From NCBI GenBank assembly GCA_040218735.1, contig JAVJQW010000057.1:320001-384000 (forward strand): 64,000 bases of DNA, written 5' to 3'. Position numbers and translations under genes: made by a program. This document shows, piece after piece, positions 1 to 64,000 of the stretch. The notes beneath the pieces were generated by a model. It was not told the DNA's origin. It searched no databases and saw only the letters and a program-made list of their open reading frames with translations. The stretch's first letter is position 1; each line of letters opens with the position of its first letter. Source of the DNA: Deltaproteobacteria bacterium. Lineage in GTDB: Bacteria > Myxococcota > Kuafuiibacteriia > Kuafuiibacteriales > Kuafuiibacteriaceae.

Positions 1-592
1 GCTCCGACGAGAACTGGTGCACCTCACGGCCGAGCCGGTCGACGACGCGACCGTCGACGCGAACGGTGCGGACGTCCAGGTTGGGGACCGTGACCGTCGC
101 GGTCGCCGCGCGCACCGTGAGCGCGATGCGTCCGGAGGTGAAGCCCCCCTCGGGCCCGAAGTGTGCGTCGTAGCGGACCTCGTCGGCGCCGCGGAGCCCG
201 CCCTCCAGCGCGACGTCGAGGCGGAGCGACTCGTGCACGATCCATCGGGCCGCGACGCGCGCGCGCAACGGCAACAGCTGCTCGCGGATCTCCTCGATGA
301 AGCGCTGCACGGAGGGCGCGAGGGACTTGTCCTCGATCGGGCGACGCGGATCGCGCTCGAACATCTCGGTGAGGACGGCCCGCGCCTCCTCACGACGCCC
401 GAGCACCAGGAGCGCCAGCGCCTCGACCTCCAGGCACGCGAGCGGGCGCGAGGGGTCCTCTTCGACCACCGCCTGCGCCGCGCTCAGCGCGGCCTCGACG
501 TCCAGCGCCTCGTACTGCGCTCGCGCGGCCGCACAACCGCCCGGCGTCTGGCCCAGGAGCACCAAGGCCACGGTTGTGAGAACGCCCACCAC
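1..592 (-). CDS. Exported hypothetical protein with TPR-like helices (runs off window start)
   Basis: Not in the ORF track because it has no stop in the window. Manual minus-strand reading from GTG 592/589 gives VGVLTTVALVLLGQTPGGCAAARAQYEALDVEAALSAAQ...LLVLGRREEARAVLTEMFERDP, open to base 1 with GC3-rich codons. Confidence 0.65.
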   Translation of the reverse strand, partial: MVGVLTTVALVLLGQTPGGCAAARAQYEALDVEAALSAAQAVVEEDPSRPLACLEVEALALLVLGRREEARAVLTEMFERDPRRPIEDKSLAPSVQRFIEEIREQLLPLRARVAARWIVHESLRLDVALEGGLRGADEVRYDAHFGPEGGFTSGRIALTVRAATATVTVPNLDVRTVRVDGRVVDRLGREVHQFSSE

Positions 593-608
593 CGCCGACT
601 ATATCGGC

Positions 609-2441
609 ATGGGGGCGACGGGCCCAGCAGAACGCGCCGGCGCGGGTGTCCCTTTTGGACGCTACGCGATCCGCGCGCGCCTCGGACGCGGGGGCATGGG
701 CGAGGTGTTCCTCGCGGACCAGCTCGGGCCCCGCGGACCGGTCCGGCCCGTCGCGCTCAAGCGCGTGCTCCCGCGCTTCGTGGAGGACGACGCCGCCGTC
801 GAGCTCTTCCTCTCCGAGATGCAAACCGCGGCGCAGCTCAACCACCCGAACATCGCGACCACGTACGACTTCGGCGAGGTCGACGGCGTCTACTTCATGA
901 CGATGGAGTACGTCGACGGCATCACGCTCGACCGGCTCCTCGTTCACCACCAACGCATCGCCGTGCCGGAGGCGCTGACGATCGTCTTGGCCATCACGGA
1001 CGCCCTCGCCCACGCGCACACGCAGGGCGTCGTGCACCAGGACGTCACGCCGCACAACATCATGGTCTCGCGCACGGGCGCGGTGAAGCTGTTGGACTTC
1101 GGCATCGCGCGCGCGGAGGCGGCGGTGCTGAAGGCGGGCGTGCGCGCGAAGATCGCGTACGCAGCGCCGGAGCAGCTGGAGGGGTACGCGCCGGATCGAC
1201 GCTTCGATCTGTGGAGCCTCGGCGTCGTCCTCTACGAGGCGGTGGGCGGACAGCGCCCCTTCGCACCGACGGAAGCCGAGAAGGTGCTCGCGCTCGCCCG
1301 TCACAAACGCTTCCTCCCGCTGTCGGGCCTCGTGCCCGCAGTGGAGGATCTCGACGCGATCGTCGAGGGTGCGCTCGAGCCGGATCCGAATCGACGCTGG
1401 CTGAGCGCCGAGACCTTCGCGGCCGCGGTGCGCACCGCCGCGAACCGTCGGGCGGCTGCGGCCGACGCCGACCTCGCGGCGCTCGTCGCGCCGGTCCTCG
1501 CCGCGGCGAAGCCACCCGATCTCTCGGAGACCAGCGCGACCGGCGTCGCGGCGGTCGACCGCGCCGCGCTCGCGGCGCTGGAGGGGGAGCCGGAGGACGA
1601 CCGACCGACGCTCGTGCCAGGCCCCGCGGTGTCGGAGACCGCGACGACCTCCCCGCGCGGCGCCCCGCAGGGCACCCGCGCGATCGAGCGCGCCGCGGGG
1701 GTGAGCTCGAACCGTCGCTTGCTCCTCGCGCTGTTGTTGGTCGCGGCGCTCGTGGGGGGCGTGGGGTGGCTCGTCACTCGGGACGTCGGCGCGCCGATCT
1801 CCGCAGCGATGCCGGTGAAGGCCAACGCGCTGGACGAACCGAGCGCGCCCGACACACGCGACGAGGAACCGGTGAAACCGGGCGCAGCGCGCGACGAAGG
1901 CGCGCCGGCCCGGAGCCTCGACGCGCCGGCCGAAGCGGCGGCCGAAAAGCCGGGCGAAGATCCGGCCGAAGCGCCGACCGCGAAGCTGGCCGAAGCGCCG
2001 CGCGAGGATCGGACCGAAGCGGCGGGCGAGAAGCCGACCGAAGCGACCGGCGTCGAGCGGGTCGCGGACGTCACTTCGGACCCCGCGCGGGCGAAGCGCC
2101 CCTTGCGGAAGCGCCCGCGACGCAAACGGCGCGCGCCGCCGGCCCCGCCGACGGAGGCCCCCGGCGCGGCGCGTCTGGCGTCCCCGCCTCCGCCCCCCCC
2201 GAGCGGGCTGGGGCTGCTGTCCGTGCGCAGCGTCCCGTGGGCGCGCGTCGCGCTCGACGGACGCGCGATCGGTGAAGGGGTGATCGCGAAGCGCCCCGTC
2301 GAGACGGGTCGACACACGCTGACGCTGCGCCCGGGCGAGGGGCCCTACGAGACGAAGACGGTGACGTTCGAGATACGGCCCGGTGTCACCACGAAGATCT
2401 TCGCGGACCTGCGGACGGGCACCGTGCGTGTCGAGCCATGA
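609..2441 (+). CDS. Membrane Ser/Thr protein kinase with C-terminal PEGA-like domain
   Basis: LGRGGMGEV, VALK, HQDVTPHN, DFG, APE and DLWSLG motifs; TM helix LLLALLLVAALVGGVGWLV; C-terminal LSVRSVPWARVALDG...GRHTLTL. ATG at 609. Confidence 0.92.
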   Translation: MGATGPAERAGAGVPFGRYAIRARLGRGGMGEVFLADQLGPRGPVRPVALKRVLPRFVEDDAAVELFLSEMQTAAQLNHPNIATTYDFGEVDGVYFMTMEYVDGITLDRLLVHHQRIAVPEALTIVLAITDALAHAHTQGVVHQDVTPHNIMVSRTGAVKLLDFGIARAEAAVLKAGVRAKIAYAAPEQLEGYAPDRRFDLWSLGVVLYEAVGGQRPFAPTEAEKVLALARHKRFLPLSGLVPAVEDLDAIVEGALEPDPNRRWLSAETFAAAVRTAANRRAAAADADLAALVAPVLAAAKPPDLSETSATGVAAVDRAALAALEGEPEDDRPTLVPGPAVSETATTSPRGAPQGTRAIERAAGVSSNRRLLLALLLVAALVGGVGWLVTRDVGAPISAAMPVKANALDEPSAPDTRDEEPVKPGAARDEGAPARSLDAPAEAAAEKPGEDPAEAPTAKLAEAPREDRTEAAGEKPTEATGVERVADVTSDPARAKRPLRKRPRRKRRAPPAPPTEAPGAARLASPPPPPPSGLGLLSVRSVPWARVALDGRAIGEGVIAKRPVETGRHTLTLRPGEGPYETKTVTFEIRPGVTTKIFADLRTGTVRVEP

Positions 2442-2458
2442 CGTGCTAGCACCGGCGC

Positions 2459-3745
2459 ATGGACGTCCTCGCGATGGTGCTCGCCGGCGGTGAAGGCACG
2501 CGGTTGTGGCCGCTGACGCAAGAGCGCGCGAAGCCCGCGGTGCCCTTCGGCGGCAAGTACCGGATCATCGACTTCGTACTGTCGAACCTCGTCAACTCGG
2601 GGGTCCAACGCATCAAGGTCCTCACGCAGTACAAGTCGGACTCGCTGCTCAAACACTTGCTGCGGACCTGGAACGCGTACGCGGGCTTCGGTGGGTTCGT
2701 CGAGCCCGTCCCGCCGCAACAGAACCTGACGAAGGCCTGGTACTCGGGGAGCGTCGACGCGATCTTCCAGAACCTCAACATCATCTCGGACGAGCGGCCG
2801 GAGATCGTCGCGGTCTTCGGCGGCGACCACGTCTACAAGCTCGACGTCCGACAGATGATCCAGTTCCACGTCGAGCGCGGCGCGGCGGCGACCGTCGCCG
2901 CCATCCCCGTGCCGGTGGCCGAAGCGACGCGCTTCGGCTGCATCGACTGCGACGCGAAGGGGCGGATGACGGGCTTCGTCGAGAAGCCGAAGAACCCGCC
3001 CGAGATGCCCGGTCGCCCCGGGTACGCGCTCGCGTCGATGGGCAACTACCTGTTCGATCCGAAGGTGCTCGTCCGCGAGTGTGAGAACGACGCGACGAAA
3101 GCCGGGAGCCGCCACGACTTCGGCGGCGATCTCATCCCCGGCATGTTCGGGCGCGAGCCGGTCTACGTCTACGACTTCTCCGAGAACATCGTGCGCGGGG
3201 AGCACCCATCGACGTCCGGCTACTGGGTCGACATCGGGACGATCGAGGCCTACCACCAGGCGTCGATGGACCTCGTCGCGGTGTCGCCGACGTTCAACCT
3301 CTACAACCGCGGCTGGCCGATCCGCTCCGCGGTTCAGAACTCACCGCCGGCCAAGTTCGTGTTCGCGGACCAGCAGACGAAGCGCATCGGCATCGCGACC
3401 GACTCCCTCGTGTGTGAAGGCTCGGTCATCTCCGGTGGTCACCTCGAGCGGAGCATCCTCTCGCACAACGTCCGCGTGAACTCCTACGCGCACGTGAGTG
3501 AAGCGATCATCTTCGCGGGCGTGACGATCGGTCGGCACGCACGCATTCGCCGCGCGATCATCGACAAGGGCGTGACGATCCCCGAAGGCATGACGATCGG
3601 CTACGACCCGGACGAGGACAGGAAGCACTGGTACGTGTCGAAGGACGGCATCGTGATCGTCCCGAAGGGCGGTGCGCTCGCGCGCGCCCGGCCTGCGACG
3701 AGCGACCTCTCCGCGACGGACGACCTCCCGTCGATCACCGACTGA
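2459..3745 (+). CDS. glgC: Glucose-1-phosphate adenylyltransferase
   Basis: [48 protein letters not shown] and WVDIGT motifs; C-terminal left-handed beta-helix. Confidence 0.97.
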
Positions 3746-3822
3746 TCCCCCTCCGATCCGCCCTTCCTCGCCCGAATCCGCGCCCTGCGGCTTTGCCCTG
3801 TTCTGTCAGAGAGATCCGGAAA

Positions 3823-4410
3823 ATGGATCTCGTGAAAGAGAACAACATTCAGCACAAGAGTCCCAATGGTTGGCGCAACATCGGCCGTTCGCTGGTCGTC
3901 GTGGTCGTCGGTTCCGACGCCCTCGCCCGAGTATTTTCAAAAGATCCCGACGTCGTCGTGATTCACTTCGACGGCATCCCGAAGAACGTTCACGAGCTGC
4001 GTGCGTTCAGCCCGTCCGTCGTCGACGTCGCGGTGCTCGACGCGACCACGTTGCCGCGTGGTCGCATGGTCAAACTCGCGCAGTCGCTGCGTCATCGACT
4101 GCTCGCTTCCGTCATCCTCCTTCCGTCCGACAGCTACGGCGAAGCGATGTTTCGTCGTTGGCTCGGCGTCGTGAAGGAAGAACGGAGCCCGTGGATGCGG
4201 TACCTGTGGATGTCGGTCGCCGTCGCAGCTCAGGAGACGTGGGCGCTCGGTTGGGTCACGATGACGCGGAGCACCGCGAAGAACGTGATGCAAGCGCCTT
4301 CGCTTCCGAAGTCGGATGAGCAGCTGCTGCCGCGTCCGCCGAGTCGGACGGCGCCGTTCTCTCCCACGCCGGAGATGTTGGCGATGCTCGCCGAGGCGTA
4401 TCAGGAGTAG
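3823..4410 (+). CDS. Hypothetical protein, possibly a degenerate receiver-like fold
   Basis: ORF fills the gap between neighbours. Alternating VVVVV / DVAVLD / VILL strands resemble a REC domain. Codon usage is less GC-biased than neighbours. Confidence 0.5.
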   Translation: MDLVKENNIQHKSPNGWRNIGRSLVVVVVGSDALARVFSKDPDVVVIHFDGIPKNVHELRAFSPSVVDVAVLDATTLPRGRMVKLAQSLRHRLLASVILLPSDSYGEAMFRRWLGVVKEERSPWMRYLWMSVAVAAQETWALGWVTMTRSTAKNVMQAPSLPKSDEQLLPRPPSRTAPFSPTPEMLAMLAEAYQE

Positions 4411-4443
4411 GCCCTCTGGGTTGTGCACGGGCGAAGCGCTAGT

Positions 4444-6168
4444 ATGGCGCTTCGCCTCGTGAAGATCCCTCCGCCACCGCTTACGTACTCGAAGGACCGA
4501 ACGCTCACGCGGCGCACGGTCAAGGGTGCGGCCGGCGGCATGAAGGGCGTCGACTACGAAGACGATCGCCGCCCGGACGTCAGCACCGAGAAGGCCACCG
4601 CCGGCGCGGGCTCGAACGCCGAGAGTCACGCGGTCGAAGCCGCTCGCCACGCGAAGGCCCACGAACAAGTCGCGAAGAACGCCGAGCCCGAAGAGAAGCC
4701 CGGAAAGATCCGCGAAGAAGACGAGATGGTCCTCGACGACGAGGACGCGATCACCCGCGACAAGAAGGCGAAGGAGAACCGGCGCAACTTCGTTCCGCGC
4801 GATCGCATGACCGTCGACAAGGACGCGCCGAAGCTCCTCCGCAAACACAGTTGGTCCGAGGATGAGGAAGAGGACGAAGCGTTCGAAGAGGAAGAAGAGC
4901 AGGAGCTCGACCTCGACGCGATCGGCGAAGCCGTCTTCTCTCCCGAGCTCGAAGAGGCCCACGACACCCGAACGCGCCGTCGCCCCGGTGACCCCGCGCT
5001 GACCGACCCGGCCGACATCCAACGCCTCCTCGGCGCGCCGCACCACTACGCCAAACACGTCATGATCCTCGCCGAGGCGTTCCGCTCGGCGACGGGCGCG
5101 ACGCGCCGAGAGGCGATCGGCTACCTCACCGCGATGTTCTGCGCCGCACCGGACCGAAGCTTCGGCCGACTCGCACTCAAGGAGTTCGGCCCGGCGACCG
5201 GAATCCTCGACATCTATCCGCTGGAGGTCGTCGAAGACATCCTCACGCGCTACCCCGCGTTCCTGCCCAAGGTCGGCTTCGGTCGCCTGTTCGCCGACGT
5301 GCCGCGCGACGCCTCGCGCCCGCTCCTCCTCATCGCCAACGAACCAACCCTCCTGAGCTACCCGGCGCAGGTGAAGATCCGCGGCTTCGCCGTGCGGGGC
5401 GGCGATCGACCGGGGTACCGCTTCGAGCCCGCCGCCGAGCCCGGCACCTACGCGCTCACGGTGCACGCCGGCGGTGAGTTCGCCTTCCTCGTCTCGGCGC
5501 TGGTGAAGTCCGGCCACACGATCATCGATCGCCTGCACGTGCAGGTCGCCGGCGAGCCGCGCGAGCTGCCTGCGGACACCTGGCCGGAGCGGGACGCGGA
5601 GAAGGTCGCGGCGTGGCCGATCCCGACGCCGCCGCCGATCGACCCGCGCGAAGCGCTCGAGCCCCACGCGGAGGAGGTCGACCCGAGCCTGATGAGCTCG
5701 TCGCAGATCATCCAGAAGAAGCAGATGGGCGCGCTGCGCGGCCCGAAGGGTGAGGACTACGAAGCGCAACACGGCTTCGCCTACGAGGACGAGCTCGACG
5801 ACGTCGTCGAGGAGGAGTTGGAGCGCTTCTCGCTGGAGTCGGACGACGCGATCGAGCTGGTCGACGGGCCGCCCACCGACGAGATCGAGATCCCGCCGGA
5901 CATCACGGACGACGTGCCGATGGCGTTCGACGACACGACACACGACGACCTCGACGCGCTCGCGGCCGGCGAAGGGATCGAGGTCGTCGGTGCGGACACG
6001 ATCGACGAGCCGCTCCCCTCCGCCGCCCAGAGCGCGTTGATCCGCATCCGTGAAGAGGCCGGCGGCGACCGCAGCGAAAACGCGTTGTCGGTCGCGGACC
6101 GCGCGCTGCTCGACATCGCGTTCGCGACGCTCGCCGACGAGCCGCTCCCTAGCGACGAAGAGGAGTGA
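4444..6168 (+). CDS. Hypothetical protein with acidic low-complexity termini and a globular core
   Basis: Long ORF with strong host codon bias, poly-E/D tracts and a central globular region (HYAKHVMILAEAFR...GYRFEP). Confidence 0.75.
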   Translation: MALRLVKIPPPPLTYSKDRTLTRRTVKGAAGGMKGVDYEDDRRPDVSTEKATAGAGSNAESHAVEAARHAKAHEQVAKNAEPEEKPGKIREEDEMVLDDEDAITRDKKAKENRRNFVPRDRMTVDKDAPKLLRKHSWSEDEEEDEAFEEEEEQELDLDAIGEAVFSPELEEAHDTRTRRRPGDPALTDPADIQRLLGAPHHYAKHVMILAEAFRSATGATRREAIGYLTAMFCAAPDRSFGRLALKEFGPATGILDIYPLEVVEDILTRYPAFLPKVGFGRLFADVPRDASRPLLLIANEPTLLSYPAQVKIRGFAVRGGDRPGYRFEPAAEPGTYALTVHAGGEFAFLVSALVKSGHTIIDRLHVQVAGEPRELPADTWPERDAEKVAAWPIPTPPPIDPREALEPHAEEVDPSLMSSSQIIQKKQMGALRGPKGEDYEAQHGFAYEDELDDVVEEELERFSLESDDAIELVDGPPTDEIEIPPDITDDVPMAFDDTTHDDLDALAAGEGIEVVGADTIDEPLPSAAQSALIRIREEAGGDRSENALSVADRALLDIAFATLADEPLPSDEEE

Positions 6169-7123
6169 GGCGCTCCAGCAGCTCTGCCCAGCGATCGGCG
6201 ACGGCGTCGTAGGTGTACGTCGTCTCCACGCGTCGACGTCCCGCGGCGCCCATCTTCGCGCGGCTGTCGGCGGAGGCTGCGATTCGAGAGAGCGCTTCGA
6301 CCCACGCCTCGGTATCGCGGGCGAGGAACCCCTCCTCGCCCGGCACGACGACCTCGCGGTTCATACCGACGTCGGAGCCGACGACCGGCAGCTCGGCGGC
6401 CATGTACTGCAAGAGCTTGTACGCGCACTTCCCGCGCGTCCACGGTGAGTCGGCGTCGAGCGGCATCACGCCGACGTCGCAGCTCGCGATCGTCTGCTCC
6501 TGTGCTTCCAACGACCAGGCCACGTTCTCGACGCGACACTCGTTCGTTTCAAAGGATTCGTTTGAAACGACGACAAGCTCGACGTCGGTCCCATCCGAGG
6601 CGAGCCGACGCCACACCGGATCGAGCGTCGCGAGGTGCCGGAGGTTGTGGCCGAGCCCCACCCACACCACACGAAGTGGGCCTCCGTCGACGTGTCGTCG
6701 CCGGGCCACCTCGTGGGGCACGGCGGACGGGATGATCGCGTGCGGCTTGTCGGCGGGGAGAAACGACGCCAGGTACGCGTTGCCGGGTGTGAAGGCGTCC
6801 GCGAGCTGAACCGCCCGGCCAAACCGCGCGGCGCGTGTCTTGGATTCGTGTGACCCGTCCTTGGGGTGATCGCGGTACATCACCGCGTCGTCGAAGTCGT
6901 AGACGAGCGGCCCGCGGATCCGCGCCCAGCTCCGCCCGCTCCACCACGTCGGTGTCTTCTTCTGGATGACGACGATGCCCTCGGACGGGAGCCCGTCTTC
7001 GTACCGCCGCAGCCGAACGTCGAAGCCGCGCGCCGCGAGGTGCGAAGCGAGATCGATCATCCGGATCCGAGCCGAGGGGCGCGACGGATCCTGATGCACG
7101 AGCGTGACGAGCGGGCGAGGCAA
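6149..7123 (-). CDS. Glycosyltransferase family 4
   Basis: VYDFDDA, DVGVMPL, GKCAYKLLQYMAAELPVVGSDVG and EEGFLA motifs. Confidence 0.9.
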   Translation of the reverse strand: MPRPLVTLVHQDPSRPSARIRMIDLASHLAARGFDVRLRRYEDGLPSEGIVVIQKKTPTWWSGRSWARIRGPLVYDFDDAVMYRDHPKDGSHESKTRAARFGRAVQLADAFTPGNAYLASFLPADKPHAIIPSAVPHEVARRRHVDGGPLRVVWVGLGHNLRHLATLDPVWRRLASDGTDVELVVVSNESFETNECRVENVAWSLEAQEQTIASCDVGVMPLDADSPWTRGKCAYKLLQYMAAELPVVGSDVGMNREVVVPGEEGFLARDTEAWVEALSRIAASADSRAKMGAAGRRRVETTYTYDAVADRWAELLERLTPLRR

Positions 7124-7345
7124 CCGCTGCGCCGTCGCACGGGGGACGGAGAGGGTCGAGCCCCGGGTTCGGCTCGCGCGGATGTCGGGTTTTGTGTCCT
7201 CTCGTCGAATACCTCGGGGGGCCCTCGGTTCGGGCCGCCGGCCTTGGAGTGATTCATTTTGGATTTCGATAGGTTGCGCGAGACGGGAAGCAGTGTCTGG
7301 AGCCGTCGACCCCCACCCGATGAACCACTACAATGGTCCGGCTCG

Positions 7346-9685
7346 ATGGGGCTAGACCCGCATACCGTCGAACAGACGCCTCCGGGGGGAAGCGAGCTCG
7401 TTGGAAGGATCATCGGAGGCCGACTCCGGGTGCTGGAGTGCATCGGAAGCGGCTCGATGGGCACCGTCTATCGCGCGCACCACGAGACCCTCGACAAGGA
7501 CGTCGCGATCAAGGTGCTGAGCCGGCTCGGCACGCGCGACGACATCCGCACGAAACGTTTCGTGCGTGAGGCGCGCACGGCGAGCCGCCTCGACCACGCC
7601 AACACGGTACGGATCCTCGACTTCGGCGAAGACGGTGACGACGGCCTCCTCTACCTCGCGATGGAGTATCTCGAGGGCGAGGACCTCGCGCAGCTCCTCG
7701 CGCGCGGGGAGAAGCTCGAGAGCGAGCGCGTCGTGAAGATCATGACGCAGACGCTGGCGGCGGTGGCGGCGGCGCATGACCACGGGATCATCCACCGCGA
7801 CATCAAACCTTCGAACATCTTCCTGACGAAGCGACGCAACGACGAAGGCCAGCTCGTCGACTTCGTGAAGGTGTGTGACTTCGGGGTCGCGAAGTTCCTC
7901 GCGAGCACGCGCGACTCCCTCAGCGGCACGGCCCCCGGCGCGACGGAGGTCATCGGCACGCCGTTGTACATGTCACCGGAGCAGGCGGTCGGCGACACGT
8001 TGGACCCGCGCACGGACGTCTACTCCTGCGCCGTCGTCCTCTACGAGATGCTCACCGGGCGGCCTCCGTTCCTCGGCGAAACGGCCATGGGGGTGATGCT
8101 CAAACACGTCTCCGAGCCGCCGGCCGCGCCGAGCACCCTCGTCCCGAACATCGACCCCGACCTCGAGTCCGTTCTCGGCTGGGCGCTCGTGAAGGACCGC
8201 GATGCGCGTTGCCCGTCGGCACGCGAGTTCCGGAACGCGCTCCGCGAGCTGCGGAAGCGCCAGACGGGACCGCACGGCGTCAACTCGACGATTCCTCCGG
8301 AGAGCTCGTCGGACATCGACCTGCAGCTCCAGGCGTACCTGCAGGCGATGACCAAGCCGGGGCTCACGGATCCTGGGCTGCCGTCGGACCTCACGCCGCA
8401 CCCGAACCGCCCGGCGACGGATCCGCGAATCCTCGTCGCCGACTTGACCAGTGAGATGACGCCGCTCCCGTCCAACATGGAGCCCTCGCCGCTCCCGCCC
8501 GACTCGGTCGTGTCCAATCCACCAATCGAGCTGAAGCCGGTCGAGGATGACGCATCGATGGACGACCTCGTCGCGGAGGCCGTCGGGCTGACCCCGGAGA
8601 TTCGCGAGCGGCAGCAAGGGCCCTCGGATCCGTCACACGGCATCCCGGGGCTCGACCGGAGACGTATGGGCGCGGAGGTCTCGGACCGCGCGCAGTACAT
8701 GTGGAACAACTACGGGATCATCTTCGAGACGTATCACGGCGGGTACCCGTTCTTCGTGCGTGATGCGAAGGGCGAAGTGATGGGCCCGTGTGACTATCCG
8801 GACGTCACGAAGATCATCCAGATCGAAGCCGCGCGCGGGCACATCGGACACGTCTCGCTGTGTGGAGAGTCGCAGCAGTGGATCAGCGCCATCGACTTCG
8901 CGCGACTGACCGGCCAGGAGTCGATCCTGGAGTCGACGTTCGAGCGGGTACACGAACCCCCGCCGGGTCCATTCAGTGGAACGTTCCGCAAGACGAGCCT
9001 CGCGGCGCTCTTCGCGCGCGTGACGCGAGAGCGGCCGACGGGGCGATTGATCTTCAACCTGAGCCAGCACGTCGACGAGACGCGCATCGAGATTCACCTC
9101 GTGCAGGGCCGCCCCACGTTTGTGTACTCGAGTGATGCGAGCCTGCAGATCCCCGCGCTGCTCGTGCGCCGCGACCTCCTCCGCGAGAACCTCATCCCGA
9201 AGTTCCTGCAGATGGTGATCGAGGAGGAGATGGCGCTCGAACAGATCGTCGGGCGTGAAGCGAACCTCGACATGCGGCAGTACCACAGCATCTTCATGCG
9301 GGAGCGACTGTGTAATCTGTTCCGCTGGTCGCAGGGTGTGTTCTGGCTGGACGCCGACAACCTCCCCGCGCGCATGAGCCCGTTCGCTCACTCGCTCATG
9401 GCGGTCCTCCCGGACGTCGTGTACCGCGCGATGAGTCGCGACACGCTGCGGTCGGAGGTCCAGCCCTACCTCCACATGGCGATTCAGCGCTCCCAGCGGT
9501 TCAACCACGGGATCGCCGCGATGCAGCTGTCGTCCGCGCAGAAGAGCATCGTGCGGAGGTTCCTGCGGTCGAAGACCCTCGGCGAAGCGGTCCCGTCGGA
9601 GCCGAAGCTCGAGAAGCTGTACTACGCGATGGCGTACATCCTCCTCGAGACGGAGTTGTTCCTCAAACCCATCGGGTTGCGGTAG
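7346..9685 (+). CDS. Cytoplasmic Ser/Thr protein kinase with C-terminal DUF4388-like region
   Basis: IGSGSMGTV, VAIK, HRDIKPSN, DFG, GTPLYMSPE and DVYS motifs; C-terminal SGTF..TSLAALF...TGRL...GRP...LFRWSQGVF pattern. Start uncertain (7259-7346). Confidence 0.92.
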   Translation: MGLDPHTVEQTPPGGSELVGRIIGGRLRVLECIGSGSMGTVYRAHHETLDKDVAIKVLSRLGTRDDIRTKRFVREARTASRLDHANTVRILDFGEDGDDGLLYLAMEYLEGEDLAQLLARGEKLESERVVKIMTQTLAAVAAAHDHGIIHRDIKPSNIFLTKRRNDEGQLVDFVKVCDFGVAKFLASTRDSLSGTAPGATEVIGTPLYMSPEQAVGDTLDPRTDVYSCAVVLYEMLTGRPPFLGETAMGVMLKHVSEPPAAPSTLVPNIDPDLESVLGWALVKDRDARCPSAREFRNALRELRKRQTGPHGVNSTIPPESSSDIDLQLQAYLQAMTKPGLTDPGLPSDLTPHPNRPATDPRILVADLTSEMTPLPSNMEPSPLPPDSVVSNPPIELKPVEDDASMDDLVAEAVGLTPEIRERQQGPSDPSHGIPGLDRRRMGAEVSDRAQYMWNNYGIIFETYHGGYPFFVRDAKGEVMGPCDYPDVTKIIQIEAARGHIGHVSLCGESQQWISAIDFARLTGQESILESTFERVHEPPPGPFSGTFRKTSLAALFARVTRERPTGRLIFNLSQHVDETRIEIHLVQGRPTFVYSSDASLQIPALLVRRDLLRENLIPKFLQMVIEEEMALEQIVGREANLDMRQYHSIFMRERLCNLFRWSQGVFWLDADNLPARMSPFAHSLMAVLPDVVYRAMSRDTLRSEVQPYLHMAIQRSQRFNHGIAAMQLSSAQKSIVRRFLRSKTLGEAVPSEPKLEKLYYAMAYILLETELFLKPIGLR

Positions 9686-9694
9686 TACGCGCGC

Positions 9695-10189
9695 ATGAAC
9701 GAAGCCGACCGACCGACGGTCGCCATCATCATGGGCAGCATCTCCGACTGGGAGACGATGCGGCACGCGGCCGAGACCCTCGACGCGCTCCAGATCCCGT
9801 ACGAGCGCGCCATCGTCAGCGCGCACCGCACGCCCCAGCGCCTCTACGACTTCGCGAAGGACGCGGAGCCCAAAGGGCTACGGGTGATCATCGCGGGTGC
9901 GGGCGGCGCCGCGCACCTCCCCGGGATGACGGCGGCCATGACGCACCTCCCGGTGCTCGGGGTGCCGGTCGAGTCGCGCACGTTGAAGGGCGTCGATTCG
10001 CTGCTCTCGATCGTGCAGATGCCCGGCGGCATCCCGGTGCCAACGCTCGCGATCGGGAAGGCCGGCGCGAAGAACGCCGCGCTCTCGGCCGCCGCGATCC
10101 TCGCGCTGTCCGACGACGGCGTCCGTGAGCGCCTCATCGCGTTCCGCGAACAGCAGACCGAGACGGTGCTGGGGACCGAGCTCCCGTGA
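9695..10189 (+). CDS. purE: N5-carboxyaminoimidazole ribonucleotide mutase
   Basis: [28 protein letters not shown] and SIVQMPGG motifs. Confidence 0.98.
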
Positions 10190-11307
10190 AACACATCGGC
10201 ATCCTCGGAGGTGGTCAGCTCGGACGCATGTCGATCCTCGCGGGGCGCGCGCTCGGCATGCGGTTCTCCGTGTTCGACCCCAGCCCCACGGCGTGCGCCG
10301 GGCCCGTCGCCGACCACGTCTTCTGCGCCGGGTACGACGACGTCGATGCGCTGAACCGTTTTGCCGAGGGGCTCGACGTCGTGACGCTCGAGTTCGAGAA
10401 CGTCCCGGGTAGCGCGTGTGAAGTCGTCGCGCAGCACGCGCCGGTCCACCCCAGCCAACGAATCCTCACCGTCGCCCAACACCGACGGCGCGAGAAGACG
10501 TACCTCTCGGAGCACGGCTTCCCGTGTGTCCCGTTCGAGGTCGCCGAGGACGAAGCCGCGCTCGAGGCGGCGGCGGAGCGGCTCGGCTTCCCGTGCGTCG
10601 CCAAGACCGCGGCGTTCGGCTACGACGGCAAGGGTCAGATCCTCCTGAAGGCCCGCGGCGATCACGCGGGGGTGTTCGATCGGCTCGGGCAGCCCGACGC
10701 CGTCGTCGTCGAAGCGTGGATCCAACACACCGGTGAGTTCTCGATCGTAGTCGCGCGCCGTCCCGACGGGACGATGGCGACGTACCCGATCGCCGAGAAC
10801 ATCCACCGGCACCACATCCTGCACACGACGATCTTCCCCGGCCGCGTCGGCGACGACGAAGCGGCCGAGGCCGACGCGCTCGTGCGACGCCTCGCGGTGA
10901 CGATGGACCTCGTCGGCGTCATGGCGGTCGAGCTGTTCCGCACGGACGACGGCTGGCGCGTGAACGAGATCGCGCCGCGCCCGCACAACTCCGGGCACGC
11001 GACGATCGACGCCGCGGTGACGAGTCAGTTCGAGCAACACGTCCGCGCGGTCGCGGACCTCCCGCTGGGCAGCACCGACATCGTGCGCCCCGCCGTCATG
11101 GTGAACCTCCTCGGCGACCTCTGGTCGAACGGCGCCCCGCCGTGGTCACAGCTCCTCGAAGACCCGACCGTAAAGCTCCACCTCTACGACAAGGGCGACG
11201 CCCGCCCGGGGCGGAAGATGGGGCACTTCACGGTGCTGGACGACGACGTCGAAACCGCGCTCGCGCGCGCCGAGCGTCACTTCGAGACGTTACAACCCAA
11301 AGCGTAG
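10186..11307 (+). CDS. purK: N5-CAIR synthase (ATP-grasp)
   Basis: [37 protein letters not shown] and RPGRKMGH motifs; GTGA overlap with purE. Confidence 0.97.
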
Positions 11308-11748
11308 GCCGAACGCGACCTCACCCGACGCGTCGCGCTCGGGGATGAACACCACGCCGTACGCGACCGAGCCGAACACTTCGACGCCCGAGGTGTCGTC
11401 GAAGTACGAGACACCGAACGGCACGCGCATCCCGAAGGCGTCCTCGCTCGCGTCCACGTCACTCGCGGCGTAGCGCACGCCGAGCCCGAACCAGACCGAC
11501 ATCCAGCCCGTGCCGAACACCCGGCCGATGATCTCGGACATGTCGTAGGTGAAGTCGAACGTCACGAGCGCGTCGCGGTCCGGGTCGGCGGAGAGCCCGG
11601 CGGCCGCGTGCACCCGAAACGTCTCGAGCACCGGCGCCGCGAGCGTAAGGCCGTTCGGTTCACCCACGAGGAGCCCCACGGCGAGATCGGGCGGCGTCGA
11701 CGTCGGCGCGCACACCAACGTCGTGAGGAGCGCGAGGGTCGTGATCAC
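11290..11748 (-). CDS. Small exported protein, beta-strand rich (possible outer-membrane beta-barrel)
   Basis: Signal peptide, GLLVGEPNGLT motif, alternating strands, C-terminal FGLRFGL; coupled to pcm by a GTGA overlap. Confidence 0.65.
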   Translation of the reverse strand: MITTLALLTTLVCAPTSTPPDLAVGLLVGEPNGLTLAAPVLETFRVHAAAGLSADPDRDALVTFDFTYDMSEIIGRVFGTGWMSVWFGLGVRYAASDVDASEDAFGMRVPFGVSYFDDTSGVEVFGSVAYGVVFIPERDASGEVAFGLRFGL

Positions 11749-12512
11749 GGTAGCTGCTGCGCGCGACCGGTCATCGGCACGAAGCTCACGTCGAAGACTC
11801 GGTACTTCTTCACGCCGTCCGCGGTGCGTTCGTACACCTCGAGGCGCTGGTGCTCTTCACCGACCGGAATGACGAGGCGTCCGCCGAGCGCGAGCTGTTC
11901 GACCAACGCGGGCGGCACGTCCTTTGGCGCGGCGGTCACGACGATCGCGTCGAACGGCGCCCCGCTGGGGTACCCGGACCAGCCGTCGCCGACGACGACG
12001 CGTACGTTGTCGTAGCCGAGGCGTTCGAGCGTCGTCTGCGCGCGGTTTGCGAGCGGCTCGACAATCTCGACGGTCACGACTTCCTTCGCCACCCGCGAGA
12101 GCACGGCCGCGCCGTAGCCAGAGCCGGCGCCGATCTCCAACACCCGCTCGGCGTCCGACAGCTGCGCGAGCTCGACCATCGCCGCGACCATGTACGGCTG
12201 CGAGATCGTCTGGCCCTCGCCGATCGGGAGCGGGCGATCTTCGTACGCGTGCTCGCGTTCGTCCTCGGGAACGAAGACGTGCCGCGGGACGAGGCGCATC
12301 GCATCGATGACACGTGGGTCGGTCACGTCGCGGCCGGCGATCTGGCGGTCGACCATGTCCTGGCGCAGGCGCTGGTGGAGCTTGGAGTCGGGCATGACGG
12401 GGCGACCGTGGGCGACACCGTACACGAAGACCCCCGCGCCAAAGAGCACGACGAACAACGTGAGGATGGTGGTGCTCCTCCGTTTTCGCTTCGCTGTCGC
12501 CCGGTCCATCAT
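11745..12512 (-). CDS. pcm: Protein-L-isoaspartate O-methyltransferase
   Basis: VPRHVFVP, AYEDRPLPIGEGQTISQPYMVA, VLEIGAGSGY, APFDAIVVTAA, QLALGGRLVIPVG and FVPM motifs. Start at 12512 or 12395. Confidence 0.95.
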   Translation of the reverse strand: MMDRATAKRKRRSTTILTLFVVLFGAGVFVYGVAHGRPVMPDSKLHQRLRQDMVDRQIAGRDVTDPRVIDAMRLVPRHVFVPEDEREHAYEDRPLPIGEGQTISQPYMVAAMVELAQLSDAERVLEIGAGSGYGAAVLSRVAKEVVTVEIVEPLANRAQTTLERLGYDNVRVVVGDGWSGYPSGAPFDAIVVTAAPKDVPPALVEQLALGGRLVIPVGEEHQRLEVYERTADGVKKYRVFDVSFVPMTGRAQQLP

Positions 12513-12647
12513 CGAACGCCCCATTCGCTCGCACCTTTGTCCCAGGCGGCATCCGCCAAGGTGACCACAGTCAGCAAACGGTCGCGGAACGTACCCGTAC
12601 GAGCCGTTGGGCGACTCGGACATCAGGGGGATGAGTGGACGAACGAC

Positions 12648-14240
12648 CTAGGGGGCCAGTGTGTGCTGTTGGTTTCCCTCTACGTTGCGCCACACGTCGT
12701 ACTGGCCGTTGGGCCAGAGCACGACGACCCACTCCGCCCCGGTGTACGGCCCCAATCCGAACCGCGCGCTGTGTTCGTTCTGCGACGCGCGGCTCGAGCC
12801 GCCGAGGATGTCGTAGAACTGCACGAGCTCGCCCGACTTCACGGCCACGCGCGCCGTGACCCCCGTACCGTTGCCCGCGGACGGTTCGACGTAGACGTGC
12901 AGGTAGCGGTGGTCGCCGACCGGCGTTTCGTTTCGGTAGAGCCGGATCGGCCGCCCGTCGGTGCCGGCGAGCACGACGTCCACGCGCCCGTCCTTGTCGT
13001 AGTCCGCGAACCCCGCCGCCACGTTGTGCGCGCGTCGACTGCTGATGACGCCGGGGTGATTGAGCTCGATCCGCTCGAACGTCGGCGGCACTTGCCCGTC
13101 GTGTGCGAACAACAGGTGCGGTCGGTCGTCCTCCTGCGCGACGAAGAGATCCGGCCAGCCGTCGAGATCGAAGTCCTCGAACGACAAACCCCACCCGTAG
13201 TCGCCGCCGGTCCCCGCCTGGTCCGTGATGTCCGAGAACGTCCCGTCGCCGTTGTTCCTCAGGAGTGGATTGTCGCCGATGTTCGACACGTAATAGTCGA
13301 GGTCACCGTCGTGATCGATGTCGGCGCCGTCGATACCCATCGGGTGTCGAATGCCGACGTCCAACGCGTCGTCGGTGACGTTCGCGAAGCGACCGCCGTC
13401 GTTCCTCAACAACACGTGGCCGCCCCGGTCGTTCCAGATCCACAGGTCCTGATCGCCGTCCGCGTCGTAGTCGGACCACAACACGGCGCACGGGTTGCCG
13501 GAGGGCTCGATCGTGACGCCGCTGGAGGCCGTGATGTCGGTGAACGTTCCGTCGCCGTCGTTCTTCAGCAGGTACGCGCCCGGAGCAGGCAACGCGCTCG
13601 ACGCCGACACGATGTCGAGGTGGCCGTCACCGTCGAAGTCTCCGAACGACACGACCTTGCTGCGCCCGTCCCCGAACAGCGCGGGCTCCGACGGGGGGCC
13701 GCCGGCGTCGGACTCGACCGTCGCGTCCACGAAGGTGGCGTCGCCCTGGTTCTTCATGAGCACGTCGCCCTGGCTCGCGCCGACGTAGAGGTCGACGTCA
13801 CCGTCGCCGTCGTAGTCCGCCGCCGCGACCGAGAAGAGGTTCGCGTTCGCGAGGACGCCGAAGCCCGCGGCGGACGTTCGATCCAGGAACGTCCCGTCGC
13901 GTTGGTTCTCGTAGTACAGCGACGGCACCTGCGTCCCGTCCTGGTCCCGGCCGTTCGCCACGAAGATGTCCGGCCACCGATCCCCGGACAGATCGACGAA
14001 CGCGATCCCGACGCCGTGGGAGTTGCCGCCTCCCACGCCGTCGCCGAGCCCCACGTCGGCGGTCACGTCGATCAGGCGGAGGCGACCGGCGGGCGCAGCG
14101 TCTTCGATGCGTTCCGGCACGAAGCCGAGATCGGTGCCCCCGGTGGTGTCGACCTCCACCCAGAACGGATCGCCGCCCGCATTGGGAGGCAGCGGTTCGG
14201 AGCACGCGACCAGGAGCGCGGCAACGGCGACGCGACGCAT
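12648..14240 (-). CDS. CRTAC1-family lipoprotein (FG-GAP/VCBS repeats + ASPIC/UnbV)
   Basis: Lipobox MRRVAVAALLVAC; repeated DYDGDGDxDL and NxGDGTFxDxT; C-terminal RFGLG...V.WPNG. Confidence 0.9.
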   Translation of the reverse strand: MRRVAVAALLVACSEPLPPNAGGDPFWVEVDTTGGTDLGFVPERIEDAAPAGRLRLIDVTADVGLGDGVGGGNSHGVGIAFVDLSGDRWPDIFVANGRDQDGTQVPSLYYENQRDGTFLDRTSAAGFGVLANANLFSVAAADYDGDGDVDLYVGASQGDVLMKNQGDATFVDATVESDAGGPPSEPALFGDGRSKVVSFGDFDGDGHLDIVSASSALPAPGAYLLKNDGDGTFTDITASSGVTIEPSGNPCAVLWSDYDADGDQDLWIWNDRGGHVLLRNDGGRFANVTDDALDVGIRHPMGIDGADIDHDGDLDYYVSNIGDNPLLRNNGDGTFSDITDQAGTGGDYGWGLSFEDFDLDGWPDLFVAQEDDRPHLLFAHDGQVPPTFERIELNHPGVISSRRAHNVAAGFADYDKDGRVDVVLAGTDGRPIRLYRNETPVGDHRYLHVYVEPSAGNGTGVTARVAVKSGELVQFYDILGGSSRASQNEHSARFGLGPYTGAEWVVVLWPNGQYDVWRNVEGNQQHTLAP

Positions 14241-14245
14241 CCCGC

Positions 14246-14794
14246 TCAGGATGTCGTGCTCGTACCGACTCGGTCCAGGACGGTGCGGATCAGCGCGGCT
14301 TCCTGGGGCTTCGGTTCCAGCTCGAGGTACCGCCGAAGGTGCGGGTAGGCGGCGCCATCCCCGGCCGTCAGCAAGACCAGGCCGAGCTCGAGATGACACG
14401 CCGGGAGGTCCGCCTGGCGGATGCACTCCTCGAACGCCTCGACGCCCGCGTTGCCGTCGAGCGACTTCACGGACGCCCGCGCCGCCGCGAGCGCCTTGCG
14501 AGCTTCGACCCCGGCCTCGGGTGTGATCCCGGCCCCGACGTGTACCGCGCGGGGCGGCGCGGGGGACATCGTCGGCGCCGCGAGCTCGATGGTTTCGGCG
14601 ACGCGCAGCGGGATCAAGTTCGACGCCGGGAAGCCCGTGAAGACCACGTGGACGAAGAACCCCAGCGCGCTCCCGATCAGGAAGCCGAACAGCAGCGCGG
14701 GCGGCGGGATCGCGCCCCGGAACATCGATTCGCTCAGATCAGAGGTGCCTGGATCCGAGAGCTCAGGCGCGGGATTCTCCACCGGGGCGGTCAC
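14246..14794 (-). CDS. Single-pass membrane protein with C-terminal TPR-like motif
   Basis: TM helix LLFGFLIGSALGFFVHVVF; CHLELG...HLRRYLELEP. Confidence 0.7.
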   Translation of the reverse strand: MTAPVENPAPELSDPGTSDLSESMFRGAIPPPALLFGFLIGSALGFFVHVVFTGFPASNLIPLRVAETIELAAPTMSPAPPRAVHVGAGITPEAGVEARKALAAARASVKSLDGNAGVEAFEECIRQADLPACHLELGLVLLTAGDGAAYPHLRRYLELEPKPQEAALIRTVLDRVGTSTTS

Positions 14795-14888
14795 GAGCGA
14801 GCGCGATTGTCGTGGCCATCGACGATCGCCGCAAGAGCAGCCTGCCCGAAAGGAGTGGTCAAAGCCCCCGGTCTACGCGACAATTCGA

Positions 14889-15275
14889 ATGCTCGTGGTC
14901 GCGCAGAAGGTCTACCGTCCGCGCATCGGCCTGGCGATCGCGCTCGGTCTCGCGATCGGACTCGTGGGGTCCCTGATGGCGCTCAAGGTCATCACCCCGC
15001 CCCCGAACTACGTGGCCAATCCACATCCGCGCTACGAATACGAGGACGATACGCCGCCGAGCGAGTCGCGCGAGGACTCGGCGCGGATCCTCCTTCAGCA
15101 GGCGAACGCCGCCGTCGAGCGCCGAGACTTCCTCAGCGCCGACCGCCTCTACGGACACTGCATCGAGCTGGCCGACCTCGGTGAATGCCACCGCGGCCTC
15201 GCCGGGGTGCTGTTCCTGGCGCGAGACCCGTCCGCGCGCGCGCACTACGACAAGTACGCGGCCGCGACGCCGTGA
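14889..15275 (+). CDS. Single-pass membrane protein with C-terminal TPR-like motif
   Basis: ATG at 14889; TM helix IGLAIALGLAIGLVGSLMAL; CHRGLAG...AHYDKY. Confidence 0.7.
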   Translation: MLVVAQKVYRPRIGLAIALGLAIGLVGSLMALKVITPPPNYVANPHPRYEYEDDTPPSESREDSARILLQQANAAVERRDFLSADRLYGHCIELADLGECHRGLAGVLFLARDPSARAHYDKYAAATP

Positions 15276-16595
15276 TCAGCCCTCGAACGCTTCGTCGGTG
15301 ATGTCGAGCCCGCGGTCGATGATCGCGTAGCCCTCGAGCAGCTGCTCCTCGGTGATACAGAGCGGCGGGTTGCACATGAAGCTCGACCACCGCACGAACG
15401 TGAACAGACCGGAGTCGATGAAGAACTTCGACAGCTTCTGCATCATCGGGTGCGTCCCGTTGTAGGGGGCGAGCGGTGCACCGGCCGCGTTCTTCTGCAC
15501 GTCGATCATCCCGAACAGACCGATGGCCCGCCCTTCCTTCATCGACGGGTGCTTCGCCTGCAGCCGATCCATCTCGCTCCGCATGACCTTCTCCATGCGT
15601 GCGGCGTTCTCCACCATGCCTTCGCCGACGAGCACGTCGATCACCGCCTCCGCCGTCGCGAGCGCGAGCGCGTGGGAGTTGTAGGTCAGCCCTCCCCAGA
15701 AGACGTTCTCGCGGAAGTGCTCGGCGATCGCGTCGCGCACGCCCATCGCGCCGAGCGGGATGTACGAGCTGGTCAGGCCCTTCGCCATACACAGGATGTC
15801 CGGGACGATGCCGGCGTGTTCGAACGCAAACATCTTCCCGGTGCGACCGAAGCCACACATCACCTCGTCGCAGACGAGCAGGATGCCGTGGCGATCGAGC
15901 AGCGCGCGGAGGCCTTCGAGGTAGCCCTTCGGCGGCGGGAGGATGCCGTTCGTCCCGGTGACCGTCTCGATGAACATCGCGGCGATGTTGTCGGCGCCTT
16001 CGTACTGGATGACCTCTTCGAGGTACTGCAGGTTGTTCTTCGTCCGGGTCTCGTCGTCGTCGCCGAACGAGTAGTCGTACGGTCGCGGATCCATCACCCG
16101 CACGATGCCCGGCATGCCCGGCTCGTTCGCCCAGCGACGCGGGTCGCCGGTGAGCTGCATCGTGGCGTTCGTGCCGCCGTGATAGCTGCGGTAGCGCGTG
16201 ATGATCTTGTGTTTGCCGGTGTAGAGGCGCGCCGCGCGAATCGCGTTTTCGTTGGCCTCGGCGCCCCCCAGCGTGAAGAAGAACGTGTTGATGTCGCCCG
16301 GCACCAGGTCGGCGAGTTTCTTCGCCAGCCGCGCACGTTCCTCGGTCGCCGTGCCGGGGAAGACGTAGAGCAGCTTGTCGAGCTGCCGCTTCATCGCTTC
16401 GCGGACCTTCGGGTGCGCGTGTCCGATGTTCACGCTCATCAGCTGGCTGTTGAAGTCGAGGATCTTGCGACCGTCGGTCGTGTACATGTACACGCCCTCG
16501 GCGCGCTCGATGGGGAGCGGGTTCACCTTCCCCGTCGCAGCCCAGGTGTACAGCGTGTGTTGCTTGCACAGGTCGACGATCTGCTGCGTTTCCAT
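15276..16595 (-). CDS. Class III PLP aminotransferase (omega-amino acid / beta-alanine / taurine type)
   Basis: LDFNSQL..NIGH, GAEANE, SYHG, DEVMCGFGRTG and PDILCMAKGL motifs. Confidence 0.93.
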   Translation of the reverse strand: METQQIVDLCKQHTLYTWAATGKVNPLPIERAEGVYMYTTDGRKILDFNSQLMSVNIGHAHPKVREAMKRQLDKLLYVFPGTATEERARLAKKLADLVPGDINTFFFTLGGAEANENAIRAARLYTGKHKIITRYRSYHGGTNATMQLTGDPRRWANEPGMPGIVRVMDPRPYDYSFGDDDETRTKNNLQYLEEVIQYEGADNIAAMFIETVTGTNGILPPPKGYLEGLRALLDRHGILLVCDEVMCGFGRTGKMFAFEHAGIVPDILCMAKGLTSSYIPLGAMGVRDAIAEHFRENVFWGGLTYNSHALALATAEAVIDVLVGEGMVENAARMEKVMRSEMDRLQAKHPSMKEGRAIGLFGMIDVQKNAAGAPLAPYNGTHPMMQKLSKFFIDSGLFTFVRWSSFMCNPPLCITEEQLLEGYAIIDRGLDITDEAFEG

Positions 16596-16637
16596 CCGGC
16601 CGTCCTAGCGGACCGCGGGACCCCTGGCAACGGACGG

Positions 16638-17417
16638 TCAGCGCCCGTCGAGCGGCCGGGTGAGCGTGTACAGCGCGATCGCCGCGGCCGTCGCGACGTT
16701 GAGCGAGTCGTGCCCGGGCGCCATCGGGATCGACGCGGTGTGGTCGGCGCGGGCCATCGCCGCCGCGCTGAGCCCGGCCCCTTCCGTCCCCACGAGCACC
16801 ACCGTCCGAGCGCTCCGAGGGACCTCTGCCAGGTCCCGACCGGCGGGGCTCATCGCGACGACCTCGAAACCTTCCAGCGCGTCGAGATCTTCGAGCCGCG
16901 CGCGGGCGAAGGGCACCGTCAGCGCCGCGCCCATCGAGGTGCGAATCGCCTTGCGGTAGAGCGGGTCCGCGCAGGCCTCGTCGAGCCACACCGCGCCGAC
17001 GCCGAACGCCGCGGCGTTTCGGAACGCCTGCCCGACGTTGTCGTGGTTGGCGAGGCCCTCCAGGAACAACACGGTCTGCGCCCCGGTCGGGACGACCTCG
17101 TGCGGCGACGCCGGCCGCGGCACGACGCCCGCCGCGAGGCAGCCGCGGTGGATGTCGAAGCCCACGATGCGATTCATCACCTCGGGGGCGGCGACGTAGA
17201 CCGGGACCTCGGCCGCGTCGATCACGTCCCGCAGGGCGTCGACGCGGCGGTCCGCGATCAGGACCGAGCGCTTCTCGAGCGGGCTCTTCGTGAGGAAGGT
17301 GCGGACGACCTCGGTCCCCTCGGCGAGGAAGACGCCGCGGCGTTTGACGAGGTGGGCTTCGCGGATGTCGACGTAGTCGGCGACACGCGGGTCCTTCGGA
17401 TCGTCGATGACGATCAC
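16638..17417 (-). CDS. TrmH/SpoU-family RNA 2'-O-methyltransferase
   Basis: NVG..FRNAAAFG, RTSMGA, GTEGAGL and IPM...DSLNVATA motifs. Confidence 0.92.
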   Translation of the reverse strand: MIVIDDPKDPRVADYVDIREAHLVKRRGVFLAEGTEVVRTFLTKSPLEKRSVLIADRRVDALRDVIDAAEVPVYVAAPEVMNRIVGFDIHRGCLAAGVVPRPASPHEVVPTGAQTVLFLEGLANHDNVGQAFRNAAAFGVGAVWLDEACADPLYRKAIRTSMGAALTVPFARARLEDLDALEGFEVVAMSPAGRDLAEVPRSARTVVLVGTEGAGLSAAAMARADHTASIPMAPGHDSLNVATAAAIALYTLTRPLDGR

Positions 17418-18184
17418 GGTCGCATCCTCGGGATCGCGTCGAAGAGCTTCTTTGTGTACGGGTGCGTCGCCGCCGCGCGTGCGTCGCGCGCCGGGAGGCG
17501 TTCGACGATCTTCCCCGCGTTCATCACGAGGATGTGATCGCAGAAGTACTCGACCACCGAGAGGTCGTGGGAGATGAACAGGTACGTCAACCCAAGTTGC
17601 GCTTTGAGGTCCGAGAGCAGCGCGAGGATCTGCGCACGAACCGAGACGTCGAGCGCCGACACGGGTTCGTCCGCGACGATCAGCTTCGGCTCGACCGACA
17701 CTGCGCGCGCGATGCCGATGCGCTGACGCTGTCCGCCCGACAGCTCGTGCGGGAAGCGGTCGAACGTCGAAGCCGGCAGCCCCACCCGGTCCAACAGCTC
17801 CGCCGCGCGCGGCCGCAGCTGCGCCTTGTCGACGACCCCGTGGAACGCGAGCGCCTCCGTCAACGCGGCCCCCACCGTGCGCCTCGGGTTCAGCGCGCCG
17901 TACGGATCCTGGAAGACCATCTGCAACCGGCGACGGTGCGGCCGCATCGCGCGCTCGTCGAGCGCGCTGATCCGCGTGCCGTCGAAATCCACGGTACCGG
18001 CCTCCAGCGAGACGAGGCCGAGGAGCGCGCGCGCGAGGGTGCTCTTCCCCGAGCCGGACTCCCCGACGAGGCCGACCGTCTCTCCGGGCTCGAGCGAGAG
18101 GTCCACGCCGTCCACCGCGTTCAACACGTGCCCGCGCCGACGGAACACGACCGACACCCCCTTGGCGACGAGCAGGTTCATCAC
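17414..18184 (-). CDS. Oligopeptide/dipeptide-type ABC transporter ATPase (OppF-like)
   Basis: GESGSGKST, VFQDP, LSGGQRQR, ADEPVSALD and HPYT motifs. Confidence 0.93.
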   Translation of the reverse strand: MMNLLVAKGVSVVFRRRGHVLNAVDGVDLSLEPGETVGLVGESGSGKSTLARALLGLVSLEAGTVDFDGTRISALDERAMRPHRRRLQMVFQDPYGALNPRRTVGAALTEALAFHGVVDKAQLRPRAAELLDRVGLPASTFDRFPHELSGGQRQRIGIARAVSVEPKLIVADEPVSALDVSVRAQILALLSDLKAQLGLTYLFISHDLSVVEYFCDHILVMNAGKIVERLPARDARAAATHPYTKKLFDAIPRMRP

Positions 18185-19125
18185 GCGTCCAGCGGGAAGT
18201 GGCAGCGAACGGCGCCTTCCAGGGCGGGCGCGTCGGTCTCGCACTTCGCTTCCTTCTTCGAGCAACGCGGGTGGAAGCGACACGCCTTCGGCAGTTGATC
18301 GAGGTCCGGTACCGAGCCGGGGATCGGCTTCAGCGGGCGGTCGGGGCCCGCGGGCACCGAGTCGAGGAGCCCGCGTGTGTACGGGTGCCTCGGCGTGGTG
18401 AACAGCGCGTTCGGCTCGGCCTCCTCGATGATCTGACCGGCGTACATGACGACGACGCGATCGCAGGTCTCGGCGACCACCGCGAGATCGTGCGTGATCA
18501 GGAGGACACCCATCTTTCGCTCCTCACGGAGTCGGGCGATCAGCTCGAGGATCTGAGCCTGGATGGTGACGTCGAGGGCGGTCGTGGGTTCGTCGGCGAC
18601 GAGGACGTCCGGCTTCATCGACAACGCCATCGCGATCATCACGCGCTGCCGCATCCCGCCCGAGAGCTGGTGGGGGTAGTCGTCGATGCGGCGCTCGGGA
18701 TCCGGGATGCCGACCTCGCGGAGCAGCTCCACCGTTCGGTCGCGGCGCTCGCGGCGTGACACCTTCTCGTGCGCGGCGATCGCCTCCATGATCTGGTAGC
18801 CGATCGACAGCACCGGGTTCAGCGCCGACATCGGCTCCTGGAAGATCATCGCGATCCGTCCGCCGCGCACCTGCCGCAACGCGGGCGGCGCCATCTTCAG
18901 GACGTCGTCCCCGTCGAGGAGCACCTGCCCCGCGACGTGCGCGGGCGGCTCCGGGAGGAGGCGGAGCAACGACTTCGCCGTGACCGACTTGCCGCAACCC
19001 GACTCCCCGACGAGCCCGACGGTCTCACTACGGTCGACCGCGAACGAGACGCCATCGACCGCCGTCAAGCGACCGCGCCGGGTCTCGAACCCGACGACGA
19101 GATCTCGAACCTCGAGCAGCGCCAC
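18181..19125 (-). CDS. Oligopeptide/dipeptide-type ABC transporter ATPase (OppD-like)
   Basis: [28 protein letters not shown] and C-terminal CRFHPRC...C...C motifs. Confidence 0.95.
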
Positions 19126-19146
19126 GCGCGGGGGAGCATAGCAGCT

Positions 19147-19956
19147 TCACTCGCAGAGGCTCGTGCCCCACAGCGTCTCGCCGCACTTCACCTCGGTGAT
19201 GCGTCCGTCGCGCTGCCTGAAGTGCACCCGGCAGCGCATCGTGTCGCCGTCCATGGTGACCGTGACCTCGTCGCCGCGCACCTCGTAGCGACCGGCGGTG
19301 CTCGGGTCGAACTGGTTGCCGGCCGCCGCGCTCCAGCTACCACCGACGAAGTTGCCGCCGCCGACCAGCTCGCTGCCGTAGGTCACGTGCCCGCGACCGT
19401 CGAACGTGACGCGCTGGGTACGGCCCATCTCGCTGTTCCCCGAGTGGGTGCAGAGCGCGCCCTTCAACAGCGCGGCGCCCGAGGGACGGGGCGCGAGCTT
19501 CGCGGAGCGTGCGATCGCGTCGAGCCGCTTCGCCAGCCCGCCGAACGCCTTGGGCGCCGCCAGCGCGAGGACCGCGAGCGCCCCGCCCTTCGGCGCGAGG
19601 ACGGCGACGATGCGACCGCGGAGCGCGCCGCCCTGCCCATCGGTGCCTTCGAGATCCACGAACAGCGTGCGCAACCGCTTGGACGCGTGAACACGCACGT
19701 CACCTCGGGGCCGGAGCGTCACGCCGCCCTCCGACAGCCCCTCCTTGGCGTCGCTGCGCAACGAAGCCTCGGTCGCGGACGGATCGACCCACAGCGCGAC
19801 CAGGCCCGGCTCCTGGGCGTGACCGAGCACCACCCGGTCGCCCTGGCGCTGCGCGTTCCAGCCGGCCGGTGTGTTCACGGTCCAGCCGCCGATTTCGACC
19901 TCGGCGGCCTGCGCCGATCCGGCGAGACAGAGGGACACGAGCGCGATCCACTTCAT
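19147..19956 (-). CDS. Secreted hypothetical protein
   Basis: Signal peptide MKWIALVSLCLAGSAQA; host-like codon usage. Confidence 0.75.
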   Translation of the reverse strand: MKWIALVSLCLAGSAQAAEVEIGGWTVNTPAGWNAQRQGDRVVLGHAQEPGLVALWVDPSATEASLRSDAKEGLSEGGVTLRPRGDVRVHASKRLRTLFVDLEGTDGQGGALRGRIVAVLAPKGGALAVLALAAPKAFGGLAKRLDAIARSAKLAPRPSGAALLKGALCTHSGNSEMGRTQRVTFDGRGHVTYGSELVGGGNFVGGSWSAAAGNQFDPSTAGRYEVRGDEVTVTMDGDTMRCRVHFRQRDGRITEVKCGETLWGTSLCE

Positions 19957-20108
19957 GCGCGCATCGTAGTGCAGAGCGCGTGCCGAAACGAACGACGCGC
20001 GGATGCCGCCCACTGCGCTTCGACGACGGCCCGACCGGCGACGTGTGCCGGCAGGTGCTGCCGGTCACCTCCGTTGTGACCGCGGATACGGGCTGCTCTA
20101 ATCGCGCC

Positions 20109-21296
20109 GTGCGCTGCCTCCGCCGAACCGGACTCGCCTTCTTCGCGGTCGCGCTCGTCGCCGGGTGCTCCGCGGACCGCGAGGACCTGGGTGACGACGA
20201 CGGCACCCCGCGCGACGGCGGTGCCGTCTCCCGCGACGGCGGTGAGGTCCGGGACGCAGGGCCGCGCGACGGCGGCGTCGAGCCCGACGGCGGCGTCGAG
20301 CCCGACGGCGGTGATGAGCCGGACGGCGGGCGTGACGGCGGCGAGCCGCGCGATGGCGGACGCGACGGCGGAGCGCCGCGCGACGGTGGACGCGACGGCG
20401 GCGTTCGCGACGGCGGCGGCGTGCCGACGCAGTGTTCGGTCGACCAGGACTGCCCCAGCGGCAACGTCTGTAACTTCGCGACGACCCCGCGCAGCTGCGT
20501 GCCCGGGCGCGCGTGCACTTCGAACGCGGACTGCGACATCTGCTCGGACATCAACCCGATGCAGCGACTCGACTGCGGCCAGGGCATCTACGTGACCGCA
20601 ACCTGCGACGCCGCGCACGGGTCGGTGTGCGTGCGCGGACGCGGCCTCTGCGAGCCGTGCCAGACCGACGCCGAGTGCGGACGCCTGCACCCGATCTTCG
20701 GCGGCGGGACGAAGTCGTGCGTCGTCTACCCCGACGGCAACCGCTACTGCACACGCCCGTGCCCCAACTGCCCCGACGGGATGGTGTGTGATTCCAGCTC
20801 GAACCTCTGCACGCGGTTCTCCGGCTGCGGGGCGATGCCGATCTACTGCCCGCTGAATCCGAACCCAGCGTCGACCTGCGGCAGCGGCCAGATCTGCGAG
20901 GGGGAGACCTGCCCGAACACCGGCGGCGCGCGCTGCGCGACGAACAACCAACCCGGAGAGATCGGGCTCTGCCTCGGCTTCTGCACCCAAGACGCCGACT
21001 GCCCCGCGACGCTCCCGATCTGCAACCTCGCCAACGGCAACTGCATCGCGGGCTGCACCCCCGCGAGCTGCCCGTCGAGCCAGGTCTGCCACGCCGACGG
21101 GTACTGCCGCCCGCCGTGCAGCACGGACGCGGACTGCACCGCGGCCGAGTTCTGCAACGTGCCCGGCGGCGTCGGCCCCCGCGCGTTCAAGAGTTACCGC
21201 GACACCAACGCGTGCGCGCCGCTCGGCTGCGAGCGGCCTGCGGACTGCCCCGGCGGGACTTGCGACACGACGCAGTCCCCGCCCGCCTGCATCTGA
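20109..21296 (+). CDS. Cys-rich lipoprotein with DGG-repeat linker
   Basis: Lipobox LVAGC; 13 DGG/DAG units; repeated CxxDxDC...C modules. Confidence 0.85.
   Translation: MRCLRRTGLAFFAVALVAGCSADREDLGDDDGTPRDGGAVSRDGGEVRDAGPRDGGVEPDGGVEPDGGDEPDGGRDGGEPRDGGRDGGAPRDGGRDGGVRDGGGVPTQCSVDQDCPSGNVCNFATTPRSCVPGRACTSNADCDICSDINPMQRLDCGQGIYVTATCDAAHGSVCVRGRGLCEPCQTDAECGRLHPIFGGGTKSCVVYPDGNRYCTRPCPNCPDGMVCDSSSNLCTRFSGCGAMPIYCPLNPNPASTCGSGQICEGETCPNTGGARCATNNQPGEIGLCLGFCTQDADCPATLPICNLANGNCIAGCTPASCPSSQVCHADGYCRPPCSTDADCTAAEFCNVPGGVGPRAFKSYRDTNACAPLGCERPADCPGGTCDTTQSPPACI
20268..20321 (+). repeat. 18-bp coding tandem repeat (DGGVEP, two exact copies plus one degenerate)
   Basis: gacggcggcgtcgagccc twice, then gacggcggtgatgagccg. 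Confidence 0.85.
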
Positions 21297-21300
21297 CGGC

Positions 21301-22317
21301 TCAGAGATCCCGCAGCGTCCGCGCCATGTCCTCCAACAGCGCGCGGCCCTCGGGGAAGAGCGCGGCGAAGGACATGAAGCCGTGGAACATCGTCGGGTAG
21401 TGCTGGTGCGCGACGTCGACGTTCGCTTCGCGGAGGCGCTTCGCGTACGCCTCACCCTCGTCCCAGAGCGGATCGAACCCCGCGGTGACGATCTTCGTCC
21501 GGCACAGGCCGGTGAGGTCCTCGCGCCGGAGCGGTGAGGCCATCGGGTCGCGCACCTTCTCGCGGTCGTCGACGAGGTGACGACCGAACCAATCCAGGAG
21601 ATCGGAGCCGAGCAACAAGTCCATCGACGGGAGGTCGCGGAAGGACTGCGTGTCGTGGAGCAGATCGGTCGCGGGGTAGACGAGATACTGAAACGAAAGC
21701 GGCGCCCCGATCTCCTGGGCGTGCTGCGCGGCGGACGCGGCGAGGTTGCCCCCGGCGCTGTCCCCAGCGACCATCCACGCCGACGGAGCACCGATCGCCG
21801 GCGTGCCCGCGATCGCGGCCTCGAGCACACGACGCGCGTCGAGGTGCGCCGCCGGGTACGGGTGCTCGGGCGCGAGCCGGTACTCGACGGAGACCACGGT
21901 CGCGCGCGCCGCCTTGGCGATGTAGCGACACACCCGGTCGTACGTCTGAATCGAGCCGACGACGAAGCCGCCGCCGTGAAAGAACAACATCGCGGGCGCG
22001 TCCGCCGAGCCGCCGCGGTAGAGGCGTACGGGGAGATCGGCGAGCGTCGTGTCGGCGATCGGAACCTCGACGTGCTCGACCTCGAACGGCCCGCCCAACG
22101 TTGCAGCCGCCTGACGTGCGCGCGGCGGCTCCATCTCGTGCAGACCGGCGCGGCCGCTTCGTTTGAAGAGACCGAACATCAGGTGGGCGGTGGGATCGAG
22201 CGTGGCCGACCGGTACGTCTTGCGCCGGGTGGAGAGCAGGAGGTCCAGCACCGTCGGCGGCACGCCGAGCAGCTGCCGCGCGATCGAGAGCTGAACCTGG
22301 TCGGCGATCCGGGACAT
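21301..22317 (-). CDS. HSL-family alpha/beta hydrolase (esterase/lipase)
   Basis: HGGGF, GDSAGG, DPLWDE and HGF motifs; ATG at 22317. Confidence 0.93.
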   Translation of the reverse strand: MSRIADQVQLSIARQLLGVPPTVLDLLLSTRRKTYRSATLDPTAHLMFGLFKRSGRAGLHEMEPPRARQAAATLGGPFEVEHVEVPIADTTLADLPVRLYRGGSADAPAMLFFHGGGFVVGSIQTYDRVCRYIAKAARATVVSVEYRLAPEHPYPAAHLDARRVLEAAIAGTPAIGAPSAWMVAGDSAGGNLAASAAQHAQEIGAPLSFQYLVYPATDLLHDTQSFRDLPSMDLLLGSDLLDWFGRHLVDDREKVRDPMASPLRREDLTGLCRTKIVTAGFDPLWDEGEAYAKRLREANVDVAHQHYPTMFHGFMSFAALFPEGRALLEDMARTLRDL

Positions 22318-22352
22318 CAAGCGATCGGTACCACGTTGGACCTCTCGCTGCG

Positions 22353-23186
22353 TCAGGAAGCCTTCGGATCCAGCGCGTCCTGCAGGGCGTCGCTGAACAC
22401 GTTGAACGCGAGGACCAGTCCGAACATCGCGACGGAGGCGGCGCCGATCTGCCAGAAGAAGCCGTTGATGAGCTCGCCGCGCGACTGGTTGATCATCGTG
22501 CCCCAGCTCGGCTCCCCCTGAACGCCGAGGCCGAGGTACGAGAGGATGACCTCGGACTTGATCGCGCCGACGAACGCGAGCGCGAAGCTCACCAGCGCGA
22601 GGTGGAGGGTGTTCGGGACGACGTGCGCGACGAGGATGCGCAGCGGTCCGTACCCCAACGCACGCGCGGCCTCCACGTATTGCGCCTCTCGGATCTTGGC
22701 GGCTTCCCCACGGACGACGCGGCACGGGCCGACCCAGAACGTCGCGCAGAACGCGAGGTACACGCCGAAGAGCCCGCGTCCTGCGACGTACGCGATGGCG
22801 ACCAGGAGGAGGATCGACGGGACGGACTGCACGGTCGAGTAGAGCCACACGATCGCGGCGTCGACCTTGCCGCCGAAGTACCCCGCGACAGCGCCGAGGG
22901 CCGTCCCGATCGTGACGGAGACCGTCGCGGTGACGAGGCCGACGGAGAACGCGATCTTCGTGGAGAACAGCGCGCGCGCGAGGATGTCGCGGCCCTGTCG
23001 ATCCGTGCCGAGCCAGTGGCCGGGGCCCGGTGCGAGGAAACGCTCGCCGACGCGTGCGTTGACATCGGTGGCGAGGACACCGCTCGCGACGAGCAACGCG
23101 ACCGCGGCGTAGACCGCGATGACGACGAGGCACAGGAGCGCGCCGCGGTCGCCGCGCAGGCGCGTGATGACGGAGCGCCCGATCAC
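22353..23186 (-). CDS. Opp/Dpp ABC permease (OppC-like)
   Basis: HWLGTDRQGRD, YVEAARALG, LSYLGLG..EPSWG and DALDPK motifs. Confidence 0.94.
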   Translation of the reverse strand: MIGRSVITRLRGDRGALLCLVVIAVYAAVALLVASGVLATDVNARVGERFLAPGPGHWLGTDRQGRDILARALFSTKIAFSVGLVTATVSVTIGTALGAVAGYFGGKVDAAIVWLYSTVQSVPSILLLVAIAYVAGRGLFGVYLAFCATFWVGPCRVVRGEAAKIREAQYVEAARALGYGPLRILVAHVVPNTLHLALVSFALAFVGAIKSEVILSYLGLGVQGEPSWGTMINQSRGELINGFFWQIGAASVAMFGLVLAFNVFSDALQDALDPKAS

Positions 23187-24118
23187 GACAGACGGATCCT
23201 CGGGTCGACCCACGCGTAGAAGACGTCGGTGAGCACGTTGGTGAGGACGAACAGCACGGAGACCAGCACCGTGTAGGCCTTGATGATCGGGAAGTCGGCG
23301 CGGTCGAGGGCTTCGAGGAGCGTGCCGCCGAGCCCAGGGATTCCGAAGAAGGACTCGAGGAGGAGCGAGCCCGTGACGAGGAACGGGACGGAGATCATCA
23401 CGCGGGTGACGATCGGGACCATCGCGTTCTTGAGCACGTGGACGAACAGCACGCGGCCGGCGCCGAGACCCTTCGCGTAGGCGGTCGTGATGTGCTCCTT
23501 GTCGACCTCCTCGGCGATCGCGCTGCGGTAGAACCTCGAGTCGTAGCCCATCCCGACCACGACGAGGATGAGGATGGGCAGCGCGAGGTATGGCCACCGC
23601 TCGACGAGCCCGGGGCGGTATCCATGGATCTGGAACAGCGGCCATTCGAAGGCGAGCAGGTACTGCCCGACCACGATGTAGACGAGGAAGCTCACGCTCA
23701 TCCCGACGACGGCGAGCACCATGAGGCCCCGGTCGATGGCACGTCCGCGGAAGCGCGCGGCGACGAGGCCGATCGAGACCGAGAGGATGGTCGTGGCGAA
23801 CAACGCAGGGACCGTCAGCGACAACGACGGCCCGACCCCGCGCAAGAGGACTTGCGACACCGGCTCACGCGTCGTGAACGACCGACCGAAGTCGAGCGTG
23901 AGGATCTCCCGCAGGTAGGCGAGATACTGAATATAGAGGGGTCGGTCGAGGCCGTACTCGCGTTCCAACGCGGCGATCTCGTCGGGTGTCGCGTGTTTGC
24001 CGAGGAACTCGAGCACCGGGTCGCCGCCGAACACGTAGAACAGGAAGAACGTGATGAGCGTGACGCCGAGGATGATCGGCACGCCCTCCAGCAGCCGGCG
24101 AGCGACGAAACGAGTCAT
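23183..24118 (-). CDS. Opp/Dpp ABC permease (OppB-like)
   Basis: GLDRPL..QY, DFGRS, TAYAKGL...HVLKNA and DPRIR motifs. Confidence 0.94.
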   Translation of the reverse strand: MTRFVARRLLEGVPIILGVTLITFFLFYVFGGDPVLEFLGKHATPDEIAALEREYGLDRPLYIQYLAYLREILTLDFGRSFTTREPVSQVLLRGVGPSLSLTVPALFATTILSVSIGLVAARFRGRAIDRGLMVLAVVGMSVSFLVYIVVGQYLLAFEWPLFQIHGYRPGLVERWPYLALPILILVVVGMGYDSRFYRSAIAEEVDKEHITTAYAKGLGAGRVLFVHVLKNAMVPIVTRVMISVPFLVTGSLLLESFFGIPGLGGTLLEALDRADFPIIKAYTVLVSVLFVLTNVLTDVFYAWVDPRIRLS

Positions 24119-25794
24119 CGCGCCCGTGGCTCCACGTCGACGTACTTGAGCCACGTCCACCACGTCTCGTTGGGGACGAAGCGCGACACGCGGCGGTTCT
24201 GCGCGTAGTAGCGCTGGCGCGCGAAGGCCCCCATAAACGGTGCGTCTTCGATCACGAGGTCCCGCATCTCGGTGTACAGGCGCGTACGCTCGTCGGAGGG
24301 CGGCATGACCCGCGCGCGTTCGTAGAGGCGGTCGTAGGCGTCGCGTCGGTAGTTGAAGTGGTTGCTTCCAGGTGCGGCGTTCGGGCCGTAGAACATCGCG
24401 AGGTTGTTCTCGGCGTCCGGATAGTCGGAGCCCCAGGCGAGCGAGAAGACCTGAGCCTTCTTGTCGCGGATGCGCCGCGACAGCTCCGGGAAGCTGAACA
24501 GCTTCACGTCGACGTCGACGCCGATCTTCGACCATTGACGACGGATCATCTCCGCCTGCTCGGGGGAGGATCCGCCACGGTAGAAGTTCAGCTCGATCGG
24601 CGGCAGACCGCGGCCGCCCGGGTAGCCGGCCTCGGCGAGGAGCTTCTTCGCGAGCGCGAGGTTCGGACCGCGGTAGGGCTCGCGCAGCGCATCGTCGTGA
24701 CCGGCGAGCCCCGGCGGGATCGGGCCGGCGTACGCGGTGATCGCACCGTCGTAGAAAGCTCGACCGATCTCTTCGACGTCGTAGGCCGCGGCGAGCGCCT
24801 TGCGGACCAGCTTCCCCTTCTCGAAGCCGCCGACGACCGGGTCCTCCATGTTGAAGCCGCGGAAGACGAAGTCGAGTTTGTCGTACTGGAACATCGATAC
24901 GCCGTCTTCGACGAACGCCTCACGTAGGCCCTTGTCGCGATCGAACAGCGCCGGTTGGTAGTCGAACGGCACGATGATCACGTCGAGATCGCGCACGCGC
25001 CACTTCAGCCACATCGGCTGCTCCTGCGGGAAGATGTGGAGACGAACGCCGTCGAGCGCGACCTGTTCGTGACGGCTCGGCCGCCGTGTGAAGTCGAGCT
25101 CGACGCCCGGCGCCCAGCGATTCAGCTGGAACGGCCCGGAGCCGATCGCGAGGCGAGGAAACGCTTCACCGGCGTGCTCGACGACCTCGCGCGGAACGAC
25201 CGCCGTGTACGCCATGGCGAGGATGTAGAGGAGCTGCGGGTACGGGTGGGTGAGGTGGATCGAGAAGCGCCTCGCGTCGTGGATCTCGAGCCCCTCCACC
25301 GGTGCGTCGTAGTCGAACTTCGGCGCGGCGTTCTGCGCCTCCTTGTAGTCGTCGAAGCCGACGATGCGGTCCGCGAAGATCCACCACCCCTTCGGCGCGT
25401 TCTTCGCGTCCGCCATCCGCTTGAACGCGTAGACGACGTCGGTGGACGTGACGGTGCGCCCGACGCCATCGGCGAACGCTTCGTGGTCCGAGAACTTCGC
25501 GTCGTCGCGCAGCGTGAACGTGTACGTGCGTAGGTCTTCGCTCACCTCGGGCATCGCGGCGAGGAGCAGCGGGCGGAGCACGAGCGGGCGCGCCTCGTAG
25601 TCGTACTGGAGCAGCGGTTCGTAGACGAGCCCCTGCGCGATGCTGGAGGCCTCGTCGGAGGCGTGCACGGGGTCGAGCGAAGCGACCTCCGAGCGTACGC
25701 CGAAGTGGAGGATCTTCTTCCCGACCTCGGCGGAGTCGACGCGCTTGCACGCCGTCGCGGCGAGAAGCGCGGACAGCCAGAGGGCGCGCCTCAT
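24115..25794 (-). CDS. Family-5 ABC substrate-binding lipoprotein (OppA-like)
   Basis: Lipobox LLAATAC; SLDP, YTFTLR, GSGPF, AKKLLAEAGYP and WGSDYPDAEN motifs. True start is ATG 25794 (ATGA overlap), not the 28212 of the ORF track. Confidence 0.93.
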   Translation of the reverse strand: MRRALWLSALLAATACKRVDSAEVGKKILHFGVRSEVASLDPVHASDEASSIAQGLVYEPLLQYDYEARPLVLRPLLLAAMPEVSEDLRTYTFTLRDDAKFSDHEAFADGVGRTVTSTDVVYAFKRMADAKNAPKGWWIFADRIVGFDDYKEAQNAAPKFDYDAPVEGLEIHDARRFSIHLTHPYPQLLYILAMAYTAVVPREVVEHAGEAFPRLAIGSGPFQLNRWAPGVELDFTRRPSRHEQVALDGVRLHIFPQEQPMWLKWRVRDLDVIIVPFDYQPALFDRDKGLREAFVEDGVSMFQYDKLDFVFRGFNMEDPVVGGFEKGKLVRKALAAAYDVEEIGRAFYDGAITAYAGPIPPGLAGHDDALREPYRGPNLALAKKLLAEAGYPGGRGLPPIELNFYRGGSSPEQAEMIRRQWSKIGVDVDVKLFSFPELSRRIRDKKAQVFSLAWGSDYPDAENNLAMFYGPNAAPGSNHFNYRRDAYDRLYERARVMPPSDERTRLYTEMRDLVIEDAPFMGAFARQRYYAQNRRVSRFVPNETWWTWLKYVDVEPRAR

Positions 25795-28439
25795 GGCCCG
25801 CGTGCGAGGACCTTGATCTGATCGATGTTCACGCGGAAGAACGCGCCGGTCGAGCCGCCCGATCCTCCGGTGTACCGCTCGAAGAACCGACGCTCGGACA
25901 TGTTCACCGCGAAGGCGTCCATGTCGACGACGATACGATAGGTCTCGCCGGCCTGCAGCTGGGCGGCCACGAAAGACCCGTCGCGCCACACGCTCCAGTC
26001 CCCGAGGTGCGGCATCACCGCGTACCCTTCGGCGACCGGCGCGCCCGCCATCGTCTCGACGCGCACGCGTTTGATACCGCACGTGATGCCGGTGTCGACC
26101 GGCCCCGCGCCGTTGCCCGCGGAGAGCTGCACGAGGTGCTCGCCGCTGCGGGCCGCGGTGTACGTGGCCTCGAGGGAGTGGCCCGAATCGCCCCACGCTT
26201 CGTAGTGCGAGCGGCCGTGGTTGAAGACGAGTGAGCCACCGACCGCCGTGAACGCGTTTGCGTCGATCGACGCGGTGCGCTCGAACGCGGGCCCCCACCA
26301 GCAAGCGGGGTTGCTGCGGTGGGACGCGCGGCCATCCACCACGAGCTCCGCCGTGTAGCAGTGACTGGGGGACGCGGCGGACGTTCCGGGGTCGGTGTAG
26401 CTGGTGTTCGTCCCCGGCAGGCCCGTCGCGACGCGGACACCGTCGCGGTAGATCGACCAGGTCGCCGCGTTCGTTCCGCCCTGGAGCGTGAGCGTCAGCT
26501 CGGGGCTCGCGGCGATCGCCGAGATGCTGGGCGTGGGCGGCGCGAAGATGGCGCCGTCGGTGACGAGGCGGAGGGCTCCGTTCGTGGCGCCGTTGTCCTT
26601 GAGGACCACGCTGATGACGTCGCCGTCGGCGGGGACCAGCGGCGGCGCCACCGCCACCCCGTTCACGAGGACCTCTTCGACTTCGAGCATCGCGTCGCCG
26701 TCCTCGACCGACTCGGGGAGCTCGAGCTGCACCGAGAAACGCGCGCCGCGGAAGGGGAGCGCGCTCAGCGCGACGACGCTCGTGCCTTCGAACCAGGTCC
26801 GTCGCAGCGCCCGCGTGAGGCCTGGCGCGAAGTCGAGGCCGCCGTCGACGGGCGTGACGCCGAAGACCGTCTCGTGCACGAGTGTGAAGAACGCCGCGAC
26901 CGACCACAGCTGACGCTGGGAGTTCACGACGGGCCCCGAGTGACCGCCGTCCTCGACCCACGGGAGGCCGGACTCGACCTCCAGGTTCTCCATGTTCGAC
27001 AGGTTCAGCGCGGCGCCGTCGTATAGCGAAAGCGCGGCGTGGGTAACGACCTCGGCGGCGCCGACCTGCTTCGCCGCGCGCATGCCGTACGCGGTGACGA
27101 ACGGCCAGATCGCTCGGTTGTGATAGATCGGGACCTCGTTCGACTCCGGCCACATCACCGGCGGCCCGCGGACGAGGTGCGGGTAGTTGGTGATCGCCTC
27201 GGTGCGCGCGGCTTCGTCGCCGATGCCCGCGAGCACCGCCAGCGAGGTCCCGAGGAGATCGAACCGACGCGCGGGGGCCGGGTCGAGCGTGGTCGGGATG
27301 TGGCTGGACCACCCGCCGTCCTCGGCGAGCCAGAAGCGCTCGTGGATGCGGGTCGCGAGGGCGTCGGCCCACCCTGCGTAACGCGCGGCGCGTGGATCGT
27401 TGGCGTCGGTCGCGAGCGCGGCGGCGTAGCGGAGGGCTTCGAGGTGCAGGACGTTGGTCGACAGCGCCTTCGACATCGCGATGTGCGCGGTGTCCTGCGC
27501 GGTCCACGGAGCGTAGCTCTGCTCGCGCCAGTCGAGGAAGGAGTGCTCGCCGCGGTAGAGGCCGTCGGCGGCGTCGAACACCGCGACGCGGTCCTGCTCG
27601 ATCGTGTTGGCGATCGCGTCGAGCGCGCGGCCGGCGTGTGCGGTGGGATCCGCGAGGGCGCGGTAGAGCACGCGTGAGCCGAGCGCCCAGGCGACACGAT
27701 CCGTCGACACCGGGTAGCTCCCGCCAGAGCCCGTGTCCTGAACGATTTGGACGTCGCCGCCGCTGCGGTCCGGCGAGAGCTTGAGCTCGAGCGTCGTCTG
27801 CATTCGGGGCGGGTCGACGAGCGCGAGGCCGAGGTCGGCCGCGTACGCGGAGTCGCGGGTCCAGACGAACGTCCACAGGCGGCCGGTCTCGAAACACCCC
27901 GGAGACGGGCAGTCGATCGGGGCACCGCGGTCGAACGCGAAGTCCACGATCTTGTCGACGCTCGCGTCGTGTCGCTCGAGGTGCGCTAGCGCGTAGAGCG
28001 CGTCGAGGAGGACGTCGCCGGAACGAAGAACGGGATCGTTCGCGCTCTCCGCGATCACTCGCGGGTTGCCGTACGGGTGGTCGCGCAGGGGCTGCGTCGT
28101 GCTCAGCGCGTACTGACGTGCGCACGGGTCGTCGCGTTCGATCGTCACCGCTGCGGTGAAGCCGTCGTGGGAGACGTCGCGCGTGGTGACGGCGCCCTGC
28201 GCCGAGAGACATCGAGGGGGCGGTCCTGCGTCGCGACGGCCCCCGTCGCGGAAGCCCGCGTCCGTGCTGACACCTGCGTCGCGCTCGCCGCCGTCGCGGT
28301 CCGGTCCGGCGTCTCGCGTGGTCACCGTGGGTCCGGAGTCTCGCACGCCGGCGTCGTGGGAGGCGGGGGGGTCGACCTCGCCGCCGTTACACGCGACCAG
28401 CGCGACGAGCGCGGCGGCGGCGGCGATGCGAGCGTCCAT
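25791..28439 (-). CDS. Six-hairpin glycosidase-like lipoprotein (amylo-alpha-1,6-glucosidase-like)
   Basis: Lipobox LVAC; DAG linker; WTRDSAYA, GEHSFLDWREQSY, YHNRAIWPFVT and QRQLWSVA motifs; C-terminal beta-sandwich modules. Confidence 0.8.
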   Translation of the reverse strand: MDARIAAAAALVALVACNGGEVDPPASHDAGVRDSGPTVTTRDAGPDRDGGERDAGVSTDAGFRDGGRRDAGPPPRCLSAQGAVTTRDVSHDGFTAAVTIERDDPCARQYALSTTQPLRDHPYGNPRVIAESANDPVLRSGDVLLDALYALAHLERHDASVDKIVDFAFDRGAPIDCPSPGCFETGRLWTFVWTRDSAYAADLGLALVDPPRMQTTLELKLSPDRSGGDVQIVQDTGSGGSYPVSTDRVAWALGSRVLYRALADPTAHAGRALDAIANTIEQDRVAVFDAADGLYRGEHSFLDWREQSYAPWTAQDTAHIAMSKALSTNVLHLEALRYAAALATDANDPRAARYAGWADALATRIHERFWLAEDGGWSSHIPTTLDPAPARRFDLLGTSLAVLAGIGDEAARTEAITNYPHLVRGPPVMWPESNEVPIYHNRAIWPFVTAYGMRAAKQVGAAEVVTHAALSLYDGAALNLSNMENLEVESGLPWVEDGGHSGPVVNSQRQLWSVAAFFTLVHETVFGVTPVDGGLDFAPGLTRALRRTWFEGTSVVALSALPFRGARFSVQLELPESVEDGDAMLEVEEVLVNGVAVAPPLVPADGDVISVVLKDNGATNGALRLVTDGAIFAPPTPSISAIAASPELTLTLQGGTNAATWSIYRDGVRVATGLPGTNTSYTDPGTSAASPSHCYTAELVVDGRASHRSNPACWWGPAFERTASIDANAFTAVGGSLVFNHGRSHYEAWGDSGHSLEATYTAARSGEHLVQLSAGNGAGPVDTGITCGIKRVRVETMAGAPVAEGYAVMPHLGDWSVWRDGSFVAAQLQAGETYRIVVDMDAFAVNMSERRFFERYTGGSGGSTGAFFRVNIDQIKVLARGP

Positions 28440-28479
28440 CGCGCCCGTCCTTAGCAGGTCGTCGGACTCGGGGCGTCGG

Positions 28480-29688
28480 TCATCGGACTTGGGGGTCCAA
28501 CGCCGCGATTCGCGTGCGCATCTTCCCGTGGACGAGCGGGAGCAAGACGTCGGCGACCACCGCGCCGCCCTCGGGGCTGAGGTGGCAGTAGTCGATCAGG
28601 AGCTGTCGGCCCCGGAGCGCGGGATCGTCGAACGCCGGGTTGGTGTCGATGAACTCGGCGCCGTTCTCCTCGGCGACCGCGCGCACCTCGTCGACGACCG
28701 TTGGATAGAGGTCGACGATGTGCGGCTGTGGACGGAGGAACGCGCGCTCGGCGTCGGAGAGCATCGCCGGGTCGCGGAGCACGAGCATCGGCTGGAGGGC
28801 CACGATCGCGTCGACCCCCGCCGCGTTCAGGATCACGAGGTTGGCCTCGATCGCGCGCAGGAAGCCGCGACGTGCGGCGGCGCGATGCCCCGCGAGGAGG
28901 TCGGCCTGGGTCTCGTAGGTCACGACCGCGTCGACCTCGGATCGATTCGAACGCGCGTCCTTCTGCAGGCGCCACGCGAAGGCCCCGCGGAAGAACGCGC
29001 TGTGCCGACTCGCCCACAGGGCCGTGTAGTCGAAGAGGCCGACGGCGGATGGTCGCTGAAGACGCCGCTTCCAGAACTGGTAGACGAAGTCGCCCTGGTA
29101 CTGGTGCTCGGGGTTGTTGACGTAGTGATCGTTGGCGCCATCGAGGAACACCACGAGGTCTGGCGCGTAGTCGAGGAGCTCACTCGTCAGGTAGGCGGTG
29201 TGTTGGAAGACCTGGTAGCCGGTGACGGCGGCGTTGATGACTTCCACGTCACGCCCGTCCGACAGAGCCTCGAGCTTCGCCTCGAGGTGCGCGTCGATCG
29301 TCTCGTCCGGGTAGATGTGGCGCACGGGGTAAGGCGGTGCGCTGGAGATGCCGTGTGCCGCGGAGCCGCCGAGCAGGAACACCCGGAACGTGTTCGGTGG
29401 CTTCTGTTTGGCGACGGGCTCGGTGCGCCGAAAGCCATGTTCGTCGATGACGATCCAGTCGCGCGCGCCGTCGCCTTCCCGGAAGCCGGGGACGTGCTCG
29501 TACACGCGATAGCTGTTGAAACGGAACTTGCGCTGCGTGGACTTCTCCAGGACGCGCCCGAGGTAGAACCGCGCGCCCAGCTCGGCCATCCCGCCGAGCG
29601 CGAGCGCGACGAACCCGAACATGATCAGGGCGTAGGTCACCCGTCTTCGCACGCCGATCTCGGGCGTACGGCTCTTCACCGCAGTCAT
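28480..29688 (-). CDS. Membrane-anchored SGNH/GDSL hydrolase-family protein
   Basis: N-terminal TM helix; LGGSAA, VINAAVTGY, DGAND and DYCH blocks; RBS GGGAGGGA upstream. Confidence 0.85.
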   Translation of the reverse strand: MTAVKSRTPEIGVRRRVTYALIMFGFVALALGGMAELGARFYLGRVLEKSTQRKFRFNSYRVYEHVPGFREGDGARDWIVIDEHGFRRTEPVAKQKPPNTFRVFLLGGSAAHGISSAPPYPVRHIYPDETIDAHLEAKLEALSDGRDVEVINAAVTGYQVFQHTAYLTSELLDYAPDLVVFLDGANDHYVNNPEHQYQGDFVYQFWKRRLQRPSAVGLFDYTALWASRHSAFFRGAFAWRLQKDARSNRSEVDAVVTYETQADLLAGHRAAARRGFLRAIEANLVILNAAGVDAIVALQPMLVLRDPAMLSDAERAFLRPQPHIVDLYPTVVDEVRAVAEENGAEFIDTNPAFDDPALRGRQLLIDYCHLSPEGGAVVADVLLPLVHGKMRTRIAALDPQVR

Positions 29689-29767
29689 CGAATCCCTCCC
29701 GTCGACGTGTGCAGTCGTCGACACCGCTTTCAGTGCCGGGGGACCGAGATACGTTCAGAAGATTCAC

Positions 29768-30523
29768 TCAGAAGGTGAGGCCGAAGTCCTTCGCGAGCGC
29801 CGCGGACCACGACTGTGCGTCGGTGAGCGGCGTCTCGGTGACGACACCGTCGACCGTGTGGATGCGACGGTCGTCGCGGAGCGTGACGCGTCCGTCGGGG
29901 GTCAGCTTCGACACCACCCGCTTCTGGGTGAAGTGCGATTGAGGCGAGGTCGAGTGATGGACACACATCGCGTCGAAGTCCGACCAGGCGCGCGCATGAG
30001 GAGTGAACTGATACTGGTCCCGCCACTCCCCGTCCTTCTCCCGTGAATAGACGAGCTCGTCCCGCGCGAATGAAATCCGATGGGCGCCGTTTCTCTGCTG
30101 AACGAAATCCGAAGTGTCGGCACTCAACGGGTGGATGAAGGCGTCGCCGAAGCCGACGTCGACGAGCCACATCCCCTCGCAGTCCACCAGCAGCGCGAGG
30201 TGGTCGTGCTCTGGGCCCAGCTGCCCCCCTTCTCCGAACACCCGCGCGGAGACCCGCCGGACGCGATAGCCGAGGCCCGAGAGAAATTCGCAGAACAGGC
30301 CATTGAGCTCGTAACAAAATCCGCCGCGCCCGCGCGTGACGATCTTGTCGAACAGCGCGTCCTCTTCGAGTCGAATCGGGTGTCCCGCGTGGACGTCGAG
30401 GTTCTCGAACGGCACGGCGAGCAGGTGCGCCTCCTGTAGCGCGGCGAGCTCCGACGCGCCGCAGGTCGTGGGGGGCTCGACGCCGATGCGTCGGGCGTAC
30501 GCGAGCACACGATCTCGGTTCAC
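29768..30523 (-). CDS. Arylamine N-acetyltransferase
   Basis: VPFENLD, RGRGGFCYELN, H.ALLV and DVGFG motifs (Cys-His-Asp triad). Confidence 0.94.
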   Translation of the reverse strand: MNRDRVLAYARRIGVEPPTTCGASELAALQEAHLLAVPFENLDVHAGHPIRLEEDALFDKIVTRGRGGFCYELNGLFCEFLSGLGYRVRRVSARVFGEGGQLGPEHDHLALLVDCEGMWLVDVGFGDAFIHPLSADTSDFVQQRNGAHRISFARDELVYSREKDGEWRDQYQFTPHARAWSDFDAMCVHHSTSPQSHFTQKRVVSKLTPDGRVTLRDDRRIHTVDGVVTETPLTDAQSWSAALAKDFGLTF

Positions 30524-30596
30524 CGCGCCAGCATCGCACCGTCTCCGTGACGAAGCTCGCACGCTGCCAACGGATTGGCAGAAGGTTGATACGTCG

Positions 30597-31172
30597 TCAC
30601 GCCCGGCCGCGGCTGTGGCCGGTCGTGACACCGCCGGCGATGAGGTGCGCGAGGCGCAGCGGCTCCGGGATGTTCCCGTGGAGCGTCGTCGCCGCGAGCA
30701 GGTCGCGCGCCATCGGCACCGAGAGCCCCACGCGCTGCACGAAGACGTTCCGCAACGGCTCCATCGGCCCGGCCGCCTCGATCAGCCGCCACTTCCGCGC
30801 CGCGCCCGGCACCGCGTCGAAGAGCGCGCGCCGGATCCTCGCTTGGTTGGGTCGGCGACGCGCCACGACGAGCACCGGGATGCCGAGCGCGTCGTGGAGA
30901 CGGTGCACGTCGACGACGTTGAAGCCCGCCACCGCGATCCCCTGGAGGATCACCGCACGCACGTGACCGTCGAACGCCGAGGAGCGCACGACCTCGATCA
31001 TGCGGTCGGTCGAGTTCCGTCCGTCGCGTCGTACGCGCGTCGACAACACGCCGTCGCAGCGCGTGCGGGAGCAGACCACGCCCACCAACCGCACGTCGCC
31101 ACGATGCGAACGTTCGAACGGCGCGTCGTCGAAGCCGATCACGTTGGTGAGCGCCACGGCGCCGAGGAACAT
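30597..31172 (-). CDS. DUF99 family protein (EndoV-like predicted nuclease)
   Basis: VIGFDD, DG.NST, LQGIAVAGFNVVD and IPEPLRLAHLIA motifs. Confidence 0.88.
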   Translation of the reverse strand: MFLGAVALTNVIGFDDAPFERSHRGDVRLVGVVCSRTRCDGVLSTRVRRDGRNSTDRMIEVVRSSAFDGHVRAVILQGIAVAGFNVVDVHRLHDALGIPVLVVARRRPNQARIRRALFDAVPGAARKWRLIEAAGPMEPLRNVFVQRVGLSVPMARDLLAATTLHGNIPEPLRLAHLIAGGVTTGHSRGRA

Positions 31173-31196
31173 AGCAGACCGTGTTAACTTCGCGCC

Positions 31197-32057
31197 GTGG
31201 ATCTCCGCCCCGCCGAGCTGATGGGCCACTGGTACCCCGCCACCGCCGACGCGTGTGACGCCGCGCTCGCGAGCGCCGTCGTGCCCGAAGTCGACGGCGA
31301 AGCCTTCGGCGCGATCGTTCCCCACGCCGGGTGGACGTACTCCGGCGCCGTCGCGTTCGAAGCGCTCGCCGCCGTGCAGCGCCGCCGCCCCGACGCCGAC
31401 CTCGTCGTCGTGTTCGGCGGCCACCTCGGTCCGCGCGTTCCCGTGCGGGTGTTCCTCGGCGGCGCGTGGGAGACACCGTACGGACCAGCCGAGATCGCGG
31501 GGGAGCTCGCCGAGGACATCGCGATGGGCATCGAGTGTGACCCGGAGACACCGGACGAGTACTACGACGACAACGCCGTCGAGGTGGTGATGCCGATGGT
31601 CAAGAAGCTGTGGCCCGACGCCCGGTTCCTCACGATCGGCGTCCCCCCCACGGAGCGCGCGACGAAGATCGGCGCCGAGGTCCTCGACCTCGCCCGACGC
31701 CGCGGCTACGAGCGCATCGTCGCGGTCGGCTCCACCGACCTCACCCACTACGGCCCAAACTACCGCTACGTCCCCCACGGCCGCGGCCGCGTCGGGCTCG
31801 ACTGGGTGAAGAACGTCAACGACCCCGAGCTCATCGCAAAGCTGGAGTCGTTCGACAGCACCCGCATCGTCTGGACCGCACAGCGCTCGCGCAACGCGTG
31901 TTGCCCCGGCGCCGCCGCCGCCGCGATGGCCGTCGCCAAGGGCCTCGGCGCCGAGCGCGGCGTCGTCACGCGCTACACCACGAGCTACGACGTCCGCCCC
32001 CACGAAGACGAGCCCACGAGCTTCGTGGGCTACGTCGGCGTGGTGCTCGAACGCTGA
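31197..32057 (+). CDS. amrB: AmmeMemoRadiSam system protein B (MEMO1-like)
   Basis: LRPA...G.WYP, IVPHAGWTYSG, WETPYG, STDLTHYG and SFVGY motifs. Confidence 0.9.
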   Translation: MDLRPAELMGHWYPATADACDAALASAVVPEVDGEAFGAIVPHAGWTYSGAVAFEALAAVQRRRPDADLVVVFGGHLGPRVPVRVFLGGAWETPYGPAEIAGELAEDIAMGIECDPETPDEYYDDNAVEVVMPMVKKLWPDARFLTIGVPPTERATKIGAEVLDLARRRGYERIVAVGSTDLTHYGPNYRYVPHGRGRVGLDWVKNVNDPELIAKLESFDSTRIVWTAQRSRNACCPGAAAAAMAVAKGLGAERGVVTRYTTSYDVRPHEDEPTSFVGYVGVVLER

Positions 32058-32059
32058 CG

Positions 32060-32496
32060 CCAAAGCCGTTCACCCCGCGCATGGGCCAACGTCGAGCACC
32101 CACGCGGCGGCGTAAACGCCTTGCGGCCGGGCGCTACGGCCTCGCGGAAAAGCGCGCCCCTCGGCCACGCGTTTCGCCGGGCGGGTGAAGGAGCTCCGGG
32201 GACCGCCATAACCTGGGACGACGACCGCGCTGTCGAATCGCGCGCGGCAGCTGCCGTCACGCGCTGCCCTCCCGCGGCTGCGGTGGTGGATGCTCTTCAC
32301 GCCACGGACGCTCGGAGCACGAGCCCAGACTGGGCCGGGTGGTAGCGTCGCTCGCGAATCCTCCGATCGATGAACGCGTGACCCATCACCTCACGCGCCT
32401 CGTGTAGGTTGTGCGCGCGTTCTTCTTCTACTCGAGCCGTTCAACGTACAGCGAGAGCACCGCTTCGAAGATCTCTCCAATGTCCGTCCCGGGCGG
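32060..32496 (-). pseudogene. Inverted remnant of an HNH-endonuclease element (5'-truncated, HNH core deleted, internal stop)
   Basis: Reverse complement translates PPGTDIGEIFEAVLSLYVERLE*KKN, then (other frame) RAHNLHEAREVMGHAFIDRRIRERR, matching two separate parts of the plus-strand HNH ORF. Downstream DNA also matches. Confidence 0.85.
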
Positions 32497-33250
32497 ACGC
32501 GATCAGCCCGAACACCTCGGGCTGCTCGCGACCGGTGAGCTGCACATGACCGGCGTCGCGAAGCTCTCCAAGTTCATGAACGACGACAACGCCCACAGCC
32601 TCGTCGAGCAGGCGAAAAACAAGTCCAAGGCCGAGGTCGAGATGCTCATCGCTACCGAGTTCCCCGGAGCGAAGAGCTGCGAAGACCGCGTCGAGGCGGC
32701 GACGCCCGACACGTTCGCTTTTCACTTCGACGGGCGCGCCGAAGCCAAGGCGCTCTTGGATCGAGCCAAGGAGCTCACCCCGCCTGGGACGGACATCGGG
32801 GAGATCTTCGAAGCGGCGCTTGCGCTCTACGTGGAGAAGCTGGAGAGGAGGAAGAACGGAAAGACGAGCCGTCCGCGATCGAAACCCGCCGAGGATGCAC
32901 CCGTGGGTGCAGCGTACGTCCCGGCGGCAACGCGCCGCGCGGTGGTGGAGCGCGACGGCGCGCAGTGCACGTACGTGAGCCCGGGCGGTCGGCGATGCAG
33001 CGAACGGTCGAACCTCGAATTCGATCACGTGGGCGGGCGCGCGCTGGGCGCCAAGAGCGTGGTCGGTGAGTTGCGCTTGCTGTGTCGCGCGCACAACCTT
33101 CACGCGGCGAACGCAGTGATGGGTCGCGCCCTCATCGATCGGAGGATTCACGAGCGCCGCTCTACCCAGTCCAGGCAAGACGCGTGTACCGAGCGCCGGC
33201 GGCGTGACCCGCTTCCGACTTCGCCGGCACGCGCGGAGGGCAGCTCGTGA
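32497..33250 (+). pseudogene. 5'-truncated HNH endonuclease of the multicopy myxobacterial type
   Basis: GELHMTG.AKL...N...L.EQA..KSKAEVE, then RRAVVERDGAQCTYVSPGGRRC...LEFDH...LRLLCRAHN. Coding likeness begins abruptly at the 32496/32497 junction. Confidence 0.8.
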
Positions 33251-33455
33251 GAGCGATACCAGCCGGTGTTCGAGAGCGCGGCCCTCCTTCGGAGCACTGC
33301 GCTCCGCGCCCCCTCCTTCACCAGCCCCGCGAAGCGGCGGCCGAGGGACGCGTCGCTCCGCGGCGACGGCGCGCTCCCCTGCGTCGAGGCGCCCCTCGCC
33401 GCCTGATGGGGGCTCGAGGATGGCCCGTCCGCTAAGCCAACGGCATTGCGGCTCT

Positions 33456-33691
33456 AGCCGGAAGCCCGCCTCGAAAGAGGCGGGCCTGAGGGCTGTGCCA
33501 AGCAGGTTCGCGCAGCGAAGCTGCGTTATGGCCGAGCCGGAAGCCCGCCTCGAAAGAGGCGGGCCCGAGGGCTGTGCCAAGCAGGTTCGCGCAGCGAAGC
33601 TGCGTCATGGCCGAGCCGGAAGCCCGCCTCGAAAGAGGCGGGCCTGAGGGCTGTGCCAAGCAGGTTCGCGCAGCGAAGCTGCGTCATGGCC
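33456..33691. repeat. Three tandem 79-bp repeats, each with two hairpins (REP/BIME-like)
   Basis: Units start at 33456, 33535 and 33614 with only two variable internal positions. Hairpins are gcccgcctc-gaaa-gaggcgggc and cgcagc-gaa-gctgcg. Confidence 0.95.
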
Positions 33692-33729
33692 TAGTTGACT
33701 CATGGGCGGGGGTGGGCTCGATTCCGCGC

Positions 33730-34089
33730 GTGTCCATCGTCTTCTACGACGCCCTCCACGTGATCGGGGCGCTCCTCACGTTCACCGGCCTCGGCGGCCT
33801 CGCAGCGCTCGCGCTCTCGGGGAGCTACGACAACAAGGCGGCGCGCATCCCGTTCGTGATGTGCCACGGGATCGGCCTGCTGATCCTCCTCGTCGCCGGG
33901 TTCGGTGCGCTCGCGAAGCTGGGCGTCGGCTTCCCGCCGTGGGTGATCGTCAAGCTCGTGCTGTGGCTGTTCCTCGGCGCGTCCCTGACGCTGTTCAAGC
34001 GCAAGGCCGCGCTCGCGAAGACGCTGGTGCTCGTGGTGATCGCGGCCGGCGTGGCCGCCGCCTACCTCGGCAACTTCAAGCCGTTCTGA
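33730..34089 (+). CDS. Small four-TM membrane protein (SirB2/DUF2269-like)
   Basis: Y.ALHVIG, HGIGLLILLV.GFG and PPWVIVKL motifs; GTG at 33730. Confidence 0.8.
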   Translation: MSIVFYDALHVIGALLTFTGLGGLAALALSGSYDNKAARIPFVMCHGIGLLILLVAGFGALAKLGVGFPPWVIVKLVLWLFLGASLTLFKRKAALAKTLVLVVIAAGVAAAYLGNFKPF

Positions 34090-35056
34090 GCTGCGCGCGC
34101 AGCGCCTCGGAACGATCGAGCCGGGCGCCGAGCGCGTGCGGCATCGGCGCGTCCGGCACCCCGCGCCGGCGCGCGATCGTCTTCAGATCGTAGATCGGCA
34201 CGTCGAGCGCGAGGCGCTCGAACGGAGCCGCTCGCCACACGAACAGCGCGGGCACGTCCGCCAGGAACGCGCCGAGCCGCGCGGCGGCTTCGTCCGCGGA
34301 CACCACCTCGGCGTCCGCGAGGCCACACCGAGCCCAACGCTCCGCCGACACGTCCGCGTCGAGCCGGAGTGAGAGCTCCGCCGGACCGCGGCGCACCGCC
34401 CACGCGACCGCTTCACCGCCGACCCGGAGCGCCGCGCCGATCGCCGCGTCGTCCCGCGCCAACGCGACGCGCTCGGCGGACGGGCGTCGGCGCTTGCGCA
34501 TCCGCGCGACCGGTGAGGCCTGGTGCGCGACCATCCTCGCCTCGCGCGCTTCGAATGCCGCGAACAAGGTCGACACCCCGGGCGCGAGCTCGGGCTCGAA
34601 GTGTACGAGCGCCGACGCGACCGCCTCCACGGTCGCCATCCCGCGCGGCGTCTTCTCGCGGCGCGTCCGATAACGCCCCGGCGTCGACGGCGTCAGCACG
34701 ATCTTCGGGAGCGCCGCGAGCCACGGGTTGTCGCGCAGGATGACGCGCGCCCCCGACCACGTCCCGTCGATCGCGATCAGGTGCTCGGGCGCCGCGGCGG
34801 CTTCGATGGGTGTCGCGTCGTCGCCCGGCCACAGCAGCGTCCCGACGACGGGGGCGTGGGTCACGCCGCAGCGGACGTCGAGGCGTTCGAGCGAGGCCGC
34901 GAGCAGACCGAGCGTCCCGAACGCGTGTCGCGCCTCGCGGGGGTGCTGAAGGATCGTGACGGGCACGCGGTTGTCGATCCGCGCGACGATCGAACAGACG
35001 CACCCCACCGGCGATTGCCAGCACGTCGGGCAGCGGACAGGTTGCGGCGCGTTCAT
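34076..35056 (-). CDS. DTW-domain protein (tRNA-uridine aminocarboxypropyltransferase-like) with C-terminal extension
   Basis: CxxC...CxC, ILQHPRE, DGTW, Y..RRE and TVEA motifs. Confidence 0.88.
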   Translation of the reverse strand: MNAPQPVRCPTCWQSPVGCVCSIVARIDNRVPVTILQHPREARHAFGTLGLLAASLERLDVRCGVTHAPVVGTLLWPGDDATPIEAAAAPEHLIAIDGTWSGARVILRDNPWLAALPKIVLTPSTPGRYRTRREKTPRGMATVEAVASALVHFEPELAPGVSTLFAAFEAREARMVAHQASPVARMRKRRRPSAERVALARDDAAIGAALRVGGEAVAWAVRRGPAELSLRLDADVSAERWARCGLADAEVVSADEAAARLGAFLADVPALFVWRAAPFERLALDVPIYDLKTIARRRGVPDAPMPHALGARLDRSEALRAQLRTA

Positions 35057-35082
35057 CTCGACAGCGGCCTCGAAGCGCTGCG

Positions 35083-36570
35083 ATGATGCCGCCGCGCGTG
35101 CGAGCACGAAAGCCCATCTTCGTCGCGGTCGCCATCGTGACCGCCTGCCACGCGACGGAGCCGCTCGAGCCGCTCACGATCGAGGACGCGGCGTCGGTCT
35201 TCTTCGTCGGCGAGCGCGACGAGGCCCCGGCGTTCACCTACGCCTTCACCGTCGCGCCCGACGGCGCGGTCGAGCTCCCGCCGCTCGCGTCGCGGCCCGG
35301 CGATCGGTGGTGGGCGGTCGCGAACGCGTGTGACCTCGAGACCCTCGGCGTGGACGACGGCGGCACGGTGCTCGATCCGGAGCCCGCGTTCGACGCCAAC
35401 CCCTTCCCGGAGCCCATCGCCGTGCGGAGCATGAGCCCCTCGGCGGAGGGGACGTGGTCCGACGCCGCGATGTCCGCCGCGGTGGACGAAGCGCTCCGTC
35501 GCTTCCCGTTGGACCCCGAGTACCTGTGTGCGTCGGTCGAGCCCCAGCTCGACATCGCGGTGCGCGAGGTCCGGTTCGACACGCCCGATCTCTACCTGCC
35601 GACGTTCGTCACGGAGCTCGACGACGGTCGGATCTTCACCACGCTCCTGCAGGCCGACGACTTCTTCTCCTTCGCGCCGACGAGCACGACCGGCTACTCC
35701 GCGTACACCTTCGAGCTCGGCAACAGCGACGATCCGGTGCAGATCGACGTCGGGCCGCACATCGTGCTGGGCGGCTACCAGGCGCCCGACGGCGAGGTCT
35801 GGCTCGTCACCACGCAAGACCTCCTGCGTGGTCACCCGGACACGGGCTTCACCGTGGCCGCGTCGCTCGCGATGGCGACGCCGTACCGTCGCGTGTGGGT
35901 CAGCGGGATGGGGAGCGCCGACGCCACGGTGCTCGCGATCTCCACCAGCGCGTGGGACGGGCTGTCGACGCCGTTCATGCGGAGAGTGCTTCGCTACGAA
36001 GCCGGCAACGTCGTGCAGGTCGACGCGGACGACCGCGACGAGCCGATGCCGCAGACGACGTTCCTCGACAACGGCGATCTGTTCGTCATCAACCTGAAGA
36101 CCGAGCCGCAGGTCGCGACCATCTACGGTACGGGCGCGCCGCGGACGATCCCCGTCCCCGACGAGGGGCGCTTCTTCGAGCTGCTCGACGATCCGAACGC
36201 GGGCCTGTTGCTCCGCCACAGCGACAACAAGATCTTCCGCTTCGACGGCGCGGGGTTCGAGCTGTTCCTCGAAGATGTGTCGGTGCTCGGCACGCGCTTC
36301 GACACACCGACCGGGACGATCCTCGCGGGCAACGCGGTCAGCCGCGTCTCGGGGAAGCCGTCGTTCGGTCAGGTCACGGTCGTGCAGCACCTCGAACGCA
36401 CCGGCGTGTGCAGCTACCCGATGGCGGCTGCGTCGATCTCCGCGGTCAACATCCTCCCCCTCGCCGCGCCGGGGACGGTTCTCGCGACCGAGCTGTCGGC
36501 GACGCCCGGGCAGCTGCGTGCGACGACGATCACGCTCGATGCGCTCGCAGACCCCTGCCTGCTGAGGTGA
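35083..36570 (+). CDS. Hypothetical lipoprotein (beta-rich)
   Basis: Lipobox IVTAC; host codon bias. Confidence 0.7.
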   Translation: MMPPRVRARKPIFVAVAIVTACHATEPLEPLTIEDAASVFFVGERDEAPAFTYAFTVAPDGAVELPPLASRPGDRWWAVANACDLETLGVDDGGTVLDPEPAFDANPFPEPIAVRSMSPSAEGTWSDAAMSAAVDEALRRFPLDPEYLCASVEPQLDIAVREVRFDTPDLYLPTFVTELDDGRIFTTLLQADDFFSFAPTSTTGYSAYTFELGNSDDPVQIDVGPHIVLGGYQAPDGEVWLVTTQDLLRGHPDTGFTVAASLAMATPYRRVWVSGMGSADATVLAISTSAWDGLSTPFMRRVLRYEAGNVVQVDADDRDEPMPQTTFLDNGDLFVINLKTEPQVATIYGTGAPRTIPVPDEGRFFELLDDPNAGLLLRHSDNKIFRFDGAGFELFLEDVSVLGTRFDTPTGTILAGNAVSRVSGKPSFGQVTVVQHLERTGVCSYPMAAASISAVNILPLAAPGTVLATELSATPGQLRATTITLDALADPCLLR

Positions 36571-36796
36571 CGAATTGTCGGGTCGGTCGAACGGCGGACC
36601 GGGGTTCGACCTGAGGCGGCGACGACACCGAATCGCGTAACGCTACGGAAGGAGATCGTAGGTGAACGCGTAAGACCGGATGCCGGGGTTTATCGAGGTC
36701 TGAGGCATCGGCGTCACAGCCCGCGCGAAGGTCACACAAGGCCGGCGGGTGTGAGTCGAGCGGAGCGCTTCGATTTGGTACAGTTTTGGTGGTTCC

Positions 36797-38788
36797 ATGC
36801 AGCGTTTCATCCTCCGAAGTCTTCTGCTGAACGTCGCGCTGGGGGGTACGCTCGCGATGGCTGGCTGCGTCGAGTCCGTCGGCGGTGGTCGACGCCTCGC
36901 GGTCGAAGAGCGTAACAACGTCGTCTTCGACGCCGGGCCCATGGTGATCCGCGACGGGGGACCGGTCGTGAACAACGATCGGGACGGCGGCGTGAGCGAG
37001 AAACCGCGCGACGGCGGCGTGCTCCCCGACCGCGACGGCGGTCAGATCATCGAGCCGTTCACGTTCGCGACCGTCGGCACCCGCTGCACGACCGGCGCGT
37101 TCACGAACTGGATCGTGTTGTCCGAGACCACGAGCGACTGCGCGACCCACGGCGACATCCTCGAAAACGGCAACCAGGGCGCGAGCGTCGCGTACGCGGA
37201 GCTGCCCAACACGATCACCCCGCCGATGAACGTCACCCTCCCCGCGCAGGTCTGCCTGGGGGGCACGTGTGAACCGCGAAACCTCGTCCTGCGGATCGAC
37301 TCCTTCTCGGAGGGCGTGGGCATGACCGGCAACTGGACGATCGCCCTCGACGACGCGATCGCGACCGGGGACCTGAACGCCGGGTGGTGCGCGTACGACG
37401 ACAGCCGCCCCGGCGGCGCGGCGACGCTCGCGGGGGGCCTGTCGATCAGCGAGGTCGCCATCTACCAGAGCGTGAAGATCAGCTTGATGCAGGACGGCAA
37501 CCTCATCAACCCGGTCAACGCACCCGTGGTCGAGAACCGCGAAGCGGTCGTGCGGGCGTTCGTCACGCGCGGCGCCGGGTGGCAGCCGCGGGAGATCGTC
37601 GCGCGCATGACCTTCGAGCACCCGCTGTTCGGCGGTACGCCGCGCATCTACGAAGAGCGCATGACGGTGTCGGTCGACTCCACGGAGACCAACGGCAACT
37701 CGACGTTCAACTTCGAGATCCCGCCCGAGACACTCCTCGAAGACGCCGAGTACAGCATCGGCCTGTACGAGACCGAGGCGTGCGCGCCGGGCTCCGGCAA
37801 CACCGCGGGCGCCCTCTTTCCGACCGCGGGGACGCAGCAGCTCCCGATCGCGAGCAGCGGGAGCGTCTTCAACGTCGTGTTGACCCCGGTGCGTTACAAC
37901 GGGGACGGCTCCGGTCGGCTGCCCGACACGTCCCCGGCGCAGGTCCAGCGCTACTACGACCTGATGTACGCGATGTTCCCGGTGGCGACGCTCAACCTGT
38001 CGGTGGGCAACGTGCTGGACTGGAACCAGCCGGTGAACCCGACGAGCCAGGCCGGGTGGAGCAACCTCCTCGACGCGCTGCTGTCGCACCGCAACAGCGA
38101 GAACCCGCCGGACAACACGTACTACTACGGGATCTTCGCGCCGGCGTCGTCGTTCGGTGCCTACTGCCAGGGCGGCTGCATCGCTGGCCTCGGCCCGCTC
38201 CCGAACGCGAGCAACACGTACTCACGCGGAGCGATCGGTCTCGGCTTCAGCGGCGACGGCTCCACCGAGACGTTCGTGCACGAGATCGGACACACGCTCG
38301 GTCGCCAGCACGCGCCGTGCGGCGTCCAGTCGGCGGACGGCAACTACCCGTACAACGGGGCGCGCCTCGGCGTGTGGGGCCTCAACATGATCACGCGGAC
38401 GCTGATCGACCCGAACGACACGCGGGACATGATGAGTTACTGCGACCCGATCTGGATCTCCGACTACAACTACACGGCGATCTTCAACCGCATCCGGACG
38501 ATCAACCAAGGCTTCCCGTTCACCTCCTTCGGACCGACGGAGTGGAAGGTCGTGATGCAGGACGGCGACGGCGTGCGCTGGGGTTCGTCGGTGATCCTCG
38601 AGGAGCCGCCGGGCGGGCGAGCGACGGGGGTACAGTTCATCGGTGCCAACGGCGAGGTCCTGGACTCGGTCGTGGGTCGCTCGGTGCCGCTGAGTCACTT
38701 CGAGGGTCGGCACGTCCTCATCCCGAAGCCCATCGAGGGCACCGTATTCGTGGACGTCGAGGGCGCCGGGCGGATCGCCGCTCCGTAG
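36797..38788 (+). CDS. Metzincin zinc metallopeptidase lipoprotein (M66-like)
   Basis: Lipobox LAMAGC; RDGG linker; HEIGHTLGRQHAPC zinc motif; Met-turn DMMSYC. Confidence 0.88.
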   Translation: MQRFILRSLLLNVALGGTLAMAGCVESVGGGRRLAVEERNNVVFDAGPMVIRDGGPVVNNDRDGGVSEKPRDGGVLPDRDGGQIIEPFTFATVGTRCTTGAFTNWIVLSETTSDCATHGDILENGNQGASVAYAELPNTITPPMNVTLPAQVCLGGTCEPRNLVLRIDSFSEGVGMTGNWTIALDDAIATGDLNAGWCAYDDSRPGGAATLAGGLSISEVAIYQSVKISLMQDGNLINPVNAPVVENREAVVRAFVTRGAGWQPREIVARMTFEHPLFGGTPRIYEERMTVSVDSTETNGNSTFNFEIPPETLLEDAEYSIGLYETEACAPGSGNTAGALFPTAGTQQLPIASSGSVFNVVLTPVRYNGDGSGRLPDTSPAQVQRYYDLMYAMFPVATLNLSVGNVLDWNQPVNPTSQAGWSNLLDALLSHRNSENPPDNTYYYGIFAPASSFGAYCQGGCIAGLGPLPNASNTYSRGAIGLGFSGDGSTETFVHEIGHTLGRQHAPCGVQSADGNYPYNGARLGVWGLNMITRTLIDPNDTRDMMSYCDPIWISDYNYTAIFNRIRTINQGFPFTSFGPTEWKVVMQDGDGVRWGSSVILEEPPGGRATGVQFIGANGEVLDSVVGRSVPLSHFEGRHVLIPKPIEGTVFVDVEGAGRIAAP

Positions 38789-38821
38789 ACGTCTGGCCCG
38801 CGAGGCCAAGGCGTGCGCAGA

Positions 38822-39964
38822 ATGCACGCGGTGGCGGGGGCCGGCGTAGAGACTTGGTACCGCGCGCTCGTCGAGTTCGCGCCTGACGCGCTCGTGCTCG
38901 TCGACCGCGACGGCAAGATCGTCCTCGTCAACAAACAGACGGAGGTGCTGTTCGGGTACACGCGCGAGGCGCTCATCGGTGCGGACGTCGAGCTGCTCGT
39001 ACCCGAGGAGGCACGGGCTGCGCACGTCGGACATCGGCGCGGCTACGACGCGCAGCCGAACGTACGCCCCATGGGCGCGGGGCTCCGACTCGAAGGGAGG
39101 AGGAACGACGGTGCGCGCTTCCCGATCGAGATCAGCCTGTCCCCCCTGCAGACGGAGTCCGGACAGTACGTGACCGCCGCGATCCGCGACATCACCGACC
39201 GTCGCGTCGCCGAGCGCAAACTCGCCGAGACGGCGGCGCGGCTCGAGGCGCAGAACAAGGAGCTCGAGCAGTTCGCCTACTCCGCGTCGCACGATCTTCA
39301 AGCGCCGCTTCGCACGATCATCGGGTTCACGGAGGTGCTCCGCGAGAAGCTCGGCGACGACCTCGACGAAGAGGCCGCCGAATACTTCGCCTTCATCGAG
39401 AGCGACGCACACCGGATGCGCACGCTCATCCTCGACCTCCTCGAGCTGTCCCGTACGAACAACGCCAACGTCGAGCTCGTCCCCGTCGAGGCGGAGGACG
39501 TGGTGGCGCAGGCGTGCCGTCAGCTGGACGTCGAGCTGAAGGAGAAGGGCGCCGTCGTGGCGCGCGACGGGCTCCCGCAGGTGAAAGCGGACCCTGCGCT
39601 GCTCGGCCGTGTGTTCCAGAACCTGCTGTCCAACGCCGTGAAGTTCGCGTCGGACGAGCGCGCGCCGCACATCGTCATCTCCGCGGAGCGCGAGGATGCG
39701 GACCGCTGGCGCTTCGCCGTCGCGGACAACGGCATCGGAATCCCCGCGCGACGCATCGAAAGGACCTTCGAGGTCTTCAAGCGTTTCCACGACCCGAAGA
39801 AGTACGAAGGCACGGGGATCGGCACCGCGATCTGCAAGAAGGTGGTCGAGCTGCACGGCGGTCGCATCTGGGTCGAGTCGACCGAAGGGGTCGGCACGAC
39901 CTTCTTCTTCACGCTCTACGACGCCCTCGCGTACGATCTCGAAGTCACCCAAGACATGGGGTAG
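38822..39964 (+). CDS. Soluble PAS-domain sensor histidine kinase
   Basis: PAS domain (APDAL..VDRDGKI..VN); SHDLQAPL, NLLSNAVKF, DNGIGI and GTGIG boxes. Confidence 0.95.
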   Translation: MHAVAGAGVETWYRALVEFAPDALVLVDRDGKIVLVNKQTEVLFGYTREALIGADVELLVPEEARAAHVGHRRGYDAQPNVRPMGAGLRLEGRRNDGARFPIEISLSPLQTESGQYVTAAIRDITDRRVAERKLAETAARLEAQNKELEQFAYSASHDLQAPLRTIIGFTEVLREKLGDDLDEEAAEYFAFIESDAHRMRTLILDLLELSRTNNANVELVPVEAEDVVAQACRQLDVELKEKGAVVARDGLPQVKADPALLGRVFQNLLSNAVKFASDERAPHIVISAEREDADRWRFAVADNGIGIPARRIERTFEVFKRFHDPKKYEGTGIGTAICKKVVELHGGRIWVESTEGVGTTFFFTLYDALAYDLEVTQDMG

Positions 39965-40000
39965 CGCGCGAGGCGCGACCGGGGCCATGATGCGCCCCCG

Positions 40001-40680
40001 ATGCAGCCCCAAGATCTCGAGAAGAAGACCGCCGCGGTCGCTAGCCTCGCCTACGTCGAAGACGGGATGCGCCTCGGCCTCGGATCCGGCTCGACATCCG
40101 CGGCGATGGTGCACGCGCTCGGCGAGAAGGTCCGCGACGGCGGGCTGCGGATCGAATGCGCCGTGCCGACGTCCGCCGAGACCCGCGCGATCGCCGAGAG
40201 CTACGGCATCCCGATCAAGTCGCTCGACGACGTCGAAGGGCTCGACCTCACGATCGACGGCGCCGACGAAGCCGACCCGAAGCTCGCGCTCATCAAGGGC
40301 GGCGGCGGCGCGCTGACCCACGAAAAGATCGTAGCGTCGGCGAGCGCGAAGTTCGTGGTGATCGTCGACGCGTCGAAGCTCGTCGACAAACTCGGCGCCT
40401 TCCGCGTCCCGGTCGAGGTGCTGCACTTCGCGGCGCGCCCGGTGAAGACGAAGATCGAAGCCCTGGGCGGAAAGGTGACGGTGCGCGAGAAGGGCGGCGC
40501 GCCGTTCGTCACCGAGGAGGGCAACCTGATCTATGACTGCGACTTCGGCCTCTTCGAGGACGCCCACGCGATCGCCGCGAAGCTCGCGCACCTCCCGGGT
40601 CTCGTCGAGCACGGCCTCTTCGTCGACATGGCCGACGTGCTGATCGTCGGACGCGGAGAGTCCACCGAGGTCCTCACGCG

Positions 40681-40684
<4 letters not shown>
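40001..40684 (+). CDS. rpiA: Ribose-5-phosphate isomerase A
   Basis: GLGSGST, DGADE, IKGGGGALTHEK and VEHGLF motifs. Confidence 0.97.
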
Positions 40685-43353
<2,669 letters not shown>

Positions 43354-43403
43354 GTTCATTTGCTGTCGGAGCATTTTCGACCTTACATAGAGCGTCCGCG
43401 CCG

Positions 43404-44963
43404 ATGTCGATCGCTTGGCTCATCAACGGTGTCCTCGTCGCCGCGCTGATCGCGTTGGTGTGGCGTCGCCGTCGCTCCACATTGGCGCCGACCACGCCGC
43501 ACGATCTCATGAGCTCGTGCGCTTCGATCCTCGACGCGCTGTCGACCGCCTACGTCCTCCTCGACGGTGAGCAGATCGTCTTCGCGAACCGTGGCTTCGG
43601 CCGGCTGTTCGAGCTCGACCCGCGCGAGGTCGCGGGCTGCGCGCTCGTCGACGTGCTCGGCGCTCGACAAGTCGATCCCGCCCGCCTCGGCGGACTGACG
43701 GAAGGCGCCTTGTTCGCGACGTTGCCGCGCGCCGGCACGGTCGAGCTGACCAAGTCGGCGGCGGCGCCGCTGATGATCGAAGGGCGGCGCTTCGAGATCG
43801 TTCGCTTCGAACCGGCAGCGCAGCCCGACACCAGCGCCTTCGAACAACGGGACCGGCTCGCGTCACTCGGCATCATGACGGCGATGGTGATGCATCAGCA
43901 GAAAAGCGTGCTGCAGGCGTTGAACAACAACATCGCCGCGGCCATCGAAGAGCTGAACACCATCGACTTCGTCCACAACGACGAGCTGTCGGCGCTCGCC
44001 GAGGTCTACGCGTCGCTCACCGACATGGACGACGAGTCCCAGCGCATGGCGACGCTCGTCACCGACTTCGCCGAGTTCGTCTCACCGCAGAGCTCCACGC
44101 CCGGGCCCGTCGATCTGTCGAGCAGCGCCGAGCGCGCACTGCGCATGCTCCAGGGCCAAGCCGCACCGCGTACCCGCCTCGAGTCCGACCTGTCGGAGGT
44201 CGCGCTCGTGGTCGCGGAGGAGCTGCGCGTCCAACAGATCCTCATCAACCTCGTGACGAACGCGATGCAGGCCGTCGCCGACGGCGAGCGCGCCGGCGAG
44301 GTGACCGTGCGAACACTGGAGCGCGACGGTCGTGTGCACCTCGAGGTCGAGGACAACGGGCCCGGCATCCCCGCCGAGCTGCGGTCGCGCATCTTCGACC
44401 CGATGTTCACGACCAAACAGCGCGGCGAAGGCACGGGCCTCGGGCTGTTCATCGTCAAGCGGATCGCCGACGACCTCGGCGCGGTGCTCTCGCTCGACTC
44501 CGCCCCGGGACGCGGCACGAAGTTCACGCTCACGTTCGACCGCCTCGTACCGCGGTCGACCTCGGGTGCGGTCGTCCTGGAGCCCCAGGGCATCGACGGG
44601 CCCGCGAGCAGAATCCTGGTCGTCGACGAGGACCTCACGACCGTCGGGACGCTCCGCGCCCGCATGCCGTCGTGGCAGCTCACCGTCGCTCGGTCCCTCG
44701 AGGAGGGGAACGCCCTGCTCGACCGGCGTGCGTTCGATGTCGTCCTCATCGACGCCTCCCGCGGCACGGACGGGGTCGAGCGCACGGTGAACGCGCTGAC
44801 GAACGGGAACGGACGACGGACCCAGGTCGTGGTTATGGTCCGTCGCGGACAGGACCATCACGTGCGCCCGTGGGCGGAACCCGCCGGTTGTGCCATCGCG
44901 ACCAAACCGCTGGACGCCCAGGCGCTCGCGACGCGGCTCTCGACCCACCGCGCCCGCCCTTAG
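43404..44963 (+). CDS. Membrane hybrid histidine kinase (PAS-HisKA-HATPase-REC) with atypical H-box
   Basis: N-terminal TM helix; NLVTNA, DNGPGI, FTTK and GTGLGL boxes; C-terminal ILVVDE...DVVLID...KP. Confidence 0.88.
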   Translation: MSIAWLINGVLVAALIALVWRRRRSTLAPTTPHDLMSSCASILDALSTAYVLLDGEQIVFANRGFGRLFELDPREVAGCALVDVLGARQVDPARLGGLTEGALFATLPRAGTVELTKSAAAPLMIEGRRFEIVRFEPAAQPDTSAFEQRDRLASLGIMTAMVMHQQKSVLQALNNNIAAAIEELNTIDFVHNDELSALAEVYASLTDMDDESQRMATLVTDFAEFVSPQSSTPGPVDLSSSAERALRMLQGQAAPRTRLESDLSEVALVVAEELRVQQILINLVTNAMQAVADGERAGEVTVRTLERDGRVHLEVEDNGPGIPAELRSRIFDPMFTTKQRGEGTGLGLFIVKRIADDLGAVLSLDSAPGRGTKFTLTFDRLVPRSTSGAVVLEPQGIDGPASRILVVDEDLTTVGTLRARMPSWQLTVARSLEEGNALLDRRAFDVVLIDASRGTDGVERTVNALTNGNGRRTQVVVMVRRGQDHHVRPWAEPAGCAIATKPLDAQALATRLSTHRARP

Positions 44964-45004
44964 GTCTTTACATCGCCCGCGTTTCGTATGATGGCCCCGT
45001 CAGC

Positions 45005-47098
45005 GTGATCGGCTCAGGGCAGGAGCTCGACGAGCTCGCCGTACACTACGGCGTCGAGCGCACGTTCTTCGACGCGCACGGCACGCGCTACGACGCCTCC
45101 GAGGACGCCCTCGTCGCCATCCTCCGCTCCCTCGGCGCCGAGCTCGGCGACCACGCCGACGTCTCCCAGGCGCTCCGAGCACGACGCCAGGCGCTCGTCT
45201 CGGAGGTCATCGAACCGGTCATCGTGGTCTGGTCGGACCGCGCGCACGAAGCGGTGCTGCGGCTCCCCGTCGAGGCCATGGGCTCGGACTGGTCCGTCGA
45301 GGTCGACTGCGAGGGCGGCGAACACCTCGAAGCATCGGGTGACCTGCACAGCCTCCCGTTCCACGACGAGTGGACCGTCGAGGGCACGCGTTACATCCGC
45401 AAGCGGTTCCACTTCGGGCGCACCGTCCCGTTCGGCTACCACCGGCTCCGACTGACGACGGAAGGTCGCACGTACGAAGCGCTCCTCATCTCGGCCCCCG
45501 CGCAGGCGTACGCCGATCCCCGCCAGCGCCTGTGGGGCATCTTCGCGCCGACCTACGCGCTCCGCACGCGCGACGATCGCGGCATCGGCACGCTGCGGGA
45601 GCTCGAAGCGCTCCTCGAGCACACGAAGGCCGCCGGCGGACAGTTCGTCGGCACGCTCCCGCTCACGGCGACGTTCCTCGACGACCCGTTCGAGCCGAGC
45701 CCCTACGCGCCGGTGAGCCGGCTCTTCTTCAACGAGCTCTTCCTCGACATCGGACGCCTCCCGGAGCTCGACGCCTGCAAGGCCGCGCGTGCGTTGCTCG
45801 CGAACCAGGCGTTCGCCGAAGAGGTCGAAGCGCTCCGCGGGAACGCACGAGTCGACTACGCCAAGCAGGCGCAGATCGTCCGCCAGCTCCTCGAGCCGCT
45901 CGCCGCCGAAGCGTTCAAGTCCGGCGTGCCGGACGAGCTCGGAGCGTGGCTCGAGAAACACCCGCGCGCGACGCCGTACGCGATGTTCCGCGCCGCGACG
46001 AAGAAACGCGGCGACGTCTGGCCGGTGTGGCCGGAGGCCATGAAGCAGGGCGCGATCGCCGAGTCGGACGTCGACCCGGCCGAGGTCGAATATCACACGT
46101 ACGTGCAGTGGCGGATGAGCGAGCAGGTCGAACGCCTCGCCGCCGGCAAGAAGAACGGCGTCGGCCTGTACCTCGATCTCCCGCTCGGCGTGCACCCCGC
46201 CGGCTACGACGCGTGGGCGGAGCAGGACGTCTTCCTCGCGAACGTCGCGACGGGCGCCCCGCCCGACCCGCTGTTCGTCGGCGGACAGAACTGGGGCTTC
46301 GCGCCGATCGATCCGTCCGCGGCGCGGCGCTCCGAGTACAAGTACACCATCGAGTGCTTCCGCCATCAGATCGCGGCGGCCGGTGCGCTTCGCATCGACC
46401 ACGTGATGGGGCTCGAACGCATCTACATGATCCCGGACGGGCTCGACGCCAAACAGGGCGTCTACGTGCACCACCGCTCCGAGGAGCTGTACGCGATCCT
46501 CACGCTCGAATCACACCGCCACCAGACGATGATCGTCGGCGAGGACCTCGGCACCGTCCCGGACGTCGTGCGCGAGGCGATGCATCGGCACGAGCTGTTG
46601 CGCATGTACGTCATGCAATTCGGCTTGCAGTCCGACGAACACGACGCCATTCGCCCCGTCCCCGAGACCGCCGTCGGGAGCATGAACACCCACGACACGC
46701 CGACGTTCACGGCGTTCTGGGAGGGGCACGAGATCGACGTCCGGCGAGGGCTCGGTCACGTCAGCCCCGAGGACGCAGAGGCCGAGCACGAGGGGCGCCG
46801 CCACCTCCGCGCGGCGGTCAAAGCGTTCCTCGCCTCGCGCGGCCTCGCTTCGAAGGACGCCACGACCCGCGAGGTCTACGGCGCGCTCCTCGAAGAGCTC
46901 GCGAAGAGCCCGGCGCGTCTGGTCCTCGTGAACCTGGAAGACCTGTTCCTGGAGCGTGGCGCTCAGAACGTGCCCGGGACGACCACCGAGCACCCGAACT
47001 GGCAGAAGAAGATCGCGCAGACGCTCGAAGAGGCGTTCGCGTCCGAGCGCATCCAGGCGCTCCTGGCGCGCGTGGATCAGGCCCGGTCTTTCGAGTAA
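45005..47098 (+). CDS. malQ: 4-alpha-glucanotransferase (GH77)
   Basis: SPYAPVSR, YLDLPLG, GAPPD...GQNWG, LRIDHVMG, GEDLG, THD and NVPGT..HPNW motifs. Confidence 0.95.
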   Translation: MIGSGQELDELAVHYGVERTFFDAHGTRYDASEDALVAILRSLGAELGDHADVSQALRARRQALVSEVIEPVIVVWSDRAHEAVLRLPVEAMGSDWSVEVDCEGGEHLEASGDLHSLPFHDEWTVEGTRYIRKRFHFGRTVPFGYHRLRLTTEGRTYEALLISAPAQAYADPRQRLWGIFAPTYALRTRDDRGIGTLRELEALLEHTKAAGGQFVGTLPLTATFLDDPFEPSPYAPVSRLFFNELFLDIGRLPELDACKAARALLANQAFAEEVEALRGNARVDYAKQAQIVRQLLEPLAAEAFKSGVPDELGAWLEKHPRATPYAMFRAATKKRGDVWPVWPEAMKQGAIAESDVDPAEVEYHTYVQWRMSEQVERLAAGKKNGVGLYLDLPLGVHPAGYDAWAEQDVFLANVATGAPPDPLFVGGQNWGFAPIDPSAARRSEYKYTIECFRHQIAAAGALRIDHVMGLERIYMIPDGLDAKQGVYVHHRSEELYAILTLESHRHQTMIVGEDLGTVPDVVREAMHRHELLRMYVMQFGLQSDEHDAIRPVPETAVGSMNTHDTPTFTAFWEGHEIDVRRGLGHVSPEDAEAEHEGRRHLRAAVKAFLASRGLASKDATTREVYGALLEELAKSPARLVLVNLEDLFLERGAQNVPGTTTEHPNWQKKIAQTLEEAFASERIQALLARVDQARSFE

Positions 47099-47113
47099 CG
47101 TTTTCCCCAGACC

Positions 47114-48739
47114 TTGGGGAGACGAATCGCGCCCTACGTCGTCGGCTTCGCGCTGGCGGCCTGCACCGCCGAGCCGGTGGACCCGCCCGTCGTCGACGTC
47201 GAGCGCGACGCGGGGCCGGAGGTCATCGCGCAGCTCCTCCCGCTCCATCGCTGCCGCACGCCCGAGGTCACGACGCCGTTCGTCGACGTGTCGTCGTGCA
47301 CCCACGTCGAGGCGCGCCGCGGCTACGACGACAACTATCAGACGTCCGGCCAGGCCTTCGCCGACATCGACAACGACGGCTGGCTCGACCTCTACGTCAC
47401 GGACACCACCGGCCCCAACACCTTGTACGGCAACAACGGGGACGGCACGTTCTCGATCGCACGCCAGCACCCCGCGGTCTCCGGGCACTACGCGAGCGGC
47501 GGCGCGGTGTTCGCCGACTACAACAACGACGGCTACGCGGATCTGTACGTGCTGAACTTCGGCGCCAACGCGCTGTACCGCAACGACCGGGGGGTGCGGT
47601 TCGTCGACGTCACCGCGACGGCGGGCGTCGGTGATCCGGGCAAGAGCCAGACCGCAGCGTGGGGTGACTACGACAACGATGGGTTCATCGATCTGTACGT
47701 CACCAACTGGGCGTGCCCGGAGTGCGACGGCGACCCGCTCGTAACGAGCCGCGACACGCTCTATCACAACGAGGGCAACGGCACGTTCACCGACGTCTCC
47801 CATCTGCTCGGGGGCATCGAGCTGTCGGGCGCGGGGTTCGTGACGTCGTTCCTCGACTTCGACGACGACGGCGACCTCGATCTGTACGTCGTGAACGACA
47901 AGGGCTACCCGGGCCCGCGCGAAGAAGGGGGGCCGATGAATCGCAACCTCCTGTTCGTGAACGAAGGTGAAGGCTGCGGCGGGTGGTGCTTCGTCGACCG
48001 CGCCGTCGAAGCCGGCGCGGACCTCGCCAACGACGGGATGGGGCTCGCGATCACCGACTACGACGACGACGGCGACCTCGACATGTTCGTCACCGACATC
48101 GGACCGCCGCACTTCCTCGAGAACCAGGGTGACGGCACGTTCGTCGACGTCACGGAGCGCACGAAGACCGGCTACGACCACGAGAGCTGGGGCACGGTGT
48201 TCCTCGACTACGACAACGACGGACGCCAAGACCTGTACTTCGCGCTGGGGATCGCGTTCGGGTTCGAGAGTCCGAACCGCCTGTTCTGGAACGCGGGCGA
48301 CGGGACCTTCGAAGACGTCTCCGACACGAGCGGCGCGAGCGACGCCGCCTACACGATCGGCGTCGCGAGCGGTGACTACGACAACGACGGTGCGGTCGAC
48401 CTCGTCATCGGCAACTGGGCGCGCGGCTATCGGCTGCTGAGGAACCTCGCGACCGAGCAGAACGACCACGCGTGGATCACGCTGAAGATGGTCGGCGGCG
48501 GCTTCGTGAACCGCGACGCGATCGGCACGCGCGTCACGGTCGTGACGTCCGACGGACGACGCCTCACCCAGGAGGTGAAGAGCGGTTCGAGCAACGGCTC
48601 GGGCAACGACATGCGTCTGCACTTCGGGCTCGGCGACGCCGCGATCGACCACCTCGAGATCCGGTGGCCCGACGGCTTGCGACAGACGGTCGAAGACGTC
48701 GAGCCCCGGCAGCGGTTGACCCTTCCCTATCCGGGCTGA
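47114..48739 (+). CDS. CRTAC1-family lipoprotein (FG-GAP repeats + ASPIC/UnbV)
   Basis: Lipobox LAAC; DYDNDG repeats; DAIGTRV...LHFGLG...IRWPDG. Confidence 0.92.
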   Translation: MGRRIAPYVVGFALAACTAEPVDPPVVDVERDAGPEVIAQLLPLHRCRTPEVTTPFVDVSSCTHVEARRGYDDNYQTSGQAFADIDNDGWLDLYVTDTTGPNTLYGNNGDGTFSIARQHPAVSGHYASGGAVFADYNNDGYADLYVLNFGANALYRNDRGVRFVDVTATAGVGDPGKSQTAAWGDYDNDGFIDLYVTNWACPECDGDPLVTSRDTLYHNEGNGTFTDVSHLLGGIELSGAGFVTSFLDFDDDGDLDLYVVNDKGYPGPREEGGPMNRNLLFVNEGEGCGGWCFVDRAVEAGADLANDGMGLAITDYDDDGDLDMFVTDIGPPHFLENQGDGTFVDVTERTKTGYDHESWGTVFLDYDNDGRQDLYFALGIAFGFESPNRLFWNAGDGTFEDVSDTSGASDAAYTIGVASGDYDNDGAVDLVIGNWARGYRLLRNLATEQNDHAWITLKMVGGGFVNRDAIGTRVTVVTSDGRRLTQEVKSGSSNGSGNDMRLHFGLGDAAIDHLEIRWPDGLRQTVEDVEPRQRLTLPYPG

Positions 48740-48759
48740 GCGCGGCATGGTCCGCGGCG

Positions 48760-49311
48760 ATGGACGAGTTGGTCAGCGAGCACCTCGCATCGAACGTGCG
48801 GCTGCTCCGCGAGGCGCGCGGTCTCACGCAACAGCAGATCGCGAAGACGGCCGGCGTGCCGCGCCCGACCTGGGCGCACCTCGAGTCCGGGGCCGCGAAC
48901 CCCACGCTCCAAGTCCTGGTCAAGGTGGCCGCCGCGCTGCAGGTTCGCGTCGAGGAGCTGATCGGTCCGCCGAAGGCCGTCGCCAAGCACTACGCGGCGT
49001 CTACGCTCCCGGTGCGCCGCCGCCAGACCTGTACGATCCGCCGGCTCCTCCCGGAGGCGCTGAAGGGCCTCGAAATCGAACGCTTCGAGCTCCCCGCGGG
49101 GGCGATGTTCTCCGGAGTCCCGCACACGCCGGGGACGCGGGAGTACCTGACCTGCGAGGTCGGAGAGCTCGAGCTTCGCGTGTCTGGGACGAAATACAGC
49201 CTCCGTGAAGGGGATGTCGTGGTGTTTCGCGGCGATCAGAAACACGGGTACAGGAACCCGGGACGGAAGAAGGCCATCGCGTACAGCGTCGTGGCCTTCA
49301 GCCCGGGTTAG
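48760..49311 (+). CDS. XRE-family HTH regulator with cupin domain
   Basis: LREARGLTQ...LESGAANPT; PH..GTREY; GD...F.GDQKHGYRN. Confidence 0.93.
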   Translation: MDELVSEHLASNVRLLREARGLTQQQIAKTAGVPRPTWAHLESGAANPTLQVLVKVAAALQVRVEELIGPPKAVAKHYAASTLPVRRRQTCTIRRLLPEALKGLEIERFELPAGAMFSGVPHTPGTREYLTCEVGELELRVSGTKYSLREGDVVVFRGDQKHGYRNPGRKKAIAYSVVAFSPG

Positions 49312-49332
49312 CGGTATCGTCCCACCCCTACG

Positions 49333-52300
49333 ATGTCGGGCCAGAGCCCAGACGACGAGCTCGAAGCAGCGAATCCCCCAGCCCGTCAGGACCGAATCGC
49401 GACCGGACTGGTGAGTCGGGACGCGGACGACAAGGGCCTGGACGACGGTCTGCGCATTGGTGGGTACGTCGTGTTCCGCGATCTCGCGCTCGCGCCGGGC
49501 GTTCGACTCGCCGAAGCGCGCGACGCCGACGGGAAGCAAGTCCTGTTGCAGCTCGCGCGCTGCCGTCGCGCCGACTCGGCCGACCAACGCGAGCAGCGCC
49601 AGGATTACATTCGCATGGTCGCGTCGGCGACCGAGCACCTCACTCAGGACAGCGACCTCACGGTGTACGCACACGGCGCCGCGGACGAACCCGACGGCGC
49701 GCGCACCCTCTTCTGGGCCGTGCCTTGGATCGAGGGCGCCGAGCGCCTCGGGCGCGCGGCGGCGCAAGTGAAGACGGTGGAGCAGCTGATCGCGGCGGGC
49801 GCTTCGATCATGGAGCGGCTCGCGGCACGTCACGGTCGTGGTCGCCTCGACCCTCTCCTCTGCGAGCAGCTCCTGGTGCTGAAACCGACGGGCGGCGCGA
49901 CGCTCGTCGGCGTCCCGATTCACCTCCCCGACGAATGGATCGCGCGCGACGCGCCGCCCGCGCGACTCGCGCCCGAAGAACGCGAGACCGGCGAGCCCAC
50001 CGCGAAGGGGGATCTGTGGCGCGCGGGGATCGCGCTGCGTGCGCTCGCGTCGGGCCTCGACGCGTTGCCCGACGTCGTCGGGGATCTGATCGAAGGGCTG
50101 ACAAAAGCGACGCCCGACCAACGTCCGGCCAGCGCGCAGGACGTCTTGGTGGAGCTCGAGTCGATGGACGGCACCCTCGCCGCGTCGCAGGAGCCCGGGG
50201 GTTCGAAGCCCGCCGCCGCGACGGTCGAAGAACCTGCGCCGCCGATGGAGGTGGTGTCGTCGCAAGCGTCGGCGGAGCCCGTCGCAGAGCCCGCCGACTG
50301 GGCGCTCCAGACGCTGCACGACGATCGCGGCGCGGCGAAGGAGCTGGAGACCCTGCTCGGCGACGTCACTCCCGACGAGATCCGCCAAGCCCGCGACGCG
50401 GTGCGCGCGGCCGTGGCCGCGAAGGACGAAAAGAGCGCCGTGGTCCAGCCGGACGCGACGCCGGTCGACATGCCCGCGCTCGACGTCAAGCCGACGGAGC
50501 CGCTCGGATCCGACGAGTCCGAGACGGTGGCGGCCGGCGACGAAGAGGTCGAGACGGACGCCCACAAGAAAGCGGACATCGACGCGGTCAACGAGGAGCT
50601 CAAACACGAGCAGCAGTCGAAGCCGGGCACGGCCTCCGAGCAGCCGACCAAACCTCCGGGCATCTGGACGCGCGCGCAGCAGCAACAAACGGTGCGGGTC
50701 CCCTATCCGGAGACGTCGGAGTCGACGACGGCCGAGCAGGTGCAGGCCTCGGACGACGAGATACGCGACTCGGACGAGGTGCGGTTCGGTCGTCTCCCCG
50801 CGCCGACGTCGATCCCCGAAGCGCCGACGCTCCTCGACGCGAAGAAGCCGAAGGAACGGCAGACGTTCACCAAGCAGCCCGACCCGCCGCGCGGCCGTCC
50901 GGATCCACACTTCACGAAGACGCTGATCGACGCGCCGATGCCCGACCTCTCGACCGACGCCTCGGACGTCGTGCTGCACGAGTCGAACGCCGCGCCGCCG
51001 CCGGAGGGCGCGACGGCGAACGACCCGGCTTCGGAGATGACCCTCCGCGACGTGTCGCGCGCCGACCTCGAACGCATGGAGCGCTCGCGCGGGGACGAGT
51101 CGGAGTTCCCGACGATGGACGACAGCCTGCGCAAGAACCCGCGTCGTCCCGATCCGCCGACGAAGCGCACCGTCTGGGACACGGACACGCCGTCGCACGG
51201 CGTGAGCGCGGCGGCCGCCGCGGCCGGTGCGATGGGGCCTAAGGGGACGGTGGTGGGCGTTCGGCTGATCCACGACCCCACGGGTCTGCGCCCCGTGCCG
51301 AACCTCCCGCGCCTGCTCCCGCCGGGCGGGAACATGAGCGGGCCGCCCGCGGGCCTCCTCCCGGCGGCGACCGGCCCCGCGCAGGAGCACGAAGACCTCG
51401 CCGCGCAGATCCCCGGCGGCGCGACGATCGCTGGCCAACCCGCGCTGCTCGGCGACCCCAACATGCTCGCGCTGCGTGCGCGTTCGCTACAGCCGGCGCC
51501 GAGTGATGCCCGCGCGCTCCCGCCGGGTGGGTGGCCGGACGGATCGCAGGGCGCGCTGGTTCCGCCGAACGCGCGGGCGATTCAACCGGCGGTTTCGCAA
51601 GAAGGCATGCTGGTGCGTCCGCCTGCGCGGGACCTCCCGCCGGCGTCTTCGCAGAACCCGTCGCAGAGCCACTCCGGTTTCGAGGCGCCGCAGCTGCCCG
51701 CGCCGATCGAAGCGCCGCAGCCCTCGCAGGATCTACCGAAGGTCTCGCGGAGCACGCCGCCGCAGAGTCACAGCGAGCCGACACCGCCTCCGCCCCGTCG
51801 ATCGTCGGCGTGGTTCTTCTTCGGCGCGATCCTCTTCTTCGCGACCGGTGGTGCGGTCGCGCTGGGGCTGTCGTTCCTGTTCCCGGGCTCCGGGAGCCCG
51901 ACGGCCAACCTCGGTCGCAACCCCGCGGCGATCCCGGCGCAGACGAACCCGTACGCGATCGGGCCGGCTGCGGAGGTCGTGCTGGAAGCGACGCCGCGCG
52001 ACGCGAAGGTCCTCTCGGAGCGGACCGGGCGGATCCTGGGGACGACGCCGCTTCGGTTCCTGGTCCCGCAGGGGGTGCCGACGGCGGTCATGGTCGCGGC
52101 GGAGGGCTACGAGCCGCAGCGTTTGGTGCTCCCCGATCGCGGACGCATCAGCACGGACCTCGTGCCGCTCGGCAAGAACGAGCACTGCCGAGTGTCGATC
52201 ACCGCGCCGGAGGGTGTGGGGCTGGAAGGGTTCGGCGGTGACGTCGAGGTCGGCACACGCTTCAGGATCCCCGGGAGCGTGGTGCTCCGTTCCGAGGGGC

Positions 52301-52653
52301 ACGGAGCCTGGCTCGTGCGCTGCCCGAAGTTCGGTGGCTCGGGTGAGGTGACACTCGACAAGTTCCCACCGCAGCGCGACGTCGCCTTGGAGATCACCGG
52401 CCCGTGGGGCGCCGAGGTCAAGATGAACGGCGAGATGCGCGGCAAGGTGCCGGTGACGATCGACCAGCCCATCGACTTCTACGAGGTCGAGGTCAAGGAC
52501 AACGACGGGACGGTGTCGCGCTGGCTCCCGCTCGTCGGGAAGACGCAGCTCAAGATGCCGGACCCGCGCCGCGCCGCGCCGCCGCCCCCGACACCCGAGG
52601 AAGAAGAGCCGAAGGACAAGCCGAAGAAGCGGCGCCGTCGGCGACGTCGTTAA
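49333..52653 (+). CDS. Membrane pseudokinase with long disordered linker and PEGA-like C-terminal domains
   Basis: Keeps APE, DLWRAG and PDQRP.SA but lacks the G-loop, catalytic Lys, HRD and DFG; TM helix FFFGAILFF...LGLSFLF; LG.TPL and RGKVPV PEGA-like motifs. Confidence 0.8.
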   Translation: MSGQSPDDELEAANPPARQDRIATGLVSRDADDKGLDDGLRIGGYVVFRDLALAPGVRLAEARDADGKQVLLQLARCRRADSADQREQRQDYIRMVASATEHLTQDSDLTVYAHGAADEPDGARTLFWAVPWIEGAERLGRAAAQVKTVEQLIAAGASIMERLAARHGRGRLDPLLCEQLLVLKPTGGATLVGVPIHLPDEWIARDAPPARLAPEERETGEPTAKGDLWRAGIALRALASGLDALPDVVGDLIEGLTKATPDQRPASAQDVLVELESMDGTLAASQEPGGSKPAAATVEEPAPPMEVVSSQASAEPVAEPADWALQTLHDDRGAAKELETLLGDVTPDEIRQARDAVRAAVAAKDEKSAVVQPDATPVDMPALDVKPTEPLGSDESETVAAGDEEVETDAHKKADIDAVNEELKHEQQSKPGTASEQPTKPPGIWTRAQQQQTVRVPYPETSESTTAEQVQASDDEIRDSDEVRFGRLPAPTSIPEAPTLLDAKKPKERQTFTKQPDPPRGRPDPHFTKTLIDAPMPDLSTDASDVVLHESNAAPPPEGATANDPASEMTLRDVSRADLERMERSRGDESEFPTMDDSLRKNPRRPDPPTKRTVWDTDTPSHGVSAAAAAAGAMGPKGTVVGVRLIHDPTGLRPVPNLPRLLPPGGNMSGPPAGLLPAATGPAQEHEDLAAQIPGGATIAGQPALLGDPNMLALRARSLQPAPSDARALPPGGWPDGSQGALVPPNARAIQPAVSQEGMLVRPPARDLPPASSQNPSQSHSGFEAPQLPAPIEAPQPSQDLPKVSRSTPPQSHSEPTPPPPRRSSAWFFFGAILFFATGGAVALGLSFLFPGSGSPTANLGRNPAAIPAQTNPYAIGPAAEVVLEATPRDAKVLSERTGRILGTTPLRFLVPQGVPTAVMVAAEGYEPQRLVLPDRGRISTDLVPLGKNEHCRVSITAPEGVGLEGFGGDVEVGTRFRIPGSVVLRSEGHGAWLVRCPKFGGSGEVTLDKFPPQRDVALEITGPWGAEVKMNGEMRGKVPVTIDQPIDFYEVEVKDNDGTVSRWLPLVGKTQLKMPDPRRAAPPPPTPEEEEPKDKPKKRRRRRRR

Positions 52654-53057
52654 CTCAGGCGACGACGCAGGCTCCCGTCGAAGACGGAGGGCGCCTCCAT
52701 CAAGAACCAGAGCGCGATGGCTGCGTCGAGGATCGCGCAGCCGAGCGAGGACGTCTCCATGAACGGCCAGATCGGGTTGCCGTAGAAGTGGTGCAAGAGG
52801 TCCCAGCCGGTGTGCATCAACCAGGCGATGCCGATGAACCGGTATGACTTCAGCCCGAGGTACGCGACGTACGCCCCGACCACGACGTACGTCAGCTCCC
52901 AGACGCCGAACCCACCCGCCACGTAGGCTCCGGCGGCCCCGCCTACGAAGACCGCGTTGAATCGCTGCCGCGCAGGCTCGCGGATCAGTGACATGAGGAG
53001 CACGAAGCCGAGCGCGCCGATCAGCGGGCCGACGAAATCCATCACCTGAAGTTCCAT
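52650..53057 (-). CDS. Small membrane protein (DUF6010-like)
   Basis: Hydrophobic; IGIAWLMHTGWDLLHHFYGNPI...GCAILD. Confidence 0.8.
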   Translation of the reverse strand: MELQVMDFVGPLIGALGFVLLMSLIREPARQRFNAVFVGGAAGAYVAGGFGVWELTYVVVGAYVAYLGLKSYRFIGIAWLMHTGWDLLHHFYGNPIWPFMETSSLGCAILDAAIALWFLMEAPSVFDGSLRRRLS

Positions 53058-53091
53058 GGTTCGAGCGTACGAATTCCTGCATCATGGGCCA

Positions 53092-54081
53092 GTGGCCAAA
53101 ACGACAACGTTCGAAGGATTCCAGCCAAAATCGAATCACCCCCATCGGGTGGGTGTGGTGGTCTTCGATGGTGTGGTGCTCGGCGACGTCGCGGTGCCGT
53201 GCGAGGTGTTGGGGAGAGTCCAAGGGCCGGACGGCCGACCCGCATACGACGTGCGAGTCTGCAGTGCCCGCGCCGAAGTCGAGACGGCGCACGTCTCCAT
53301 CAAGCCCGGGTGGCGCCTCGCATCCCTCGCGCGTTGTGACACGGTGATCGTTCCGGGTATCGACGACGTCACCGGCCCGATGCCCGGCGAGATCGTTCGC
53401 GCGATTCAGCGAGCCGCCGACAGAGGCGCGCGCATCGCGTCGATCTGCAGCGGCGCGTTCATCCTCGCGGCCACGGGGCTGTTGGATGGAATGCGCGCGA
53501 CGACGCATTGGCTTGGCGCTCCGTTGCTCCAGGAGCGGTACCCGGACATCGAGGTCGATCCGGACGTGCTGTACGTCGACCACGGCCACATCCTCACGTC
53601 CGCGGGCGCCGCCGCCGGGATGGATCTCTGCATTCACATCGTTCGCTCCGACCTCGGCGCGGAGGTCGCGGCGCACGTCGCACGCCTCTCCGTCATGCCG
53701 CTCGAGCGTGCCGGGGGGCAGGCACAGTTCATCGACCATCCATCACCGGACGCCGACGGAGAGTCACTGAGCGAGCTCCTCGGGTGGATCGAGCGAAACC
53801 TCAGGAGCCCGCTCACGCTGCCGGTCATCGCGCAACGGGCCGCGATGAGCACGCGTACCTTTTCCCGACGATTCCGCGAGCAAACCGGAACGACGCCGGC
53901 GCAGTGGATCATTCGAGCCCGCGTTCGCGAGGCGCGACGTCTCCTCGAGACCACTCGGCTCTCGGTGGAGCACATCGCGACGAACGTCGGCTTCGGATCG
54001 TCCGCGGTGTTGCGACAGCGCTTCGCTCAGCTCGTCGGCACGAGTCCTCGCGCGTACCGAAGCGCTTTTAGTCGCGCCTGA
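53092..54081 (+). CDS. GlxA-family transcriptional regulator (DJ-1/PfpI + AraC)
   Basis: SICSGAF, ATTHW, TSAG.AAG.DL, R.GGQAQF, AMS.RTF.RRF and GTSP..YR motifs. Start uncertain (53056-53149). Confidence 0.93.
   Translation: MAKTTTFEGFQPKSNHPHRVGVVVFDGVVLGDVAVPCEVLGRVQGPDGRPAYDVRVCSARAEVETAHVSIKPGWRLASLARCDTVIVPGIDDVTGPMPGEIVRAIQRAADRGARIASICSGAFILAATGLLDGMRATTHWLGAPLLQERYPDIEVDPDVLYVDHGHILTSAGAAAGMDLCIHIVRSDLGAEVAAHVARLSVMPLERAGGQAQFIDHPSPDADGESLSELLGWIERNLRSPLTLPVIAQRAAMSTRTFSRRFREQTGTTPAQWIIRARVREARRLLETTRLSVEHIATNVGFGSSAVLRQRFAQLVGTSPRAYRSAFSRA
53093..53127. promoter_or_regulatory. Putative operator of the GlxA-family regulator (inverted TGGC boxes)
   Basis: tggccaaaac...gattccagcca in the AT-richer stretch near the divergent gene starts; resembles the AdpA-type TGGCSNGWWY site. 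Confidence 0.35.
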
Positions 54082-54099
54082 CTCATAAGAACGCCGGTG

Positions 54100-55374
54100 A
54101 TGTGCAACCAAGGACACGTGGTAGAACCGACGCGGAACCGCCGCAGGCTTGCTCCCTGCCTCGCGGTGTGGGGAGCCATCGCGGTCGCCGGCTGTGGTGA
54201 CGCGGAAGCCGAGTGCCGGTTCGTCCCCAAGAAGACCAGTCATGCGCCTGCTTCGCCAGCGAGCGATCAGCTCTTCGATCGCACTTTCCTGCACGATGTC
54301 GTTCTCGAGCTGGCGCCGAGCGATCTCCCGTCTCTGAGCGGAACCACAGGCCCTCTCGACAAACCCGACCGCGTCCCCGTCATGGTTCGCTTCGATCACA
54401 TCGAGACGACGGGCCAGATTCGCCTGAAGGGATTGTCGACCTACGTCGGCATCGACGACCGCGCGTCCTTCTCGATCAAGTTCGAAGGAGACAACCGCCT
54501 GGCGAGCATGAAGAAGATCGTCCTCAACAGCACGCTTCACGATTCGACGCTGGTGCGTGCGCCTGTCGCCTACGCCCTCGCGGCCAAGATCGGGCTCGCC
54601 GCCCCACGTGCCGCCTACGCTCGTGTCACTCTGAACGGTGAGCTCATGGGGCTCTACAATGTCATCGAGCCCATCAACAAGCAGTTCCTGGCCGCTCACT
54701 TCGGTGAGGAGCAGGCCTGGGGCAACTTGTACGAGGCCTCGGACTTCTCGCTGCTCGCGCCGGGCGGGCCGGGCTCGAAACCTCCCGACCTCAAGGACGA
54801 AGACGAGGGGCGGTGTCGAGGGGATCTCGAGGAGCTGCAGAACGCGCTCGGGTCCGCGACTTCGGAGCAATTCGTCGACGCCCTCGACGCCCGCGTCGAT
54901 GTCGACCAGCTCTTACGGCTCGTTGCGCTGGAGAATGTCATTGTCCGAACGGACGGCTTCTCGGACGCGCGCAACAACTTCTACCTGTACCGCCCCCCAA
55001 CGCCGCAATCTCGGTGGGTGATGCTCCCGTGGGGGATGGATACGCTGCTGGCGAGTGCTGACCGCGACCCCTGGGAGCTGCGAGGCTCGGACAGCGGGCC
55101 GGACCTGGCTTCGCCGCTCGTGCACAGGATGGCGCAGGCCAGCGAGCTCGTCGCGCGGTACCGTCCTGTCGTCGACGAAGCCGCGGAAGCGTTCGAGGCG
55201 TCCGTGGTCGAAAGTGAGCTCGAGCGGGTGTCGTCGTTCTTCGAGTCCGAGGTCGTGGAGCGACCGCTGTCCGCGCGGCTCCAGGCCGAGGCGCGGGACT
55301 TCGCCGAACAGGCGCCCCTCTTGCGGCAGATCGTTCGGTCGCGCGCAGCCTACCTGCAGGCGGGGCGGCCGTGA
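54100..55374 (+). CDS. CotH kinase-family lipoprotein
   Basis: Lipobox AVAGC; RLKG, SFSIKF, IVLN, AYARV.LNG..MGLY..IE, NNFYLY and PWGMD motifs. Confidence 0.88.
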   Translation: MCNQGHVVEPTRNRRRLAPCLAVWGAIAVAGCGDAEAECRFVPKKTSHAPASPASDQLFDRTFLHDVVLELAPSDLPSLSGTTGPLDKPDRVPVMVRFDHIETTGQIRLKGLSTYVGIDDRASFSIKFEGDNRLASMKKIVLNSTLHDSTLVRAPVAYALAAKIGLAAPRAAYARVTLNGELMGLYNVIEPINKQFLAAHFGEEQAWGNLYEASDFSLLAPGGPGSKPPDLKDEDEGRCRGDLEELQNALGSATSEQFVDALDARVDVDQLLRLVALENVIVRTDGFSDARNNFYLYRPPTPQSRWVMLPWGMDTLLASADRDPWELRGSDSGPDLASPLVHRMAQASELVARYRPVVDEAAEAFEASVVESELERVSSFFESEVVERPLSARLQAEARDFAEQAPLLRQIVRSRAAYLQAGRP

Positions 55375-55402
55375 TGCTTCACCGTCCCGCGGAGTGAACG
55401 GC

Positions 55403-58400
55403 CTAGCGGCGGCGCCTCGCGAACAAGGCAAGGAGCACGAGGAACGCGTAGGCGCCGGGGCGACGGCCTTCCGTGGTGTTGCACCCGCACCCGTCGTCCG
55501 CGGGGGGCGCCTCCGTTCCGGCGTCCGAGGTGACGCCGCCGTCTGCGGGCGACGTCGTACCGCCGTCGGCGACGCCGCTGTCGCGCTCGGGGGCGGTGGT
55601 CTCGACGCACTCGTTCGGGCCCGAGTCACACGGGACGTCGGGGGCGAGGGAGGTGCCGTCGAGCGCGAGGAGGTAGGCGAGCAGGTCGTCGCGCCCGGCG
55701 ACGTCGCCGTGGCGATCGAGGACGTCGTCGAGCGTCGCCGCGGAGCCGTCGTGGAAGTACGGCGCCGTGGCGAACACCCCGCGGAGCGTCGGGGTGTCGA
55801 AGCCGACACCGGCGAGCGGTTCACCGATCCCCTGCCCGCTCGTGGGTTGGATGGTGCCGACGTCGTGGCGCATGCCGTCGGTGAACGTCGCGCCCGTGTG
55901 GCAGGTCGCGCAGCCTTCGGCGATGAACACTTCGCGACCGCGGCGGGCTTCGAGGGTGAGGCTCGCGTCCGCGGCGCGGTGCGGGCTCGCGGGGTAGTCG
56001 ACGAGCGACGCGACGTACGCGGCGAGATCGTCGAGCTCTTGCGAGAGGCCGGCCTTCGGCGCGCCGAGCGGATCGGCGGTGCGCGCGAAGTCTTCGTCGG
56101 TGAGGAAGCCGCGACCGCCGAAGGCGTTGCGGATGTCGTTCTCGAAGTCCTGGATCTCGTCGAAGTTCGCGGTCCAGTGCACGTCGCCGTGCCCGAGGCC
56201 GGCGCGGCCGTTCAGCGCGATGGTGTTGCGGAGCCCCTCGCCCGCCTGCGTGAAGTCCCACGTGCGCCCGTCGTGCCCGCCGTCGAGGTGGCAGCTCGCG
56301 CAGGAGATGTAGCTGTCGCGGCTCATCCGTTCGTCGGAGGCGTCGTAGAAGACGCGTTTGCCCGCGAGCACGTTCGCCGGGAGCGCTTCCTGGGTGACGG
56401 TGACGGTCTCGCCGAGCGGGAGCACCGCGTTGCTCGTGCCGTCGAGGAGGCCGGCGACGTCGTAGTAACTCACGCTGCGCGAGAGAAAGTTGTAGACGGC
56501 GAGGCGCCCGGAGGCCGCGTCGAGCGCGAGGCCCTGCGGCGCGCGGCCCACCTCGAACTGCGAGACACGCTCGCGTTTGGCGACGTCGAAGACGTCGACT
56601 TCGTTGACGCCCTGCGAGGCGACGAAGAGGAGATCGGCGTACGGGCTGACCGCGGTGGCGAGCACGAGGTCGCGATCGTTGACGTCGTAGCGCGCCGACA
56701 CCGCGGCGCTCGCGGTCGCGACCGCGAACGGTGAGACGACGGTGCGCACGCGGGTCTCGAACGTGAGCGCATCCCCGTCGCGAACGAGGCCGCGCGCGAT
56801 GTTGTCCTTCTTGCTCGCGACGTAGCCGGTGACACCGTCCGGTGCGATCTGGACGTCGGCGACGTAGTTGGGGACGCCGCGCCCCGTCGCCTCGGTGTCG
56901 GGGCCGGGGTCGAACGGAAGCGCCACGACGTCGATCGGCGCGAGGGTGTCGGCGGAGAGCACGTGCACCTCGCCGCGGTCGTCCGGGGAGATGAAGCGGG
57001 TGACGTAGATACGACCGTCGAACCAGGTGAGCCCGTGCGCGGTGGGGATGCCGGTCGCGCGGGCCTCTTCGGTGCCGTCGGCGCGCAGTCGCACGACGGC
57101 GCCGGTCGCTTCGAGGGCGACGAAGACCGCGCCGTCGGGGGCCACGACCACGCCGTGCGGGGCGGCGTTGACGTCGAGGGGAATCGTGCGGGCGACGTCA
57201 CCGGACGTCGCGTCGAGGACGACGAGGCGGGAGCCTTCGTAGTCCGTCACCCAGACGCGGTCGCCCTCGACCGCGAGCGTTGCGGGGCGGCCGCCGACGC
57301 GCGTCGTCCATCCGAGGCCGCCCGCGTTGGCGCGTGTGACGGTGCCGTTGTCGGGGTTGACGTTGATCGTGTCGCCGCCGACCCACGCGAGCCGCGACGC
57401 GGCGCGCGCCGGGACGTCGACGAGGGGGCGGTGCACGATCTTCACGCCGGAGCAGGTGTTGCCGAGCGGGCCGTCGATCACCGTGAGCCCGATCGGGTGG
57501 CGGCCCGGCGGGAGGAAGACGGAGGGGGAGGGATCCGTGAACGTCTGGCCGGCGACGCGCCACTCGTAGGTGCCGTTCGCGGGGCCCATCGCGGAGAGCG
57601 TGACGGTGCCGGTCACGACCGGCGTGCGATCGATCGCGCAGGGGACCTCGTCCGGGATGATCACGACGGAGTACATGCTGTCGGCGCCGTTGCTCCCGAG
57701 CGCGCCGTTGCCGCCGACGGTGACTTGGCCGGGGCCGAACCGGCGACTGAACGCGTCGCGCGGCGTGTCGGTGGTGTCGACGGTCTCTCCGGTCGCGGTG
57801 TAGCCGCTCATCCAGTTGGGCGTGCTCGACGCGCGTGCGTCGTAGAGGATGACGACCTCCGCGGGTGCGAGCAGATCGAAGCTCAGGAAGTTGGAGAGGA
57901 AGTTGCCGCTGTCGACGTTGGCGGTGATGAGGTACGGCTGCCGCGCGAAGCGCTCCGGGAACCCGGGCTCGAAGACGTAGTTGCGATCGCTGTAGAGGAC
58001 CCGGCCGCTGTCGAACGTGCCGATCGCGTAGGTGCCGAAGCCGATGTTGAGGTCGACGTTGTCGACGGCCGCGGTGGGGGAGAACGGCACCGAGCCGTCG
58101 CCCGTCGTGAACGTGCCTTCGAATCGCACCGACGCGTTCTGCGCGAGGTCGCGCACGCCCTCGGCGACGATCGTGTAGGTCGTGGCGACCTCCAGCGGAG
58201 CGACCGGCGCGAGGTTGACGAGCCCCATCTGCGCGGAGACCACGGTGGGCACGACGTTCCCCATCGCGTCCTCGAGGTGGAGCGTGGTCGCCGAGAGGCT
58301 CGCGACGTCGATGTGGTCGGAGAAGCTCAGGCCGACGCGCGTGGTGAGCGCGACGTCTGCGCTGCCGGTGGGCGGGTGCATCCACTCGACCGCCGGCGGG

Positions 58401-59479
58401 GTCGTGTCGGGCGCCGCCTGGTGCGGGATGAGCGCGGTGCCGACGCCGTGGTCGTCGCCGACGAACACGACGTTGCCGAGCACCGTCGAGAAGTCCTCGT
58501 CGCGGTCGGTGCGGTCGGAGCTCCCCGTGCCGATCTGCATCGGCGGCGAGATTTGGAACTTGGCGTAGTTGTTCGAGAAGCCGGAGTGGAAGTAGCCGTC
58601 CTGGTACGAGCCGTACCCGCCGGAGTCGAAGAAGAAGCCGACGGAGTCGAGGAGCGAGATGTTCCCGTCCGGCGTGACCTGCAGGAACGTGGCGCGCGGC
58701 GGGATGTTGCCAGAGACGAGGATCTTGCCGTCGCCCGCGAACAGGTGGCTGTACCCCGAGCGGCCGTCGAACTGTCGGAGGAGCCGCGGGGCGTCGGGGA
58801 CGGAGACGTCGAGGGTCGCGACGGAGCGCCCTTGGGTCTCCATGATCACCGCGAGGTTGCCGACGACGAAGACCTGCGCGGGGCTGACGCCGCCGAGATC
58901 ACCGGTCGGCGTCTGGGAGAGGACGACCGGGTTCAGCGGGTCGGTCGCGTCGACGACGTACAGGCCGGAGTCGACCCCCGCGACGTAGAGGTACGGCGCC
59001 TGCCAGAACAGCCACCAATCACCGCTGTAGTCGCCGCGGCTGATCCCGTTCATGTCGAGGTACGAGAGGAGTTGGATCGCCATCGGGTTGGTGACGTCCC
59101 AGATCTGAACGCCGTCCACGCCCTGCGCCGCGAGGAGTAGCTGTGTGCCGACCCACGCGAGTGAGAAGCCGTGCGCCTCGCGCAGGCCGTGGGTGTCCGT
59201 GTTGTCGTAGCGAACCGCCAACGTGGGGCTGCGCGGGTTGGACACGTCCCAGAACTCGATGCCTCCGTTGTTGGCGTTGCCGCCCCCGTCACTCGAGTAG
59301 ATGACCATCAGGTAGCCCTGAACGATCGCCACGTTCCCGTGACCCTCGGGGCTCTCGACGAAGCCGACCGGCGTGAAGACCTCGCTCGCGTTGTACGTGA
59401 GGTTGCCGAGCCCCGGCCCGACCTGGGCCGAAGCGGTGGAGGCCGCGAACAGGAACGCGGTCGCGAGAGCCCAACGCAT
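55403..59479 (-). CDS. Large surface protein: LVIVD repeats, Ig-like, beta-propeller, di-heme cytochrome c domain, MYXO-CTERM
   Basis: Signal peptide; WDVSNP/WDVTNP/VDATDP repeats; DTTPP...GVRDLA Ig-like domain; SCASCH and CATCH; TPTLRGVFATAPYFHDGSA; GCGC + hydrophobic helix + RRRR. Confidence 0.9.
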   Translation of the reverse strand: MRWALATAFLFAASTASAQVGPGLGNLTYNASEVFTPVGFVESPEGHGNVAIVQGYLMVIYSSDGGGNANNGGIEFWDVSNPRSPTLAVRYDNTDTHGLREAHGFSLAWVGTQLLLAAQGVDGVQIWDVTNPMAIQLLSYLDMNGISRGDYSGDWWLFWQAPYLYVAGVDSGLYVVDATDPLNPVVLSQTPTGDLGGVSPAQVFVVGNLAVIMETQGRSVATLDVSVPDAPRLLRQFDGRSGYSHLFAGDGKILVSGNIPPRATFLQVTPDGNISLLDSVGFFFDSGGYGSYQDGYFHSGFSNNYAKFQISPPMQIGTGSSDRTDRDEDFSTVLGNVVFVGDDHGVGTALIPHQAAPDTTPPAVEWMHPPTGSADVALTTRVGLSFSDHIDVASLSATTLHLEDAMGNVVPTVVSAQMGLVNLAPVAPLEVATTYTIVAEGVRDLAQNASVRFEGTFTTGDGSVPFSPTAAVDNVDLNIGFGTYAIGTFDSGRVLYSDRNYVFEPGFPERFARQPYLITANVDSGNFLSNFLSFDLLAPAEVVILYDARASSTPNWMSGYTATGETVDTTDTPRDAFSRRFGPGQVTVGGNGALGSNGADSMYSVVIIPDEVPCAIDRTPVVTGTVTLSAMGPANGTYEWRVAGQTFTDPSPSVFLPPGRHPIGLTVIDGPLGNTCSGVKIVHRPLVDVPARAASRLAWVGGDTINVNPDNGTVTRANAGGLGWTTRVGGRPATLAVEGDRVWVTDYEGSRLVVLDATSGDVARTIPLDVNAAPHGVVVAPDGAVFVALEATGAVVRLRADGTEEARATGIPTAHGLTWFDGRIYVTRFISPDDRGEVHVLSADTLAPIDVVALPFDPGPDTEATGRGVPNYVADVQIAPDGVTGYVASKKDNIARGLVRDGDALTFETRVRTVVSPFAVATASAAVSARYDVNDRDLVLATAVSPYADLLFVASQGVNEVDVFDVAKRERVSQFEVGRAPQGLALDAASGRLAVYNFLSRSVSYYDVAGLLDGTSNAVLPLGETVTVTQEALPANVLAGKRVFYDASDERMSRDSYISCASCHLDGGHDGRTWDFTQAGEGLRNTIALNGRAGLGHGDVHWTANFDEIQDFENDIRNAFGGRGFLTDEDFARTADPLGAPKAGLSQELDDLAAYVASLVDYPASPHRAADASLTLEARRGREVFIAEGCATCHTGATFTDGMRHDVGTIQPTSGQGIGEPLAGVGFDTPTLRGVFATAPYFHDGSAATLDDVLDRHGDVAGRDDLLAYLLALDGTSLAPDVPCDSGPNECVETTAPERDSGVADGGTTSPADGGVTSDAGTEAPPADDGCGCNTTEGRRPGAYAFLVLLALFARRRR

Positions 59480-59524
59480 TGAAATCAGGAGCTATCAGTT
59501 CGGTCCGCGAACGAAAACCGGACG

Positions 59525-59899
59525 TCAGGCGCTCATGACCGAAGCGGCGTCGCTTCGCGTTCGTTCCACGGCGCGAACGAGGAATCGAACGGCATCGGCC
59601 AGATCCGCCTCGGAGCGCACCAGGAGCGTCGCTGCGCCCCCCGCCGCCGGGATGATCAACCGCGAGCGCCCCGGCGCCCGCCACAGACCCGTGACGTCGA
59701 TGCGAACCGCCCGTTTCCGGGGCCTGCAGCGCACGTAGGCCAGCGCTCGCCCGTCACAGTCGAGCCGTCGGTACGGTGCGGGGCCGGTACAGAGGACCGT
59801 CCCCTCGGAGACGCCGAGCGCCGGTTCCATGACGACACCCTGAATGAGTTTGTGCGCGAGCGTGTGGAGCCAATCGGCGACGTTCTGGTGCCTGTTCAT
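59525..59899 (-). CDS. Hypothetical protein
   Basis: ATG at 59899; fills the gap between same-strand genes; globular-looking sequence. Confidence 0.55.
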   Translation of the reverse strand: MNRHQNVADWLHTLAHKLIQGVVMEPALGVSEGTVLCTGPAPYRRLDCDGRALAYVRCRPRKRAVRIDVTGLWRAPGRSRLIIPAAGGAATLLVRSEADLADAVRFLVRAVERTRSDAASVMSA

Positions 59900-59988
59900 G
59901 CGCCGATGACAACGCAGGATGTGGGCCAACTCGGGCGCGCTCGATCTGTATGAAATTGGGTTCGGTCCGTCCGGCGTTCGTTCGAATT

Positions 59989-61740
59989 TCAGTCGGACGA
60001 ATCCGGACGTTGGGACGGCGCCGGCTCGAGTCTCGCCGAAGGGTCGTACGGGAACACGTCGAGCAGCTCCCCGGCCGCGACCTGCTCCTGCGTCTGCTGC
60101 CAGAAGGGGACGTCGAACAGATCGCCGTGGTGCTCGCGCATGACCTCGCGCAGTCGCTCCGTCCGCCAGAGGAACCGCGCGAACTCCTGCGGGAAGACGT
60201 CGTTCTCTCCCACGAAGAACCAAGGCTCGCTCGCCATCTCCTCGTCATCGTCCGCCGGCTCCGGCAGGCGCCGGAACTGCACCTGATTCAGCGGGCACAG
60301 CTCGTCGTAGTCGTAGAAGACGACGCGGCCGTGGCGCGTCACGCCGAAGTTCTTCACCAGGAGGTCACCCGGGAAGATGTTCGCCTTCGCGAGGTCCTTG
60401 ATCGCGTGGCCGTAGTCGATCACGGCCCGCTCCGCGCGCTCCGCGTTGACCTCCTCGACGTACAGGTTCAGCGGGTTCAGGCGGCGCTCCGTGTAGAGGT
60501 GATCGATGACGACCTTGTCGCCTCGAACGTGCACCGTCTGCCCCGCCTTCTCGAGCAGCTCGTCGAGGAGCTCCGGCTCGAAGCGCTCCTTGTCGAACAC
60601 CAACGCCTCGAACTCCTGCGCATCGATCAAACGCCCGACGCGCTCGTGCGCGAACACCAGCCGGTAGGTGTCCTTCACATCTTCGCGTGACGCCGTCTTC
60701 GGCGCCTCGAACTTGTCCCGGATGATCTTGAACACCAGCTCCAGCGACGGGAGCATGAACACCGTCATCACCATGCCCTTCACCCCGGGCGCCGCACGGA
60801 ACTTGTCGGTGGTGTGCGCGAGGTGCCGGTGCAGCCCGCGGTACAGCACGGTCTTGCCGTGTTTGACGTAGCCCAGCGCGATGTACAGCTCCGCGATCGG
60901 CTTCACGGGGAGGATCGAGCGCAGGAACCCGATCAGCTCCGACGGACGCTCCGCGTCCACGAAGAAGTAGAACCGGGTGAAGCTGAAGACCTTGCTCGCC
61001 TCGTCCTCGGTGAGGAGCACGGCGTCCGCCCGCACGCCGCCCTCCTCGTTCACCAGCGGGAGCACGAACGGGAGCGCCCGGTTCGCGCGACGCACCCGGC
61101 CGACGAGGTACGCCCCCTTGTTCCGGAAGAAGACGGGCTTCGCGACCTCGATCGCGTCGAACTCGGCGTGCAGCCACGCCTTCGTCAGGTGCCGGTCGAT
61201 CACCGCCGCCACGCGCAGCGCACACCGCGCCGCGTCCTGGTACGGCACCGCGAACGCGTAGGCGTCGAGGATGTCCCCCACCACCTGCTTCGTGTCCTGG
61301 GTGCGAAAGAAGCTCTGATAGATCGGCGTCTCGTCGCCGGAGGGGAGGATCTCGTTGTCGAACCAGACGAACTCGATCTCGGTGTCCACCCCCGAGGTCC
61401 TGAACAACGCACGCGTGACGGAGTTGAAGAACGTCTCCGCGAGCTCCTCGTCACTGCGGTAGGCGATGCGCTTCGAGTACGCGATCTTCACCTGCTCCCA
61501 GAGCGCGCGGTCGAGCACGTCGTCCTGCAGGATGGCGCGCGCCTCCTGCTTCATCCGCTCCTTGACCTTCGCGTAGATGCCGAGCCGTTCGACCGCCCCG
61601 GCCTGCGCCGCCTTCCAGTCTCGGGTCTCGAACCACACCCGCGCCTTGCGCGTGATCGCCCGGTGCTCGGCCCGCATGCTGTCGAGCACCGTGATGATCG
61701 TGCTCGTTATCTGTTGGACGCGCGGATCCGACCCCGTCAT
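59989..61740 (-). CDS. aceK: Isocitrate dehydrogenase kinase/phosphatase
   Basis: AETFFNSV, RNKGAY, APGVKGMVM, FKIIRD, NIFPGDLL.KNFGVTRHGRVVFYDYDE and DVFP motifs. Confidence 0.97.
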   Translation of the reverse strand: MTGSDPRVQQITSTIITVLDSMRAEHRAITRKARVWFETRDWKAAQAGAVERLGIYAKVKERMKQEARAILQDDVLDRALWEQVKIAYSKRIAYRSDEELAETFFNSVTRALFRTSGVDTEIEFVWFDNEILPSGDETPIYQSFFRTQDTKQVVGDILDAYAFAVPYQDAARCALRVAAVIDRHLTKAWLHAEFDAIEVAKPVFFRNKGAYLVGRVRRANRALPFVLPLVNEEGGVRADAVLLTEDEASKVFSFTRFYFFVDAERPSELIGFLRSILPVKPIAELYIALGYVKHGKTVLYRGLHRHLAHTTDKFRAAPGVKGMVMTVFMLPSLELVFKIIRDKFEAPKTASREDVKDTYRLVFAHERVGRLIDAQEFEALVFDKERFEPELLDELLEKAGQTVHVRGDKVVIDHLYTERRLNPLNLYVEEVNAERAERAVIDYGHAIKDLAKANIFPGDLLVKNFGVTRHGRVVFYDYDELCPLNQVQFRRLPEPADDDEEMASEPWFFVGENDVFPQEFARFLWRTERLREVMREHHGDLFDVPFWQQTQEQVAAGELLDVFPYDPSARLEPAPSQRPDSSD

Positions 61741-61752
61741 GCGACGCAGAGT

Positions 61753-62367
61753 TCAACACCCAATGCCGCACGCGTACAACGTCAGCTGGTAGTCGACCGT
61801 GCACTGGCCTCGCGCCCCCGCCCGCTCGAGCTTGTGCTGCACGTTGCTGCGCAGGATCCCCGACTCGGGGTCCGACGTCTCGATCTGCACGACCACCAAC
61901 ACAAACGTCATGCCGTTGGACGCCGGCTCGTCGACGGCGGCCGCTCCGGTGAACACCGTCGGCCGCCGCGTCTCTCGCGTCAGCACGAGCGGGTCCGCGG
62001 TGAAGTTCGCGCGCGTGTCGAGCCCACTCAGCGCCAGGTAGTCCTGCGCCATGGCGAGCTCGGTGTATCCATCCGCGAGCCCCGCCGTCGCCGCCGTCCG
62101 CATGCCCAGCGGGTCGGCGAGGTCCTCGAGATCGTCCGTGCAGATCACCCGCGCCGGGTTGCTCTGGAACACGAGCTGATACCGCCCCACGAGCTCGGGC
62201 GGACCGCCGTCGACGTCGCCACCGTCGCGCTCCTCGTCGAAACCACCGTCGCGGCCCCCGTCGTAGTCGACGGAGCCGTCGGGCGCGACGAGGTCACCGA
62301 GGAAGACCGTGTCCCCGCACGCGGCGAGCGCGAACGCCAAGGCGAGCGCCGGGGAGCGGGGGGTCAT
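61753..62367 (-). CDS. Hypothetical lipoprotein with DGG linker
   Basis: Lipobox LAAC; DGG units; ATGA overlap with the upstream gene. Confidence 0.75.
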   Translation of the reverse strand: MTPRSPALALAFALAACGDTVFLGDLVAPDGSVDYDGGRDGGFDEERDGGDVDGGPPELVGRYQLVFQSNPARVICTDDLEDLADPLGMRTAATAGLADGYTELAMAQDYLALSGLDTRANFTADPLVLTRETRRPTVFTGAAAVDEPASNGMTFVLVVVQIETSDPESGILRSNVQHKLERAGARGQCTVDYQLTLYACGIGC

Positions 62368-63029
62368 TCGAGGAGCGTACCAAACCCTGCGGCGTGTGAG
62401 CTCTCGGGGTACCGCGCGACGAACGCACGCGCGGCGTCCTTCGCTTCGGCCGTTCGGCCTGCGTCGCGGAGCACACCCACGCGGAGCGCGTCCGCCTCCT
62501 CGCGCAGCATCCCGGACGGGAATCGACGCCCGTAGGTCGAGAGCAGACGCAGCGCACGATCGTGGCGGCCAGCGGCATGCGCCGCGCGCGCCGAATCGAT
62601 CGACTGCACCTCGGCCTCCAGCCCCTGAGGTCGCTTCTTCGCGACCGGCGCGGGGCGCTTCGCCGGCTCGACCGCCGGGGGCGCCTCGATCGTCTCGGGG
62701 AGCTCGATCGTCAGGACCTCGGCGGGCTCCGGCTCCGGCTCCACCGCGGGGACTTCGATCGCCGGTGGCGGCGCCGGTTCGGGCGACTTCGTCAGCACCA
62801 CGCCGACGGCGACCGACGTGCCGAGCGCCGCGACGATCGCGAGCTTCGTGCCGAGGGCCATCGACCCGGCGGCCGCAGCCGACACGGGGGCCGCCGCGAC
62901 GCCCAAGCCGATGGCGACGCGCGCGGCGCGGCGCGCGCCGTCGCTGGGGACGTCGACGTCCGACGAGGACAGGAGCTGCTTGGACACTTCGTCCTCGCCA
63001 TCGATCAGACGGGAAAACTCGTCGGTCAT
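62364..63029 (-). CDS. Putative anti-sigma factor with TM helix and C-terminal TPR-like domain
   Basis: Coupled to the ECF gene; TM helix and Pro-rich linker; LEAE...ID.AR...FPSG.LREEA...F..RYPES. Confidence 0.8.
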   Translation of the reverse strand: MTDEFSRLIDGEDEVSKQLLSSSDVDVPSDGARRAARVAIGLGVAAAPVSAAAAGSMALGTKLAIVAALGTSVAVGVVLTKSPEPAPPPAIEVPAVEPEPEPAEVLTIELPETIEAPPAVEPAKRPAPVAKKRPQGLEAEVQSIDSARAAHAAGRHDRALRLLSTYGRRFPSGMLREEADALRVGVLRDAGRTAEAKDAARAFVARYPESSHAAGFGTLLE

Positions 63030-63577
63030 ACGGCCTCCGTGCGGACGAGCGCGGCGCGCAGGCGGTCGACCTGTCGCTGATAGTGTTCCCGGGCGCGGCG
63101 CAGCCGCGAGGCGACCGTGCCGCTGGGCAGGTCGAGATCCTCGGCGATCGCAGCCATCGTCATCCCCTCGAGCTCGAACAGCACGAAGACGGCGCGTTGC
63201 TCGTCCGACATGCCGTCGAGCACCTGATCGAGGAGCTCACGGGCTCGGCGTCGGTCCGAGAGCACGTCCGCCGCGGGGTGGGGGTCGGTGATGTCGTCGA
63301 GCGCGTCTTCCGAGCCGGCGGGGCGACGCGCGCGGGCGCGACGTGCGTCGGCGGCGACGCGGTACGCGGTGCTGAACAAGAACGCACGTTCCTTGCCGTC
63401 CTCGATGTCCTCGAGCCGCCGCGCTGCGACGATGAAGACCTCCTGGGCGGCGTCATCGACGTCATGGGTGCGAACGCCGAACCGGCGCAAGGACCGCCAA
63501 ACGAGGTCGTAGTGCTGATCGAACATGTCTTTCAGCCGCGCGCTGGTCGCCTTACACGCCCCCCCAGTCGGCGCCAC
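63026..63577 (-). CDS. ECF RNA polymerase sigma factor
   Basis: VWRSLRRFG...DDAAQEVF (region 2); RAVFVLFELEG...IA...GTVASRLRRAR (region 4). Start at 63577 or 63526. Confidence 0.94.
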   Translation of the reverse strand: MAPTGGACKATSARLKDMFDQHYDLVWRSLRRFGVRTHDVDDAAQEVFIVAARRLEDIEDGKERAFLFSTAYRVAADARRARARRPAGSEDALDDITDPHPAADVLSDRRRARELLDQVLDGMSDEQRAVFVLFELEGMTMAAIAEDLDLPSGTVASRLRRAREHYQRQVDRLRAALVRTEAV

Positions 63578-63624
63578 GCTCCGACGTACCTCCCCCTGTG
63601 AATGGTCCCAGGGGGCCGACTTGA

Positions 63625-64000
63625 TCACCAAAAGATCACTCCCACCCCGGATTGTAACGCACCGGACACCGCGGAGGCGCGGTGGAGGGTCGTGTCGGGC
63701 CGCGCCGCGAACCGATCGCGCACGAGCACGACCTCGACCCGGAGCGCCGCCTCGACGAACACCCACGGCGACAGGAACCACTGACCGCGCGCGCGCGCGC
63801 CGACGGACGCGAACCCCCGCCCCACGTCCTGCGCCGCGGCCAAACCCGCGCCCGCCGCGAACAGCGCGCCCACCGTCGCGGCACCGCAGGGCTCGAGCTT
63901 CCACGCCCCCGAGGCGTAGGACCACGGGCACACCTCGATCCCCAAACCCACCGCGGTGAACCGCGCGAGGTCATCCGCGGTCGACCGACGACCCCAACGC
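63625..64000 (-). CDS. C-terminal part of a probable outer-membrane protein (runs off window end)
   Basis: Amphipathic beta-strands ending in GVGVIFW; lies upstream of the ECF gene. Confidence 0.6.
   Translation of the reverse strand, partial: RWGRRSTADDLARFTAVGLGIEVCPWSYASGAWKLEPCGAATVGALFAAGAGLAAAQDVGRGFASVGARARGQWFLSPWVFVEAALRVEVVLVRDRFAARPDTTLHRASAVSGALQSGVGVIFW

Follow-up and report, generated by a model that had tools for sequence, protein, structure and literature searches.

The conserved tail of an HNH-nuclease gene is the 3′ arm of a dispersed, inverted-repeat-ended element in a Myxococcota genome

The ~300-nt tail that follows an HNH-nuclease gene in this Myxococcota genome belongs to a ~1.79-kb repeat, of which it forms the 3′ non-coding arm, and is not the private partner of one gene. 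We lean, if only narrowly, toward a reading in which the tail is the terminal inverted repeat (TIR)-ended arm of an insertion sequence (IS)-like element whose HTH-HNH dimer supplies the cuts for mobility. The window, by which we mean the whole 64,000-nt stretch of DNA that was analyzed, holds two dead copies of this element, both 5′-truncated. They lie head to head, which is why an earlier note on this DNA had seen two inverted tails.

BLASTN of the tail against its own genome placed it at about 28 further sites, with 75 to 89% identity. The whole element is represented by 58 fragments (at least 100 bits each) on at least 38 contigs of the 11.6-Mb assembly, and 35 of the 140 contig ends fall within 25 nt of an element fragment; the family accounts for about a quarter of the assembly's contig breaks. 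Summed contig depth over 32463–33519 is about 30 to 90 times that of the flanks in four runs from four studies. When 24 5′ ends and 28 3′ ends are aligned, the element boundaries are sharp, and the sharp 3′ boundary common to the copies bears out the suggestion that the HNH gene and its tail travel as a unit. The alternative raised in the earlier note, that the tail is a mobility end, also gained ground: its last 27 nt are a TIR that matches the 5′ end, and 10-bp target duplications flank the unit.

The TIRs are imperfect and 27 bp long (CAATGCCGTT(G/C)ACTTAGCGGA..., inverted at the 5′ and 3′ ends). A full copy runs from the 5′ TIR (CAATGCCGTTGACTTAGCGGA...) through ~600 nt of non-coding DNA, the 320-codon gene, and ~170 nt of non-coding DNA to the 3′ TIR (...TCCGCTAAGTGAACGGCATTG), leaving room for one ORF only, and the non-coding stretches have accumulated about ten times more indels than this ORF. 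A 21-nt TIR pattern (up to 4 mismatches) had 45 matches in the assembly, 42 of them at family ends, which sorted into 22 left and 20 right ends. For the 12-nt TIR tip, 36 of 89 matches lie inside the family; the remaining ones look like chance hits in coding sequence, with no usable inverted pair.

Within the window, the earlier note had reported that DNA just downstream of a Memo-like gene, which it called amrB, aligns, as its reverse complement, with the 3′ part of the HNH-gene unit. BLASTN recovered this inverted homology (32061–32419, minus strand, against 33086–33448; 69.8% identity over 367 columns; E = 1e-31) with the whole genome as subject, a search in which separate repeat arms merge into one colinear match, and MAFFT returned the same colinear blocks that had been described. 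A repeat search gave the inverted arms separately:

32344–32419 and 33086–33161, inverted arms of 76 nt, 84% identity
32170–32193 and 33313–33336, inverted arms of 24 nt, 88% identity
32131–32166 and 33339–33374, inverted arms of 36 nt, 72% identity
32257–32272 and 33235–33250, inverted arms of 16 nt, 94% identity

Both limits proposed for the homology were reproduced. The left copy stops at 32061, 3 nt past the TGA of the Memo-like gene (32055–32057), and the right copy stops at 33448, 7 nt ahead of an array of 79-bp repeats (33456–33694). The homology reaches deeper into the ORF than had been noted (32418–32496 against 32780–32858; 79 nt, 81% identity), with further homology at 32494–32522 to element positions 849–877, so the left copy is an internally deleted version of the whole 3′ half and not a tail alone. 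The features of this region are as follows:

31197–32057, Memo-like gene (Pfam E = 2.4e-28)
32051–32060, no strand, left flank of the composite, ACGCTGACGC, which adjoins the end of copy B and includes the TGA at 32055–32057
32061–32087, minus strand, TIR of copy B, right-end type, CAAAGCCGTTCACCCCGCGCATGGGCC, which aligns to the family 3′ TIR
32061–32522, minus strand, copy B, old and diverged, 5′-truncated and internally deleted, from BLAST to the reference element
32411–33250, plus strand, open frame of 279 aa, from the ORF list, the family protein alignment, and element mapping
32494–32522, no strand, head-to-head inversion point, where copy B (element positions 849–877) overlaps copy A (from position 860)
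32517–33448, plus strand, copy A, the 3′ 932 nt of a family member (element positions 860–1791)
32966–33097, plus strand, HNH core of copy A (C..C..DH..CRAHN)
33251–33421, plus strand, non-coding 3′ arm (the tail proper), from the stop codon to the TIR
33422–33448, plus strand, right TIR of copy A, GGCCCGTCCGCTAAGCCAACGGCATTG, which fits the TIR pattern with 1 mismatch
33449–33458, no strand, right flank, CGGCTCTAGC
33456–33694, plus strand, array of three 79-bp repeats (3 copies, 98 to 100% identity), outside the element

Copy A is without the 5′ TIR, the 5′ non-coding region of 630 nt, and codons 1 to 76 of the gene. It is 89.8% identical to the reference copy over 934 columns and 85 to 92% identical to about 25 other copies, and the reverse complement of its right TIR matches the family 5′ TIR consensus. 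Genuine HNH-family coding in the 279-aa frame begins no earlier than about 32517; ahead of that point, the GTG start and some 35 codons come from copy B and the junction.

Copy B comprises element positions 849–877, 1123–1201, and 1429–1791, and its HNH core (about element positions 1202–1428) is deleted. Its identity to the reference element in BLAST is 76.7% over 32170–32419, 82.5% over 32418–32496, and 89.7% over 32494–32522, and its 12-nt TIR tip was located at window position 32061 (C42:352061). Copy B is at single-copy depth in two runs (15.1 in X1 and 16.3 in X2), compared with 30 to 90× for copy A. The strains have the junction in common, since a contig of a second strain (run X2), with 26 differences over 2 kb, extends through copy B as far as 32522. 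No duplication of the right flank, CGGCTCTAGC, was seen on the left side of the composite, as expected for a rearranged pair of copies.

Elsewhere in the genome, the 10-bp duplications that flank the element have the centre YTAR. Two copies have both ends on the same contig; the flanks agree at 10/10 positions on C29 (GGGCTAATAG) and at 9/10 on C33, and the chance per pair is 2.2e-4 for 10/10 and 3.3e-3 for at least 9/10. Among 440 cross-contig left/right pairs, 2 agree at 10/10 (column-shuffle mean, 0.075; 13 of 5000 shuffles reach 2), and only this exact-match test is significant: relaxing the threshold to 9/10 or better gave 3 pairs against a control mean of 1.33, a count that 15% of shuffles attain. 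A third pair, C6/C5, has 12 nt in common. The flank centre is CTAG (12), CTAA (7), or TTAG (5) in 24 of 42 cases, and the YTAR centre is often a gene's stop codon or a CTAG within REP-like repeats.

The 79-bp unit of the window array has 42 BLAST matches in the genome and is REP-like DNA offering CTAG-type target sites. We rejected these repeats as a preferred target, with 5 of 42 element ends lying within 120 nt of a BLAST match to the window unit. Visual inspection suggests that additional flanks belong, in diverged form, to the 79-bp repeat class. The centre of the composite's left flank, CTGA, is one mismatch from the YTAR centre of other copies.

The copies are dispersed over many unrelated intergenic sites. 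This dispersal, the TIRs, the 10-bp duplications, and the lack of any group I or II intron in Rfam searches led us to reject a homing endonuclease gene. Contigs of the four runs revealed neither an empty site nor a polymorphic insertion; their six joints had sides of 20 to 25 nt or lay outside the element and were not usable, so we infer movement of the element and have not observed it.

The sole ORF encodes 320 aa, with a ParB/Noc-like HTH domain followed by an HNH (His-Me finger) domain, and is under purifying selection. Identity among copies is 94.5, 94.7, and 84.6% at codon positions 1, 2, and 3, and the mean dN/dS is 0.25 over 10 pairs of 5 intact copies; the ORF is intact in 5 of the 7 full-length copies. 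The query protein fell below the reporting level in Pfam, with no match to DUF222 either. Among its 41 aligned homologues, to which it aligns at E values down to 1e-82, 29 match the Pfam HNH family PF01844 and 15 match PF14279. Residues C227, C237, H247, C266, H269, and N270, which cover the catalytic His, the metal-binding His/Asn, and the Cys ligands, are invariant in the 41 sequences. In this subfamily, Glu replaces the central Asn of the H-N-H motif, so the predicted nuclease activity is not assured. The NCBIfam model for IscB (NF040563) matched residues 225–290 only (E = 0.0022; 17.2 bits against a cut-off of 175), and PADLOC returned no defence-system family.

The AlphaFold model (pLDDT, 88.4) places strands at residues 243–247 and 262–266, followed by a helix at 267–278, and the N-terminal 200 residues are modelled as a helical HTH domain. 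Its best Foldseek neighbours are the HNH domains of McrA, Gme, and Cas9 together with ParB/Noc DNA-binding domains, all at E values above 0.1. Based on structure modelling, the HTH-HNH protein is predicted to form a symmetric dimer. The homodimer model scored 0.68, against 0.15 for the best control; at least 89% of contacts agree among the runs, with pLDDT of at least 75. Of 30 proteins solved as one-chain pairs, 20 attained the mark used for this score, as did 1 of 23 whose structures are of single chains.

In the reading that we narrowly favor, this dimer would bind both TIRs and the roughly palindromic target and would cut the element ends and, with a 10-bp stagger, the target (GGCCTAGGCC-like targets). 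It would do so as a transposase of a new kind or in concert with host repair and ligation. The specific claim that the transposase is the HTH-HNH protein, on its own or aided by host end-joining, strikes us as possible and rather doubtful. The earlier remark that no transposase is visible stood up to closer inspection: the element's one ORF is the HTH-HNH gene, it encodes no recognized transposase class (DDE, DEDD, HUH, Ser, Tyr, or Cas1), and none of the known transposases in the assembly has these ends. TIRs with target duplications are a hallmark of DDE transposition. To our knowledge, transposons with both features are moved by few enzyme classes, HNH nucleases not included, and HNH enzymes act only as hydrolytic nucleases; we know of no HNH nuclease that catalyzes strand transfer and of no transposase class with an HNH fold. 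A search of the open literature found no HNH-encoding insertion sequence or “HNH transposase.”

We treat as tentative, and on balance unlikely, the rival in which the element is non-autonomous, has IS4-like DDE-derived ends, and is moved in trans by a transposase that has been lost, is unassembled, or resides on another replicon. The HNH gene would then be cargo that is useful in some other way, for example through a nuclease that cuts empty sites so that repair restores the element, as TnpB and IscB do for IS200/IS605 elements, or as an addiction or defence nuclease. The TIR tip matches the inverted repeat of Escherichia coli K-12 IS4 at 14/21 positions, in register with the IS4 terminus, a level reached at only 2 of 39,962 positions of the 20-kb IS4 locus. 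The K-12 IS4 copy has a 12-bp duplication, compared with 10 to 12 bp for the HNH element, so the ends of the element could be borrowed from a DDE element. The IS4 family also resembles it in length (1.4 to 1.8 kb), single ORF, imperfect TIRs, long duplication, and roughly symmetric target. Unlike the IS4 family, with its DDE transposase, the present element has an HTH-HNH nuclease ORF and an unusually long 5′ non-coding region of about 600 nt.

The IS4 likeness was, however, noticed post hoc, with one IS compared only, and the assembly yielded no IS4-family transposase: NF033592 gave only a sub-threshold match, on the IS701-family gene, and PF13006 gave none. There are two PF01609 transposase genes only, of the IS701 and IS1182 families; the inverted repeats of the IS701-family copy are unrelated to the element TIRs, and no clear inverted-repeat pair was found for the IS1182-family copy. 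Nor does another element carry these TIRs, given that 42 of the 45 matches to the 21-nt pattern lie within the family. A dN/dS of 0.25 across lineages differing by dS 0.2 is not expected of non-autonomous cargo. Because the assembly, 96.5% complete, is broken at these repeats, it could conceal a longer autonomous variant.

This rival has a parallel in restriction-modification (RM) units (Furuta, Abe and Kobayashi 2010; PMC2853133), which have imperfect inverted repeats of 26 to 65 bp and 8-bp duplications and, like the HNH element, carry nuclease genes without a recognizable transposase. The RM units described there are single-copy, whole RM systems (PMC2853133), whereas the HNH element is present in dozens of copies and is a lone HNH gene with no methyltransferase.

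Relatives in other genomes speak against this rival: TIRs differ among no fewer than three HNH subfamilies, a pattern that joint evolution of protein and ends explains more readily than three independent captures would. Homologues are present in 88 of the 401 Myxococcota genomes searched. Other subfamilies (about 35% identity) have their own, different flanking inverted repeats and no other gene. These repeats are 43 nt long at G045 and about 134 nt long at the metagenome loci L085 and L076, and identical hairpins lie on both sides at L038 and L081. Against the reading that we favor, no target duplication was visible at the G045 and L085 elements, and flanking inverted repeats above shuffle controls were absent at 22 to 23 of 25 genome loci and at 11 of 14 metagenome loci. 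DNA similarity among the paralogues of one genome (G165) is confined to the ORF. A DNA search of 30 relatives found only an ORF piece, 75% identical, in the nearest relative's genome (G001), whose contig stops 81 nt past the ORF. A metagenome scan yielded relatives at 29 to 53% identity only, and tblastn against a plasmid collection yielded no match.

A further comparison is with REP13E12, the DUF222/HNH repeat of mycobacteria, which was reportedly described by Gordon in 1999. In the accessible portions of PMC13157036 and PMC10589994, it is a multi-copy ~1.4-kb repeat that, like the HNH element, has no known transposase and a gene with an N-terminal helical domain and a C-terminal HNH domain, and it serves as a substrate for recombination and inversions. 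Unlike the HNH element, it is given no TIRs or target duplications in those portions of the two descriptions (PMC13157036, PMC10589994). DUF222 (PF02720) was weakly matched by 4 of our 41 homologues (best E = 1.7e-4) and not by the query; any relationship to DUF222/13E12 would be distant at best.

The earlier note had also offered the tail as a structured non-coding RNA or guide scaffold, and neither a fold signal, nor net covariation, nor an Rfam match was found for it. That the tail, or else the 5′ non-coding region of 630 nt, encodes a structured RNA acting as guide or scaffold for the HNH protein is, in our judgment, very improbable. The idea draws on the non-coding share of the element (about 800 of 1791 nt), which is much for an insertion sequence, on the weak 17.2-bit match to the HNH part of IscB, and on the IS110/IS1111 and IscB/TnpB systems, in which long non-coding regions serve guide RNAs according to the accessible portions of PMC11187229 and PMC4810608.

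The tail, however, folds no better than its shuffles (z = −0.44 and +1.07), and a 150-nt scan of the whole element on both strands stayed between z = −2.5 and +2.0. RNAalifold on 19 tails scored covariation at +1.35 kcal/mol, a penalty; double changes occur in 6 of 48 pairs only, each in one sequence, and broken pairs are as many as compensated ones, in a test low in power because 18 of the 19 tails are 82 to 89% identical to one another. Searching three full copies against Rfam at E values up to 1 gave just one chance-level sRNA match (E = 0.75). Tail identity among copies (87.3%) is near that of third codon positions (84.6%), and gap events per site and copy number 0.023 in the tail and 0.0024 in the ORF, about a tenfold difference. 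Promoter-like sites are absent from 31900–33800, and the HTH-HNH protein has its own predicted DNA-binding domain. The mobility-end reading of the tail is supported, and the guide-RNA-scaffold reading is not.

The likeness drawn to IscB/HEARO fared no better. The HNH element shares with these OMEGA systems an HNH-domain nuclease on a small mobile element with substantial non-coding DNA, but its protein is without the RuvC and PLMP domains and no structured RNA was detected. IS200/IS605-type elements are not known to have TIRs or target duplications, and the ends found here, with both, are not of that type.

The last possibility, which the earlier note had itself named, that the tail is what remains of C-terminal coding sequence from a protein that used to be longer, is extremely unlikely: many relatives are 390 to 480 aa long with a RuvA_C-like domain behind the HNH domain (an extension found in 10 of 41 homologues and missing from the present subfamily), and 18 relatives have at least 60 aa beyond the CRAHN motif, but tblastn of these 18 extensions against 29 tails gave only weak, inconsistent matches, none convincing (best E = 0.009, 21.6 bits, opposite strand), the stop codon is kept in all 5 intact copies, and the last 27 nt of the tail are accounted for by the TIR.

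The element combines textbook transposon anatomy and dozens of copies with an only gene that is an HNH nuclease under purifying selection. If the nuclease is the driver of mobility, as in the reading we favor, this would mean new transposition chemistry or a nuclease-plus-host-repair route. An HTH-HNH transposase, if true, would be a class outside the DDE/DEDD, HUH, serine, tyrosine, and Cas1 enzymes, widespread in Myxococcota and possibly related to the DUF222/13E12 repeats of actinobacteria. Otherwise, the nuclease would be riding a non-autonomous element, in parallel to TnpB and IscB, with a protein in place of the RNA guide. Either way, the family provides a testable model for many multi-copy HNH genes of Myxococcota and perhaps for the actinobacterial DUF222 repeats.

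The inverted homology reported in the earlier note proved real and ends where it had been placed. BLASTN against the whole genome paired positions 32061 to 32419 (minus strand) with 33086 to 33448 at 69.8% identity over 367 columns (E = 1e-31), an inverted-repeat search returned colinear arms at 32131 to 32419 and 33086 to 33374, and the matching blocks quoted in the note reappeared in the alignment of both arms. The left boundary, 32061, lies 3 nt past the TGA of a Memo-like gene (Pfam E = 2.4e-28), and the right one, 33448, is 7 nt short of an array of three 79-bp units. The homology also reaches further left, into coding sequence: 32418 to 32496 matches 32780 to 32858, and 32494 to 32522 matches positions 849 to 877 of a repeated element that carries terminal inverted repeats (TIRs) and one gene for an HTH-HNH protein. 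The window holds two 5'-truncated copies of this element.

Element copies and neighbouring genes in the window
32517 to 33448, plus strand: copy A, element positions 860 to 1791, 89.8% identity
32522 down to 32061, minus strand: copy B, element positions 849 to 877, 1123 to 1201, and 1429 to 1791, 77 to 90% identity
32494 to 32522: head-to-head meeting point of copies A and B
32411 to 33250: 279-aa frame, whose start and initial ~35 codons derive from copy B plus the junction
34076 to 35107, minus strand: DTW-domain protein gene (E = 4.6e-31), an ordinary neighbour
29768 to 30631, minus strand: arylamine N-acetyltransferase gene (E = 2.5e-62), an ordinary neighbour

Both copies are relics. The real gene's 76 opening codons are missing from the 279-aa frame, the HNH core is deleted from copy B, and the last ~110 nt of that copy (32061 to 32169) align only weakly to the element. 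Contigs from public runs gave single-copy depth for copy B, and the A/B junction is also present in a second strain, with 26 differences in about 2,000 positions. Short inverted or out-of-order element fragments adjoin other copies in this genome (C39:84397-84481, C39:226105-226567, C21:193408-193561, and C35:97204-97343), just as they do in the window; copies seem often to insert into, or recombine with, one another.

The 306 nt at 33150 to 33455 had 28 further matches (75 to 89% identity) in the 11.6-Mb, 70-contig genome, and extension outward from interior copies defined a unit of ~1.79 kb. Searched with the full unit, the genome yielded 58 fragments scoring 100 bits or more. Of 140 contig ends, 35 fall no further than 25 nt from such a fragment, making this family a main cause of the breaks in the assembly. 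Summed contig depth over 32463 to 33519, roughly 30 to 90 times that of the flanks in four public runs from four studies, is not itself a copy number yet points the same way, to a multicopy family. At DNA level, a search of 30 relatives turned up a single match, covering part of the ORF at 75% identity, in the only other genome from this genus.

The reference copy (C29:143933-145723, minus strand) begins CAATG(A/C)CG, ends CGCATTG, and encodes a single 963-nt ORF (element 631 to 1593) between non-coding parts of 630 nt (5') and 198 nt (3', the tail). When the ends of all copies were aligned with their flanks (24 left, 28 right), the boundaries were sharp and the two ends mutually inverted, reading CAATGCCGTT(G/C)ACTTAGCGGA and then a less exact GGCC.GCCT. 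The 21-nt TIR pattern, with up to 4 mismatches, occurs at 45 sites, 42 of which are family ends (22 left, 20 right).

Only two copies have both ends on one contig: that on C29 is flanked by GGGCTAATAG and GGGCTAATAG, and that on C33 by CCGCTAGCGC and CCGCTAACGC. Allowing for strong site preference, the chance per pair is 2.2e-4 for 10/10 identity and 3.3e-3 for 9/10 or better. Because most copies are split between contigs, left and right flanks were also paired across contigs; 2 of 440 pairs were identical at 10/10 (C32/C45, GGATTAGCCG; C58/C53, CCTCTAGCCG), against a column-shuffle mean of 0.075, with 13 of 5,000 shuffles reaching 2. Another cross-contig pair, C6/C5, has 12 nt in common; at the looser 9/10, the 3 pairs observed did not differ significantly from the control mean of 1.33.

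Positions 4 to 7 of the flanks are CTAG, CTAA, or TTAG in 24 of 42 cases and TTGG in 4 more. The duplicated site often contains a stop codon: an ABC-2-type permease ORF has its TAG inside the 10-bp duplication on C29 (positions 1499 to 1508 of locus L017), and the Memo-like gene has its TGA in the flank of copy B (window 32051 to 32060). Where an insertion sits on a stop codon, the gene stays intact; this placement may reflect no more than a clustering of YTAR sites at stop codons when G+C content is 70%. A 5' sub-terminal sequence, GGAAAGGCCGTAGGCGGGG (element 36 to 50 of the reference copy; locus L021, about 3272 to 3258, minus strand), is similar to the preferred target, GGCCTAGGCC, but one base longer; the likeness may be accidental, or the sequence may bind a protein. 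The tandem 79-bp units at window 33456 to 33694 are 98 to 100% identical, contain two GC-rich hairpins each, and have 42 BLAST matches in the genome. By eye, many element flanks resemble diverged members of the REP-like class to which this unit belongs, as do the flanks of an IS1182-family element on C57; CTAG occurs at unit junctions of the class.

The 320-aa protein itself drew no Pfam report and only a weak NCBIfam match, to the HNH part of IscB. Among 8,000 scored candidates, 130 were homologues at E of 1e-3 or better, some named HNH or McrA-like by their source and many on contigs of 1.2 to 3 kb. In a 41-sequence alignment, PF01844 (HNH) was found in 29 members, PF14279 (HNH_5) in 15, RuvA_C in 10 (in a C-terminal extension absent from the element's subfamily), and DUF222, weakly, in 4. 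C227, C237, H247, C266, H269, and N270 are invariant, and the element's subfamily has Glu in place of the motif's central Asn. The AlphaFold monomer model, a confident one (pLDDT 88.4, pTM 0.76), had as top Foldseek matches the HNH domains of McrA, Gme, and Cas9 and the DNA-binding domains of ParB/Noc, all at E > 0.1. A two-copy model scored 0.68 versus 0.15 for the best control. Among proteins of solved structure, 20 of 30 one-chain pairs and 1 of 23 single chains came up to that mark. At least 89% of the model's contacts recur between runs (pLDDT at least 75), with an interface of the N-terminal helix and residues 141 to 189. The model supports dimerisation without demonstrating it, and a dimer would fit a symmetric target and inverted ends. 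Of the 7 full-length ORFs assembled, 5 are intact, and 10 ORF pairs gave a mean dN of 0.048 and a mean dS of 0.195 (ratio 0.25), so the copies diverged along lineages where the protein was needed.

The element has space for a single gene. Its HNH protein is about as likely as not to be needed for mobility; that this protein is the sole transposase is less likely. Alternatively, an IS4-type transposase may move the element in trans. The TIR tip matches the terminus of an E. coli IS4 copy, itself flanked by a 12-bp duplication, at 14 of 21 positions in register, a score reached at only 2 of 39,962 positions in that 20-kb IS4 locus. This likeness keeps trans-mobilisation alive but is a lead, since it was noticed post hoc and tested against this one IS. 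Against it, IS4-specific models found nothing above threshold in the 96.5%-complete assembly, and TIR pattern searches there found no other element with these ends. The genome's only two PF01609 transposase genes are of the IS701 family (L073 on C36, 778 to 2272), bounded by unrelated 22-bp inverted repeats (ACTACTGCGTCACGC...), and of the IS1182 family (L074, 105 to 1577, at the start of C57), for which no clear inverted-repeat pair was found.

The tail is very probably the right arm of this TIR-bounded element: the "mobility end" reading of the earlier note is supported by TIRs at both ends and by target duplications. Its other proposal, an RNA partner or guide scaffold, drew no support from folding, covariation, or Rfam. 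Identity among copies is 91.3% in the ORF (94.5, 94.7, and 84.6% at codon positions 1, 2, and 3), 86.2% in the 5' non-coding region, and 87.3% in the tail without its TIR. Gaps arise at ~0.023 events per site per copy in each non-coding arm versus 0.0024 in the ORF. The tail is thus non-coding, its rate of change near neutral apart from one better-kept, sub-terminal stretch (element 1701 to 1750, 93.8%). The window tail folds at -101.7 kcal/mol versus -99.7 ± 4.6 for shuffles (z = -0.44), the reference tail has z = +1.07, and 150-nt scans of both strands of the whole element stayed between -2.5 and +2.0. RNAalifold on 19 of the 29 collected tails, those lying in retrieved loci, gave -45.3 kcal/mol, the covariation term being +1.35; double changes occurred in 6 of 48 pairs, in one sequence each, and broken pairs were at least as common, a test of little power because most copies are 82 to 89% alike. 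Rfam returned nothing above chance for three full copies, and no promoter-like site was found in 31900 to 33800. Decay from the coding region of a longer protein is likewise unsupported, as the C-terminal extensions of 18 longer relatives gave a best tblastn E of 0.009, on the wrong strand.

Other subfamilies (~35% protein identity) lie between inverted repeats of their own, unrelated to these TIRs: 43 nt in genome G045 and about 134 nt at metagenome loci L085 and L076, with no target duplication visible at G045 or L085. Identical hairpins stand on both sides at L038 (G357 C23; 1504 to 1521, 2788 to 2805, and 3241 to 3270) and at L081 (2634 to 2662 and 4134 to 4162). Perfect hairpins (e.g., ACTCGTCCCGGGACGAGT), not TIRs, bracket homologous HNH genes in other Myxococcota and metagenome contigs, which points to ends built differently in those subfamilies. 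Most relatives had no inverted repeats above shuffle controls: none at 22 to 23 of the 25 loci from genomes, nor at 11 of the 14 from metagenomes. The complete 5-Mb genome G165 (L050/C1) has >10 HNH paralogues that share DNA only across the ORF, in two blocks (query 983 to 1234 and 1348 to 1879; 77 to 85% identity) around a variable middle, with homology breaking off abruptly at the 3' end of the ORF and no non-coding arms in common. The TIR and target-duplication anatomy is thus established for the family in this genome, not for the whole protein family. The subfamily-specific repeats fit co-evolution of protein and ends.

The anatomy is that of an insertion sequence, and the gene fits no recognised transposase class. 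Full-text literature searches (ISfinder and subscription journals lay outside them) found no description of an insertion sequence with an HNH nuclease as its only gene. The element does not belong to IscB/HEARO: it has no RuvC domain and no detected structured RNA, and it ends in TIRs with target duplications. It resembles restriction-modification units that lack a transposase and have inverted repeats and duplications, 8-bp in those units (Furuta et al., PMC2853133), and the mycobacterial DUF222/HNH 13E12 repeats, a multicopy HNH gene of unexplained mobility that fuels rearrangements (PMC13157036, PMC10589994).
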